Assembly (NCBI GenBank): GCA_017499595.2
Contig: CM039000.1
Span: forward strand, 124,001-188,000
Length of the DNA stretch: 64,000 nt
Direction of reading: 5' to 3'
Origin: Psilocybe cubensis
Lineage: Eukaryota
This document shows, in pieces, positions 1 through 64,000 of this stretch. The translations under genes and the position numbers were made by a program. Numbering within the stretch: the first letter of the stretch is position 1; every line of letters starts with the position of its first letter. The notes beneath the pieces were generated by a model. The model saw only the letters and a program-made list of their open reading frames with translations, did not search any database and had not been told where the DNA came from.

Positions 1-2551
1 AACCCTCCAATTCCTCGTAAACGAACTCCACCATTCCCTCCTCTTCCTTTCCACCCTCCCGTATTCAATTTCGATGGCATCACACGAGAATCTACCCCTC
101 CACTACCACCTCTACCTGAGGGAGTGCAGCCTGCCTCGCCTGTGGTAGGCGACGATGACGTCACTTTGGACAGGAAAAGACTTGAATCGCAGACATCAAA
201 AGAATCGAAAAGATCGGCTGCGAGCGAGCATCTCGTTGCGACTGGGACGTCGCCGACTAACTCCCATACCGGACGGCATCACCACCACCAATCCCGCACA
301 CACGGACGGGCAAGGTCTGCGTCCGAATCAATATCAAGCTTGCTGGTTGTGACCACGGAAAGATTAACGAGGGAGACGGCGCGAGCCAATGAAGCAGAGA
401 GAAATGCCGCAGAACTGCTAGCGCTATTCAAGACGACTCACGAGGCCAAGGTGAGGCTAGAGAGGGACTTGGATCGGGTAAGGCAGGAGCTGGGATTGTA
501 CAAAATTCAGCTAGACATGGCCCAGAAAGGTGTGTCGACACGTATGTTTAACCATGACTACGCTTATTTTTTTAGAGATTTTTCGTGCCCAAGAAATTGT
601 TGACAAGATTGAACGGCAGCGGGAAAATGCAGAGGAGGATGCGGCGCGAGCAAGGAGTAAAATGCATAAGCTAATGGAGGCTAGAGCTATCGAACAGGCT
701 ATGGAGGAAGGGAGAAGGATGGGCTTCGAGGAAGGGTTGAGACAAGGACGCTTTGTTAAACCAATGAGGGAGGATCGCGAAAGCCGACGAACTAAAGCAC
801 ATGGTGACCGCGTATCCAGGTACACCTACCCCGAAGAAGAGCCACAAAGCTCTGGTTCGTCGGGGTCTGCTAAACAGGAGCGTTCCGCGCCCAGGTATCT
901 TTATTTCATTCATTTAGAATTGTTGAATCTAACTTATCTCATCGGATTATTGTAGACCTTCAACACCACCAAAACCTCCCACTGTTCATAAAACAGACCA
1001 GGCTCCTCGTAAACCCATTATACAACCGAGGCCTGGAACCTCGAATGATCCACCTCCCATCCACCCTCATGGAACTCCTCCCGATACCGGAACCTTCAGT
1101 AATCTTCTACCTCGTCCGACTATTACTACACCAATGCCTTTGAATATTCCGCCTACACAACCTCAGCCGGCCCCTCCAATGCCAGATCACCAACACATCT
1201 CAGTCAAGCCTGAAGAACGCCGTTCTGGTAGAGTTTCTGCTCAGTCCCAGCCTTCGGCGGACGTTAACGGCCCTATCCATCCCAAACCTGTTTGGAACCA
1301 CAGTCCCAGTGTTTTCCATGAACGAATCAAGCTACCACCTGATAACTATATTCCAACAATGGATGCAAATTCTGTGATCACTCTTCCACCGCCACACGAA
1401 CTGAGCTACCCAGTCGCACCAGAGGGAGCTTCCACGCGTGATAATCCAGCTACCCGTCCTCGATCAGGAAGTCGCCCTGAAGTATCTCAAAGGACTGCCG
1501 ATAGAGACACCATCCGAACGCGAGACTATGCTTATCCATCAAAGGCTCCATCTGGAGATGATGCAACTGCTGCTAGTGCCAATGATCAGGCCAGGCGGTA
1601 TGCGTTCCAATCTCGTGCCACATCAGCATTGTCCCGAGGCTCGACACATTTGTCTGATCTTGACCTTCTCACTACACCTCGAGATGTTCACTACAGAAGC
1701 CAGAGATATATGGTCGCCGACAATGCTTCTGAAGTATACCCAAGAAGGGATACCCCAGCTGTTGACCAATCCCCTACGCAAAGAATTGCGGAAGAATGGA
1801 GAAGTGCAAATCGCCAATATCTTGACCCCCAACCGCCGATAGTAATACCTCCACCTCGATATCAAACTCCTGGACCTCGCGTGAGTTGTTATATACAGGA
1901 AGTACCAAATCGAACTAATATCACCGATTCCAGAACGTAGATCCACCAAAGAGGCCATTCTCGGTAACAAACAACACTAGACCTCGGGCGCCGAGACGAC
2001 CCAGGGAGATTGTGATGCCCGCTCCCTTAGCAGATGTCGTCATGAATATACCACATGCTCCGCCAACGCAAGAGCCTTTTCTAGGCGACGAACTTTCACC
2101 GCCTCATAATCCAATGAGAAGCACTTCATCAAATACAGTTCCTGGGATTGAGGTTGTGACTCCGGTATGTTCGCCTATTAATTCTCACTTGACTTTTTAA
2201 CGGACAACATTTTTTCAGTCTACGCACGCATCTTCCAGATTATCTGAAGGAACTGTCCTCGATCCTGTACTATTAACGCCGCAAAGTGCAAATCGACCGC
2301 TTCCCCTCCCAGGCCAAACAGACCAAAGCGGACAAGGACAAGGTTACAGACGTGAGCATAACCAGGGGGTATTATCATTGAATGTACCAAGTAACTCCCA
2401 GCCAGCTGAGTCCAGCCCTCTCAGTCCCATATCCGGCATGCCTAATCTCAAACAGTACCCGCCTGGGTTCGCTCCGAGTTTGCCCAAAGATCATGATGCC
2501 ACATCTCCAGATTACAAGTATCCGTCATCCCCATTGTTACGTCCAACATAA
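1..2551 (+). CDS. Hypothetical protein with a coiled-coil segment and a long Pro/Ser-rich region; multi-exon, 5' end lies outside the window
   Basis: Frame is open from base 1. GT-AG introns at about 530-575, 895-955, 1881-1933 and 2165-2218 join ORFs 124..603, 530..955, 1134..1940 and 2012..2200 in frame, ending at TAA 2549-2551. Heptad-like segment RLERDLDRVRQELGLYKIQLDMAQKEIFRAQEIVDKIE. Confidence 0.75.
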
Positions 2552-5500
2552 TAACTTTGTCCTTTTATCTGTCGTTCTTTGGATTGCAGGTGATATAACT
2601 TACTTGATGTACTAATATTAACAGGCTTATGACAGGTGTAAAATGCCTTTCGCTGTATCTTTGATTGTATCTGTTCTCGTATAACTTAACTAGGGTGGAG
2701 ATCATTAGGGATCGGCTATGTCAATTCCATTTCCTGGTGTATTTAAACATTCCCAACAATGTAATTCACTATCAAACATATTACCTTGGTTTTTCGAACG
2801 ATATATCATGATTCCATACATTTCTCACCGCTTACAGTTTGTACCTTTTGAAATATTACTTTCCCAAGCGCTTCCGGGAAGTTGAATACGACGAACGACG
2901 TCATAGTACTCCGAGTCTGATCAACTTGATCTGAATAAATTCATCGTAAGGCACAAGGAAGTCTTGCTCAGGTCCAAGTTTCCCCAGATTTTCCTTGACG
3001 ACCAAAAGGCTAATTGCACATCGCAATCGCATCTACGTAGGCTAATCAACTGTAACCGCTGCCACATATAACCAGTCGAGGAGGCGACGCTCACATGTGT
3101 ATCACTATCGGATTCTACATGAACGTTCTGCTGCAGCATTAAGCACAATCAAACACGTCTCAAGAATATAATCGAATCGCTCTTCTGAGGCAACTGAGCA
3201 TACCTGCAGGATGAATATCGCCTAAGCATTTCCTTGACAATAGATGAAAAAGTCGGGAGAGTATAGGGGGTCCGACCTTCGGTGGTAGTTGCAAGCATCG
3301 TATTTGTCCTGATCAAAAGTCGGGATTCTTCGGGGTTTTCGAAATGGTTTTGCTAGGGTCAGATTCCAAAATGATATGGGGGTCATGGGAACACCAGCTT
3401 CTAGCTCGTAAAAACTGAATCAGGCTGATAGAGGATCCAGCTGGCTTAGTGCATTCTAAATAAGTACAGGAATGGGGTTTTGGTGGCGATGGATTCGGAT
3501 GAGGAGATGTGGCTTCTCGTGGAAGTGGCTCTCACGAAGCCTGTACGCCTACGTTTGCAATTACGGTGGCGTTCATGGTCGGTCTGCGTCTGCATGGCGG
3601 CTGTGCGGATTGATGCCTCCGCCAGGGGCAAAAACCCATACATAATCGCTTCGTCGGCGCGATATTACTTTCGCCCGTCAGGTACTTGCGCACGAGACCA
3701 GCCTTCCCGGGGGGCGGAATGTCGTCTAGATCAATACCATCATCTTCCCCAAGCTTCCTCGTCGTCCCATCACAAAGGCGCAGCGGTGTCTAAAGAGGAC
3801 CATTGTACCAGGCACCCTTTAATGTTGATGAGGTACAACTCTCGATAATTAAAAGAAGAAAGTCTATTAAAAGCCCCACCCCTGGTAAGCCTGCCCCAGC
3901 TCGATAAAAGGGTCAAGGTACAAAAAGTGCGGCAGTATGTAATAGACTGTGCGGTCCTTTTCTGCACGCGCGCTACTTCTCCTACTTCTCTGCGTTCTTA
4001 ATCCGTCATTTTGAAAAAAACAGGCATTTGATTTCAGTTTATAGACGAAGCGAGCTACCTTTCCGTATCGCTGTTTGGTGCGTCTGAGGAAGTCACGTCC
4101 CGAGTTCCACTGCTCATAATCACACATTGTCCGACTGTCCGACCATCGCACAAACTTTGCAAGGCGCGTCTCGGGTACATCGGCCCATTTTCGATGTGTA
4201 TGATACTCCTAATACCATATTTCAGAATCTGCCTCGAGCTGTCGCGTCTCGACACAACTCACGAGTCCCCATTCAGACCCCTCCACCGGCCGGAGCGTGA
4301 TTTCTGCGATAGCGGTGCACGGATATCAAACGCATATCAACATGCCAGCACGTCAAAAAATTTGAACATAACCTTGACATAACCAACAGAAAAAAAAATC
4401 ACAAGTCAAACATCAAAACACTGGCAGGACGTGGCAGCCGTCATGGAATTGGCGTCTAGTATGCATTCCTGCAAGGGTGGATCAGTGGGAGGACCGACAT
4501 GCATGGACGGGATCGCTGAAATTGGATTGGCTGGAACCCTACATTTTAGCCTATCTCCCGGTCAACGTCGAGGGCCTGGGTTTTGGCCTTGACCGTTGAC
4601 AACCACCACCCTCAAGTCAGCTAGCTCGATCTCGAGGGATATATACTTCTACCGTATCCTCAATTCGACAGCCGGGGATCCCAAGGTCATGATCAAGTAA
4701 GCTCAACGAGTTCAAAATAGGTCGAAATCTTCCTTTCGGGAGAACGTGAGAGTACATGGATGCCGGTGGACGTGTCTCCTTCCTCATCCTTTTCTCTCCC
4801 TTCATCATGGCCAGCGGGAACCATGGCGAGCGTTGGGAAAGATCCCAGAAACCGTGACGATAGCAAGCTGTCGATCGATCCATCCCACTTTTCCGTGATT
4901 GCACGTTGCGCAGGACCACAAGGTCCTCTAAATCAACCATCCTCCCAGTCAACGCAAATATAGCCATCTTTATGATAGCACACGTTCCGTTTCTTCGATT
5001 CCGAATGTATATATGTATGTATGTATGTACGAAGAAGCTCATGAAACAGTATGATATGTAGATGCGCACACCCACACATCTCTCGCCCTGTCATATAATT
5101 GTACGGATTCGATTCAAAAGTGCGGGTGCATTTCACAGTGTCAAAAACAAATTCAATGTGCAATTTAAATGGCAGCAGCAGCAGCAGCAGCGCAAAGCGG
5201 ATAACCGAGTCCTGATTCCTTGTCTTCCTTGCTTCCTTCCTTCTGCACGCAAATAGTACAGCAGAGCTTGACAATTGGACCACACGCTCGAAATCCCACT
5301 GTCCACCATCGCACTTCAATCCAACAATGTTGCCAACACCAACACGTTTCACAAGCCATTTTTATGCCCCGAAGCAAATCTCAATCAAGCTCGAATTTAC
5401 ACGGGAGCCAATGGGTGACTTTGCAGTTGTACAGCCTCGTCTCGCTATTTAATTTAAATGGGTGTACGAGCGTAAAAGCGCACGCACGCGACGAGGTTCG

Positions 5501-5852
5501 GAGTCACGTCGTGATGGGTCATGGTATAGCACACCTTCCAGAATCCAGATTCGTTGAACGTTTCGATCTTTCGAAGCACGTCGCAAAACCCAACGAATTA
5601 ACGACCCATAGCATTTTCTCATCCTTGGAGACACCCAGCATGATCGCTTTCTACGTAGACATACTGTCCTTCTACGTAAGTACGTACCTGCACGGTATGA
5701 TATCCAGTCAAATATGCTTTCCACGAACAGGATTCTCAGAATCTGTACACTTTAATTACTCATTCGAAACTCGACTTTTCTGCCGCTGCACAGTTTCAAC
5801 TTACATCCGCTTGGAACTTGGAACTTTGAACTTTGGAAGCGCGTTGACAATT

Positions 5853-5906
<54 letters not shown>
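5853..5906. repeat. (GACACC)9 microsatellite
   Basis: Perfect hexanucleotide run read directly from the sequence. Confidence 0.95.
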
Positions 5907-5908
<2 letters not shown>

Positions 5909-7201
5909 TTAATAGTACTACTACTACTTAATACTAATAACCCAAACACACGCAAAACAACGTCACTGTAACGAAGCTTCGAAACTTCCAGTCCAGAAGC
6001 CAGCCCAAACTCACGAAGCACCTTCAAAAGTACAAATTCTGAATCACATTCTATTACTAATTTGTACCTGAAGGTGGCAAAATGGACCCTGACGATCTCA
6101 CTCATTCTCACCGTTCCCATTGCCCAGACTTCAGTCATCTAAAAAGTTATGGTCCAAGTTGAATCCAATGGATTCCAATACCGAGGTAATGCTGAATTGG
6201 AATCGGTCGACGACAGTGTAATACTTGACAACACCGACCAACCATGAACATTGAATCCTAATCCAAACCTCTCATGTTTCCCAGAAAAGGAGACCGAATC
6301 CAAACCCAATAGAATTACCAGTGTACACTACATACCACAAAGAGACCCAGCACAATCAACTAAAACAATTAAAACAACAGCAAGACGAAAACGAAAAAGA
6401 AAAGGAAAAACGAAAAAGAACAAAGGAAAAAGGAAAGGTAACATCAATCCATAGACGACGTCAGCGACACAAAACAGGAACAGAATAGGTATATCAAATA
6501 GCGAAAAGCGAATACAGACAGAGATGAAGACGGAGACCGAGATGGGAGATAAAACAGACATATTTTTTTGTTTCAAGGCGCAAAGGTGGGTTTTGTACTA
6601 ATACGAATACTGTAAACGAATACTGTAACGAATACTAATACTAATAAAAGAAGCAAATCAAACACAAAAAGAAAAAGAAAAAGAAAAGTAGGGCAGAGAG
6701 GGTATTATTAAAGTAACCAATACGTAGAGACATAGACATAGAGAGGTAGAGAGGTAGAGAGACACAGATACGAAGCGCAGAAAAAGAAGAGAGAGAGAAA
6801 CAGAGAAAGAAAAAGGGAAACAGAAAAAGAAAAAGAAAAGAAAAGAAAAGGAGCAGAAAGAGTTAGTAGATGGTGTAAGTAAAGCAGACAATAGACGATA
6901 GCCAATAAGCAAGCCAGTAGTTGATAGGACTATAATACGATAGAGTGGGTCTGGTGGGTGTGTGGGTGGTGGTGGTATTAACACAAACAAATCAAATCAA
7001 ATCAAAGAAAAAAAAAGAAAATCGAAAATCGAAAACGAAAACGAACGTGTTTGCACCTCTCGAAAAAACAAAACAACAACAGAAGACCCGAAGAAACACC
7101 AAGTCCAAAGTCGAAAAAAGAAAAAAGAAAAAAGAAAGAAGAAAAAAGAATGAGAATCCACATTACAATCGCCATCGCCATATCATACAACCTCAACAAC
7201 C

Positions 7202-7813
7202 TCAATCCAACAACGAAGGCGGCGTAAGCCCAGCTTCAAATTTGACATTCACCATGCCCATATCCATACCCATACCCAAGCCCATGTCCATACCCGCGCC
7301 CATACCAACTCCTACACCAACACCAGGCCCAACACCAACGTCCATGCCAACCATATCAAACGACGACGCCTGCTGCTGCTGCTGCTGAATCTGCTGCTGC
7401 TGTTGACGAAGATGATGCGGATGCGAATGCTGTCCCATCGCACCAACATTCATATCCATCTCATCAAACGGCACAAAAGGCGGTTCCACAAACTGCGGGC
7501 TCCCGCTCCCATGCGCATGTCCATGCGCATCTACAAACGCCTGCTGATGCGCATGTGGGCTGACGCTATTGCTGAAACCCTGTTGATGTGCATGTGGACT
7601 GACGCTGACGCTATTACTGAACCCCTGCTGATGCGCATGTGGACTGACGCTGACGCTGCTGCTGAACTGCTGCTGATGCGGGCTAGCACTGAACTGCTGG
7701 TGGTGCGGGCTAGCACTATACTGCTGCTGGTGGTGTGGATGTGGATGCTCATCAAACCTCGGCGCATCAAACTCGTACTCGTACTCATACTCATACCCCA
7801 TCGGTCCTATACC

Positions 7814-7852
<39 letters not shown>

Positions 7853-10504
7853 GTGCTGCTGATGCAACTCAAACCTCCTCATCTCGCTCTCCTGATGCTG
7901 CTCGAAACCTAGCGGCGACGGGGGAAGACGCCGCGGACTCGCTCCCTTCCCTCTCCCTCTCCCCATCCCACTCACGCTCGTACTCGGGCTGACGCTGCTC
8001 TCTCCACCTATGCGCATACTCCTCCCTATCCCGCTCGCGCTCTCGTTCACGCTCACGTCCAAACTCCCGCTCGCGCTCGCGCTCGCGGAGGAGCTGCCGG
8101 GCAACGACGCGCGGCGTGGGGGTAGGCGATGCAGAGGGCGTGGGCGATGAGCTAGATACGGATGCGGATGCGGATGCTGGCGAGCGTGCGTTTGCATATG
8201 CCCCGTGTGCTGCTGCGAAACCTGATGCTGATGCGGATGAGATGGTAGGGGATGCGAAGGCGGACCCATACGCCCCTGCCCCTGGCCCTGAGAGGCGAGG
8301 AGAGGCGTCATAGCCGGAGGATGATGAGGCTGGTAAAACTCCTCTTCCCTCTGCTGCTGCTGCTGCTGCTGGTTGTGGAGATCCACCATCTGCGCCTGCA
8401 CCTGCACCTGCGCCTGGGCTTGAGCCTGATGCTGATGATACACCAAATACTGCGCCTCCTGCTGCCGCCTCAGCGCGTCCGAATACTGCATTTGCTGAGC
8501 CTGCTGCTGAGCCTGCTGCTGGTGCATCTGACTCGGACTCCCCCCTTCCCGACCCTGACCCTGCTCCGGACGATTGGGCGGACTGCTGCTGCTGTTGCTG
8601 TTGCTGCTGCGCGAGGAGGAGGTGTTGATGCACGCCAGCGAAAGGCGGCGGGCTGACACTTCCCGCGCCATGCCCATGCCCATGTCCTCCTCCAACCCCA
8701 AACCCAAACCCTCGCCCCCCGCCCCCGCCCCCGCCTCCGGATCCACCGCCAAACCCGCTCCCAGGCCGTCCAGAGCTATAGGAGGAGAAGTACCCTGAAT
8801 CCCTCTCTCTATCTCTCCCTGACCCCGCCCCCGCGCCTGAGCCAGACCCGGAGCTGGACCCGGAGCCTGAAGAGCAAGAAGACGCGGGCTCGTCGAAGAT
8901 GTGCAGTCCCGAAGTGGACGAGACGAGCCCGAGGCCACTCGCAGTAGTCGGTCTGCTCCCTCCGCTCCCTCCGCCTCCGCCTCCGCCGAATCCACCCCCT
9001 CCACTACTGGCGAACCCGAGCCCGCGCGAGCTCGTCGGTCTCCCAAACCCTCCTCCCGCAGCAGCTGCTGCTGAGGCGGATAATAAAAACGCTCCAGAGC
9101 CCGCGGCGAACCCCCCTCCCGCTCCCGCTCCCGACCCTCCAACAAACTCAAGTCCGCGGGACGACGTAGGTCGAACGAGATCGTTGCCGCTCCCGTCGCC
9201 GTCGTCGTTGCAGAGCTCCATGACGGAGAGGCGGCGCGAGGCGGGACGGGACTCGGCGCCGTAGTCGTATCCCTGTCCCTGTCCCGATCCCGCTCCCGAT
9301 CCCGCTCCTGGTCCCGATCCTGGCTGGTGGTACTGGTGGGAGGCGAGGCTGAAAGTGGTGAGCCCTGTCCCTGTTGCTGATGATGGCGAAGCATGCCCAT
9401 GTTCGCGGTCGCGCTCATACTCGAACGGGCCATCTGGCCCGCCGAACGCGCGTTTCCGCGGGTTCCCTGTCCCTGTCCCTGACCCTGCTGCTGCATGTGC
9501 GCTTGGAGATGGAGATACTCCATGTACTGCTGCTGCTGATGCTGTTGCGGATGAAGAGGCCGGAGCGGGACTTGGGTCTGGGGGTGGAGGGTGGAAGAAA
9601 AAAGGGGAGGCGTCGGGCCCTGCACCGGGACTCGTCGGCTGCTCTCCTCCTCCTCCTCCCGCGCCTCCTCCCGCTCCTCCTCCTCCTGCCTCCCTCGCCC
9701 GCTCATATCCTCCCAACCCAAATCCCCCGGAGCCGGACCCGGTACCGGGCCGGCCAAATCCGGAGTGTAAGAGGGATAACTCTGGACGTCCGCCGCCGCT
9801 GCTGCCCAATCCGCCATGCCCAGCTCCATTGGCATGTCCATGTCCATGCCCATGTCCATGGGCATTTGCATGTGCATTGGAACTTGCATTGGAACTTGCA
9901 TTTGCATTGGCTGCTGCTGCGGATGCGAGCCCATGGGAGGATAGAGGCCGCGCGGCGAAGAACGAGAATGCAGACGCGACGGCGGCGGGCGCTGTGCCGG
10001 GGCGGGTGGCTGTCCCTGGGCGGCGGAGGAGGTCGAGGTGAGGGTAACTGGGGTACTGGGATTGCTGCTGGTACTGCGAGCCTGCTGAGGCGGCGGCATG
10101 GCCGGGAAAGGAAAGTACGTGCTGTTCTCCTCTGAGATGGGCGGGGTAAGCAGGATGGTGGGAGGCCCCATGTGCTGCTGATGATGAGGATGTGGGAGCT
10201 GTTGATGAGGATGGTGAGGATGTTGAGTATGTGGTGTGAGGAGGGAGTGGTGGTGAGGGGAGGGAAGCGGAGACGACTGCAGCGAGCGGCGGGAGAGATC
10301 GTGCATGCGGGTCGGCGGGAGGACCAGCTGCAGATTCGGTGGCGCCCGACGCTGTGGCGGGCCCGGCGGCGGGGATACTTGAGCTGCTGGTGAAGGCTCG
10401 AAAGGAATGGGACTGGGCTGCGGTGCCAGCTGCTGGGTGGGGGGAGGAAGGTGAGATGGGTGAGGTGGACGATGAGGGGGCAAGAAAGGACTGGCTGGGG
10501 CCAC
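7202..10504 (-). CDS. Overlapping +1-frame ORF (1100 codons, Gln/His/Pro-rich); predicted trans-frame C-terminus of the C2H2 factor
   Basis: Stop-free from 10546 to 7202, same strand as the C2H2 gene and +1 relative to it. The track's start codon is the GTG immediately after UCC_UUU_C (10511-10505). It extends about 222 codons past the zero-frame stop and ends [14 protein letters not shown]. Confidence 0.7.
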
Positions 10505-11270
10505 GAAAGGAATGGTTGTGCCGCCGCTGTTCGTCCTGCCAGTACATCATCGCGCTGTCCCCGCCCTCGTTGCCCAGGCTCGTTCCGGGGCGTTGGTGTT
10601 GTTGGTGATGGTGATGATGCATCGGCAGCGGGCCCATCTCCTCCTGCTTGATCATCATCGCGTCGTCCTGCTCGTGCATCGGCGACAGCCCGTGGCCATT
10701 CCCGTTGCCGTTCCCCACCGGCGACTGCAGCGAGGAGGAGGAGGAGGAGATAGGGGGCCGGCGGGCAGAGCGGGCAGCGGCGCCGCCGGCCTTGTTCTGC
10801 GCGGCCATGGTAGCGTGCAGCGAGGTGAGGTCGCGCATCATACGCTCGTTCTGCTCCTGCTTGTCCGCATGCACCGTCTGCGCGTGCTGCCGGAGGTTGT
10901 CCAGCCGCGAGAACTGCTTGCTGCAGTGGCACGAAAACGGTCTTTCCCCCGTGTGTTTTCTGTTTTTTCCCCACATGAGAACTCATCAGAAAAGTCAGAA
11001 AAAAAGGACAGCGCACCGGATGTGCCTTGCGAGATGCTCGCTCCTGGAGAAAACCATGCGACACTCGCCGTAGCCACGGCACTGAAAGGTCTTTGCTGGA
11101 GCGGGTCTGTACCGCTTGTTGACGCCGCCCAGGGGCCCCCCGGGCATATTCGTCGCGCTCCCATTCGCGACCATAGCAGCCATCGCAGCGTCAGAGGCAC
11201 TAGTAGCAGCAGAAGAGATAAGTTGATCAGGGGGAAAATGATCAGGGGGAGACGGCTGGTCGTGGTCCAT
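7869..11270 (-). CDS. nsdC: C2H2 zinc-finger transcription factor of the NsdC/Usv1/Rgm1 family; zero-frame product about 1114 aa
   Basis: ATG at 11270 (MDHDQP), exon 1 11270-11017, 57-nt GT-AG intron 11016-10960, exon 2 10959-7869. Spliced fingers [54 protein letters not shown] match the Usv1/NsdC pair. C-terminal part has RPGT/RPTT/RPTS motifs and [10 protein letters not shown]. The symbol is a family-level assignment. Confidence 0.85.
10503..10511 (-). other. Candidate +1 programmed ribosomal frameshift site UCC_UUU_CGU
   Basis: In-frame TCC TTT CGT (S-F-R) in the zero frame, 12 codons after the last +1-frame stop (TGA 10549-10547). Same motif as the influenza A PA-X +1 shift site. Confidence 0.65.
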
Positions 11271-14200
11271 TAGCCTGTTGTTCAAAAAGCAAACCAAGAC
11301 GCGATATAAAGGGTGCCTGACTTTCCCCCCTCGCTCCCATTTTTTTTACGCCAATTCCCACACCCTGCCCCCCAGCGAATCCCAAAAAGCGATCCGATCT
11401 CGTATTTGTCTCTATTTGGCGTTGATCGCTCGATTACCCCCTTTCCGCAATCTCAGGGCAATCCCGCTCTTTCGGGTTCCCATGCCTTTTCTCTCGGATT
11501 CTTCGCCCACCCAGACTTGCTCGTCTCTTTTCCTGACGTGCAACCTCGAGAATAGCGCACAGAGAGGCTGGACCGCCTCGTCCCCCCGACAACCTCGACT
11601 CCGCGCAAATCTCCACTCTCGGACGATATCGCCAAAATCCCCCATCCCCATCATTCCGCATCGCGTCAAATGACCTCAACAATCCCAAGCAAAAAAAAAA
11701 AACAACAACACAATTTCATTTAACCTGATCCCCATCCGCACCTGTTCTCCGGAATCGCAATGAACTTGACTTGTACCCATCCCATCACAAGTGCCGACGC
11801 ATATAATGATATATACATAGTCTATATACTCACTTATGTACATGTACATATGTATACATACCGAAATCAAATCCGAATATGAACAATCCACCCGAACCCG
11901 GACGCACAATGGTAATAGCAATACTAATAACTAATACAAACCGCGCTTCAAGCTTCATCAATCAACATTATATACACAACGCAACATCCGTGCATACGCA
12001 TACCCTATCTATCTATCAGGATTAATTTTTTCTTTTTTAATTCCCCTCCTGCCTGCCTGGCGTGCGCTTAACCCGCCCGCTTACGCTGTACTTGCGTGCG
12101 GTGGGTGCTTAGAGCCGTCTTACCTCCCACCGCCTACCGCTGCCGCTACCGCCTTGGGATAGTGATACGGACGCTACCTACTAACTTATATATCCAAAAA
12201 CAACACAACACTCGGCAATGCTGCCACCTGTCCCATCCCGTCCTGTCCTGTCCTGTCTGTCCTGTCTCGCTAACTCACTCTCGCTGAATCGCTCGCGCAT
12301 CAACAATTGTACATACAACATACTGTTACTGTATCCCCACGCAAACTCTAACCAAAACTTGCAAAAATATATTAAAAACCTATTAAAAACCACCACCCTC
12401 GCCTTTCGCTCAGTCATTTGCGCAAACTTTTCCATCTCCAGAAGGAATGATTCGACTCAAGTCTCAAGTCCAAGCGACGCGGTGTACACCCAAATCACCC
12501 ATCGCCCACTCAAATCGCACACCCAAATCGCACATCGCACATCACTTCAGTGATCGGTACGCGGTGCGGTACGACTTCACTTACGCGCTCCGTCGATGTC
12601 TAAATAGGGTATAAAGCACTTATAAGTTACACTTGCTCCCGAGTCGCAGTCGCTCCCTTGCTCCCGCCCGCCCGCCCGCTCCTCGATCATACATCACATC
12701 ACAATGCACAATCCAGTCCACGAATCCACAAATCCGATTTCAAATTTCCCTCTCTCCCTCCCCCCTTCGCTCCCTTCCCCAAACCCAAACCCAAGCACAA
12801 GCGCAAGAGCAAGCACAAGAGCAAGCACAAGAACAAGCACAGGCACAAGAACAAGTTTAACATCACATACCAACGTACCATATCCCACATACACAATCGC
12901 GAGTTTGAGAGAGTATGCTATATAGTAGTTGTAGAGTACCACATGTAGATAGATAATTTACTTGAGAGATATGGCAGACTAATATATGTGATATAATTCC
13001 TTCAAAACAGAACAGGATAGGACAGGACAGGATAGGATAGAACAGAATACGACACCATCATCACAACTTGATTAACAATACGACAGAACACCGGAAGTAT
13101 GTGTTCGACGAAAGGGACCAATATTATTATTAATTAGAGCTGAATATTAATAGAGCAGAAAAGAATGGATTTTGAATGAAATGGAACAGAACAGAACAGA
13201 ACAGAACAGAACAGACCCGCACAGTACAGCACAGAATTACAGCACGCATTGACATTCAAAGTCATGGGGAAGAATCAACGGAGCAAAATTAGAGCACAAT
13301 CAAAGAACTGAACATAATCAACTGAACCCACACCAGATTGACTCGGAAGAACTCACCACGAGTGCAAACGAACGCAAAAAAGAAAAAAGCACTGATCAAA
13401 TTCATCTTCATCGCACGCACGAAACAACTACGAAATCACAAGGAAGACGTACTACCAAGCGGACGACGAGACGACGAAGAATAGAAGGTTGGACAGCATA
13501 ACACAAAGCCGCCAGGGATAGGCGCGCCACAGGGACAAAAACGAGAGGAACGGAGGGGAAAGAAAGAAAGATCTGCATACACAGAGGCGCTGGGGGTGCC
13601 GCCCAAACAGTGTGGGAGAAACTGGGTCTAGCGAGGGAACGTGTGGATGAAGGCAACTTCGCAGCTCAGGGAGCTGTTAGGTAGCTAGATATGACAAAGC
13701 CAAAGGAGGGGCCCTCCCCTTAGAGGCGCCACCTAAACACAATCAACGGAATACTGAAAAACATACCCGATCCCACAAAACCCATCCCACATAAAAGTAT
13801 CACCGAACATATCATATCATACCACACCACACCACACCATAACATAACATAACATACTCACGAAACCAGAACGAAATACACGGTGCCGAGCCCACAGCGA
13901 AGATCTACACACCTCAAACTTAGACTGTCCAGTGTCAACGCTTTTATATTTAACATTTGTCACCTTCTCTCTTCATTTCTCGCTTTGCTGTCGAATCGAA
14001 TCGAGTCGAGTCGAGTCCTATATTGTCCTGTCTTGTCCTGTCCTAGTGCGTCGCGTCGTGTCGTGTCGCATCGCGTTGTGTCCGAGTGCCATTTCGGATG
14101 TGTCCGACCTGCCTGTCGCGTCGTATATGTCTGTCGTGCCTGTCTCCTCGCGTCGCGTCGCGTCGTCTTAAATACGTCCTGTCTGCCCGTTTCTCGTCTC

Positions 14201-16254
14201 GTCTCGTGTGCATCTCGTCGCATTTCTCGTGTCTATCGCTTCTACTCGCGTCTCGTGTCAAACGTCCCACGACTTCCCTCGAGTCATTCCATAATCCGTA
14301 ATCTATAATCCATCTCATTATCAACCTCATTCGCCCGTTTGCCCCATCATCATCTCGCCCTCCCATCTAATTACTACTACACCCACCAGTCTAACTTAAA
14401 GTCTCCATAGAATCCAGTCAAATACGAATACGCAGTTCGTCTGTTACTAAACAATTAAAAGAAATGCCAGTTATTACCAACGTCGATTACCAAGTTCCTC
14501 TACGAATACGAATAAGAATAAGAAATAAGAGAAATCAAAGAACTTCGAATGCGAAGTTAATGAACGTCCACAACGTGTCATACTCAGACACGCGCGCCGC
14601 TGGAGTAACACCAGCACTTCAACTCAGACGCGTAAGTTCGATTCGATTCGAATTGGAACAATACTTGAAAATTAAAAAAGAAGAAAAAATGGAAAATTCA
14701 GAATCGAGCATCGAGGTTGAACTTGCGGAAGATACAAGATACTGCACTTTGTCATATTGCGCTTCAAAGGCAACCGGGACCGAACCACATTGTCCATCGC
14801 ATGCAAATGGGTATTGGGTTAGGCCAGCTACTGTAGCGCCTGACATTCCCACCTCTTTGTCGAATTGGTTCAACTTTCGCTGAGACGCGATGTGGGTGTG
14901 AGTGACGGTAGTTCTGGTGCTGGAATTTCCTTGTCTACAATAACGATGACAATCCGCAGACCCGCGTCGTTCATGTTCACGCTCATCTCCCAATATCTCG
15001 ACACACCAATCTTCGGTTCACGTTGATTCTGGGACACATCAAACTTGTACTCACAACCGCAGCCTCATTGACACTCGCACTCAACGCCGCAAACCAGAAA
15101 AAATATAAAATATAAAATATAAAATATAAACACAAAGACGACTCAACGAACCACTCAACCACTCCCCCAAAGAACTTACCACCGTAAATATAATCCCTAC
15201 ACTCCAAAATATGAAAATCCCCGAATCACATACTAGTCTCAAGGCGTTGAATGGGTTATGGCAGCGGGAAGCGGGGAGCGGGTCATAGTCCAGACAGGCG
15301 CTCGGATTCAGAATCTAACTCCGGAAACATGACCTAGTATTGAAAGCATTACACAGCCGTCATAACATCCCTCCATATACACATACCACACCCGCAAGCA
15401 GGCAGGTGTAGTCATGTATGGATATCCATTGCACATACCTCCCGGATTCATCCCACATAACCCGGACTCAAATCCAATAGTACCCCGACTAGACTTAAAT
15501 CTCATTCTCCAAGTTTCAAGTTTCACACGGCGGCCCACATCGACTTGCTAGTATACCTTCATCCCACGAGAAACAATAACGACTGTATCTTATTCATCCA
15601 CAGCCACCCAAAAACACAAAACACTTTGTTTTATCACTCTACGATAGTCTATACTCTATTACACCAGTAGCATTTCACATTTTACAATTTATTGACATTG
15701 ACAATCTCATCGGCTCACCGATACCAAGTTGACGTTGGCCCGAATATCGTTCCCACGATCGAATAACAACAAATGGGAAGTGGGAAATGGGGAAGGAGAA
15801 GGAGAATCCCGAGGGGGTGAACACAAAGAACGCAGCCACAATTAACAACTTAACGCAATCAATCATGATGAAAACACAAATTAACATGACCGCAATAACC
15901 GACACCCCATCCTTTCCTTGTCACTTGTCTTAGGACTCTAAATCGCTGCGAAAAAGCCTTCACGCTCACATTCACTTTCACTTTCACTTTCACACGCTCA
16001 AGAATTGTGATCGCGAAAGTATACGATCGCGATACATGATTGGACACCGATGACGACAACGCACAACGCACGACTCACGCCGCACGATACCGACGATCCC
16101 TTTCATTTCTACCTTCTTCCACCGTCGTCTTCAAAAAAACAATAACAAAGAACAAAGAACAATAATCGTAATTTTTAATAATGATAATGATGACACCTAC
16201 ACCGACACCGACAATGATAATGGTAATGACAATGGTAATGGTAATGGGTAATGA

Positions 16255-16553
16255 TGTAAGCCTGGAGACTTACCACACACGCAAACACGCACCGCAGGCG
16301 GACGCGCACAACAAAACGGCGCACAAACGCGAGCCCAGATTGGGTCTCGCTAATCAACTTACAAAGATATTGAGACCGAAAGACAAAAGGGAAACAAATG
16401 ACCTTCGTTGCTTGACTAGAACGCTACGCAACGAAGGTAAATATATTATAGTAATTTACTACACATCATGTATTGACTAGAACGCTACGCAACGAAGAGA
16501 GCGTTGTCCCTTCTGTTTCAGCGAGTGAGGCTGCCGATCCCGACAGCCTTCCA
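16255..16553 (+). repeat. 5' LTR
   Basis: TGTAAGCC...GCCTTCCA; identical by eye to the 3' LTR. ORF track gives the same peptide (SLETYHTRKHAPQ...YYTSCID) in both copies. Confidence 0.97.
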
Positions 16554-16610
16554 CTTTTTTTTTGAAGCCGACTACGTACCACCGCCGCACACTGTTACCG
16601 TTACCGTAAA

Positions 16611-19600
16611 TTGCCCACACTGTATACCGAATCGTCGCGGACCACTCGAGCGTCGACCCAACGACGAGAAGAGCTTGGATTACCCTCAGAGCTTGTTCCA
16701 GGCCTTACTGTTTTCCGCAAACCACGAACTGAACCCCAAGGTCCACCGCCGTCACCGTCTGCCTCATCAGTGAATCTCAGCTTCTCAGATTCAGCGACCT
16801 CTAACTCAGAGGACGAAGACCATACCGACACACACACTCCCACCGCGATCAGCAATCCGATCAGAGATCGACGCAATCGCCGCAACCCTAGGTATCCCAC
16901 CGTTGTCAGAGTCAAGATGCCAAACGATGACGATAAACCGCTCGCTACGGTTGTCCAAAATAAGATGAAGGACGTACCGATTCTCACACCAGGGAAGATT
17001 GATCCTCTGGTAATGCAGCAGTGGGCGGTTGCTTGCCGCAAATACATGAAGCATGCAGCGAAGTCGCCAAAAGAAGTTGTGAAGTTTGTGGCCGATGGAA
17101 TGCAAGAACCAAGACTGGTGGCTTGGTATCAAGCAGATTCCACACGGATTGATGAACTGCCGCTGGAGAAATATCTGGAGGAGCTTCAAGTGCTCGTGTT
17201 GGAGAAGAAGTGGGCTCACAAAGTCCGTGAACAGATCCTAACGTCCTATCAGGGCGACCGTATTTTCATCGACTGGAAGATCGAAATGGAGAATTTGAAT
17301 GCGATCTTGAAGACGATGGCACCAGAGGGGTACGCCTTCCCCAATGAAGCATTGAAGATACAGCTCGAGTCACACTTGAACCAGGAGCTTCGTGAGTCGC
17401 TCGGATTCGAGCCAGTCAAGGCCACCGAATTAGCCGCCTGGTCACTGGAAGTAAAGGACCGTGACGACCGCCTTCGTGAGGAACGTGCACGCACCCAACG
17501 TCAAATCGATGCGAGCTACGCAACACGAGTGGCTGCACGCAGGCTTGACAAGAAATCCTTGTTATTGCGTCTCTCGGATAGTCCAAATCCCAACCCTCGA
17601 CCATCAAACAGCGAGTTCGATAATGGGGTGCGAAGGCCACTGTTACCTAAAATCACAGCAGAAGAACGTACATTACTCGACAATCACAATGGCTGTACCA
17701 AATGCCGTCGATTTTACGTCAACCACCGCGCAAGGAACTGCCCAAATGGATGGCCAACAGCAAACGGATACAAGACCCTTACAGAAGAGATGGCATTAAA
17801 GGCACAACGTGAGAAGGATGCCAAAGAGCAGGGCACTAGGAAGTCCTTGCCCGTGGGGCAAATCAATGCTTCCTCCTCATATACCGTGCATGACGAGGAG
17901 ACAGATTCTGATTCGTACGTCCCTACCATGTCTATGACCGTTCCGCACCTCTTTCCAGTTATGGAGATTGAGGGGCCAGCGGTTGTGGATTTTCCTCTTC
18001 GCATTCGACCAATGCTTGATACGGGATCTCCTTCCACAGTGATTGACGAGACACTCGTCACCCAGCTCGGCCTCCCCCGATATCCACTACCACCCGCCGA
18101 GGACAATTTGTCATCGATTGACAATACACCGCTAGAATGCAGGGAGTATGTTAAGATTCGGGTTGCATCAGGAAACGGGAGCTGGATATCACGGACACAT
18201 AAAGCAAAGATTCATCAAAACCTATCTATACCGCTGCTACTTGGATTGTCATTTCTTTCCCCAGAAAATATAGTCATTGATACTCGGAAACGAACGGCTA
18301 TTGATAAGCGTTCTGGATATGATTTAATGAATCCACCAACAAGAGATACTCTTGCTGCAAAGAGCACTGCTATCTGTGAGGGATTAAAGACGGACGCAGG
18401 GATAGATCAGGACAAACAGAGAAGATCGGCCATGGCAAAGGAACAACATCTGCGATCACAGGTCGAACCAGAGCGTGCAAAACAGTTGGTAGCAGCGATT
18501 AATGAGCAAATCAGCAACATTCAATTTCAGCAGAAGCTATTGCGCATGGACAAAGAAATGAAAGAGAAATATCGAGATCGCTTTCCTGACCGCCTACCAG
18601 ACAACGTAGATATTCCTGATCACATATATCACCGGATACGATTGGTGGACAAAGACAAGATACATGCGGGTCGAGGATACGCTGCTCCAAAGAAATATCA
18701 CGATGCATGGAAGAAGCTTCTTGACGAGCATCTGGCCGCGGGACGTATCCGACCATCCTCATCTGAATATGCATCGCCAGCATTCTGCATTCCAAAGTAT
18801 AAAAACGGAGTACCTGACCTGTCAGTACCACTACGATGGGTAAACGATTATCGGGAGATCAATAAGAACACTATATCTGACAAATTTCCACTTCCACGAG
18901 TAGATGACATTCTTGCAGACTGTGGAAAAGGCAAATTCTTTGCAAAATTAGACATGACCAACAGTTTCTTCCAAACACGAGTACACCCAGACGACATTCA
19001 CTTGACAGCTGTGCGTACACCATGGGGCCTATACGAATGGGTTGTGATGCCAATGGGCGGGAAGAATGCGCCAGCTACACATCAACGGCGAATGACAGAT
19101 GCATTACGGGAACTCATTGCACAAGTATGTCACGTCTATCTAGACGATATTGTGATCTGGGCAGACACCTTGGAACAACTATCAGAACGAGTAGAAAAGG
19201 TCTTGAAAGCGCTTCGGAAAGCGGGACTTTATTGTAATGCGAAGAAATCAGTCCTTTTTGCAACTGAAATTATCTTTCTGGGACATGTTATTTCCGCAAA
19301 CGGCATTCACGCAGACCCTGCAAAGACAGACCGAATCAAGAAATGGCCACGACCAACAAACGCAACAAATGTACGTGGATTTCTAGGACTCACAAGATAT
19401 CTGGCTGTCTTTCTCCCTGCGCTCGCGGAACATACTAGCATCTTATCACCACTGACAAGCAAAGAATGCGATCGCGACTTCCCCAAATGGACCGCCGATC
19501 ATGATCGAGCCTTTAACGCAATCAAGGAACTGGTTACAGGGGCGGAATGCCTCACTGTCATTGATTACGATGACCCTGAAGGGAAGATCTACGTGACAAC

Positions 19601-21545
19601 AGATGCAAGCGATAGGCGAACAGGTGCAGTCTTGAGTTTTGGAAAAGATTGGGAATCAGCAAGACCAGTTGCATACGATTCATATCAGCTGAAAGACGCA
19701 GAAAAGAACTATCCAACACACGAAAAAGAACTCCTGGCAATTGTGAAAGCATTGAAAAAGTGGCGCAGCAGTCTTTTAGGGGTCAAATTTGAAGTCTACA
19801 CTGACCACCGAACATTGGAATATTTTCAGGCGCAGAAAGAGATGTCACGTCGGCAGATGAGATGGTCGATGTACATGGCAGATTTCGATTTCGAGATATG
19901 TTACATCCGAGGGGAGGAAAATGTAGCAGCAGATGCCCTATCAAGGATGCCGGACGAAGAGCCAAATTCAAGATTTGCAGCCTGTGCATTGGCCTATACA
20001 CGGAACCCTAATCGCGCCCCAAGAGGATTTGTGGGATCAGTGTTATCTATTGAAATTGACCAGGAGTTTGTACAGGCAATAAAGGATGGGTATGATGCCG
20101 ATCCGTTTGTTAAGCAATTTCGAGATGGAATGCAAAAGCACAGTCTAACAGGAGCACGAGAAGAAGAAGGGCTGATTTATCTTGGACAAAGACTAGTAAT
20201 CCCAAACGATAGGAAGATCCGAGAACGACTGTATTATCTGGCTCACGATGTTTTGGGTCATTTTGGATTTGACAAATCGTATGAAGCATTACACGGGTCG
20301 TACTACTGGCCTAACATGCGAAGAGATCTCGAAAAGGCATATATTCCTTCGTGCACGGAATGTCAGCGAAACAAAGACCGAACAACCAAACCTACAGGAC
20401 CACTTCACCCACTTCCTGTCCCAGACAAACGACTCACGTCAGTTGCATTGGACTTTATTGGACCATTGCCCGAGGAGAAGGAACGCGACACAATACTCAC
20501 GATGACTTGCCGTTTAGGTACTGATATACAACTGATTGCAACTCACTCCTCATGGACCACAGAACAAATTGCGCACAAAGTTGTTGACCACTGGATTTGC
20601 GAAAATGGATTGATGGAAGAATTAATCTGTGATCGCGACACAATCTTTACATCAGATCTATGGACTGCAATATGCAAGATTTTGAATGTAAAGATCAAGA
20701 TGTCGACCGCCTATCATCCAGAAACCGATGGAGCGAGCGAGAGAACAAATAAAACCGTCAATCAAGCAATACGATACTATGTGGATAGAAACCAAAAAGG
20801 CTGGTTAGACAAGCTCCCTCGCATTCGGTTCGCAATGATGAACACAGTAAATGCATCGACAGGATACTCGGGTTTCCAACTGAAGACAGGTCGATCTCCA
20901 CGGATTATTCCTACAATGGCAAAGGCAAACAAGGATGCACCAATGGTGGAAACATCAGCAAGAGAGATCATTCGGAAAATTGAGATCGATGTGAAGGAAG
21001 CGCAGGATGCCTTACATACAGCCAAGATCCGACAAGCAGCTCAGGCAAATGAGCAGCGAGGTAACGAGATCGTGTACCAACCAGGCGATATGGTAATGCT
21101 CTCTACAAAGAACCGGCGACGCAACTACAAACGGAAGGGGAAGAAAAGGGTGGCAAAGTTCATGCCACGGTTTGATGGACCGTACGTTGTAGAGGCTGCC
21201 TTCCCCGAACGATCAGAATATACACTGAGGTTACCAAACAACCCAAAGACGTTCCCGGGGTTCCATGCCAGCCTTTTAAAACCATTCGTGCCGAATGATC
21301 CAGAGAAATTTCCGGACAGAGAATTGGTACGACCACCAACAGTGATAACCGAGGACGGGGTGGAAGAGACAGTGATAGAGAAAATTGTGGATGCGAGAAA
21401 ACGTGGTAGAGGGATGCAATATCTGGTACGATGGGCTGGATTTGGGAAGGAGCATGATGAGTGGCTTCCAGGGCGTATGCTTGAAGAGAATGAAGCACTG
21501 GATAGATGGGAAGAGGAAGAGGCCGAGGACAAAGAAGACGAATAA
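16611..21545 (+). CDS. Gag-Pol polyprotein in a single ORF (gag Zn-knuckle, protease, RT, RNase H, integrase, chromodomain)
   Basis: Motifs: CTKCRRFYVNHRARNC knuckle, LDTGS protease, YLDD RT, TDAS...DALSR RNase H, H-H-C-C plus DDE integrase (YHPETDGASERTN), GPY, and chromodomain YLVRWAGFGKEHDEW. First in-frame ATG is at 16917; the track start is a TTG. Confidence 0.95.
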   Translation: MPTLYTESSRTTRASTQRREELGLPSELVPGLTVFRKPRTEPQGPPPSPSASSVNLSFSDSATSNSEDEDHTDTHTPTAISNPIRDRRNRRNPRYPTVVRVKMPNDDDKPLATVVQNKMKDVPILTPGKIDPLVMQQWAVACRKYMKHAAKSPKEVVKFVADGMQEPRLVAWYQADSTRIDELPLEKYLEELQVLVLEKKWAHKVREQILTSYQGDRIFIDWKIEMENLNAILKTMAPEGYAFPNEALKIQLESHLNQELRESLGFEPVKATELAAWSLEVKDRDDRLREERARTQRQIDASYATRVAARRLDKKSLLLRLSDSPNPNPRPSNSEFDNGVRRPLLPKITAEERTLLDNHNGCTKCRRFYVNHRARNCPNGWPTANGYKTLTEEMALKAQREKDAKEQGTRKSLPVGQINASSSYTVHDEETDSDSYVPTMSMTVPHLFPVMEIEGPAVVDFPLRIRPMLDTGSPSTVIDETLVTQLGLPRYPLPPAEDNLSSIDNTPLECREYVKIRVASGNGSWISRTHKAKIHQNLSIPLLLGLSFLSPENIVIDTRKRTAIDKRSGYDLMNPPTRDTLAAKSTAICEGLKTDAGIDQDKQRRSAMAKEQHLRSQVEPERAKQLVAAINEQISNIQFQQKLLRMDKEMKEKYRDRFPDRLPDNVDIPDHIYHRIRLVDKDKIHAGRGYAAPKKYHDAWKKLLDEHLAAGRIRPSSSEYASPAFCIPKYKNGVPDLSVPLRWVNDYREINKNTISDKFPLPRVDDILADCGKGKFFAKLDMTNSFFQTRVHPDDIHLTAVRTPWGLYEWVVMPMGGKNAPATHQRRMTDALRELIAQVCHVYLDDIVIWADTLEQLSERVEKVLKALRKAGLYCNAKKSVLFATEIIFLGHVISANGIHADPAKTDRIKKWPRPTNATNVRGFLGLTRYLAVFLPALAEHTSILSPLTSKECDRDFPKWTADHDRAFNAIKELVTGAECLTVIDYDDPEGKIYVTTDASDRRTGAVLSFGKDWESARPVAYDSYQLKDAEKNYPTHEKELLAIVKALKKWRSSLLGVKFEVYTDHRTLEYFQAQKEMSRRQMRWSMYMADFDFEICYIRGEENVAADALSRMPDEEPNSRFAACALAYTRNPNRAPRGFVGSVLSIEIDQEFVQAIKDGYDADPFVKQFRDGMQKHSLTGAREEEGLIYLGQRLVIPNDRKIRERLYYLAHDVLGHFGFDKSYEALHGSYYWPNMRRDLEKAYIPSCTECQRNKDRTTKPTGPLHPLPVPDKRLTSVALDFIGPLPEEKERDTILTMTCRLGTDIQLIATHSSWTTEQIAHKVVDHWICENGLMEELICDRDTIFTSDLWTAICKILNVKIKMSTAYHPETDGASERTNKTVNQAIRYYVDRNQKGWLDKLPRIRFAMMNTVNASTGYSGFQLKTGRSPRIIPTMAKANKDAPMVETSAREIIRKIEIDVKEAQDALHTAKIRQAAQANEQRGNEIVYQPGDMVMLSTKNRRRNYKRKGKKRVAKFMPRFDGPYVVEAAFPERSEYTLRLPNNPKTFPGFHASLLKPFVPNDPEKFPDRELVRPPTVITEDGVEETVIEKIVDARKRGRGMQYLVRWAGFGKEHDEWLPGRMLEENEALDRWEEEEAEDKEDE

Positions 21546-21597
21546 CGCCATAGAGAACAGACCCTTTCACGATGGAATTCTTCAGAGGGGGGAGGGG

Positions 21598-21896
21598 TGT
21601 AAGCCTGGAGACTTACCACACACGCAAACACGCACCGCAGGCGGACGCGCACAACAAAACGGCGCACAAACGCGAGCCCAGATTGGGTCTCGCTAATCAA
21701 CTTACAAAGATATTGAGACCGAAAGACAAAAGGGAAACAAATGACCTTCGTTGCTTGACTAGAACGCTACGCAACGAAGGTAAATATATTATAGTAATTT
21801 ACTACACATCATGTATTGACTAGAACGCTACGCAACGAAGAGAGCGTTGTCCCTTCTGTTTCAGCGAGTGAGGCTGCCGATCCCGACAGCCTTCCA
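21598..21896 (+). repeat. 3' LTR
   Basis: Follows the PPT, has the same sequence as the 5' LTR and is followed by TSD AATGA. Confidence 0.97.
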
Positions 21897-24800
21897 AATG
21901 ATCATGATTACGATATATCGCAGAGCTTGTCAGGCACAGGATACAGTGCAAAACTCGACTCATCAGCGATGGCGATGTACAATATTGAGGAATGAAAGCT
22001 AAGTACACGGGCACTCTGAAGAGGAACACTAAATGACTAAATGCAGAAAACAACAACAACAGCTTAAAGCTTTGAACAGGCTAAGATGGAGATGCGGAGC
22101 GGCTCGGCTTGTGCCGCCGGGATATTCCGAAGCAGCGCGTCCTCGTCCCCCGTCGGTGCGAGCCTGTGTTTCCGCGCTCATACTTGAACACAGACTTGCA
22201 CTGAGTATATAACACTTACTTACCATTGCGGTAAAACCTACTTACACCACACACGCCAGCCGACAGACTTAAAGGCATCGACGAGTGCGCTCAAACACTC
22301 GAATTTCAAAAACAAACTCAGCCAAGCAAGCGGGACCGGGTCGGCCTTGCGCTATGCCCCAATGCGCGCAGCGCATCCCCTTCCCGCGACTCCCCACATT
22401 AAACGAAATCTATATAGCACGCAGATCCGCGCAGCAGTCACCGGACAGCGGGATGACATTAGAATCCTGCCCTCCAGAAACCGGAACCGCAACCGGAACA
22501 CAGACTTGCACAGGCTCAGCTCACATCCCCACTCCTCCAGGTTCCGTCCGTCGAAGTCGAAGATGATCCATCTCATCTCGTTTCATCTCGTCGACATCGA
22601 CATCGACATCGACATCGAGAATGCTTTTCACTAGAACTCAAGTTCAATCACAATCATCAGCAAAATTCTGATTTCTGATTGCTGATGCTGCCCCTGGGTG
22701 GCGGTGCGCGCAATGACAGTGCGCACGGACGCCCAAGCCTTCAACCGTCAACGCTCCGTCTCCAACTTTTTACCTTACCTTACCTTACCTTAAGTAATAA
22801 AAGTCTTAGCCTATCTTGTGCCTATGATTCAAGCACGTAGATTAAATTTAAACCGCATTTGTTCGATATGGGGACCGGGGGCAAGGGACCACATGGGGCA
22901 TGTGGGAACTGGAGATGGGGGTCGATGGATCACGGCGAGGGATCACAGCGATGGCATTGATTATTGATTTGATATGCAGACATAAATATAATATAATCAG
23001 GCACACTGCGTTCTCGAACCCCTGGATTTTGATCCCTTGATTCAATTGATGTTGATTGAGTTTGCGCATCCTGTCTGTCTCTTTAACCTATATATATACC
23101 CACATTCCAGGTGTCACTATTGTCAGCAGCGCATGTTCGCGGCAGTTCGAAGTCTTAATGCTCAATCTCAATCTCAAAGCTCAGATTCAGGATTCAGTCT
23201 CTCATAAGTTTCGAGTGTCGTAAACGATACGAGTGCCCAGAACGTGCGACTAATCAAAAAATTACAGGTATTCAGTCATGGGATACACTGAACGTAATGA
23301 TATGATAATCTGAGAAACCAGCGATAAACCGACAACATCTAAACAAGATAATCGAAATGTTTAGAATACGCAAAACCCATAAATCCATCAACCTACTGCT
23401 GCGCTTTCGACTCTGGAGTGCAACCACAAGACTCGTTTTTATTTTTAGATCGCTGATAGTATCTATGTAGTCAGTTCATTGCAGGGGATAGATATCGTGC
23501 GCGTCCCTGGGCTCCCTGAGCTTCCAACCACCGGCAAACATACCGCCCACGCTAGCCTATGTGCCGTACACACTTCCCTGCAGCAGCACGCGCGCGTCGT
23601 GCCGCTGTTCACCCATACGTAAACACGTAAACCTGGGGATGGCCGGTGGAGACGCTGACGAAATGTATCCAGCATACCGACGCGGCGCATAAGCTTACTA
23701 CGATAGCCAAGTATTAAATATATTTACTGTAGTATTACATGTACTCGCCAATGATTTTGCGAAGCAAGTAATGGAAAAGTTTCTGAGAGTATTTGTGTAC
23801 TCTGCAATTTCCGTCTATGCGATTGTCCGTGCAAACCTCCCCAAAAACCGAGATTCCAACGGCCACCGGGGGTAGAGCAACAGTACACCGGCCTCGAGAC
23901 TCGAGTCGCGACTCGCCCTGCCCTGTTTCTAGGCTCTGAGGCTCAGCCTGTCGCTCCAAAAAGCCAAGCCAAGTGATAGTAAGCTAGAACCCTTCACACT
24001 AAATCCGCTATTCGCTTCCCTCTACTGTGAAATAGTACAATGGACACTGTCGACTGGACAGGAGCTGGACACTTGTTCGAAGAAATTTTATGACTGTCTG
24101 ATCGTAAACTCAGTCCTGAGCTTTCACCTGCCACGCCAGTAAAACGTTATACACCGAGCCGAACAAGGCGACAAATGCACTGCATAGCTTATGCAGGATT
24201 TAAATAGCTACGAGCTGGAGATGGAGAAGGCGCAGTTTTACCTTCGCATTCGGAGGTGCCAGTCTGTCAGTTGAATATGGACTTCTGTCGTGTTCCCGTC
24301 GTGACTCAAGGTTACATGCATGTTGTAAAGAACCGTGGTGATCTCACGTTTCCAATCGACATGGTAAACCGCCTGCCCACGGATTTAGACTCTGACCTTT
24401 ATTCAATGCTTCCAGACTCCAGAGCAAGACTGTATGTACTTACATTTTCAGAATCGTAAAGAGGTAGAACCCGGTTGAATCGGGGTGCGCTACTTTCCTG
24501 CCCATACCAACTAAAATTCTGCAGCCGGCAGCGACCACCGACCACGGGGCCGCTTGAGCGACTCCACGAATGCTCCGGTCTGGGCAATGTCATGGATACA
24601 CACTAACTTGTAACATTAGAGAAAGCTTACGAGTACACTAACCTTGGAAAGTACTAGCGTCTTTCTCGTGCATGAACTTAAGCGTATGAGGCAGTGTCAC
24701 GGCAGCGCATATGGGCCTGGCTTGGGCTCGAGTCGGCCAGCTTTTCTTAAGTTACAGCTTGAGGTGAGACTCTGTCAGCTCCTCTAATATATCAAGACAG

Positions 24801-26635
24801 GAGTCCATCTACTCCAAAATTCAATAAAAATGACAACGCGAAAGTCATTTGTCCTTGGGAGACTCAGAGTAAAAGACTACGGATTCTAGTAATTCCGTTG
24901 TATAGCTTACATCCCCGAATAAACTCGAGATTAAAAATTTAAAACCCGTCCACCATTAAGCGCCAAATTGCTCGGTAGGGGTGCACCGGTGCATATTTTC
25001 CTTCCTAATAGTGGGATAGTAAACTTTCTCAGCTTGAAGGTTAATATCTCCTTTCTCATCTCGTCCGAAGCGGGGCAGTTGATCGCATTTTAATTGCCAC
25101 TGTTCGATGGAGCAGATAAGTACTGCAGGGTCCTACATCATTGATTTCCTAATCGTTCTCAGTGTCTTCATGATACGAGTATTTTTTATATTTATCATCT
25201 CTGCCTACCTCCAGTAGCTATTGGACCTAGACTTCCAAAAGCAAACTCAAACGCCCATTCACCAAATAGATACAGCAATTCCCACTGTCCTAATAGGCGA
25301 ATGTGATTGGTCCAAAGCGATGTGTATCAAAACCTCGCCCCACGCTCCCATTCGACCGGTGTCTTTGTGCCCCAATCCTATCACGGGAGCACCAATTGAC
25401 GAGCACCAATTGACGTATACCAGAAAACTGATGGGGGCTCCCAAGCGTCAATCTAGGAGTCGCCCAAGCACCGGTTTAAACCCGCCTCGGCACCTGATTT
25501 TCAGGTCCCAGACTGCCTGTGCTCATAATTAGATATTAGGAACTTTATCATCGCGGAACATAGCCTACGCTAATGTCTCGCAAGCCGATCACGAGCTCAT
25601 CAAGGCGGCCGGTCGGATGAAGACCCTTGGAGAAACCTTGACCTCGGGCTATGATAATTCGAGGAAACGTTCGATTTGTACTATTCGATTCAGGTACTGA
25701 TGCAGGGTCCTTCCCCATCAGGACTATTTCTCCCGTTACCTGGTCCTGGTACGATTAGATAGTGGTAGACAGCAGATAATCTCCGGCCGTCCTCCGTAGT
25801 AAGCTGCAGATACTCGTCACACATCCTAATAATATTCTATTTTACATCAGTATGAACAACACAGCCTTGCATCAGCCTGTTAAAATCCGGAATACTCACT
25901 ACAAGTTAGTAAAGGTGCACTACAACTTTCATATGCACTTTCAGTAGATACATTAGCATCAAATACCTGTAGATACTACTGAAGGTGGCATATCCGTGTG
26001 CCCCAACGTAGGGTGTAATAAGAAATAGACCTCCCAATGGGCCATGGCCGAGTAACGAGCAAGAGATTGACACCGAGGGAAGTATGATGTAATCATCCGG
26101 TCCGAGCAAACAAGTAATAAATAAACCAAAATTGAATATTTTTTCGCTCTCATTTTACGGTTTGGTAAGCCATTTCGAAGCAGAAAAACAATTTTGTGCA
26201 GATTTAAACACTATATAGAGCATATCCTACCTTCTTTTGGTGCAGGGAATGCGGCCAGGCAGTTTGTGCGCCATTCGCAAGGGATGGATGTGGCAGTGTG
26301 AGCGCGGGAATCTGAATCTCAAATACGGAAACGGCCGACGCAACGCGGGACTTCGTCGCAATGGCCGTCGCAACATGGACACTACGTCAAAGAACTAGAA
26401 TGCATGTACCCTGGACTCAGTTTTCTTTTTCAACTCTTTGTAAATATATTCCTGGTCAAAGTAGACAGTTATATGCAGTGTGGTAGCTCCATGGTCATAG
26501 TGAATACTTGGATACAGTGTAGAATGCACTATTGTGGCATACAATGCCACAGTTTTTTGCTTTTGTATAAAAGATTCATGAAGCAGTCGCAGCTCGCTCA
26601 TTCATTCACCCCTTTCTCACCTAGCAGCTCTCGTA

Positions 26636-29600
26636 ATGCCACCTCTGTCAACTGGACTGCATGCACAAAGCAATGATCAGCAAGATATCTACACTGATTC
26701 TTCAGAATTGTTTGGAGTTCTTCGCAATCTTCTTGGGCAGCCAAACGTTCCAAATCAAGTACCTTCAACTGTCATCAGCTGTGCAAAAAATCTGGTTTCA
26801 TATCTTCAGTCACATATCTCCTCCGAGTCACACCTTTCGTCGCATGAACATATTTATCTGCCATCTACTGTCAACACTATTTCTACTACGGATTTAAATG
26901 CTGACATGTCCTCGGTGGATGTTAACCAGCCACAGAAACAGGATAACATCCAGCTGAACCGGAAAACAAGGCTTAGCACACTCTATACATATGGTTCTGC
27001 AAATGCCATCATTGAATATCCCGAGACCAGTGAACAAGGAGTTGGTTATCTTATGCCGGCTGATCTTACTGGTGATAGATTAAATCCAGCACAGAACTCT
27101 GCTTATTCCTTGGGGCCTCCGAATGGAAGCAGCACAGCTGGTCCAAATGGAAAGCCAATAACATGCAAACTTCTTACGGACCAAGATGGAAATGAGGTCC
27201 CATGTCGTGTTACACACTTTACATGCCAGGGCATGAAGATCTGCCCCTTTGCTGACCAGGAAGCTGCGGTAGCTCCACATACAAAGCCCTCAAAACAAAT
27301 GCTTCATCAGCGGTTGGCCTTGATCAATGCTATATCTCGAAGGGACACATCATTTCCATCAGCAGCACTTTTCAAAAAAACATTGGCTTATTTTACTGCC
27401 CTTCAACGACAAGGCTGCAGGTCTCCGTTATTTGAAGCAACTCTTCTTACTGGCGAGGATGCACAGGCTGCCCAATTACGCCAACAGCAACAAGAATTAG
27501 AAAGTCGCGGACATCCTGAAAAACTTCACTGTCACGGACGTCTGTTTCTTGACTACACTCATGATGGAACCGCGTTCATTCGGTATGTTGCTCTTAATTA
27601 TTAGAAGTATTAAACTAATGAAATTCAGGTGCGAGCATTACAATGCAGAAATCAATCGTGATCATTTCATTGATTTTACGATTGGAAATGGACTGCTTGA
27701 TACAGAATATTTGGAGGCTCTTCTACAGGGTGACGAACAGGCATTTTTTGATTTAGAATACGATGCAGCACAGAGAGGAGTTGGTCCACTGAGCAAATGC
27801 ACAACAATCAACAACCATTCAGTAATGAAAGTCTGCTGTCGTACGTCATGGCAATGGAGTACATGTTATATTTGTCTAACAATCCCATTTTAAACACAGC
27901 TAATCCACATCGTGATCCAAATAATGGGAAACTCGTCAGCGCTCCTTTAATACATCTTCCTTGCAAAGTTACAGTTCGCACTTACGAGCCAGTATCAGAT
28001 GATGATCTAAAACGGTGTCCTCAGATACTCATGGTAGTCCGAGGGGTTCATAGGCATCCTATTCCTATCCCCACAAAAACGCCTCCATCGATACTTCGTA
28101 GTATTTTACAGCTTTTACAGCAAATGGGGGACTCTTTGCCAGACCTAACACCACGACGCTTATTGAGACACCCTTTGATGAAAAGCTTTTTGCATCAAAG
28201 GCTTCCACATATTCCTACACCTATGCTTCTAGATCTTCACCCATCACTTTCAAATCGGGAACATCTTCGTGTGTATATTGAGAAGGTCAAGAACGAAAAG
28301 TATCCAATGGGAACTGGATGGGAAGGTACGCAATATTGACTTTACAATGAATTCTGCATAAAATATATTACTGTTTTCTAGGCCTTCTAAATTTTAAAAG
28401 TCAACAAGATACCTCAAGCGCTGATCCATATATTCGATTTGCTGGTGAACTTCCTGACTTAGGAAAGGTATGCGATGAGGATACCGAATTAACAACCGAG
28501 GAAGCTACCACTCCTCTCCGAGTGGTAATTTGCATGCTAAAAATTAACAGTCACCGACTTTTAAATGCAAAATATATTCAAAGTGATATAGGATTCAAAC
28601 GGGTAGTTGGATGGAAGGAATTTGAACTAGGTGGACTTGACGAAACTACTGGATTAAGTAGGTTCACTATTGCTCATCCTGATAGGCATGTTTGCATTAA
28701 CAAACATTGTATCAAGGTGTAACATACTGTCGTGTCTTTCTTACAAGGCAAACTGCTGATGCACATCGGTTTGTTCTTCACCAAATCGATGGTATTGTTA
28801 AGCAAGACACTGGACAAAATCTTATGTGGCGTCATATCCATTCACCAGTGAATAATGCATCCCAAGCAGTTGGTATATGTCATTTAGCTGTAGACCAACA
28901 TGCGGGACAAGCAAAAGGTGATATACATATTATATTTAATGCTTTACACTGACCCTGCTATTTATTAGGTTATGGGCAGTACTTCTGTGATATTGCACAA
29001 CAATACCCTCTAGTAAAAGACATCCACGAGCCACATAAAAACATCCAGGACCTCTCCGAGTATGACCATGTGCGGAGAATACTCCGGCTTTGCAAAAATC
29101 ATTATTTGCGGAATATTCAATCATGTGCCGTCCCAGACAATGTACGTCAAAAAATGCGAAGCCTTATGTGTATATCACATCCAACTTGGAATATGACATT
29201 ACGGGAAATACGAGAACAAGGAGGAAAGGCAGCAAATGGTAAGTAATCCTCATCTATCTGCCATTCTATACAAAAAATAAGCATTTAATTTCTATTAGAT
29301 TGGCTGCATGATAAGGAGCGTGCAAAGTTTGTCTGGCCAGCTATTTGTTGGGAGTTTAGCTGTATACCGCTAGATATTTGGAAGGTTGGTGATAGCACAA
29401 GTAACATTATTGAGCAGCTTCATGAAGACGTCAATCGAGAGGGAATAACCTGTACTTTGGTTGGAGGTGTGCAGAAAGGCTACCATTTTGATTTATTAAA
29501 GAACAGGACCATTGAGGTAAGCATTTTTTTATTTAGACTTTAAAACCTTACATTGAATCATAGTCATTCCATTTTATTTTTATAGACTGCACACGCTACA

Positions 29601-30002
29601 GGTGTACGACCTTCCTACCAAAGAGGTCATATAAGTGAGAGTGTTAGCAGAAGCATTTGTCGAAAAAGTAGGCATTGCATAATTTCTGCATTGTCTGATT
29701 CTAATTCATTCTCTTTTCTAGATGATCTGTCATCCAAAATTTTATCGCAGCAGGACAGAGCCATTGAGGGCCGTAATAAAAAATTACAAAAGGCTGAGGC
29801 TTCCAGAGTTACAGCTACTCAAGATTATTTAAACAAGTCTAATAACGCAACCACCCATGCACAGGCACAGGCAGCTGCTCGGCGACTTGAAAAGACAGAA
29901 ACTACTTTTCAAAAAGAGGTAGAATCAAGCTTATCACTCGTTGGAACAGGGTCTGGAAAGGTTGGATTGTTGTTGCCTCGTCGTAGCCCACCTTCATTGT
30001 AA
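26636..30002 (+). CDS. Intact multi-exon DDE transposase-like protein with a Mutator/MULE-type signature, about 1000 aa
   Basis: GT-AG introns (about 27583-27628, 27841-27899, 28326-28381, 28658-28717, 28918-28968, 29239-29298 and two more before 29720) give one uninterrupted frame. It contains QSDIGFKRV (D), LAVDQHAGQAKG (D), RLCKNHYLRN (CxxH) and STSNIIEQLH (E), the order seen in MULE-type transposases. No TIRs identified. Confidence 0.65.
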
Positions 30003-30210
30003 ATTATAATTTGAATCTTAACATTTGCCTGCAAATTTTAATAGTATTTTCAAAGAATGTGTAATGTTTAAACATGTTGTAAAGGAGTGTGTAACTGGGG
30101 TGGTAAAACTAGCCAAATTAAATAACAACAAGGGAAAAGGGAGAATAATAAAAGGAGCGTGTAGTATGTCTATGGCCAGCTAGACAGTAATTGGAAACCA
30201 ATCTGGATAT

Positions 30211-31472
30211 TTAGTCATCCAAATCCGAAGTAAGATCAATAAAAACATCGTCAGACTGGGCATGCGCAATCCTCGAGCAATAATGCTTCTCTAAAGCACT
30301 TGGAGTGCCAACCCAGTTATTACATGCATTACAAACAACGCAGATTTGTTGAAACTCTCGCATTGAGAGGCCGTTGTCGTCCAAAGATAATAAAAGGGTA
30401 ACAATTCCGACTTCAGAAGGTGCCGGAGGGCTTGCCTTTCGAAGATAGGAACTCAAGGCTGTCAAATAATATGACATGTTAGTTCAATGTATAGAAAACG
30501 TAAGAATAAAACATACGTCTTAATGCTTGAGCGTTTCCTTTTGAAGACGAGGATCCAGATCCAGAAAGCTCAAGTCGCTGGCGCTTAATAGCTTGTTGAG
30601 AGCTTTCTGGAGTAGATGGAAACTCGTGTTTTCGCTTAAGATATCTTGTGTACGTGGAGTTTGCAATAGACTCTGTTATAAAAACACATTAGAAATGAAA
30701 TATGCTAGGAAAAAAGACTATCCGCACCGTCCTCTAGCCACTTTAAACGTTTGGATGGACTCATCCGAAGAATAGATGGAGGTGAACTTGAAGGCACATC
30801 GTCCTCATACTTGAAATCATTAGCATCAAAGACAAGTGGGGGCGGTGGAAGCTCTCCAGCAGCTATAATGAATTGTATATTAGGTGTATAGCTAGATGTT
30901 AACAAGAATAATGACTTACTACGAAGCGGGTATTCACATACACGGAACTCAGGTGAAGATGTGTCCCGAAAGATTCTATCAAGATTAACTATTAGGTTTG
31001 TGTATAACATAATCAGTGAAAATAGACATAGACACAAGTGTAAGACGCACTGAAGTATTTGCAGCTTCGATTAACACAAGCCGCCACAATACAGCCCTGT
31101 AGCCCCCCACTAACCATTTGGAAAACAACAGATTCCGTATTGACGGTAGGATCGCCAGCCTCCTTGTTGATACCACAAAGACATTGTGGAAATCGCATTA
31201 AATGAGTACGACGATAGTCTTGGAGATCTGCTGGGGGAACGATGACACTGTTGTTTAGAGGCCTAAAAATTGTAAGTAAACATAGGTCATAAAATGAATA
31301 AAATAGCAAAGTACCAGCTCCAGGGCTGTAAGCGCCCAAATTTGAATTCCAGAACGACATTCTTGGTTTCACGTATCCTCCTATTGAATGGAAGAATACC
31401 GAATGGATCCCTGGCGGTGTTGCCTACATCAGAGGCTTTGTAGATAGGAGAGTAAAGGGTAGTAGAAGACAT
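30211..31472 (-). CDS. Small multi-exon zinc-finger protein (GRF-like finger plus C-terminal CxxC...H finger), convergent with the transposase-like gene
   Basis: ATG at 31472; introns 31314-31263 and about 31050-30989. Spliced reading includes FPQCLCG...IVAACVNRSCKYF (GRF-like) and a last exon GLSMREFQQICVVCNACNNWVGTPSALEKHYC. Middle exons are approximate. Confidence 0.55.
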
Positions 31473-34400
31473 AGTAAGTGTTAGAGAGTAAACAGTAGAA
31501 GCGACCAGGCTATGAAGATGACTAGTTAATTGTCAAATTTGAGCGATCTTTATACATATTTTGTACAACCTTTTTTGTGCACATGAGTCATGATTTGTCT
31601 TGCCTGGTACGTTGATCTTGCGCCATAATTTCAGAACAAATGTATTCACAGTACTACACAGCCTACTACAAAACAAAGAGATAAGATATTTTCCGCTAAT
31701 TTTTGATGGCCTTCACCCAAGCAAAACGCAGGAGACAAAGGAAAAAATAAGCGCTCGGTGGATCCCGAAACACGTTCTTGATGGATTGATTATTGTGTGC
31801 GAGAAGACAAAGAAAGCGGCAAGGAAACGGTGCACACGCAATCACAAGGCTACTGGGATAGCTAAGCCTTCTCACCAGTAACTGTAATCCATACAATGAA
31901 ACATTATGCCCCGAGTTGCACTAGTAGTCATTATTTCTATCTATTCTAAAAATTCTGCCTCTAGATTGTCACCTTCTTATCTCACATAATGTAATCGTGA
32001 TGTATATTAACTACTATCCATCACAAAATATTCCAAGTGATGGTGCCGAAATGATTGTTCATTAACTTATAATATCTATGTGACAATAGATAAGGCCGAC
32101 GGACGGCGACTACCCGTAGAACACGGTACCACGAGCATATGTCAAACAGGAAGTTACCCCAAACAGGACGAGACCCTGCATCAGTCCCTGAATCGAATAG
32201 TACAAATCGAACTATGACTCTGATAATTCCTCTGCATATCTTGTCATTCCTACCCATTTTCCTTGCATGTGTTGCTGAGTAGGTCTCCGAGTAATGCAGA
32301 TATGACCATTGATACATTTTTTGAGATGAGAGCTGGCGGTTCAGGCAGATACAAGCTTGCAACGACAACATAAACATTTTTACATATCATCATACCGTTA
32401 ATTTTTCATTAGTCCTAAGTTGCACCAATAGTCTCAAATAAGGAAATACGTTGATGAGAGATATTGATCCTTATCTCGAAGGTGATAGGCGAAACAAGCG
32501 GATAGACACCGCGCGTTACTACTGTTTGAGTAGGAATCCTACCGCATTACCACCATTGGCACAGAGCCAGCCCAAATTGTGTGTTTCGTGCATCTATCAC
32601 TGTAGTTCGGAGCGCGCATGAGGAACGGAAGTCTCATTAGCGCACATTCGAAGAAAGGTACAGGAGAAGCGTAACGTTATGCGGGGCTCATTGTGCCTTA
32701 AGATAAGCTCCTACCTACCACGATAGATACTCCACAACTTTATTTTACTGCGGCTCCGAATGCTAGATGGCTAAATCGTGGCACTGTCTTATTCCTTCCC
32801 AAGATATTACTTGATTCAGTATGGATCACACACTGTTTGGATTTCATAGCAATCCTAGCGAGTAAGGAGGGCGGGATTTCCATCTTTAAACCCATGTACA
32901 AGGTTTGAATTCAACCGTCTTCCGAAATACCCACGGAAACCACGTACATATTTCGGATATTAATAAAACAGTCTCAGGCGAAGCACTTCGGAGGCCGTCC
33001 TTGTTTTTACACAGACACACGAAGCAAGTAACATGAGCCTGGGCGGGCATCGAATGGCACGATTGACAGGTTGAGAGGCTCGAGACCTCGATGTCTCGAC
33101 AAAAGTCCTTGACACAGTGACAAATAAATATGCATAGATCCTGCCATCGGTCAAGTCTGCGATCCGACGAAAACGTACACCCAGGACCATTCTCTCAGAG
33201 CCAAAATAACTCGTCAGTATTTAGATATCCCGTAAGTAGATCCATTTGGCACATCCGCTATCCCAATAACTGTTTCCAACGCTTCTGTGGTGATTGGACG
33301 GAAAATCAGATTTGAAAGTTTCATTAACGAGGCTCTAATTTATATTTCACACTGTGGGTTCCCTCTGCAAATAAAATGATGAGTCTCAGCATCCCAAACT
33401 TCGTCACAGTCGAACAATTTTCGAAAGACAAACGTATCGCATATGGGAGTATGGCATGTGAACGGTGAACCACAGTTACAATGTGGCTCTTATTAATAGC
33501 CACGAGAAATTGAGACCCAACTGAACTGTCCGGAATGAATTCCAGATGACAGGTCGTATCAGAAACGTATGGACAGATCTATTACAATCGCACACTTAAC
33601 TTTTTAGACAACCTGGGATCAAGACCATTTAATGCAGACACTCTTTCAAGCTATCACACCGAAAAATATTCGTATGCGAGTTTGCTTAATACCACTCAGT
33701 AGCCTGAACCATTTGAAACCACTAAGTAAACTAGATCTGTGTGGGAATTGGCGGAGACTATCAAACTATCAGATCGTATTAACCTCGGACCTTCTTCTGT
33801 CAATGGTCATAGCAATCAGAACCTTCAACCTTCATTAAATATGGTAAATGGCGGAGTTATAATCAATGTTTATGGCGTATCTGTGCCTTGATTGACCTAG
33901 GAGTTCTTCTCGCCCGGATATCCCGTGAATAATGACCAAACTTAAGCATCGATGGCCAACGGCAGATTTTATCCTGCTCACTAGTACCCTTGTATATTTT
34001 CTCCTTCCTCATGTTTCTTCTTAGTAGAACAAAAGTCAATTTACTGGTACTTAGATATTACATGACAGCAGGTATCTCACCGTTTCACCGTCCACAATAG
34101 CAATTTGGAGGTCATATTACCCCTCCTTTTGAAGTGACCAATAGTTGCGTCAGAGGCAACGATATACTCTGATTAACAGTATATTTACCGAATCTTCTCT
34201 GAACATATGTGAGCAGTGCATATTTTGTAGAATTCCAAGTTTACCATCGTGCTACATGTTCCATCATCCTATCAATATGATCAAACGGCACTTCCGTCAA
34301 TTTGCTAGTGGTCGGGGTGTTTTAAATTGGTTTCTCTTCAGGACCAATCGGTTACACTGTAATTATGGATGAATCTAAGTGGCAAGAGGCTATCCTGAGT

Positions 34401-37400
34401 TGTTATTTTTTTCCACTTAATTCATTGGGTTTGTACGTGGGCCGCAACTTGCGTATTATGACACGTACGAATCCTAAAGCTTGAATTTGAAGCTTTCCAT
34501 TTCCAGTTATGATAGATTCGTCATTGGCCAATATAAGTAACCTATAGCTTCAGTGTATTACTATTAGTTCCTTGTGCATCAGAAATTAATGTTCTGGGTC
34601 TCAGGCCTGTTATGAGTCGGTGCTGGATTTGCGGGAAATCACTCGGCAGGACTATCGGACAGTATATCTGGGTGCATGTCATTCACAGTTCCGGCTTTTC
34701 AGGGTCTCATGCGTGGCTTAAATTTGTGGGTTATATATTCACTAACTATTAATGAGGGCCTGTATGTTTTTGAAAGTGAAGAAATGTCTGGACAACATGA
34801 CGGAGCATTTCGGAGTTCAAAGATGTGGCTACTACATTCTAAGCCGCACGGCATCGTCACAACACAACAAACCGATTGAACAGTCCCTGGATTGATGATT
34901 TGATCCTCACTTGGTTACTGAATACAACTGGGCGACTGAGCCTCATTTGGACGGCCTTACAATTGACGTGAATCGTTATTTAATGTGCAAAATTCTTAAT
35001 GTAATTATTCGAAATAAATTACATTCTCTGCATCTAGGGATATTGGAGTGCGGACGTTGCTCTGTGCCATATTTATAATGTCAGAGAATAGAATTATTGA
35101 CGTAACATTCTCGGAGACCGCTTTCAGAATGGGACGTCTGAAACAGATCCAACAAATCTGTGACTTTAGGTCAGGGTACGGCTCAATCAAAGAGAAGGAA
35201 CTTTCACAGTGTCATTTGAATTCTTACTTCCGAGGCCGATTACATGCCGACTATTTACTATTGCCCAAGGGATCTGGGATGGTACGCGGAAACAATTGTC
35301 ATTCGTTACGAACTTGGAGCTTACGTCGCGTCACTGCGCACGGTCGGTATATATTGAACTGGATTTGTTGGCGAGCACCGTTTTGCCGCCTTCCCTGTGC
35401 TCAGAGTACATTACAAAGCAAGTCTTCTTTGTTCTTCAAGAAATGTTCGAGCCTTCCACCTTCTCTGGACCAAACCTTGTATCACTTTTACTCATTACAT
35501 GGTAATTGTAAGTTTCTCCAAGCCGTAAATTTCCAAAACTTACTGGTGTCTAGGATCCACGGCATCTCATTAGTTGAGTACAGCTTATATATGACATACT
35601 ATCCTAGGATACATTGACACAGGTTTTTCAGATGATGGCATCGCAGTATTTCATGCACCACGCGAAAAATGATGGCAAGGTCACAAAAGCGGTCGTGGGC
35701 ATCCTCTGGTAAGTAATTTCATGTTCTCGGATGCCCGTTACAATATACCAAGGGATTTGACGAAGTTCAATCTTCCAGCGTTTTGGGAACTCTTGAAGTA
35801 GTATTTACTATTCATCAGGTTTACTACCTTCTAGTAATCTGTGGTAGCAATCGTCAATGTCTGACAACCATGCAATTGTAGGTAGCCTATTGCCGTATTT
35901 TCCCTCTGCATAACGATATTTAAATATCTAGTTCCGTACTTGTGAGCATTGGCATCCAAACCTAAGAACTGCTAGTCACTGACCCAACTAACAGGGGCAG
36001 TATGCATGTATTGTGAGTCGCCTCTTTGTGCTCGAGTACATACATTTATACATTTTGCAGTTTCTGATAAAGCTGATTGGCCAAGGGTTCGTATTTTTAA
36101 ATTTCAGTCATTCACGTTTCATATGCAAGAAGTACTCAAAACGACATTGTTCATGTCAGCTTTTGTGCAAACACCATTTGGACAGGCGAGTTATATTCAA
36201 TCAGAAAACATCATTATATACAACCAAATATCAACCAATGCGTATTGCAGCTGGACGGAGCTTTGGTACACAGGCAGCATTTATCGCCATACCTGTGGTG
36301 AGTCCATTTTTCATGCATTCAAACCTACACTCATGATCGGAAATTCATGCAAAATTAGCTCCTTCTATCGCTCACGCAAATGGGTACGTCCTACGTATCG
36401 GTTCAATTACGCACAACGTAACTTACGGTGAGATGAAACAAATAGGCTCAGGGTTAGGTGTGCCTCACAAGTCGAATCAATGTAGATTGAACAACTTATA
36501 CTTCCTTCTTAACATCATTTGGGTACACCTCCTACTTGCTAGCTCAGGTTGTGATAACGTTTGTCAACTTCGATGCATACCATGTTATCTGTCATCTTGA
36601 TTGCCACCTATAGGGGAGATCAAGTATATTTTCATCGTTTAGCAACCTCCAAACAAGCATCATTTCTTAAGGTTGCTCTCCGTTATAATCATTTTGGAAA
36701 ATTAACTTACCCGCCTCGCTCGATAGATAGTTACATCGATTCAGAACTTTGCATCCCTCGGTTGTGATGTTCTAATTTCGGCGACACTGTGCTGGATGTT
36801 CCATGCACATCGCTCTGGAATGAAGAGGTAAACCCCCAAGAAGCCTCTTTCCTTTCTTTTTAGGTCTTTATATCAGAATCCTTGATAGATCCAACTCGAT
36901 CATCAACAAGCTCATTATATTTGCCATCAATCGAGCGATTGCAATGAGGTAAATCGTGATGTACCGCTCATAATTTCGACCTTTTTTAAATTTTTACTAT
37001 TCCAGCTTATGCTCAGCGTTAACAGTGGCTTTGGTAAGTGGATTTTTATACATTTTATATCATTATTCCATTCTGTTTCTGATATTGCGACTACAGTTTC
37101 AAACACTTTACGGGACCTTTTATTTGTGTGTATATTAAACATGTTCTATGTGTGCCTTTCAGCTTGCTCATTTGTTATAGTAAGATACCGTTTCTCGCGA
37201 GCGCTCAAGGTGCGTTTCCAAGGTTGGAAAGTACCTAATTCTCACACGGTAAACGCTAAATTGTAGTTTGCATCGTATCTGTAATCACGCCGTAGGTCTT
37301 TTGTTTTTAGTACTCATGTACCAAGTGACTTACTCATTGTCAAATTTCAAGATTAACAATGAGGCGCAAGCTCCAGGAGGAGAACGACCGTTCTATCAAT

Positions 37401-38658
37401 CTGTCACAGGTGGTCAATGAAGGTTTAGTCAGTGCAGTCAAATATGAAAGTAGTATGAGGAACCAGTCAATCTAAGATCCGCTTATTCCACGAAGTGTCT
37501 AATTATTTTACTATTTGTCAGTCAGAGACAGATTTAGAAAAAAAGGCTCATGGTTCTTCATGACGATTTCACAATATACTCTACTTTGAGGACTTCTGAA
37601 CAAAACGCCAACCACCAAGTAATTCTATAAAGACAATGAAATAGTAATCAACATCTTGAAGCTTTCTTTAGCTGTCCTGCCATAGTCCTGGTGTTCTCAA
37701 GGCGGAACAATCCGGCGCTGAGTTTGATGAATGTAATTATCTGTCCGTACATTTTCTGCCCTTTTTTCATTCGGTCTAACGCAACTCGCTACTGCTTTAT
37801 CTTCCTAATTCATTTTCCTCAAAAACTATCTGATAGTCTGGATGTACGGCATTATTCACTCAAGGATCTCACCACTCTCACAGTTGATTTTGGGCGCGGG
37901 CTTTCTTACGACCTTGTCTGTTCAACCTGCCTTTCAAACAGAGCTTACGAATGAGCGAGGCTCATTGCCTTTTATACGATGTCGAGAAATCCTCATTCAG
38001 CCGGCAAGTACATTGAAAAACAGCTTCGGGATTGTCGTATTGACAGGCAAACCCCCCTACCTTCGGACACTTCTTGCAAGACACATTATACCATTGCTTT
38101 CACAATGCGGCGATCTTGAAGGAACGTACGGATTTGGTGCGAATGCACGATTTCATAGTCAATTATCAGGCTGACAACCTATGGAACTTGGGTCCTCTCC
38201 TGAGAGAGTGGGCGCGTCCATATACAGGAGACTCGTGGATTTCGGTGCATACTTTTATTTGCCCACACTGCCTGACAGTGACATGAAATATATCAGAACA
38301 CATCTGAAATACACCACCGCCCGCCTTTGAATGCGACAGCTAAACCTTGTGCATGACACCCAAGACGATGAGATGTAGTATCCTATCAATCTTTCCCAGC
38401 CCTCCAAAACATCATATTTCCGGTACCATCAGTGTTTTTCTCATAATTAATTCTATCTAATGCTAATGAAATTTGTTTTCTATTATGCTAAAAGTGACAT
38501 TCCCTGCCCTCTCCCCTAAATTTGCGAATCTCCGTGTGTCATCAGATAAAGTGATTAGATTAGATCTCCCGGCACTATCCGTTGGTTGGCATAACAAGAA
38601 CAACAACTGGTTATTCGTGCTCACAGCGACCACAGTGTCGCAGCTTTCGCTGAAGCAA

Positions 38659-40741
38659 ATGTCTTCATTCACTGCTCTGCCTCCTGAGATACACGTAGAA
38701 ATTATTCAAAACCTTGAATATTCGTCTCTTCTTCGGTGCGCTGCTGTAAGTGACCCTCATTTGACACGATTTTTGCTGTGACGAGGCACACAGACTTGCA
38801 GATCACTGTATGAGCTATGTCAAACGTCCTCAAAGCTCCAATACACGATTAATCTAGGTAAACATGGCATGATCGATGCTGGTAGTGGAACCCCACCTTT
38901 GGACCTCCTCATGGACCTGAGACAGCTACGGGAGGGGTGGGAGAACATCGCTTACAAGCGGTACGATAAAATCAGCATCGACGAAGATTGTCTCGCCTAC
39001 GAGCTCGTCGGTGGGGTGTTTGCGCTCTCTGATGGTGTGGGGCTGAAGACAATCCAACTTCCCTCCTCTCGAGTCGAATCACATATGATGGACAGAAAGT
39101 TGTTGGGTGTCCTTGTGAGAGACTTTGCAATTGATCCTACGCAGGATGTAGTGGTGATTCTCGAGGACGATCAAGCGTACGTCTATTTTCTCTTACGATT
39201 TTTGCATTCTAATTATCAATAGGCTTGTATCATACCATAACACCCGTACCACGAACTTTCACATCCGCACCATATCTACCAATGAAAAGCATCCGCTGGC
39301 CGCCTTTGAGACGCTTTCATTCACTATACCACCCGATCTGGACTTTGGGAATGCCATAGGTAGTGTCATGCTACAGCTCACCGACAACTTGCTGTCTATA
39401 TTCATCGCCAAAGGACCTGCTTTCTCTGCTATGTGTCGCGCGCTCATCTGGAATTGGCAAACTGGTTTCCTCATCTACGACTCCAACAACACTGGTCAAG
39501 ACGGGCCTCTCCCATCACATATTAGAGATTTCTCTCTTCTTACAAAAGACTGCTTTGTCATGGCCTCCACGCGCGACAGCGGTGCCCTGCTTTTATACAC
39601 CTTTTCAACAACTCCCCCAGTTCCATCCCAACCGGGAGTGCCACCCCCTCCTCCAAGACTTGCCGCAAAGCTGCGCCTCCCACCGATACGTCCAGAGTAC
39701 CGTGTACAGCGGGTTGGCATTCACGCGGGTCCATACCACGCACGCGCGCCTGCTTCCGCGCCATTTTACACCTCTCCAGAAGAGGGTGTCCAGACGGTAT
39801 CAATTGCTTACGCAGTGCGAGATCTGACGAGGGATAGAGGTCCTGGGGAGGTCATCTATCACTATTTGATGTTCGTCAAAACCCGGACACTAATCAACTA
39901 TGCGCGCCGTCGCATTGTAGAAGTAAAATCTGAAATGGAGATTGAAGACGATACAAATAAGGATGATGGTTTGGTTGTTGAGTGGGGCCAGTGGGGTGAA
40001 TACAACACGCGCTTATTTCCAATGGAGACCCCAATGCATTGGTTACGGTAAGTCAACGCCACCCCTTTGGAAACACGCCTCAACGGTTTTGATGCCAATT
40101 TCACCAACATAGATATGTCCACGGCCATCGCGTAATATGTTCATCCCAACTTTTTCACCGCGGCTCCATCCCCACCTCGTCTCCACGGAATGGCATCACG
40201 TTCAATATACTCGACTTTAACCACAACCCATACTTTACGCCCAATTCAGCTGCTCGAAGGCGCGATTTGTATGACCGGCCCACAATGGGGCGTTCCAGAT
40301 TGTCCGTACAGCCTCAGGCTCGCTCAGGTCTCGATGTGGATTATGATTTTGGTCCCCCGCACTCTCATGGGGTGGATGTCGAAATTGATCTGGATGTAGA
40401 TGCGTTCGCGTATTCGACTTCCCACACGCGCACACTCACAAACGCCACCTCTGCATCTAGTGCCGATGACATAGTCTACCCACCCCATCTCTTTGAAGAC
40501 GGGCTTGTCACGCGACTACCATTCTATTCGACGTCGTGGACTGTTCCCTCGACAATGTATGACGCAAGGTCAGACCTGTTTGCGGATCCGCAAAGCTTTT
40601 ATGCCAGTATGATTGACGAAGAGCGGGTTATTGGGTTAAAGGTGTGTAATTTTGCATTCCAGTTTCTGGAGCTGATGCTCTTCTATGTCACTTTAGATGA
40701 ACGAGGGTGCAGGCATGGAGTTGCATGTGTTTTCATTCTGA
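38659..40741 (+). CDS. F-box domain protein (Agaricomycete expanded family)
   Basis: N-terminal F-box MSSFTALPPEIHVEIIQNLEYSSLLRCAA. Introns join ORFs 38869, 39368 and 40267. Typical motifs DFAIDPTQD, LIWNWQTG, WGQWGEYNTR, MIDEERVIG; last exon MNEGAGMELHVFSF*. Confidence 0.8.
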
Positions 40742-41159
40742 CACTGTACCTGTCTGTATAAAGTATACACATCAAGTATGACATTGGGCGTCTATTTGTA
40801 TATCAAATCAATGTATCATTTGTGTTCTATGTGCGTGGACGTCGGTACTAAGGAAAAGTTACTGAACGACATACCTCCCAGACATAAATCACCGTCTTTC
40901 GCGGGCGCTCTTCAATGCAGAGCATCATGCTGACCACAATACTCTAGTCTAATATTCTCGCTCCTCCCAACGTAGCCAAAAATGTGCATGAGTGACGTTG
41001 GATCCTATTATTATCCCTGACTATCAGTATGACGACTACCGTGTCGATCATATGACACATGGCGCACTTGTCTCGAAGAGCCTAGTCTCTAGCCTTGCTC
41101 TCTTGTCTTGGTAAAAGTCTCTTCATGCCTTTTCTCCATTTCAATTCTTGACATCCATT

Positions 41160-42268
41160 ATGTACGGTGTGGTAAGATAATCTTTCACTACTTAAAACTA
41201 CTCACTCATCTTTCATGTAATGCCAGATTCGGTTCCTCGATACGCCGCTCCTCCCTAGCTCCACACCAGAAGATTGCCCAAAAGTCATTAAATCCGGAAT
41301 CGACGATGAAGGACAACACCCCAAATCACCCGCCGTCACTGGACCCTGTGGCGTGGCAACATTGCTGCACCGCATCGGCAGTGAACAACTTCTTGAGCGG
41401 TTGCTCGACGTGAATGGGACAGAGGAGTTTGACTTGGTCGTGCACACGCCAAAGGACAGTGTCCATCAAGACCTATATGTCCGACGGCGAGCTCGAGAGG
41501 TTGAGGTGTGTAGAACAGTTGACCATTCAAAGTCAAGGCCATTGGTATTGGACTTTTGCACTCACGCATCAATTCAGATGGGCTTTATAGACTCGGAAGG
41601 GCGGTATGCCCAGCCTGGCATGCGATACCGTATCGAAGATTCTCCATCAGAACCCCCCTTTCAAGGTGTTGCGAAGTGGGTACCCGTATCGACGTCCGAG
41701 TTCGGTGAGCCATGGGGTGGGGCCGAACACTGGGTCCGCGCACAGGGGAGTGCGTTCGCAAAAGCTATTTGGTACAACCAATACTTCGACTACCCTAACA
41801 TTGACGTCAACTGGAGCCCGGGTCAGACAGAAAAAGACACAGAAGCACTCGCAACATGGATGAAGGAACGCGCAGATAGGCTAAAGATGCAGAGTGACAA
41901 GGAGGACGCGGAGTACGAAGAGAGGAAGAAAATCTTCGGGGATAGGTTTCATTTGGAGGAGGATCGGTTAGCAAGGGAAACACACGCGAAGATTAAACGT
42001 GCATGCCGTGCACAGTGTGGGGAGGACAATCCGACGTTGGTGTGTTCAAAATGTAAAGTCACACGTGAGTTACTTCGACAGAGTTCTGTGTTTCCTGAAG
42101 ATCTCATTTGTGTCAACTTTCAAAGGATATTGTAGTAAGAAGTGTCAGGAGGAAGACTGGAAGGTTTGTCTGCCTGCTTCAACTCTCCTCTTTCTCACTG
42201 ATCTAGCATTCTAGTATCATAAGACATACTGCGGATCGGAGACTCCAATTTCTGAACTCGCAGCCTAG
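41160..42268 (+). CDS. MYND-type zinc-finger protein
   Basis: ATG TAC GGT GTG|gtaag at 41160 splices to the 41227 exon. Spliced C-terminus CRAQCG...LVCSKCKVTRYCSKKCQEEDWKYHKTYC is the MYND pattern; TAG at 42266-42268. Confidence 0.8.
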
Positions 42269-42404
42269 CGAGCTATACATCTCATGAACAAATCATCTAC
42301 GATGCAAATTCGGAATTCGGACCATTTGTTACAATGGTAGGCATATACATCATTTGGTTAAACGCTTCAATACAACAAACATTTCAATACAACAAACATT
42401 AGAA

Positions 42405-45400
42405 TCACGATTGTGTTCCTTCAACTTCAATGGACTGTTCAAGTCTCCGTAAAAGGTCGCGATGCATATTTTCAAACCGTTCAAGTTCTTCAATTAATAT
42501 ATCAGCGTTGTAAATTTTGGCATTCTCGAGAACTAGTTGGGAGATCAATCATCATACGTTTACTGGTATGTCAGAGCAGACTTACGGATGTTGAAATGTT
42601 CCGGCAAGCGCCGAATCATATCGTGCTTGTATATGATTTCATGTTGTATCTTCGCTTTGAGATCGTTCATGTTCCATTCATCAGCTATCAGAAAAACCTC
42701 GAGTAAATCCCGCATCAGGTGCAACAGCTTCTCTTTGTCTTCTGTTTTGGCAGACAATTCAATCTCTCCCGTATAGACAAAATCTGGATAAATTATATGT
42801 TAAGTCACTTGATCGCGAAAAAACACGGTGTAATGGACCTACCGAGGACAGCTTTTGCGCCAAACGAAGTCCCATGGGTATCGATGAAGTTATCTTTGGC
42901 CTCCTTCCACGACTGCATAGTGAAGAAATGAGGAATTGCGGCTGCCAAAACGACACGATGTGCTCTAAGCTTTGTGAGATCTACATCCACATGCACCGTA
43001 TCCTGAAAACTATTTCTTGGTACAAGAGTAACATCCGTGCAGGTCCCAGATAATCGCAGGGAGTTGAGCCTGTCTTTCCACTGTTTAAATTGAGCATCTG
43101 TAGAGGGATTGGGAATGTCGACAGGCTTCCTATCGGTCTCCTTCAAAGATTTACATCCAGCGGCAAGAAGTAGCGGCTCGAATAGCAGAAGAAATTCGCG
43201 TGCGTAAACGAGGGGATTGACGTCGTACTGGAGATATAGTACAACCTCCTTTGCAGAGACCCATTTTCCACTCCAAGACTCACTTGTGGGATCGGATACG
43301 TTTAGAAATATCCTCTCGGCTTGAATGGCTTGAAGGTGAATCTTGGCATCATATGAATGATCATTCAACCATGCATACGTTTCCTTGATATCTGACAGCA
43401 GCGTCAAGTCTCCGGGGTGATCAAGCGCTATAACGGTCGTCAAAGTCTTTAGGTGAGCGACCTAATTTACGTCAGAAAAAGCTAATAAATCGGCTTTTTA
43501 TTAAACCCGCACTTACCACCTCAGCGGTACTCGGAACCCCCAGCGCTGTATTAGACCGGCTAAGGGGTTCAGATGGTTCGGACAAAAATAGTCCGCGTTG
43601 CGTCCAAGCTACTGGTTCGAACTTCGCGAGGACAAGCTGTGACGGCGCTACAAGACGAGGAAGGTCTTGAGCGCAGTAATGAGTTTGAATGTGGTATGAT
43701 AGGCCCTGTCTGCGAATATCCTTTCTTTGAACGAATTGAATCGAGTCCAGAGATGCCCACACAGACCGTAAGTTCGCATGATTCCATATTAAGGGAGGAA
43801 TTTCCTCCTGATATGCCAAAAATGCTTTTGTAGACATAGCGCAGACACGTGACCAATTTGTGTGTCCTGGTCCATATTGGCTGAAGGCACTCGCGATAGC
43901 ATTGCAACAGTGACAAATGGTGGTCAAGTCAACTTTTTGAATTAACCCGTAGTTTTTCCAGTCGCAAATCATCTGAAATTCTTCATGAAGGAATGACGAT
44001 TGTGGAGTAAAAATCAGGGTCGCCGAAAAGAGCCAATTTCCAGAATCATAGAGCTCATCGATCCGCCTGAGGACTCCCTGTTGGTCGGGAACCATTAATC
44101 CGATATATATTGGATCCAATTTATGATAGCGAAGCATTGAACGGAGGAAATTTTTCATTTTATCAATTTCTTCCCTCGACGTCAGCTTCGCGGGAAGAGT
44201 GATCTTAGACATTACCTGTACGGCTGAGAGCGTAGGACTATCGCGGCCTAAGCAATACTGAATCATAGCATTCAGTTGGGCAGAACATGAAGCCAATAGA
44301 GAATCCTTTTTCATAAACGGCAGGACATGGGCGACGTCGAGATGAACAGGAAGGACATCAATGTCGGCTGCACATCTATAAACCAGTTCCCCATTTTTGT
44401 ACGCCGTCCATATAGGTAGTTCTGCCCAATCCCTTTTTTGCATGGTCGACGACGTGGTCCATGTTCCTGTGTTCCAGGATGATAAAACCGACGGTAGCCG
44501 CTGTTTTGCCCATTCCGAGAACACTTTCATCTTTGCTTCAGGAAGGGAGGAAAGAGTGTGAAAGCCAATTTTATGGATGCACTGGACAATGTTGACCAAA
44601 AGATTTGGAAACAATGGGGAAAGAAATTCGTCCAAAGGTGAATTGTGAATGGGTTTGACTACATCTATACCCAATAAGCCTACAACGTCAAGGAGCTCTT
44701 CCGAAATGACCTTGTTGTAAACAATGCGGTCTGAGGTACATTCTGACAAGGGCAATACTGTTGATGCTCTTGTTTGGACTATCTGAAGTCCGCTTCGCTT
44801 CAAATGATCAAGACTAGGTGGACCCGGCATGTATCTGTACCATGTATCCCAGAATTGCGATATCCATTGGACCCTTTGTCTTGATTCCTGGTGACGCAGT
44901 TCCTTCTCGATGAGGTCGATAATATTTTCCTCCGTCAAGCTGTGTATGTTCACTGCGCAATCGCTTATTAAACGATTTATAACGTCCTCACTATACCCCT
45001 CTGCCAACAAGCGTGAAGAGGGAAAGGCAGACCAGAGCGAACGGTCTACTACATATACAGGATCGTGGGATTTCCCAGGGATCTCATAGATGCGGCAGTC
45101 TGGGGCAAGGAGCAGTAGCGGCAATCCAACCAGCGACGTTTCGGCACAAAGATACTGCAATGTTGCAAGTATAGAGCTCTTGATCAATCCGCCATTATCG
45201 GAAAGAACTTTACTGGTATTCTGCAGAAGAGCATTTTTGACGAAGGAAGGTTCAAGACGTTTGGCAGAGTGCAATCGTGAAAAAGGTCTATAGCGATCAG
45301 ATGTCACGAAAAAAGGAACCTGCAACATTTTGAGGATATATTCAACGCCTTCCTGATCATGAATGGAAAAGATGGACTGCGAGAAAGTAATCCATCTATT

Positions 45401-48400
45401 GGTACAATCCTCGATAATTGGAGCAGGTGAGTGGGGCAGGGAACGATGGACGCCGTCCGTGACTATGTTAGATACATCATCAGAACCACGAAGGTGCCAC
45501 CAGCGATTGCTTGGTCGCATATTTGGGCGCTGTGCATTATTCTGGATAACGTACGCAAGTGTTTTCAGATATAGTGGAGCGATGAGGTAGTCAAGAATCC
45601 ATGTGTTAAAAGACGTATGAGAGTCTTTTTGGTCTTGACCGTCGGCTGAGTTGATAACGAGGTTCTGACGATTCGACGATATTGCAAATCTTGCATTCAG
45701 GTGGAATGGAAGTGAAGTCGACTTGGGAAGTGGGACAGTTGAAAATGTATATCCTTCAAAATTCGGGTCTTGCTCGACCTTAGCAACGCAGACAGCAAGC
45801 TGGACTTTGACATTGCATGGATCCATCTTCATGGCGGCGGCAGTCTTTAGATGCTGTTGCGGAACCTCACCAGTATCGGATGTGGCTATAACCCAATTTT
45901 CTGGGGTCTCCCCTGCTGGGATGGCATGGTTGCGACCTAGGCTGAGCTGCATATTCTGTATATTGATGTTGCCGACCAACTGTCCTGGGTCCCTTCTTGT
46001 CGAACACTCCCAGAAGCAAGCACGAATATTTCCATATGTGGCTTCGAATGCAGCTATACTCTGTAGGTGAGTACTAAAAAACAGTGAATTTTGGGCAATT
46101 TTTTTGTAGGAGGACTCGATATATTGCCGTGTTTGCACAAGGTCTGACGCCTTTTCGGTTATAGTCGCACAAAGGGGTAGTATGATCAAAGTCTATTTGT
46201 AAAATTTCATGAGTTCAAATAGAGTGTTTCGAATCAGAGTGTTTCCTTACGCCGTTATACCGGGACTCCGCTGTTGAAAATCCAAAAAGGTCATTGTATG
46301 GCGAAAGCTGGTCTGGGTAGGAGCTACAGTTCTATGAGCTCAAAATTGACACCGTGTATGTATGTGTAGAAACAGATACCTAATAAAACTCGAAAGATTC
46401 TTGGAGGTTGCCGTGCGTTTACGTCGGCTTTTGAACGGGGGCAGATAACTCCCCGATGGATCGAGAATTAAAACTCTTTCATCAGAGATTATAGTGGCTA
46501 CCTAAGTAGAAACAACAAAAATTAGACAGCTTATCCCGAACCGGAGAGATAAAACGCACATCGGTAAAGTAGTAAAAGTTTAAGGCACCAAGCCCATGCC
46601 GTCCATGTGTATCCATGTTGCGACCCTTTCCACCGGTCCCAACCTTAAGAATACCCGACATATCCTTTGGTGACATTTTTGCATCGTTGTGAAGAGCGAG
46701 GAAAGGCCAATCTAAAAGACGTTGAATTTGAGGAGACACCACTCGCTCTCGGACCGATCGAGCAACACCATTGCTCAGAAGTAAGGAGAATTTCTTGGCC
46801 CAGGCATCGTCAGCATTTGCAATGAACTCTGTGATGGCATATTTGGGGTCGTAGTCTCGAAGGAAGCCTTTTATTCGCGTGACAAAATCCTCACCCATTT
46901 GCTCTTCCTGCTCTTCGTTATCTTCGTCATCGTCGTCTCCAAGAGCAATAGAGCTGAGCAATGGGATACCGAGAGATTTCGCCAGTGCGCTTGATATTGA
47001 GCTATGTACTGCAAATTTCCCTTGGACCGCTGAAGAAAGAAACCTTGACTTAACATCTTGAAAGTACACATCATTTGCAGGATGGGCTTGCCCATTTTCG
47101 CAAGGTAAATAAATGACGTTTTGAGAAATTTTGTTCTGGTGGTAGGTAGCAATTTCATTTAGAATAGATATTGCGGCCTCTCGCCCCAGAACAGACGCAA
47201 ATGAGTAGACATTCTCATTCATGGGAAGTACACCAATGATCATGTTCAATTGCGCTAGTAGCAATGGCATCGGAGGCCTAGATTAGGCCATGCACGTCAG
47301 TGCCACATGATACAAGTAGACAATCCAAGATACACACCTTTTTTGGCATCCCATTAATTGTAAAAAGTGAACGCGCTGCAGTCTGTTATCTATAGCGCAG
47401 AACGGAGTCCGCAGCTGAGTATTGTCGAACAAGGCATATTGTGTCTCAGCCAAATTATCTGGCACTTGATTAGTCGGGATCCATCGTCGACCAGATACCA
47501 GATTTTGAAGATCGCGTAGAAAATCATCTCGAAATTGACATTCCGCGAGTAATTTGTCAATATAGACGATTATTTTTATCAGTCTAATAGATCTCCCTTC
47601 AGGGGGTATCGCGGCATTCTCCAACGTGGATTTGAACTGAGCTAGGAGAACATGTCGGGGGACAGGGGCGCACCAGCCCAAAGCATCTCTCAGAGAGTTA
47701 TTCAGAGTTGAATCAAGTATAGTCAGCGTAAGATCGTAATAATAACGATGAGCGTGAGTATCATGTGAGTACTTATCGCGACATTCCAAAGGTGTGATCA
47801 GTTTGGATGACCCAGGCGCAGGGATCCAAGCCTTGTCTCTGTTGCATGCAACAAAGGCTTTGAAACCTGGACTCCAGAAGCGATCAAGGAGCATCAAGAA
47901 ATTGACGGCTTTTTGGTGTAACTGAGGGTCAGCGTGCAAGGACGATGCAAAGTACTGAATCCGATCCTCAACAACGTGCTGGTCCACCTCGTGTCGAAGA
48001 AACCCAAATGAGATCATGATGTTGAGGTAGTCCTTCTCGCAAAATCTCCCAGTAGGCATCTTAGCTGGCTCGCCGATGTATAGATCAGAAAGCAATGAAT
48101 GAGGATGGATTAGGTTCTTTGGAGCAACACGATCCGGATGATTGTTGACGGTAACAAAAGGGATATCATCGAGCGAGGCTCGGAGCCTTGGAGGTAATTG
48201 ATAGGAGTTCAGAAAAATGCATCCAATAAACACATCTTGATGGTCTTGGGGTTGTTGTTCCCAGTTATCGACGGCAAGCTGGAGAAGTTCAAATTGAGTC
48301 TCAACCGAGATATTGCTACTTTCAACCAGTTTTAGAAGAGACCGCGTCACAGAATCTCGCATGTCGACATAGATCACATTTGGGTAAGCCTTAAGGCGCG

Positions 48401-51095
48401 GTAAGGGAAGATTGTCGTCAACATCCACATAGCGACAATAGCCAGCAATGGGATTCATTTGTGATGCGCTACCGGGCTTCCCTCTGGTCATAAAGACAGG
48501 GAAAGAACTGAGTTTGGTCCTTTCCGCTAGGGATAAGGCCGATCCAGCTGAGCGCGGCAATGACTCGAAGAGAGATGTTCGAATATCTGTCATAGTTGAT
48601 TTCCATAGCTCGTCGGAGACATTTTTCAGAGAGATATTGGAGTTTTTGATTAAAAATGCAATGTAGGGCCATGTGCGAACGGTAGGAATGTATCCGATTC
48701 CTCTCAACTGGACTACAACAGAGTGGGGTACTTCGGGGCTGATTGGGTATATACCCAACACTTTCCATGCTTCAATAAAGGTCTCGCCCTCTGTAAAATG
48801 AATTATGCGAGATGAAAGCCTACGGACCGTTCCTCTTGAAGTTGGTAGTAAAAATAGGCCTGAGAGGCCATTCAGATACTCGTTGAAGAATTTTGTACCG
48901 TCCTTCCATAAGATAATCCACGACCAGAAGTCGACGATCCACTGATGATCCACGGGTGCTTCCAGAATCTCATCATCAGTAGATGCGAGATGGGCTAATC
49001 GCTGTTGCAAGAATGATGAAATGTCGGAGCATTTGAGAACACCGACATTCAGGATGTCCGTTGAAGAAAGTTTGTTTCGTAATTTGTCAGACATTGTGTC
49101 GAAAGCCAACAAAGTAGTATGTGTGCAAAATATAGTAGCCTCTGTCGGTGTCAGAGATACGAGATATAGTGTACCGGAGTTCTTCATTTTGAGAGATACA
49201 TGGCCACCATCGTGAGAGAGCCGGAACCACGGTAGGCCATGGATAAACTGTAGATTTCCCGATGGCGAAAACACGAGATAATCTAGAAGGATCCGCAGAT
49301 CAGACGGTTCAAATTGGTCATAATATCCTTGTGGCTTCTCAGAAAAAAGACGATGCAAAGATGAGGGGTTAAGCATGCGGACATCCGGTGCCACAGAGAC
49401 GAGTGGGTTCAGAATGTGAGTCGGGGGTTGTACTATAAGAATTCCAAAACGCGAAAGGATGTCAAATGGGATGCCCACATTTGCGGCAGCGACCACAACG
49501 TTGGGGTCATCAAGACGGACAGGGCTCGATTTGTTGACAGTGGGAAAAACAGTCAGGCGGCGGCTGACAATTACTTGGGTCAGCGAGGTGATTAAATCTC
49601 TCCAATAACAATCTTCTCCCAGTGCTTCAGGGGGCCAGAGCGACCATTGCGACGTGTTCAAGACATCAGAAGGGAGATCCTCCAAGAATCTGGCCCAGAT
49701 ATCTGGGGTCCACGTGTTGAATATAATCTTGTTCCACTCGACAAGAAACCTGATTAAGTAGGGTAAGCCATTTTGTTTAGACCTAAAATAGAATCTACGT
49801 ACCTTTCTCGCGATTTTCCAGAGCCGACCTCTTGGATATTCTTAAGGTGCTGTCGATTGGGATCAAGGGCAAACACCGCATTGAGATGGAGTGGAAATTC
49901 AGTGCGTTGTGGAATAGGAAGGAGAGTAAAAAGACGGCCACGGACAAGAGGCCCTCCAAGAGGATACGCAATTTCAATTGTGGGTGAAAGCTTTTCCCGC
50001 GTCAAACTATCCTCGATGTCATATCCCAATCGACTTTCAAGAACGCCCTTGGCATGTGCAATCGTGTGATTAATGCAGTGAAATTTCCAGTTGCGCGACG
50101 TCTCGTTACCATTAATAGAAATGGTGGTCGTACGACGATTGAACGATGTTGGAGTGGGTGAAGGAATGGGTCGATCAACAATGATCTTTGAGAGGCACGT
50201 CTCCTTTCCAGCAGGGTCGATATGAATAAATTCAATAGTGGTAATGTGCCTGAGGAATAGGATAGCTTCTTCCATTCCGTGAGTAATAAACTCGTCAAAA
50301 ACATCTCGTATATCCTGGACAGAGGTCGTCGTGCTTTTGATTTTGCTGCGTTTGGCCTGATCTGCCGTTCTAAGAGGGAGACGAAATACAGTTCCGTTGA
50401 AGAAATCCTTCAAGTCCACGGCTTCGCCCGACGGTCTGTAAGACGCGAAAGGTAAGAGTTGATCGGCGTATTCATGACCTTCATCGGGAAGGTCAATGCT
50501 AACGCCGCCGTCATTTGGGATCTCGAACTCATGATGGGGATCAAAGATCATCAGTGTCCTTCCAGAGAGAATATGCGGGTTGTCTGTAATCTACGACATA
50601 TGAAGCTGTAAAACACTGCATAAAATGTATAGGGATCACATCTTACATGATACGATGCGCGGAACCCAAGTCCATTTTTGCCTGTCTGGCTGGATGTAAA
50701 CCAGGTTAGACGAAGTTTGTGATGCGAATAGAGACCACATACGACGCATCGGCTTGTTTACTGGAGGAATTTATCTTCCTTAGAGCTAGCCAATCCTCCT
50801 CCCTAACAAGCCCGTCATTCATTGCTATGAGGGCAGGTCCCTGAGTATTTTTCAGGTACGGGTCGACGAGACTCTGATCTGAGAATTTCCGTTCATCGAG
50901 AACGAAACGCTATCGGTAGTCATTAACATGTGAATGCTAGTTTAAACGATGGGGAAAATATACCTGAATGGTCGCCACGGCATCGTCGCTGTTTTGCAGG
51001 TATTCTCGAAGGATGGCAGCGTTACCCGGATATCCATTGAGAATGAGTTTCAAAAGTGCTGTTATATCGGTGAATTCTCTTGCGCTGTGAGGCAT
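42405..51095 (-). CDS. Very large sacsin-like protein (two GHKL/Hsp90-like ATPase repeat modules) with a C-terminal BTB/POZ domain
   Basis: Module 1: ILREYLQNSDDA...GKNGLGF...FDPH...GTVFRLPLRT...FPLHLNAVFALDPNRQ. Module 2: ITEFIANADDA...GRHGLG...LPFHLNARFAISSNRQ. C-terminal LRLSGTCTDVTLV...RAHRVVLAAAIPHF is BTB-like. ORFs 49754, 47283, 46482, 43472, 42805 and 42560 are separated by short introns. Confidence 0.85.
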
Positions 51096-51669
51096 GGTGG
51101 AGGTTTGACTTCAAGATGCCACAGTTCGTGCATGCGTGATGGGAGTATCTTATAGAAGATTAGTATCGCGATAATCAATACGGGCGCTAAACCAGGTCAC
51201 GTTTGCCTCATGGTCCTTTAATTTGAATATCAGGAAAGCGACAATTGTGTAAAAAAGTGTAATAACTTGCAACACAAGCAAGCAGCAGAGTAAAAGATGA
51301 AGGTGCTGATAGAGGTTAATTCAGACGCATAGGTGTATTAGACACACAGTGAAATCTTGATGTATTCCTTATGAAGGCAGGTGAAGTGAGGGGATGGAGG
51401 TGGAGGGGGGGCATATTACGTTGCATTATGAGAGTCTTGCATTGAGATTGGGGTATTGGTAGGGCTGGTGACGAAATGTGCGAATACGGTCATATCGGAC
51501 GTTAAAGAAAGTGTCAGCAAGAAGATGAAATGGTGCGTCATGGTAGAGCGCAAAGGGTTTGACTGTATAATGTGCATGAACGATTCGTAGATCGGGTGAA
51601 ACAGGAACCAGAATGGTTGCCTCGTATAGAAAAAGGATTTATTTAAAACATAAATATGAGTTAAGAATA

Positions 51670-51741
51670 TCCGATATGGTGTAACGGCTAACATTACCGC
51701 CTTTCACGCGGTAGCTCGGGGTTCGATTCCCCGTATCGGAA
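51670..51741 (+). tRNA. tRNA-Glu (anticodon TTC), intronless
   Basis: Acceptor stem TCCGATA/TATCGGA, anticodon arm ACCGC-CTTTCAC-GCGGT, T-loop GGTTCGATTCC, followed by a T-run Pol III terminator. Confidence 0.95.
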
Positions 51742-52913
51742 TTGTTTTTTCTACAGCGTGTGTCCTTGTGGCCTTCGTTTTCGAAAATCTTTGCCACCTG
51801 TGATTGATATGGGAATGTGATATCCGTGAGGCCAGTCGATGGGACATTTTGTAACCGTCCAGCTAGAGCCTACTAATGAATACCGATGAATGCAGGACGT
51901 TGAGCTGTACTGAACACCTGACGTATTCCTTCTATCATCAGGCGGTCCAAATGGTCTCTTCAGAAAGGAACAAGTTCATTCAACATATTAATAATGTTTC
52001 TGTCTTCTTTTCCTACACTTCCGGGTATTTCGCCCTTATTTAATATTGTTTAGAGGTAAACATCCAGGTTCTTCCGGATACATATAATGATCCCACGCCA
52101 GATTTTTCACCAACGTGTTAATAAAGGGTGTAACACTCATTCATAGTAGAGTCATACCAGTCCAGTCTCTTAATTATATAAGGGATAAAGGACATCATCA
52201 TCCAAGCTACCCCGTAATGTGCAATTTTAAGTGCGTAAAAATTTTGATGCTATGAATGAGACAGAAGGATAACAATAGGTCAGTAATTCCCCGCATACTG
52301 GACTCTGAGCCTGAACACTCAGTTGATCAAGCGATAAACAGTTCATAAGGCCCGTTTCATTTCCTCCATTGATTGATGTTACTTATCACAGATTGGCCTG
52401 ATCTTGCGACATAGAAGCAATACCTCCGACAGTGAATACAAGTTATGAGGATTACATTCTATTACTACCAAGCCTTCTAACCGTTGTTGAGAGAGCCCAG
52501 TCTTTCCGTCGTATTTCAGTGTTTCCCATGTCATTTAGTAAATGAGTATCCCTCTTGTCCGACTCCCAGTACAGCATTTACTGAGAAAAAGTACCAAAAA
52601 GATTACTCTGTATGACATATTTTTGGATCTATGGGACATCTCGCAACAGTCAATCAACTGTCCATATACAAGCCTGTGTTATATCTTCGTTGAACCATCA
52701 GGCACCTGTTCGGTTGGTTTATTTATATCTCTCACACTAAAGTGTTACTCAGTATATATATGATGAGCGTTGGGCGGCTCCTCTGAGCGCTGCCCCCCTG
52801 TATTCCTTCTCTTCCTTCCTTCTCTTCCTTCCTTCTCTTCCTTCATATTTCATCCATACAATTGTCTACGTTTTGGCCAAAACATTGTTGTCCCCATATA
52901 CCAGGACTTGGCA

Positions 52914-54740
52914 ATGTCAATATTTAATCCGCTTATTCAAGCTCTGATAGAAGGCCTACGAGAGGTTCAGCTCATACGATACACCCGCGGTTCGCATCCA
53001 TTGAATAATTTTTATTGTTAAGCTCATTAGACTGGGTTTCATTTCTTCATTAGCTGCGGCTGCAACATGTGTTCTGTACGACTATAGTGAGTCTCTGCTC
53101 TCCGATATCCGTATGATGAACGATACTCACGCTCAATTTAGTGATAACATTTGACAGAGAAGTAGGCAACTCCCGCTCAGCCTTAATTCATATCAAAGTA
53201 ACGAAAATTTTGTATTGTTTCATAGGTCAATCTCATTTGGGTACGGGCAACAGTACTTCCCCATTTCTTTCTCTGTAGATCATTTACAGTTCTCTATAAG
53301 AAAAGAAAATGGTCATGGATCAAGATCCTCTTTTTTGTGGTGAGTATGTGGAATGCATTCAAGGAACAAGACGACAAACCTGACATGGGAGGTAGAATCG
53401 GTATTACGTATTGGCAACAGCTACGTGAGTTTCAGAATAGGATGGGATTGTTAATTGACTAAGATCTAATCATTTAGCTTTGACATCTACGGTAAATAAT
53501 CGGGCAGTGTCTCCAGATGACATATCCTCATGGTATACACCTCCCACACAGCTCACTTCCCCGTTGGCCTAACAAATACGGTGTGTGTGTGTTTTTGCAT
53601 GGCCCCGAACTTGATGTATTGATATAGGTTTCATTAGTTGTAAGTTAACTATGTGCTAAAAATATTGACCCTCTGAAAGACGCTTATATCATTGCAATAG
53701 TTGTAAGTGCATCGGTGAGATATAGTTGATACAGACACCGACTTCGCGATGACAAGGTCTGCGCGTCTTCCAGTGGGAAGGAATTACAGGTTTAGTTGGG
53801 TGTATAGTGGCCGATCGTGAGTCAAAGTTTATACCTCCCTAGGTATCGGCCATTATATGACATGACAATCCTTTTGCAGTCACTCTTCAAGTGAGAATAT
53901 ACGCCTTGTATTCAGAGAGCAAGAGGGTACTCGCGTTGATGATGACGACGTATATCCTCTGCATAACGGCATCAGGATGGGTAGTGGGGACCGCGTTAGT
54001 AAACGGGCAAGGTATGCATATGCTCTCTCTCGTTTAGTCAAATAAATGTCCAACGTTTTACTTGACTTGTTAGCGTTTGTGGTTCCCATACCAGGAGGAG
54101 CCGTCTGTGATCTACGCGTCATCCCACCGCATATCTATGCATTTTGGATTCCCATGATCACATTCCAAGTGTTACTATGTATACTGGCCATCATTCCTGC
54201 CTTGAACTCTTTCAAGGTGGATGGTTCCCTCCTTAACATTTACAGCGGGAGAGGATTGTACAACATTCTCATTCGTGATTCAACAATATATTTTGCCATG
54301 TGAGTCACCGCCTTGAAATATGAACAAGTTTTGATTATATTTTATGTTTTGACTGACCCGCTGAATTTGGTTTTTCACCACTCTACCTGTGGTCCCTTGC
54401 CACAACTTAGAATTGCCATCACCTACGTTAGCTGCCTCACGGTTTGGATCATAGAGCAACATGTGAGTGAATTAGCTTAGTCCCTAAATCTGCATATCAC
54501 TGATCAGATAAAACACCGAAAAATTTACATAACCACTCGAACATTCACAACGGCAACAACATCAACAATGGTATATAGAACGGCCTCATCGAAACCCCCA
54601 TTGGATTCTCAGTTGCCATTCAATGCTCACTGTGTAGTCGCATTATTCTTAACCTACGCGAGGCTGATTCGCTCGTCATAGGCAACGATAACAGTGTTGC
54701 AAGGAAGGGAGCGATGGTATACGGGTCAGGGGACTATTGA
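52914..54740 (+). CDS. DUF6533-family multi-pass membrane protein with many small exons
   Basis: Spliced motifs VLYDY..TFDREVNLIW.KRKWSWIKILFFVNRY, LQVRIYALY, ILIRDSTIYF and SRIILNLRE are characteristic of this basidiomycete family. TGA at 54738-54740. Confidence 0.8.
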
Positions 54741-55381
54741 ACTCCAATATTCACCCCTACACGGAATTAAACGTCGAGAAAAGTCACAGAATCCCACATT
54801 TAACATCATGACATCATGACACGACTAACCGTATGTCCAAGTCTGTTCTCAGCGCCATTTATCAAAAATTGATCTTTAAACAATTTGTTCTATCGATTGA
54901 TATATATGTAATACTCCTCAACAAATATATATATTTCCCAAAGGCTTAAGATATGTGAAATGCTGCGTCGTTAAATTTTATATGGGAGATTTGAGAACTT
55001 CATTGATTACCTGACGGATCCCGACGATTGCATAGCGCGCCAAGGTAAATTAAAGATCACTCGGAATTGAACGCGCGGACAACTAAACCATACAAGTTCA
55101 TAACTTCCTGGATAAAGTAGGAAACATCTTCACCTTCATATGTACGACGGACGAATTGACGACGAAGATCATATTCGGATGCTGACCGTGGGAACAATGT
55201 ATCTTCACTAAGCTGGTGACTTTTCAAACGAAAATCGGATTTCGATTTACTACAGTGTTGATACGCCTTCATAGTAAATCGAAACTTGAATACTACAGCA
55301 ATCAAATTCAACAGGCTATATATCACGTGGAGCATACTGGATTATGACCACGAGCTTGCCACGAAGTTGAACCTCGGGTCG

Positions 55382-55460
55382 ACACATACACACAATCATT
55401 TCAATCTCCGACGTACACATACACACAATAATTTTAATCTCCGACGTACACACACACAAT
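55382..55460. repeat. 33-bp tandem repeat, about 2.4 copies
   Basis: ACACATACACACAAT(C/A)ATTT(C/T)AATCTCCGACGT repeated head to tail. Confidence 0.85.
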
Positions 55461-56074
55461 CGAGGGAAATCTAGGATCACCGGGACAGAATTTGCGGAAT
55501 GTTGAGCCAGGAGTCCTAATGGAGATTTTTGAGCCACTGGAAGCTCTACTATTGGATCAGTTTGTGGATAAAGCAGGTTAGATCTTCACACTGGAGGAAC
55601 GGAAGACATGTAAACGTCAACTAATACAGAGCCGAGTCTGTGTGTTCTCGAACACGGCTGGAGGAACAATCGGAAGCAGTTTGAGGCGTGTAAATTCGAA
55701 GACAACGATACAGGGTCCTCTTTCCCCCAACCGTACTAATTCTACGGATTGAAAAAACATATCCTGGCGGACTGTACTATTATACGGTACCACACTCTGA
55801 TACGCAATAGCATTGCAGCACAAGCTGCCTGCAGTAGAACGCGAGGTAGAAGCACCCTGACTGCTGTGGGAGAAACATGCCTGAGATTTGATTGATAAAT
55901 CGCATCTTCTGACAGACCCAGCAACCTCAAGTCAGTCGCGCCACTCGTTCCGAGTACGGCAAAAGCCTTGAGTGAGAGCGTTGATTGGATATAATCCTTG
56001 CTATGTGTGTGCGCTCACGTCTCCTTCCTTTCTTCCCATCCATTATCGATTAGACATTCTAACGTCCTGCATCC

Positions 56075-59000
56075 ATGAACTCCAATAATGTTCAATCGTC
56101 CGTACCCTCAAGCCAAGGCCTTGAAATGTCGGAAATGCTACAATGTCTACACGATATGATTCGTGAGTGCTACAATACAACAGCAAATTATGAGTATGAC
56201 CAATATCAACCACCTCTGCGATCAGGGCATACAGAAATCAGCGTGGCTGCTCGCGTGCGTGCGTTTTTGCGTGTGCCTGCGTGACACGCATTTTTGCGCA
56301 ACAACTGTGTTCTGCACGCATATTGATGTGTTCTGCACGCAATGTCACAGCTGTGTCACACGTAGGATTGTAATGTAACAGTGGTCATTAGCGTTCATTG
56401 ATCATTACTTGGTGTGTAATAATGTATTGTTAATATGTCCTTGTACTCCAATTCCATGTGCGGCCATCACCACGGGTATCAAGCAGTTAGGATGTAGATT
56501 ATTACACGGTTTATCATGTACTTGGATTAATCAATATATATACCTTTAAAAGTCTATAATACATGGTAAGTGTAAGTGTTTGAGGCTCGGAACCTGTAGA
56601 ACTTCAGTGAAATAATTTGTTGTTAGAGGGGCCATACAAACAATGAACTCGAGGGATGGTTTGGTATGCCGAGTCCTTCGGCATGTGAGTCACCACAATC
56701 TCCGCCTCCGCAACCATGAGTCGGCAATAAAATCGGCAACGGTTTATGATCGGTAATATCCGATCCAATGGTGAACTTTAAGAAAAATGACAATTTTGTC
56801 TTTTCGACATGCAATTTATGTTGTTGAACGACCACCAGCGTGACACCACAACACGCTAGGTGCACTCAATCGCACGCATTTGCCACGCAAGCAGCACGCG
56901 ACCCACTTTCCCACGTTAACGCGATGGCACGCGATGGCACGCGATAGCACGCGACCCAATTAATTGCGGGCAATCAACACGCAAACAGTTGTTATCTGCA
57001 CGCGATGGCCCCGCAAGCAATCTAAGTTTGCACACTAGTAAGAAATAATGCGTTTTGGATTATTCCACTGCAAAATATGTCTGGATGTACCATTAGATAT
57101 ACTGAATTTTTACCTAGGCACTGATGTTGAATGTTTCAAAGATCTCAAATAAATTAAAAAGTAAAACTCAACGGCAATGAACTCGTTAAATGTATTAAAT
57201 GAGTATATTGTGGTATGTAGTTGTGTTCCCACTTGGCATGTATGTGCATTGATCCTCAATTTTCACTACCTCTAGGCTCCAGAAGCGGGCATAAAATGAC
57301 ATACTGTTGCAGACATTCAACCTATATTAAGGGTATTAATTTTGCGAGGTCAATATACAATAGAAACTGATGATGACTCCAATTCCCAAGGTTTGGAACT
57401 TCAATCTTGGAACTTCCCAGCTACATTATATCCGGATACGCAAGTCCTTGGAAAGAGCGATGGATTTGTGTATGATTTACTTTGCCTCGTCCTTTTCAAT
57501 CATTCTATCCAACATTCGATATCGCGCTACTATTCACCCAATTGCAAAGAAATATACACATATGACGGCATGGCACATGGGGGACGGTCCATTAGCAAAC
57601 CAAAGGCTAAATTTGTGTGTTACATCGCTGGCAAAAACCAAAACTACTACAGGAGGTTCCATATCATTCGTGTTATACCTTTTCACAACGATTTGGTTTG
57701 GTAGTTGACCCCACCACAAACTCAGACATACCAAAAGTTTCTCCGAGACTGCCTTATGAGGGCTTCACGTTATTTTATCGCTTCAAACGCCAGGCATGGA
57801 CACAAAGACTTGACAATGCCATCGAGTACATCACCATGGAAGCTGGTATATCCGATGAAGATTACATGAAGATCGATGACTCCAACTCCAACACTGGAGA
57901 GCTGGAGCGACCGGACACGCCTATAGTAGATAACCATCTTACTAGAGGGGAATATCCACCGATTTTGCTGGATGGTAAAGAAGTGGAAGAGCAGGCCCCA
58001 TCCAATGGTTCAGATCCTGGCAGAGAAGATGCTGGTATGTGTTACAATTTTAATAGTATAGTCAGTATTGTTGTATGAGGCCGGGTCCAAAGTACATCGA
58101 TCAACCCAAAAAGAAGGTAGAAGCTCAACCCCAGAGCCCTCGTCCTAAACCTGGACCTATTCCAAAGAAAAGGCAGTGAGGTGTCAGTTAATTATTTAGT
58201 ACAACTGAATGCGTAGCATACTACATTGCTTGCAAAAAATAGATTCACTGCTCTTTATGTGAATTTTATATAGAATGTTGCACGCAAATAGCACGCTACC
58301 TCAACAGCGCTGCACGCGTTTAAATGTCATACACACGCAACATATAGCATTTTGCACGCAAGGTTATGTGAAAGACACGCAAATTTACCGATTCGCATTT
58401 ATGCGTGGCACGCAAAAATAGGTCGCACGCGGGCTAACCACGCTGATTTCCTGGTGCCCCTGCGATCAGCATACATGTCGACGCGGCAAATACAGGACAC
58501 CACAAGATGGCTGATTGCTATGTCCAGAGACGTACAACAGCCCTGCGGGACGTCTGCTGGGGTATGGGAGGGCTCCACGAGCACATTGGATGTACCCATC
58601 CCTCATTATCCACCCCATTCTACCACACCAGACAACATCCATCTTGAAACGGAGCCTGCCCCCAATCCGTATTTCGATCCACTCAGCGATCTCGCCGCAC
58701 CGCCAGTGGATGAGTATGCGGCCGGCGACTTGTTTCAACAAAGCGTTGACGAGTGGGACAGGCTACCTGAGCCAATGTACAGTAGTCACCACTGCCCATT
58801 CAACCTAGCTGCACCACAAGCGGTGGATAGCGCTCAGGTAGACCTGTACCAGTCGGATCGGGCATCCGTAAACGAAAAGTACGTGTTTTCCATTTTTTAC
58901 ACACTATTCCGGGATGCTTATTTCGCTCGTTGCAGGAATATCATGGTGCCTGCACCAGAACTCTTTTGCCCATCTACGGAGGCCTTAATCACTGAAGGTT

Positions 59001-59323
59001 CCTCAGGAAACCAAAGCCATAGGTAATATGTCCATGAGGCTATGGATATGATACAGCACAAAAACTGATATTGATGTCATAGTTCCATTACGGAGCCATT
59101 TCGACCGCTGGCTGTACCTCGCTATGTCGAGATGGGCGAAGGTTCCTCACAGTCGTGCAACATGTTCCCCTCATACAGAGAGGCGGAACATATACATAAT
59201 CATGGATCCATTGAACCGGATTGCTACCTTGCCTCCGGGTCCCTTACGGGCCCCGTCGAGGCGACATACGGCAGTGACCAGACTGTCAATGGAGGGTATG
59301 TTATAGTCCCGCCTCTTGATTGA
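56075..59323 (+). pseudogene. Hypothetical gene interrupted by the 56223-58462 transposon
   Basis: ORF 56075 (...YDQYQPPLRS) continues in frame into ORF 58352 (LRSAYMSTRQIQDTTRW...) once the element and one TSD copy are removed. A downstream repeat exon has a TGA where its paralogous copies have CGC/CGA. Confidence 0.55.
56223..58462. mobile_element. Non-autonomous DNA transposon with imperfect TIRs and CACGC-rich subterminal repeats
   Basis: Left end CAGGGCATACAGAAATCAGCGTGGCTGCTCGCGTGCG; reverse complement of right end CAGGGGCACCAGGAAATCAGCGTGGTTAGCCCGCGTGCG. Flanked by duplicated CGAT, or CTGCGATCAG if the terminal 3 bp belong to the TSD. Confidence 0.75.
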
Positions 59324-59400
59324 AGAGAACTAACATCAAAAATATTTGAACCAGATGGGAGTGCCGCATGCGTCTTGGAGATGCGGCAGAGGTGCAGAGG
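59074..59400 (+). repeat. Dispersed copy of a ~300-bp repeat unit also present twice in tandem at 63362-64000
   Basis: Shared sequence GTCATAGT..ATTAC.GAGCCATTT...GAGATGGGCGAAGG...CCCTCATACAGAGAGGCGGAAC...TTTGAACCAGATG; the ORF track gives near-identical peptides. Confidence 0.9.
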
Positions 59401-61381
59401 TATGTCACATTATGGAATATTTCTTAATAAACGATTGCTAACTTGAGATATATCAGGGCAAGTGAAGCGTCGGATTCAAGGTAAGCAGTTCCGAAGATTT
59501 GTGTTAGACCATGATTTACTGAAAAAAATGCAGAAGTGGATCCGACGAAGAACCCAGAGGCGATGCGGGCGCAGGACAGGACACGCCCTCAGAGCTAGCC
59601 ATGCAGGAGTACGCTGGCGGGCGTGTACCGACGAGCAGGGGGAGCCGCGCAACCGACTACCCACGTTATAAGAGTGCTGTGAATCCAGCATATTCCATGA
59701 CGAGGGTGCCGAACAGCCTGCGGAGTGGGGATGTCAAACCACAGGCTGTGGTAATGGAGGGTGGCCGCCGGTGGACGGTCATTGTTGGAGGGGGAGAAAG
59801 GGCGTCGAGTTCCGGCGCATCGTCGTCCGGAACGACGAGGGAACGAGTATTCGAAAAGTGAGATTTGATTTTATGCTTGACAAATTAGAAACAAATAACA
59901 CTGACCTTTAAACAATCTCAGCCATGGGCCAGGTACACAGGCCATTCAACAAACTCGAAATACTCACAAGGGATGTGGTAAAGGTAGGGTCCGCAGACTG
60001 AAGAAATAGCCTGTGGATCGAGGGGACGTGGGGGCCGAGGGTGCTTGGGACGACGATGAGGACAAGTATTCACTTTTTCCAAACCTTTCTCGGAGTCTTA
60101 TCTCCGATCAATCGTGGGAAAGGTGAGGACTTGTTCAGAAATAAAGTATCTTAGAGCTCGACATCAACAGTAATATAATGATATTTGCAAAGAAAGTTTT
60201 ATGGAAGAACTTGAATTAAGAGTTGGAAAGTAGTAATCTACCAAAAATTACAGAAATTACATCATTGGCAATTAAATAAGAGCATTTTAATGCAGAACAA
60301 GTCTTGGGCAGTAGAGATTGAAGTCAGTTTTCCATATCAACACCATCTCGAGGGTATTCCAGTAGCGTCGGATTCGAGGACAGCGTGGATTAGTCCGAGC
60401 ATGATCAGTGCATGATCCGAGATAATTAATCAATCACATGTGAGTGATTTATCTTATCTGCCATACGCGACTACAGTACTAAATATTAGTTATCGATGTT
60501 TGTATATCTAAGCGATCATCTCTATTGTTGTGGGAGTTAAGTATCGTGTATAATCAAATAATAGGAAGAAGTAGAATAGAATGAGAATGTAGTTAAAGTA
60601 AGGTGGGGGAGGTGAGGATTACGGTGTTCGAGAACCGCAAAAAAATGTATATTATTCAAGCTAGTATATAGACAATGCAGTGTCTAACTCTAACACAGGC
60701 GGCAGTTGGTTTAACACAGAAATCACTCACTTTGTGAAGTGTCGACTTGACTACATGTTCAGATCTCCAATGATATAAGGGCCATACATAATTTGGTCAA
60801 AAAATGGTTTAACTAGAATACGTAGGCCCCTATACGCGTAGATTTGGTTATTTTGGCCTGTCAAAACTGCTGTAGAGGAGAAAAACACTCAAAATATGCC
60901 AATGTCCTGCTAATTCACGGGGTGAAGAAGGCAATGGACGAACGCCAATGGATAGTTCGGAGGCAGTATGAGTCTGTGATGGTGATCACGCACCGGAGTT
61001 TAGATAGCAAATGTGAAATTTAGAGCTTGCGGTTCTCGTACACGCTGTTCTCGTACACGCTAGAGGATAGACGAATGAATTTGTGAGTGTTTTCGAAAGA
61101 AATAATGAAAGGGTATCGGAGGTTTAGTGGGGTTACATTGTTGTTTCCCGTTTGGATCATAAGTCGAGGTCTGATTCGTCGTCTTCGGAGTCGGGTACTG
61201 GTTCGTCGTCATACGATGGGGGTTTGGGTGGCAGTGTTTGAGTACCGGAGCGAGTGTACGCTCCAGAGATGCCAAGGAACGACGCAAGAGCTTTGATGCC
61301 TTGGATTGTTCCCAGGATTTCTGGTTAAAAGACCGTTCTGGGACGGTTTACAACTTTTTTATGGCTTGCTCTTTACTTTCT

Positions 61382-61999
61382 CCACTGAGGGCGCCGACCG
61401 CTGTAAGTTCGACATACAGCACACGTGTATGAAAAACAAACACTCGACAAAGACATATTGTGTTTGGTGGCTGTATGCCGACCAAACACAATTGCTGTAA
61501 GTAGACTGTAAATAGAATAAACACCTAAATTACACAAATTGTGTTTGTCCAGTGTTAGTAAAACATACACATTTTCTGTAAGTAATACAAACAGCACTTA
61601 CTGTAAGTAGAAATTACACACAAAGAAAACAATTTGTGTATGTTATACTTACACAAGTTTTTCAATTCATTTAATGGTGTAAGTCTGACATACACAAATA
61701 GTGTTCTTTGTGTGTAAATTTTACTTACAGAAAGTGCTGTTTGTGTCATTTACAGAAAATGTGTATGTTTTACTAACACTGGACAAACACAATTTGTGTA
61801 ATTTAGGTGTTTATTCTATTTACAGTCTACTTACAGCAATTGTGTTTGGTCGGCATACAGCCACCAAACACAATATGTCTTTGTTAAATTTTTGTATTCC
61901 CGACACATATGCTGTAAGTTGAACATACACCTAAACTTACATAAGACATGTAAGTTTACTGCTGTATGTTTAATTTACAGCAGTCGGCGCCCGCAGTGG
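61382..61999. mobile_element. MITE/foldback element with CCACTG termini (possibly CMC/EnSpm-related)
   Basis: TIR CCACTG(A/C)GGGCGCCGAC(C/T)GCTGTAA at both ends with a 2-bp flanking duplication CT. Internal ~180-bp inverted arms at 61447-61627 and 61704-61884; the same peptide appears in ORFs 61373(-) and 61701(+). Confidence 0.85.
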
Positions 62000-62086
62000 C
62001 TCTTTCATCATCTCTTTCACAAAAGTGAAGACATCGTAGTATCAAAGGGTTTTGGGGACATCATTCACGACAATAATACCATTGTT

Positions 62087-63280
62087 TCAGTTCGTTTGAA
62101 CTCGGAACACTAAATACGTCGGTCGCGAAAGCAGCCACTTCCAGACAACCAGTTCATTGTTTGCGCACGGACCCTCTTCAGCCGCGCATTTGCATGTCGC
62201 AGTCGTTTGTCGTGGGAGTTGCGGTCCCGATATCGCTTCTTCCAATCGCTCGATTGCTGCTCTGCGAATATCCAAGTTGACGATTAAAACAAAGAAGCAA
62301 AGCGCCTTTGGGTATCTGAAAAAGGAGTCATTATTCATAATGCCAAGGTTCGGGGAGTAGCAATGATTTTTTAGAATTTTACAATAAAGAGCGATTGTGC
62401 ACAGCTCTGAGATGTGTTCCAACGATGTGATTTGTATATCGATGTATAAGTACACCTTCAGAAATTGAGGAAAATAAAACAGTACTTTCATCCCACCTTC
62501 GAATCCAACAACACCAACACCACCATCTTACATCGACCAACACATGTTTACTACGTGCTTTGCAGCGCCTTCAATTCAAAACATAAGTGAGCACTACAAC
62601 TATCGACATGTCAGCTCAATTTTGACCCACATCGTTAATAGAGATTTTATGGAGTGCGGGAAACCCACCCCATCGTCGTAAGGTATCCACCCCAACGAAG
62701 ACATATACACATTTCCATGCTCCATCTATACTGGGTCGGTTGTTTCCATCGAGGACTCCAGCACGATTAGATATCTATGGCGTCTTCAAGTTAAGACATT
62801 GGTAAGCATTCATTTGCCCAGCTATTGACGTGGAAATGAAAATCTGACTCTGACTGTAGAGGCCGCATTTAGTTTATACCAAAAAGAGGGGACAAGTGAT
62901 GGGAAGAAGACGTGGGGCAGGACTCCAACACGTCTATCCCAGGGTATATTGTTAAAGATAAAGGTTCTATACACTGTGTTGTTTGTCAATGCTCACCCCA
63001 ATCACGCTGCTAGATATGATTTTGAAAGGAGTGTGTGATTGGAAAGCAATAGAGTGTTTGTTTAGTTTTCTCTTTGCAATTTGTCTCAGTCCAGAGATTC
63101 TTCATCCCAATGTCAATGGACTCGGTATAAACACCGTCGAGCAGGTCACCTAATATATATTTTGTATTTGTAAAAAATTCAGCAAAAACAAGAAAGACTT
63201 TAGTGGAACAGTCCACGCTGGCGACGCAGTCGACTTTGATCAGCCGAATGCCAAGTGGTGACGAAAAGGCGTTTCTTTCT
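62087..63280 (-). pseudogene. Possible degenerate BTB-domain gene
   Basis: AFSSPLGIRLIKVDCVASVDCSTKVFLVFAEFFTNTKYILGDLL loosely resembles an Agaricomycete BTB N-terminus, and a Cys-containing exon RRAAIERLEE...CKC is present. No complete model could be built. Confidence 0.25.
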
Positions 63281-63361
63281 ACTACACAATCTCAACAAAA
63301 CACTTACGACAAGTATTCTATCTTATTCGTAGAACGCATTTTTGCAGTGGTGGACGTGATA

Positions 63362-64000
63362 GAGTGCAGAAATGACATCAACGTCATAGTCCCATTACAG
63401 AGCCATTTTAACCATTGGTTAAACCTCCCTATTTTTGAGATGGGCGAAGGTAGCTCGCAGCCGCGCAACATGTTCCCCTCATACAGAGAGGCGGAACATA
63501 CACATAAAAACGGATCCATTGAACCGAATCACAACCCTGCCTCCGGATCCCTTACAAGCCCCGTCGAGGCGACATACGGCAGTGACCAGATTTTCAACGG
63601 AGGGTATGCTATAGTCCCACCTCTCGATCGCGGAGAACTAATGTTTGAACCAGATGGGAGTGCAGAACTGAAATCAATGTCATAGTTCGATTACAGAGCC
63701 ATTTCAACCGCTGGCTTTACCTCGCTATGTCGAGATGGGCGAAGGTTCCTCGCAGTCGTGCAACATGTTTTCCTCATACAGAGAGGCGGAACATATACAT
63801 ACTAAATCTAAATCCATTGAACCGGATCGCAACCTTGCCTCCGGGTCCCTTACGGGCCCTGTCGAGGCGATATACGGCAGTGACCAGACTGTCCATGGAG
63901 GGTATGTTGTAGTTCCGCCTCTCAATCGAAGAGAACTAATGTCAAATAAATTTGAACCAGATGAGAGTGCCGCATGCGTCTTGGAGAGGTGCAGAGGTAC
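63362..64000 (+). repeat. Tandem ~296-bp repeat, two copies, running to the window end
   Basis: GTCATAG at 63383 and 63679 (period 296); homologous to 59074-59400. Confidence 0.9.

What the first reader, a model, noticed from the sequence alone, without database searches (positions are those of the whole stretch)
7202..11270. NsdC/Usv1-type transcription factor with a candidate PA-X-type +1 ribosomal frameshift into a 1100-codon overlapping ORF
Seen: two same-strand ORFs of over 1000 codons overlap for about 2.6 kb. The +1 frame opens after TGA 10549-10547, and 12 codons later the zero frame reads UCC_UUU_CGU_G (10511-10502), about 120 codons past the zinc fingers. Established: UCC_UUU_CGU is the +1 shift site of influenza A PA-X (tRNA-Phe re-pairs from UUU to UUC), and the same motif has been proposed for ASXL1. 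Inference: one mRNA makes two factors sharing a 236-aa zinc-finger N-terminus. One is a ~1114-aa Gly/Ser/Ala-rich form with RPxT motifs; the other is a ~1336-aa Gln/His/Pro-rich form that looks like an activation or prion-like domain. That would be a translational switch in a fungal developmental/stress regulator, and I do not know of it being described for this family.
Basis: partly seen in the sequence, partly recalled or inferred. Interest (0 to 1): 0.95.

Follow-up and report, generated by a model that had tools for sequence, protein, structure and literature searches.

The report
Conserved +1 frameshift in fungal regulator
A mushroom zinc-finger regulator gene carries a second protein-coding frame hundreds of codons long that begins at the same short RNA motif influenza virus uses to shift ribosomes, and both are conserved across many mushroom-forming fungi, so one mRNA probably makes two regulators with different tails.

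Summary
The minus-strand gene runs from ATG 11270 through a 57-nt intron whose removal is seen in an RNA contig. It holds two overlapping ORFs: frame 0 to 7869 and frame +1 from 10546 to 7202. TCC_TTT_CGT lies at 10511-10503.

I fetched 80 orthologous loci, giving 46 distinct sequences plus the window.
- TTT_CGN is present in 47/47 and the exact TCC_TTT_CGT in 42/47.
- The +1 frame has no stop downstream of the site in 47/47, where 2-7 stops are expected. Upstream it has stops at the expected rate.
- In 35/36 complete loci the +1 stop lies exactly 8 nt before the frame-0 stop.
- Frame-0 third-position variability falls from 0.39 upstream to 0.11 downstream, starting at the site.
- The +1 product has conserved motifs and a conserved C-terminal end.
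- Spliced transcript contigs from two other species remain colinear across the overlap.

Best reading (about 0.7): a PA-X/PLEKHM2-type +1 ribosomal frameshift makes two transcription-factor isoforms. Translation of the +1 frame is inferred, not shown. I found no published description.

The parts
11017..11270 (-). Exon 1: ATG at 11270 and the first C2H2 finger; ends in phase 2 (..CAC ATC CG)
   Evidence: Sequence read. Pfam zf-C2H2 E=0.0036, which is below the curated cut-off. Orthologues align here.
10960..11016 (-). Intron 1, 57 nt, GT..AG
   Evidence: table 5: run X2 record 13 joins 10959 to 11017, skipping 57 nt (CT..AC on the + strand).
7869..10959 (-). Exon 2 in frame 0: second finger, linker and a Ser/Pro/Ala/Gly-rich tail; stop at 7871-7869
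   Evidence: aligns to orthologues over residues 1-690 (40% identity, E 1e-75 to 1e-89). Conserved motifs include [15 protein letters not shown] (10257-10301), [13 protein letters not shown] (9201-9239) and SRPTT..LHIFD (8892-8957), with coordinates.
10547..10549 (-). TGA that closes the +1 frame upstream; the +1 ORF opens at 10546
10502..10511 (-). Proposed +1 shift site UCC_UUU_CGU_G (P-site UUU, A-site CGU)
   Evidence: Exact in 42 of 47 distinct sequences and TTT_CGN in 47 of 47. All three codon positions are almost invariant over codons 0-9.
10398..10406 (-). Second copy of the motif, TCC TTT CGA, 35 codons downstream
   Evidence: 31 of 47 sequences carry 2-4 in-frame YCC_TTT_CGN copies.
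7202..10504 (-). +1 frame read after the shift: 1100 codons plus stop 7204-7202, Gln/His/Pro-rich
   Evidence: It carries the family's +1-frame motifs: VAPASPF (10484-10504), NSTYFPF (10106-10126)..DW..VQSYPSY (9767-9817), SPSWSSATT (9203-9229) and [16 protein letters not shown] (8444-8491).
7205..7252 (-). Conserved C-terminal end of the +1 product, [16 protein letters not shown]
   Evidence: Matches the ..K[FY][ED]SPSL.TPPL.LE* ends of the +1 ORFs in orthologues.
7202..7868 (-). Stretch beyond the frame-0 stop that is open only in the +1 frame
   Evidence: frame 0 has 15 further stops here and its ancestral end motif is broken, while the +1 frame is intact. Of the 10 listed strain SNPs here, 5 are +1-synonymous.

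Best explanation
The gene encodes a two-finger C2H2 transcription factor of Agaricomycetes. Its mRNA is dual-coding from codon 236 onward. Most ribosomes stay in frame 0 and make a 1114-aa protein with a Ser/Pro/Ala/Gly-rich tail. A fraction shift +1 at UCC_UUU_CGU: tRNA-Phe on UUU in the P site re-pairs to UUC while the A-site CGU is unoccupied. Those ribosomes then read 1100 further codons and give a 1336-aa isoform with the same DNA-binding N-terminus. Its tail is Gln/His/Pro-rich and mostly disordered, with one conserved helix and a conserved ..KFE..TPPLLLE-type end. Shown here: both ORFs, the motif, their conservation, selection on both frames starting at the site, and mRNA colinearity. 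Inferred: that access to the +1 frame is by ribosomal frameshifting, its efficiency, and the functions of the two tails.
For: (1) Motif. At the first xFR after RPGTSTGYE, TCC TTT CGT is found in 42 of 47 distinct sequences. The five others are TAT TTT CGT, TCC TTT CGA (twice), CGC and CGG, so TTT_CGN is 47 of 47. From codon use in the single-coding upstream part (TTT 0.54, TCC 0.24, CGT 0.40), S-F-R would be spelled this way with probability 0.053. (2) Open +1 frame. There are 0 stops from the site to the end in 37 of 37 complete sequences, against 2.0-6.9 expected under synonymous shuffling, with P(0) between 0 and 0.07 each. The 10 incomplete loci also have 0 stops to the contig end. The +2 frame has 4-24 stops over the same span in the 37 complete sequences. 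Upstream of the site the +1 frame has 133 stops against 146 expected in 6814 codons, and none of the 47 sequences lacks one. (3) In 35 of 36 complete orthologous loci the +1 stop lies exactly 8 nt before the frame-0 stop. (4) Substitution pattern within 11 groups of close relatives. Upstream, variable columns are A1 0.095, A2 0.065, A3 0.386 (1379 codons). Downstream they are 0.119, 0.045, 0.111 (3721 codons). In 10-codon bins, A3 is 0.33-0.50 from -140 to -41, 0.02 at codons 0-9, and mostly 0.06-0.25 out to +450. (5) Just after the site, CCC GGC changes to TCC AGC. This changes frame 0 (PG to SS) but is silent in +1 (TPA), and +1 'V[TSA]PA' is kept. The nearest upstream +1 stops are at -32, -35 and -44 nt, so the frame change must lie within about 40 nt, at or before the GUG codon. 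(6) The +1 product is a conserved protein, as shown by alignment A2. Its profile finds 96 clusters. (7) No splice is seen. X2 record 13 is unbroken over 9937-10959. L016 against L017 and L065 against L056 lack only intron 1 and are colinear over 2034 and 2180 nt. (8) YCC_UUU_CG is an experimentally validated +1 cassette that needs no 3' structure (PMC11451614, passages read). Here there is no structure signal either, with mean z of -0.1 to -0.3. Agaricomycotina ribosomes shift +1 on UUU in antizyme mRNA (PMC5009743, passage read). (9) In the window's species, 5 of the 8 listed SNPs in the overlap are +1-synonymous and frame-0-nonsynonymous.
Against: There is no direct evidence of translation in the +1 frame: no Ribo-seq, peptide or reporter. 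No listed sequencing run is on record as RNA. CGT is not a rare codon in these genes (40% of Arg codons upstream), so the slow-A-site rationale used for influenza and PLEKHM2 is not supported by codon frequency; tRNA supply was not measured. Dual coding alone (frame 0 S-F-R together with +1 P-F-V) would also fix TCC TTT CGT, so the motif's conservation does not by itself prove that the shift happens there. Frame-0 third-position variability already declines over codons -40 to -1 (0.16-0.28), which is unexplained. The frame-0 tail is more conserved than the +1 tail: identity 0.43 against 0.36, with frame 0 scoring higher in 116 of 120 pairs. Assembled contigs cannot exclude a minor spliced isoform. 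An in-phase CAG at +15 to +24 could serve the intron-1 donor in 36 of 47 sequences. Many of the 47 sequences are related, so the counts are not independent events. I distinguish 11 groups plus singletons.
Confidence: 0.7

Rival explanations
1. The +1 ORF is real and translated, but it is reached through a minor alternatively spliced mRNA. One route is the intron-1 donor (phase 2) joined to an in-phase CAG a few codons after the site, skipping the second finger. Another is a local frame-changing intron. Under this reading the conserved TCCTTTC would act as a pyrimidine tract.
For: An A-frame CAG at +15 to +24 nt is present in 36 of 47 sequences. Public gene models join the two frames with predicted introns. 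Assembled contigs show only the major isoform.
Against: The join points of the 11 class-2 models among the 120 listed proteins all differ, and two further models, P0136 and P0148, use two more, as expected from ab initio guesses. A local GTRNGT..YAG intron of the right length class exists in only 10 of 47 sequences, all from one lineage. 11 of 47 lack the +15..+24 CAG and 3 have no in-phase CAG at all up to +30. The interval between the site and that CAG evolves as +1-frame coding sequence. A pyrimidine tract would not need TTT rather than TTC in 47 of 47, nor CGT. Seven transcript-like contigs show only the normal intron-1 acceptor: X2, and L010, L016, L023, L025, L033 and L065.
Confidence: 0.15
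2. The +1 ORF is translated on its own, from an internal transcript start or by non-AUG initiation (for example at the GUG formed by CGU_G), giving a protein without the zinc fingers.
For: GTG follows TTT C in 42 of 47 sequences. Several genome annotations list the +1 ORF as a stand-alone hypothetical protein.
Against: There is no conserved AUG at the start of the +1 conservation. The five sequences with CGA, CGC or CGG lack the GTG. Transcript contigs span the whole gene. The stand-alone models come from ORF or gene callers and are not evidence of expression.
Confidence: 0.07
3. Only frame 0 is translated. The open +1 frame and the reduced synonymous variation are by-products of low-complexity composition or of an RNA- or DNA-level constraint.
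For: The tails are low-complexity. In the window alone the +2 frame also exceeds its shuffle null. With composition correction the window's +1 ORF has no significant hit among the 120 annotated orthologues.
Against: 37 of 37 sequences have zero +1 stops against 2-7 expected, while the +2 frame has 4-24. The upstream control is at expectation. The suppression starts at the site. The +1 stop position is fixed at -8 in 35 of 36 loci. The +1 protein motifs, including non-repetitive ones, are conserved. In the window frame 0 is broken by 15 stops beyond 7869 while +1 stays open to its conserved end. No RNA structure signal is seen in the roughly 90-130 nt flanking the site.
Confidence: 0.04

Closest known systems
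Influenza A virus PA-X, +1 ribosomal frameshift at UCC_UUU_CGU (PMC3498833, seen in the listing with its abstract start; described in the PMC11451614 passages read)
   Same: The nine-base motif is identical and sits in the zero frame. The shift is +1, with tRNA-Phe re-pairing from UUU to UUC. No 3' RNA structure is needed, and none is detected here. The N-terminus is shared and the C-terminus is new.
   Different: This is a cellular fungal gene. The overlap is 385-1100 codons rather than some tens (the PA-X length is recalled, not checked). Both frames run to nearly co-terminal stops. The site is present in 2-4 copies in 31 of 47 sequences. CGU is a common Arg codon here.
Human PLEKHM2 (UCC_UUU_CGG) and ASXL1 (UCC_UUU_CGU): conserved cellular +1 frameshift sites (PMC11451614 passages; PMC5644247 abstract start)
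   Same: A nuclear gene carries a phylogenetically conserved YCC_UUU_CG at the 5' end of a conserved +1 ORF, and no alternative transcript is found. The logic of the evidence is the same: motif, ORF conservation and synonymous constraint.
   Different: Those cases are in vertebrates and this one is in Agaricomycete fungi. The PLEKHM2 +1 ORF ends about 240 nt after the site (coordinates quoted), whereas here it runs 1.2-3.3 kb. PLEKHM2 has reporter and junction-peptide proof, and this case has none.
Antizyme +1 frameshifting in Agaricomycotina (PMC4505036 abstract start; PMC5009743 passage)
   Same: The same group of fungi is involved, with a +1 shift while UUU is in the P site.
   Different: Antizyme shifts at a stop codon in the A site and is polyamine-sensing through a nascent peptide, and its zero-frame product is a short dead end. 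Here the A-site codon is a sense codon (CGU) and both products are long.
Dual-coding cellular genes that use different transcripts or starts, such as INK4a/ARF and GNAS XLas/ALEX (recalled; no call)
   Same: Two conserved proteins are read from overlapping frames of one locus.
   Different: Those use alternative first exons or start codons. Here the transcript contigs are colinear and the two proteins would share a 236-aa N-terminus.

Membership tests
YCC_UUU_CG-type +1 programmed ribosomal frameshift (PA-X, PLEKHM2, ASXL1) | In-frame YCC_UUU_CGN in the zero frame at the 5' end of the +1 ORF | tested here: met
   Window 10511-10503, 12 codons after the +1 ORF opens.
YCC_UUU_CG-type +1 programmed ribosomal frameshift (PA-X, PLEKHM2, ASXL1) | Motif conserved at the codon level among orthologues | tested here: met
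   YCC_TTT_CGN in 46 of 47, exact TCC_TTT_CGT in 42 of 47, TTT_CGN in 47 of 47. Chance spelling probability 0.053.
YCC_UUU_CG-type +1 programmed ribosomal frameshift (PA-X, PLEKHM2, ASXL1) | +1 ORF kept open among orthologues beyond chance | tested here: met
   0 stops in 37 of 37 complete sequences against 2.0-6.9 expected. The upstream control is at expectation. The +2 frame has 4-24 stops in the complete sequences.
YCC_UUU_CG-type +1 programmed ribosomal frameshift (PA-X, PLEKHM2, ASXL1) | Zero-frame synonymous variation suppressed in the overlap, beginning at the site | tested here: met
   A3 variability 0.386 upstream against 0.111 downstream. The drop occurs at codons 0-9.
YCC_UUU_CG-type +1 programmed ribosomal frameshift (PA-X, PLEKHM2, ASXL1) | No splice or alternative transcript gives access to the +1 ORF | tested here: inconclusive
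   Colinear transcript contigs in the window's species (partial) and in two other species. Candidate local introns exist in only 10 of 47. Minor isoforms are not visible in contigs.
YCC_UUU_CG-type +1 programmed ribosomal frameshift (PA-X, PLEKHM2, ASXL1) | A-site codon slowly decoded | tested here: inconclusive
   CGT makes up 40% of Arg codons in the single-coding part, so it is not rare by usage. tRNA abundance and charging cannot be tested here.
YCC_UUU_CG-type +1 programmed ribosomal frameshift (PA-X, PLEKHM2, ASXL1) | Trans-frame protein, junction peptide or reporter activity demonstrated | not testable with these tools
   No proteomic or ribosome-profiling data are available. No listed run is on record as RNA.
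   Sequence. Orthologues carry PF00096. The window's exon 1 scores E=0.0036, below Pfam's cut-off, and the second finger (S-C-H-C spacing) is not detected by Pfam.
   Only the names sources give to orthologues were seen: 'Up in starvation', 'Nutrient and stress factor 1' and 'Biofilm and cell wall regulator 1'. No comparison with the named proteins was run.
Antizyme-type +1 frameshift | Shift occurs at a zero-frame stop codon in the A site | tested here: not met
   The A-site codon is CGT, and frame 0 continues for 880 codons.

The most novel reading that the evidence does not exclude
The shift site acts as a nutrient sensor. When arginyl-tRNA is scarce, as in amino-acid or nitrogen starvation, the CGU A site (present in one to four tandem copies) stays empty longer. 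More ribosomes then slip +1, and output moves from the Ser/Pro-rich isoform to the Gln/His-rich isoform of a starvation/stress regulator. That would make translation itself the switch between two antagonistic transcription factors, conserved across the orders of Agaricomycetes sampled here. In the window's lineage the +1 isoform would have become the more strongly selected one, given that frame 0 is truncated and the SNPs favour +1.
Probability: 0.15. Interest if true: 0.95.

Novelty: new member of a known kind. Interest (0 to 1): 0.88.

Why it matters
Conserved programmed frameshifts in nuclear genes are very rare. The PLEKHM2 paper says so explicitly. In fungi the cases I know of are antizyme and, from recall, EST3, ABP140 and the Ty elements. 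This case would place the influenza-type UCC_UUU_CGU cassette in a fungal developmental or stress regulator. Its dual-coding region of 385-1100 codons, with both frames under selection, is among the longest I know of for a cellular gene. It also has a practical consequence. Public gene models of this family are inconsistent: some follow frame 0, some jump to +1 through invented introns, and some list the +1 ORF as a separate hypothetical protein. Functional studies of this regulator may therefore have missed an isoform. The prediction can be tested directly with a reporter, a tagged allele or one junction peptide.

Tried and rejected
- Whole-genome search of the window's assembly: no genome is held.
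- RNA evidence for the window's species: no RNA holder is listed. The contigs laid are fragmentary over 7560-9937, so nothing can be said about splicing there. Joints with 20-24-nt sides and loose ends shared with DNA-like runs were treated as repeat artefacts.
- Window-only GC-by-codon-position profile: it suggested a frame change near 10520 but is confounded by amino-acid composition.
- My interim idea that frame 0 is simply wrong downstream and a hidden intron joins the frames: rejected, because frame 0 is conserved to residue 690 and beyond and the transcripts are colinear.
- Composition-corrected BLAST of the window's +1 ORF against the 120 annotated orthologues: 0 hits at E<1e-3. tblastn gave 2 marginal +1 hits. 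The window's +1 tail is too repeat-rich for pairwise detection, and the homology appeared only from C-terminal ends and motif alignment.
- Pfam on both tails: nothing.
- AlphaFold model of the +1 tail: mean pLDDT 50.5, too low for a fold search, so none was run.
- RNA structure near the site: no signal.
- Earlier findings of this scan: none recorded.
- Literature: searches found no description of this case. One search failed on term format. Supplementary files were not consulted.
Full report
**What is in the window**

On the minus strand there is a gene whose ATG is at 11270. Exon 1 (11270-11017) holds a C2H2 finger and ends in phase 2. A 57-nt GT..AG intron (11016-10960) follows, and exon 2 continues with ..[12 protein letters not shown]... 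The intron is real: a contig of run X2 joins 10959 to 11017 and then runs unbroken to 9937.

Frame 0 stays open to a stop at 7871-7869, giving 1114 aa in all. The +1 frame is open from 10546, after TGA 10549-10547, to a stop at 7204-7202. That is 1114 codons, overlapping frame 0 for 2678 nt. TCC TTT CGT G lies at 10511-10502, twelve codons into the +1 ORF, and a second TCC TTT CGA lies at 10406-10398.

**Is it more than chance in the window alone?**

Synonymous-codon shuffles of exon 2 expect 11.1 +1-frame stops, and 4 are seen, all upstream of 10546. The 892-codon open run was reached in 0.04% of 5000 shuffles. The +2 frame also exceeded its null (P 0.003), so the null is lax for this repeat-rich sequence. 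Pfam finds nothing in either tail. The window by itself was suggestive but not decisive.

**Frame 0 is a conserved protein**

A protein search with frame 0 returned 230 relatives, of which 120 were listed. All named ones are Agaricomycete C2H2 proteins. Frame 0 aligns with the closest of them over residues 1-690 at about 40% identity (E 1e-75 to 1e-89). Shared motifs include [48 protein letters not shown] and SRPTT..LHIFD. The S-F-R of the proposed site belongs to a motif, HSFR[DG]P.QSFLAP, that all six closest orthologues share. With composition correction the window's +1 ORF matched none of the 120.

**The clue from the C-terminal ends**

The 120 proteins end in two ways. Most end ..DQVR..SP...A.GMRV. 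Eleven end ..[MI]K[FY]E..L.TPPL.LE.

The window's +1 ORF ends [16 protein letters not shown], which is the second type. The eleven 'second-type' gene models leave frame 0 at eleven different places. Two models of one species (P0055 and P0119) differ in exactly this way. P0119 leaves frame 0 just before the HSFR motif. This suggested that the two kinds of end are the same DNA read in two frames, and that gene callers invent introns to join them.

**Test on orthologous DNA**

A scan of metagenome contigs gave 80 orthologous loci. 79 contain the finger linker. After merging near-duplicates, 46 distinct loci plus the window remain. Judged by their frame-0 ends against named proteins, they include relatives of Hebeloma, Lactarius, Suillus/Rhizopogon, Boletus, Scleroderma, Leucoagaricus, Amanita and Thelephora. 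That assignment is my inference. The results were as follows.

- **Motif.** The first xFR after RPGTSTGYE is TCC TTT CGT in 42 of 47. The other five are TAT TTT CGT, TCC TTT CGA (twice)..CGC and ..CGG. TTT_CGN is present in 47 of 47.
- **Open +1 frame.** From the site to the frame-0 stop, the +1 frame has no stop other than its own terminator in any of the 36 complete loci or the window. The 10 loci that run off their contig also have none. The +2 frame has 4-24 stops over the same span in the complete sequences. Per-sequence synonymous shuffles expect 2.0-6.9 +1 stops, with P(0) between 0 and 0.07, in 37 of 37.
- **Upstream control.** Between the finger and the site, the +1 frame has 133 stops against 146 expected. 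All 47 sequences have at least one.
- **Stop position.** In 35 of 36 complete loci the +1 stop lies exactly 8 nt before the frame-0 stop, so ..TPPLLLE* and ..GMRV* are indeed one stretch of DNA. The exception is L067 (+139 nt). The window is at +667 nt.
- **Where the +1 ORF opens.** It opens 32-467 nt upstream of the site. The closest cases are L011 at -32, the window at -35, and L003/L004 at -44.

**Selection on both frames, starting at the site**

I aligned sequences within 11 groups of close relatives and scored the fraction of variable alignment columns at each frame-0 codon position.

| Region | Position 1 | Position 2 | Position 3 | Codons |
|---|---|---|---|---|
| Upstream of the site | 0.095 | 0.065 | 0.386 | 1379 |
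| Downstream of the site | 0.119 | 0.045 | 0.111 | 3721 |

Upstream this is the ordinary single-frame pattern. Downstream it is what two overlapping coding frames predict, because frame-0 position 3 is +1 position 2 and frame-0 position 1 is +1 position 3.

In 10-codon bins, third-position variability is:
- 0.33-0.50 from -140 to -41;
- 0.16-0.28 from -40 to -1;
- 0.02 at codons 0-9, where all three positions are nearly invariant;
- mostly 0.06-0.25 out to +450.

Right after the site, CCC GGC alternates with TCC AGC among lineages. This changes frame 0 (PG to SS) and is silent in +1 (TPA). The +1 reading V[TSA]PA is kept while frame 0 varies. Together with the nearest upstream +1 stops, this confines the frame change to about 40 nt ending at the GUG codon that follows UUU.

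**The site region**

The motif is repeated. 31 of 47 sequences have 2-4 in-frame YCC_TTT_CGN copies, typically 7 codons apart (CAT TCC TTT CGT GAC CCC GGC CAG TCC TTT CGT/CTT GCC). No thermodynamic sign of RNA structure flanks the site, with mean z of -0.1 to -0.3 over 47 sequences. CGT is not rare in these genes, at 40% of Arg codons upstream.

**Splicing**

Six loci lack intron 1 and look like transcript contigs. L016 differs from the genomic L017 only by a roughly 44-nt gap at the intron position and is otherwise colinear for 2034 nt with no gaps. L065 compared with L056 behaves likewise, with a 66-nt gap and 2180 nt colinear. So the mature mRNA of two other species, and the sampled part of the window's mRNA, keep both frames overlapping.

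A local frame-changing intron with a GTRNGT donor exists in only 10 of 47 sequences, all from one lineage. An in-phase CAG at +15 to +24 that the intron-1 donor could use is present in 36 of 47. A minor isoform therefore cannot be excluded, but nothing supports one.

**The +1 product**

Translated from the GUG after the shift, the +1 tails of 15 diverse sequences align (A2). Shared motifs are [66 protein letters not shown].., RR.S.EA.YL, S.IHP.F and K[FY].SPSL.TPPLLLE. The window carries them between long repeat insertions.

A profile of A2 finds 96 protein clusters in 1.84 billion representatives. A sequence search finds 18 proteins, among them stand-alone 'hypothetical proteins' of Boletus reticuloceps, Macrolepiota fuliginosa, Serpula lacrymans and Hydnomerulius pinastri. 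None of the 15 has a Pfam domain. An AlphaFold model is disordered (mean pLDDT 50.5) except for one helix, residues 300-343 of the L007 tail (block-mean pLDDT 81-94), which covers the HYSQEL..RR.SEEA.YL motifs.

Across 120 pairs of 16 divergent sequences, the frame-0 tail is the better conserved. Identity is 0.43 against 0.36, and frame 0 scores higher in 116 pairs.

**Peculiarities of the window's species**

Frame 0 stops 667 nt before the +1 frame. Beyond 7869 it has 15 further stops, and the ancestral ..GMRV end is recognisable but broken. The +1 frame runs intact to its conserved end.

Of the 20 strain differences listed inside the gene (51 more in the laid 5.5 kb were not shown):
- the 2 upstream of the +1 ORF are frame-0-synonymous;
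- of the 8 in the overlap, 5 are +1-synonymous and frame-0-nonsynonymous, 1 is the reverse, and 2 change both;
- of the 10 beyond the frame-0 stop, 5 are +1-synonymous.

The listed indels inside the gene are all multiples of three, but so are three indels just past the +1 stop. In this lineage the +1 isoform seems at least as constrained as the frame-0 one.

**Interpretation**

The dual-coding architecture and selection on both frames are, in my judgement, established (about 0.95). Access by +1 ribosomal frameshifting at UCC_UUU_CGU is the most economical mechanism (about 0.7), for these reasons:
- The frame change maps to the motif.
- The motif is an experimentally validated +1 cassette in influenza virus and human PLEKHM2, and is conserved in ASXL1 (passages of PMC11451614).
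- Agaricomycotina ribosomes are known to shift +1 on UUU in antizyme mRNA (passage of PMC5009743).
- Transcripts are colinear across the overlap.

Against this, nothing here shows translation. CGU is a common codon. Dual coding itself (S-F-R over P-F-V) would fix the nine bases, so their conservation is not independent proof of the shift point.

The functions of the two tails are unknown. One plausible reading is two regulators with one DNA-binding domain and different effector tails, with their ratio set at translation. This is inference.

**Novelty**

Five full-text searches found no description of this case. They covered the motif string, frameshifting with basidiomycetes, Usv1 with Agaricomycetes, PRF with fungi and transcription factors, and dual coding in fungi. 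The scan's own records held nothing. I file the finding as a new member of the YCC_UUU_CG +1 frameshift kind. It is unusual for its kingdom, for its tandem sites, and for the length and two-sided conservation of the overlap.

Noticed in passing
Orthologue proteins P0001-P0136: Public gene models of this family are inconsistent. Most follow frame 0. Eleven of 120 jump to the +1 frame at eleven different predicted introns. Several genomes list the +1 ORF as a separate hypothetical protein. The ORF-caller models P0001, P0003 and P0043 have N-termini read in the wrong frame of exon 1.
   Followed up: partly
window 7202-7868: In this species frame 0 ends 667 nt before the +1 frame, and its ancestral C-terminal motif is broken by 15 stops. 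In 35 of 36 relatives the two stops are 8 nt apart.
   Followed up: yes
window 11271-11809: Transcript-like contigs reach about 11809, implying a 5' leader of roughly 540 nt. It was not examined for upstream ORFs. All four runs have one extra C after 11324.
   Followed up: no
window 9201-9239: The most conserved frame-0 motif, [13 protein letters not shown], and the most conserved +1 motif, SPSW(N/S)SA(M/T)T, are the same DNA. RRLS matches the RRxS protein kinase A consensus (recalled, not tested).
   Followed up: no
L007 vs L011: The two contigs differ at 116 of 378 columns upstream of the site but at only 3 of 1054 downstream. This could be a chimeric assembly or recombination between lineages. 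The pair was left out of the binned analysis.
   Followed up: no
window 7190-7196 and gene-wide: Strain indels listed inside the gene are all multiples of three (3 to 12 nt). Three insertions just past the +1 stop (+3, +9, +12) are too, so repeat-unit slippage and not only coding constraint shapes them.
   Followed up: no
window 10890-10958: The second finger has an unusual Cys-x-Cys spacing (S-C-H-C), and Pfam's zf-C2H2 model does not detect it in the window.
   Followed up: no
orthologue alignment, codons -40 to -1 before the site: Frame-0 third-position variability already falls to 0.16-0.28 before the site. This is unexplained. It could reflect a nascent-peptide or mRNA stimulator, or alignment effects.
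   Followed up: no
window 6000-7200: An A-rich, low-GC stretch (GC 0.36-0.45, AT skew up to 0.58 on the + strand) lies downstream of the gene. Transcript-like contigs extend to about 6860.
   Followed up: no

What the first reader, a model, noticed from the sequence alone, without database searches (positions are those of the whole stretch)
10104..10511. Four in-frame UCC_UUU_C motifs clustered at the start of the overlap
Seen: the zero frame has TCC TTT CGT (10511-10503), TCC TTT CTT (10490-10482), TCC TTT CGA (10406-10398) and TCC TTT CCC (10112-10104). All four are in frame, and two share the longer context C CAT TCC TTT CG (H-S-F-R). The gene is GC-rich and the zinc-finger Phe codons vary, so the same codon pair followed by C four times is suggestive. 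Inference: redundant shift sites in series could raise or tune the total trans-frame yield, an unusual design for +1 frameshifting.
Basis: partly seen in the sequence, partly recalled or inferred. Interest (0 to 1): 0.75.

Follow-up and report, generated by a model that had tools for sequence, protein, structure and literature searches.

The report
Tandem frameshift sites in mushroom regulator
A gene-regulating protein of mushroom-forming fungi appears to encode two different long tails on top of each other in the same DNA, and a conserved row of three influenza-type 'slip' signals most likely lets some ribosomes switch to the second tail.

Summary
The four motifs are real, in frame and far above background (2 of 152 Ser-Phe pairs elsewhere in this genome). 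The gene is an Agaricomycete Usv1/Usv101-like C2H2 transcription factor. Three sites (10511, 10490, 10406) are conserved at DNA level: 76 of 77 [HQY]-S-F sites in 27 non-redundant orthologues read TCC TTT C, and each of the 27 has 3-5 copies. The fourth (10112) is TCC TTT C in only 4 of 27 and is probably a by-product. A +1 ORF of 377-1101 codons starts at the cluster and in 23 of 27 ends 8 nt before the zero-frame stop; both frames show purifying selection. In this genome the zero frame stops early and the last ~220 codons code only in +1. No conserved +1 AUG, splice route or RNA structure was found; a spliced contig runs unbroken through the sites. Best reading: PA-X/PLEKHM2-type +1 ribosomal frameshifting gives a second isoform with the same zinc fingers and a Q/H/P-rich tail. 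Shifting is inferred, not measured, and sites 2-3 may be held partly by dual-coding constraint. No report was found in the searched library.

The parts
11017..11270 (-). Exon 1 of the C2H2 transcription factor (ATG at 11270; most of zinc finger 1)
   Evidence: Pfam zf-C2H2 E=0.0036, below the curated cut-off because the finger is split by the intron
10960..11016 (-). 57-nt GT..AG intron
   Evidence: joint 10959-11017 in a contig of run X2; same position in orthologues
7869..10959 (-). Exon 2, zero frame: finger 2, linker, S/G/A/R-rich tail; whole protein 1114 aa; stop is early relative to orthologues
10503..10514 (-). Site 1, CAT TCC TTT CGT (H-S-F-R): the most likely main +1 shift site
   Evidence: conservation starts at the codon before it (CAT in 24 of 27; codons -2 and -3 vary); identical to the PA-X and ASXL1 motif
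10482..10493 (-). Site 2, CAG TCC TTT CTT (Q-S-F-L; CGT in many orthologues)
10398..10409 (-). Site 3, CAT TCC TTT CGA (CAG TCC TTT CTC in most orthologues)
10104..10112 (-). Site 4, TCC TTT CCC: not conserved, probably a by-product of an F-P-F block of the +1 protein
   Evidence: TCC TTT C in 4 of 27, TTT C after another codon in 12, absent in 11
7202..10546 (-). +1 overlapping ORF (1114 codons stop to stop; 1100 after site 1), Q/H/P/M-rich, ending [13 protein letters not shown]; predicted trans-frame product 1336 aa
7202..7868 (-). Stretch coding in +1 only: the old zero frame holds 15 further stops, +1 holds none, and the end is the ancestral gene end
   Evidence: orthologue ends

Best explanation
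The mRNA is read mostly in the zero frame. [quoted passage not shown] This gives two isoforms of one transcription factor with the same zinc fingers and wholly different tails: an S/G/A/R-rich tail with repeated RPx[S/T] motifs, and a Q/H/P/M-rich tail ending in K[FY]E..TPPLLLE. Site 1 is the surest entry. Sites 2 and 3 probably give further chances to slip, which raises the yield of a signal that is about 1% per site in mammalian cells. Shown here: motif conservation, the open +1 frame, selection in both frames, no conserved alternative entry. Inferred: that ribosomes shift, that the sites add up, and what the tails do.
For: 76 of 77 [HQY]-S-F sites are TCC TTT C against 17 of 100 other S-F pairs, 12 of which are extra copies inside the cluster. 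All 27 representatives have 3-5 copies with spacing 6-44 codons; L007 and L033, which lost one site, carry an extra one. The residue after [HQ]SF is R/L/Q/P in 330 of 331 cases in 120 proteins. The +1 stop lies 8 nt before the zero-frame stop in 51 of 57 complete genes; about 120 stops would be expected in the 27 overlaps under synonymous permutation, and 75 stops lie in 3,207 upstream codons. In 13 close pairs, position-3 divergence falls from 0.231 (linker) to 0.108 (overlap) while position 1 does not (0.083 to 0.101), in 13 of 13 pairs; changes silent in +1 are favoured 4.0-fold (transitions) and 2.2-fold (transversions) in the overlap and not in the linker. The first +1 Met lies anywhere from codon 15 to 240. 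A spliced contig is continuous over 9937-10959. The motif is a proven +1 site (PMC3498833; PMC11451614), and Agaricomycete antizyme shifts +1 at UUU-UGA (PMC4505036).
Against: No ribosome profiling, junction peptide or reporter result exists here. Sites 2 and 3 can be forced by S-F in frame 0 plus P-F in frame +1. Sites 2 and 3 mostly have CUU or CUC in the A site, whereas the proven sites have CGN. 12 of 121 annotated proteins enter the +1 frame through predicted introns or indels. RNA evidence is contigs only, which drop rare isoforms. 8 of 120 homologous proteins have no [HQ]SF site.
Confidence: 0.78

Rival explanations
1. One true shift site: only site 1 shifts; sites 2-4 are held by amino-acid needs of both frames (QSF in frame 0, SPF in frame +1). 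This is a sub-case of the frameshift reading; its confidence is for 'frameshift, but at site 1 only'.
For: S-F plus P-F forces TCC TTT Y; the +1 consensus has repeated SPF blocks; CUC and CUU A-site codons are not among the proven sites; site 4 behaves this way.
Against: Copy number stays at 3-5 while spacing and the preceding codon change (CAT, CAG, GAT, GAG, GAC, GAA, TCT, GGA, GGT, TAT); extra copies arise upstream of the usual site 1 (L004, L008, L021); in L047 and L075 all 4-5 copies end in CGN; distant homologues (Mycena, Auriculariales, Tulasnella, Ceratobasidium) keep 2-4 SF[R/L] copies in unrelated flanks (protein only).
Confidence: 0.25
2. Alternative splicing reaches the +1 frame, for example from the phase-2 donor of intron 1 to the CAG before site 2 or 3, or through a small intron in the linker.
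For: CAG precedes 44 of 88 cluster sites; such a joint would be in the +1 frame; 12 of 121 gene models hop into +1, one of them (Sparassis crispa, P0138) just before site 1.
Against: Site 1 has CAT, and L047 and L075 have no CAG before any site; skipping from intron 1 would destroy both fingers; candidate small introns with a branch point occur in 3 of 27, at unrelated places, and not in this window; the only GT..AG joint seen in four runs is intron 1; five loci that lack intron 1 carry the cluster uncut; the gene models hop at different places.
Confidence: 0.1
3. The +1 ORF is a separate protein made from its own AUG or non-AUG start, on this or a shorter transcript; the motifs are peptide or RNA-binding motifs.
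For: Gene callers annotate +1-only proteins starting at internal Met codons.
Against: First +1 Met varies from codon 15 to 240 and an upstream +1 Met is missing in 8 of 27; +1 conservation starts right at site 1; this leaves the motif at the 5' edge unexplained.
Confidence: 0.06
4. No second protein: the open frame follows from low-complexity composition, and the conservation reflects an RNA element or transcriptional slippage.
For: The sequence is low in complexity; two homologues of another type show +1 runs of 234-296 codons; the +2 frame also has fewer stops than the null (267 against 367).
Against: 0 of 1000 synonymous permutations keep the window's +1 frame open; selection is specific to +1-silent changes; the +1-only tail stays open while frame 0 has decayed; no conserved structure (z = -0.10; consensus -0.08 kcal/mol); the U run is only three long and no indel is listed at the sites.
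Confidence: 0.04

Closest known systems
Influenza A PA-X +1 frameshift, UCC_UUU_CGU (PMC3498833)
   Same: Site 1 is the identical 9-mer at the 5' edge of a +1 overlapping ORF; no 3' structure found
   Different: Viral, one site; here 3-5 tandem sites in a fungal nuclear gene, not yet measured
PLEKHM2 +1 frameshift, UCC_UUU_CGG, about 1.1-1.3% (PMC11451614)
   Same: Nuclear gene, conserved motif (also preceded by Gln), trans-frame product swaps the C-terminus
   Different: One site, about 79 codons of +1 ORF (from the paper's coordinates); here 377-1101 codons and both frames usually end together
ASXL1 TF, predicted (PMC5644247)
   Same: Transcriptional regulator, UCC_UUU_CGU, suppressed synonymous variation; also bioinformatic only
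   Different: About 150-codon ORF giving a truncated protein; single site
Agaricomycete antizyme +1 frameshift, UUU-UGA (PMC4505036)
   Same: Same fungal class, UUU in the P site, +1 direction
   Different: A-site stop codon, nascent-peptide and 3' structure stimulators, short overlap, shift needed for the only functional product
Usv1/Rgm1 (S. cerevisiae) and Usv101 (Cryptococcus) C2H2 factors (PMC4850258)
   Same: Zinc-finger family: homologues are named 'Up in starvation' or 'USV1' by their sources
   Different: No frameshift is mentioned in that paper; orthology was not tested with a tree; Sporisorium and Malassezia homologues lack the SF[R/L] cluster

Membership tests
PA-X/PLEKHM2-type +1 frameshift | In-frame YCC_UUU_CG motif | tested here: met
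   Sites 1 and 3 of the window; A-site codon is CGN in 51 of 88 cluster sites, CUY in 35, CAG in 2
PA-X/PLEKHM2-type +1 frameshift | Motif conserved at nucleotide level despite synonymous choice | tested here: met
   76 of 77
PA-X/PLEKHM2-type +1 frameshift | Motif at the 5' end of a conserved +1 ORF | tested here: met
   Nearest upstream +1 stop 14 codons away in the window, 14-148 in 27 representatives; ORF 377-1101 codons
PA-X/PLEKHM2-type +1 frameshift | Suppressed synonymous variation and selection on the +1 product | tested here: met
PA-X/PLEKHM2-type +1 frameshift | No splice form or internal start that reaches the +1 ORF | tested here: inconclusive
   None conserved and none in contigs, but contigs drop rare isoforms and no raw RNA reads were available
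PA-X/PLEKHM2-type +1 frameshift | Measured shifting and a junction peptide | not testable with these tools
   needs reporter, mass spectrometry or ribosome profiling
Antizyme-type +1 frameshift | [quoted passage not shown] | tested here: not met
   A-site codons are sense codons in 88 of 88
Antizyme-type +1 frameshift | Conserved 3' RNA structure | tested here: not met
   (first 135-200 nt only)
Usv1/Usv101 C2H2 factors | Orthology of the two-finger domain | tested here: inconclusive
   Source names of homologues; no tree against yeast or Cryptococcus proteins was built

The most novel reading that the evidence does not exclude
A class-wide mushroom transcription factor uses an array of 3-5 weak +1 slip sites in series as an additive dial, with copy number and A-site codon setting the ratio of two DNA-binding-identical isoforms whose complete regulatory tails (400-1100 codons) are written on top of each other and end together. 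Sebacinales-like homologues with one TCG_TTT_CGA site may show the simpler state, and this species shows the reverse end-point, a tail coded only in the shifted frame.
Probability: 0.5. Interest if true: 0.93.

Novelty: new variant of a known kind. Interest (0 to 1): 0.86.

Why it matters
Conserved ribosomal frameshifting in nuclear genes is rare (PMC11451614). This would be a fungal case with a proven slip motif, an overlap several times longer than ASXL1-TF or PLEKHM2, and a tandem layout not met in the papers searched. It makes testable whether weak +1 sites add up in series and which E- and A-site codons matter, with natural variants in hand. It also means that a regulator found across mushroom-forming fungi has a second, unannotated isoform, and that gene models for this locus are often wrong (12 of 121 hop frames).

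Tried and rejected
RNA structure: no unusual fold 3' of site 1 and no consensus structure in 14 sequences. Pfam: no family for exon 2 or the +1 protein. ESM Atlas: best feature score 0.78, a lead of no weight. Viral contigs: no relative of the +1 protein. A paired-motif pattern in the own genome gave 7 matches against 6 for the reversed control, so it does not point to other such genes; the other six loci were not examined. Sequencing runs: no RNA holder listed on record; X1 and X2 are RNA by guess, contigs only, so nothing on expression level. Earlier findings of the scan: nothing returned. Literature searches without a report of this frameshift; most subscription journals are not in the library and no supplements were read, so a mention in a supplement or closed paper is not excluded. 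Rows left out: L059 (early stops in both frames) before clustering; six distant pairs of 19 in the frame test (all 19 are and agree: 4-fold sites 351 of 1012 upstream, 616 of 3718 in the overlap). Uniform-codon null was not used for the claim because it overstates the expected stops.

Full report
Observation. The four motifs are at the stated coordinates, on the minus strand and in one frame. The window lies in a 46.6-Mb eukaryotic genome of 21 contigs with one match to this region. The gene starts at 11270, has a 57-nt intron (11016-10960) and a zero-frame stop at 7869; the +1 frame is open from 10546 to 7202. Four of the gene's five Ser-Phe pairs are TCC TTT C, against 2 of 152 in 133 long unannotated ORFs from 258.5 kb of the same genome. 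That background includes non-genic ORFs and is approximate.

The gene. The best homologues are C2H2 proteins of Galerina, Flammula, Gymnopilus and Hebeloma; some sources name relatives 'Up in starvation' or 'USV1' (254 hits, best 120 listed). Usv101 of Cryptococcus is described as orthologous to yeast Usv1 and Rgm1 (PMC4850258, passages). I did not build a tree, so the family label rests on source names.

Protein level. Of 120 homologues, 88 have exactly three [HQ]-S-F motifs between the fingers and the LPPL block, 11 have four or five, 13 have one or two and 8 have none. The next residue is R, L, Q or P in 330 of 331 cases, all of which can start with C; after downstream S-F pairs these four make up 73 of 279. 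More distant proteins keep 2-4 SF[R/L] copies in unrelated flanks (Mycena, Roridomyces, Auriculariales, Tulasnella, Ceratobasidium), Serendipita has one, and Sporisorium, Malassezia and a group of Mycena paralogues have none (names looked up for 20 proteins only).

DNA level. A metagenome scan gave 348 relatives, of which the best 80 were kept. Of these, 68 have in-frame TCC TTT C clusters; L054 has the cluster behind an early stop; two are too short; L072 and L078 stop or splice before the region; L073 and L076 have a single CAG TCG TTT CGA; five have no in-frame TCC TTT C, two of them cut short by the contig end. I reduced the complete genes to 27 representatives under 90% identity (26 loci plus the window, median 59%; L059 dropped). 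In them 76 of 77 [HQY]-S-F sites read TCC TTT C; other S-F pairs do so in 17 of 100 cases, 12 of which are extra copies in the cluster. Every representative has 3-5 copies, spaced 6-44 codons. Conservation begins at the codon just before site 1. Site 4 is TCC TTT C in 4 of 27. The loci are related and unnamed, so these counts are not independent events.

The +1 ORF is coding. In 51 of 57 complete genes (23 of 27 representatives) the +1 stop lies 8 nt before the zero-frame stop; the others are at -14 (2), -17, -77, +139 and +667, the last being this window. The 27 overlaps total 13,731 codons; synonymous permutation predicts about 120 stops in +1, and upstream there are 75 in 3,207 codons. The overlap was cut at the first stop of either frame, so the telling figure is how far the +1 frame runs, not the zero itself. 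For the window, 0 of 1000 permutations stayed open. In 13 close pairs the divergence by codon position is 0.083/0.054/0.231 in the linker and 0.101/0.037/0.108 in the overlap (13 of 13 pairs shift the same way). Among changes that alter the zero-frame residue, those silent in +1 are 4.0-fold (transitions, p=1e-19) and 2.2-fold (transversions, p=3e-6) more frequent in the overlap, with no such effect in the linker; the mirror comparison shows selection on frame 0 too. In this genome the old zero frame beyond 7869 holds 15 more stops while +1 runs open to the ancestral end. Indels listed inside the ORFs in four runs are all multiples of three (24 rows not shown).

How the +1 frame is reached. 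The first +1 Met varies from codon 15 to 240. Small frame-changing introns with a branch point were found in 3 of 27, at unrelated places. A contig of run X2 (RNA by guess) has intron 1 removed and is continuous over 9937-10959, and five loci lacking intron 1 carry the cluster uncut. Against this, CAG precedes half of the sites, contigs hide rare isoforms, and 12 of 121 annotated proteins hop into +1, though at different places. UCC_UUU_CGU is the mapped +1 site of influenza PA-X, with P-site re-pairing of tRNA-Phe and an E-site role for UCC (PMC3498833, part 2 of 4 read). PLEKHM2 shifts about 1.1-1.3% at UCC_UUU_CGG without needing a structure, and 1.5-fold more with spermidine (PMC11451614, section 5 and passages). 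ASXL1 has the same motif, predicted only (PMC5644247, passages). Agaricomycete antizyme shifts at UUU-UGA (PMC4505036, passages). No structure was found here. I therefore infer +1 ribosomal frameshifting, giving a 1336-aa product beside the 1114-aa one.

Why several sites. At about 1% per site, three sites would give a few percent, if fungal ribosomes behave like mammalian ones (inference). Constant copy number with changing flanks, replacement of lost copies (L007, L033) and all-CGN arrays in L047 and L075 favour selection on the motif. But inside the overlap S-F plus P-F forces TCC TTT Y, and the usual CUU/CUC A-site codons of sites 2 and 3 are untested, so only site 1 is well supported singly.

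What the isoforms may do. The zero-frame tail is S 19%, A 12%, P 12%, G 10%, with 4-10 RPx[S/T] motifs; the +1 tail is P 14%, Q 13%, S 12%, H 9%, slightly acidic, with 0-2 such motifs. From recalled knowledge, Q-rich acidic tails suggest activation domains, and the terminal [IV]K[FY]E and LTPP resemble SUMO and phosphodegron motifs; none of this was tested.

Novelty. Nine searches (listings only, apart from the papers named) found no report of this case. Passage searches of the 2016 recoding review (PMC5009743, first 300,000 characters) tie Agaricomycetes only to antizyme, and of the fruiting-body review (PMC10282164, first 300,000 characters) found no 'frameshift'. No supplements were read. 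The mechanism is a known kind; the tandem array and the gene-long, co-terminal overlap in a fungal transcription factor are the new variant.

Verdict. Observation confirmed, with three conserved sites and not four. Dual coding is strongly supported, frameshifting is likely (0.78), additive serial use is about even (0.5). Interest 0.86.

Noticed in passing
L073 and L076, about codon 244 and 270 after DNLRQH: Homologues resembling the Serendipita protein P0175 have a single CAG TCG TTT CGA (PPPQSFR) followed by a +1 ORF of 232 and 210 codons that ends within about 5 codons of the zero-frame stop; a possible one-site form of the same system.
   Followed up: partly
window 7202-7868: The zero frame is cut short in this species; the region between the two stops is translated only by shifted ribosomes, which makes it a natural read-out of efficiency.
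   Followed up: yes
P0088, P0091, P0097, P0116 (Termitomyces, Tephrocybe, Asterophora), P0110/P0111/P0113 (Peniophora), P0190 (Clathrus): These proteins lack the [HQ]SF[R/L] cluster; loss, paralogy or faulty gene models are all possible. Two Peniophora models still end in a +1-type LLSTPPL.
   Followed up: no
L054, L059, L072: Copies with early stops (L054 before the cluster, L059 in both frames after it); broken alleles, paralogues or assembly errors.
   Followed up: partly
window 11340 and 11324: An out-of-frame upstream ATG in an A-rich context overlaps the main start; all four runs have one more base at 11324 than the window, a likely assembly slip in a homopolymer. No conserved upstream ATG position in orthologues.
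   Followed up: partly
window 10960-11016: A contig of run X1 (RNA by guess) keeps intron 1 while one of run X2 lacks it: intron retention or DNA in the run.
   Followed up: no
window 16566-21542 (+) and 42808-50590 (-): A 1659-codon ORF, and a chain of long ORFs (278, 852, 266, 906, 218 codons) separated by short gaps or frame changes; not identified.
   Followed up: no
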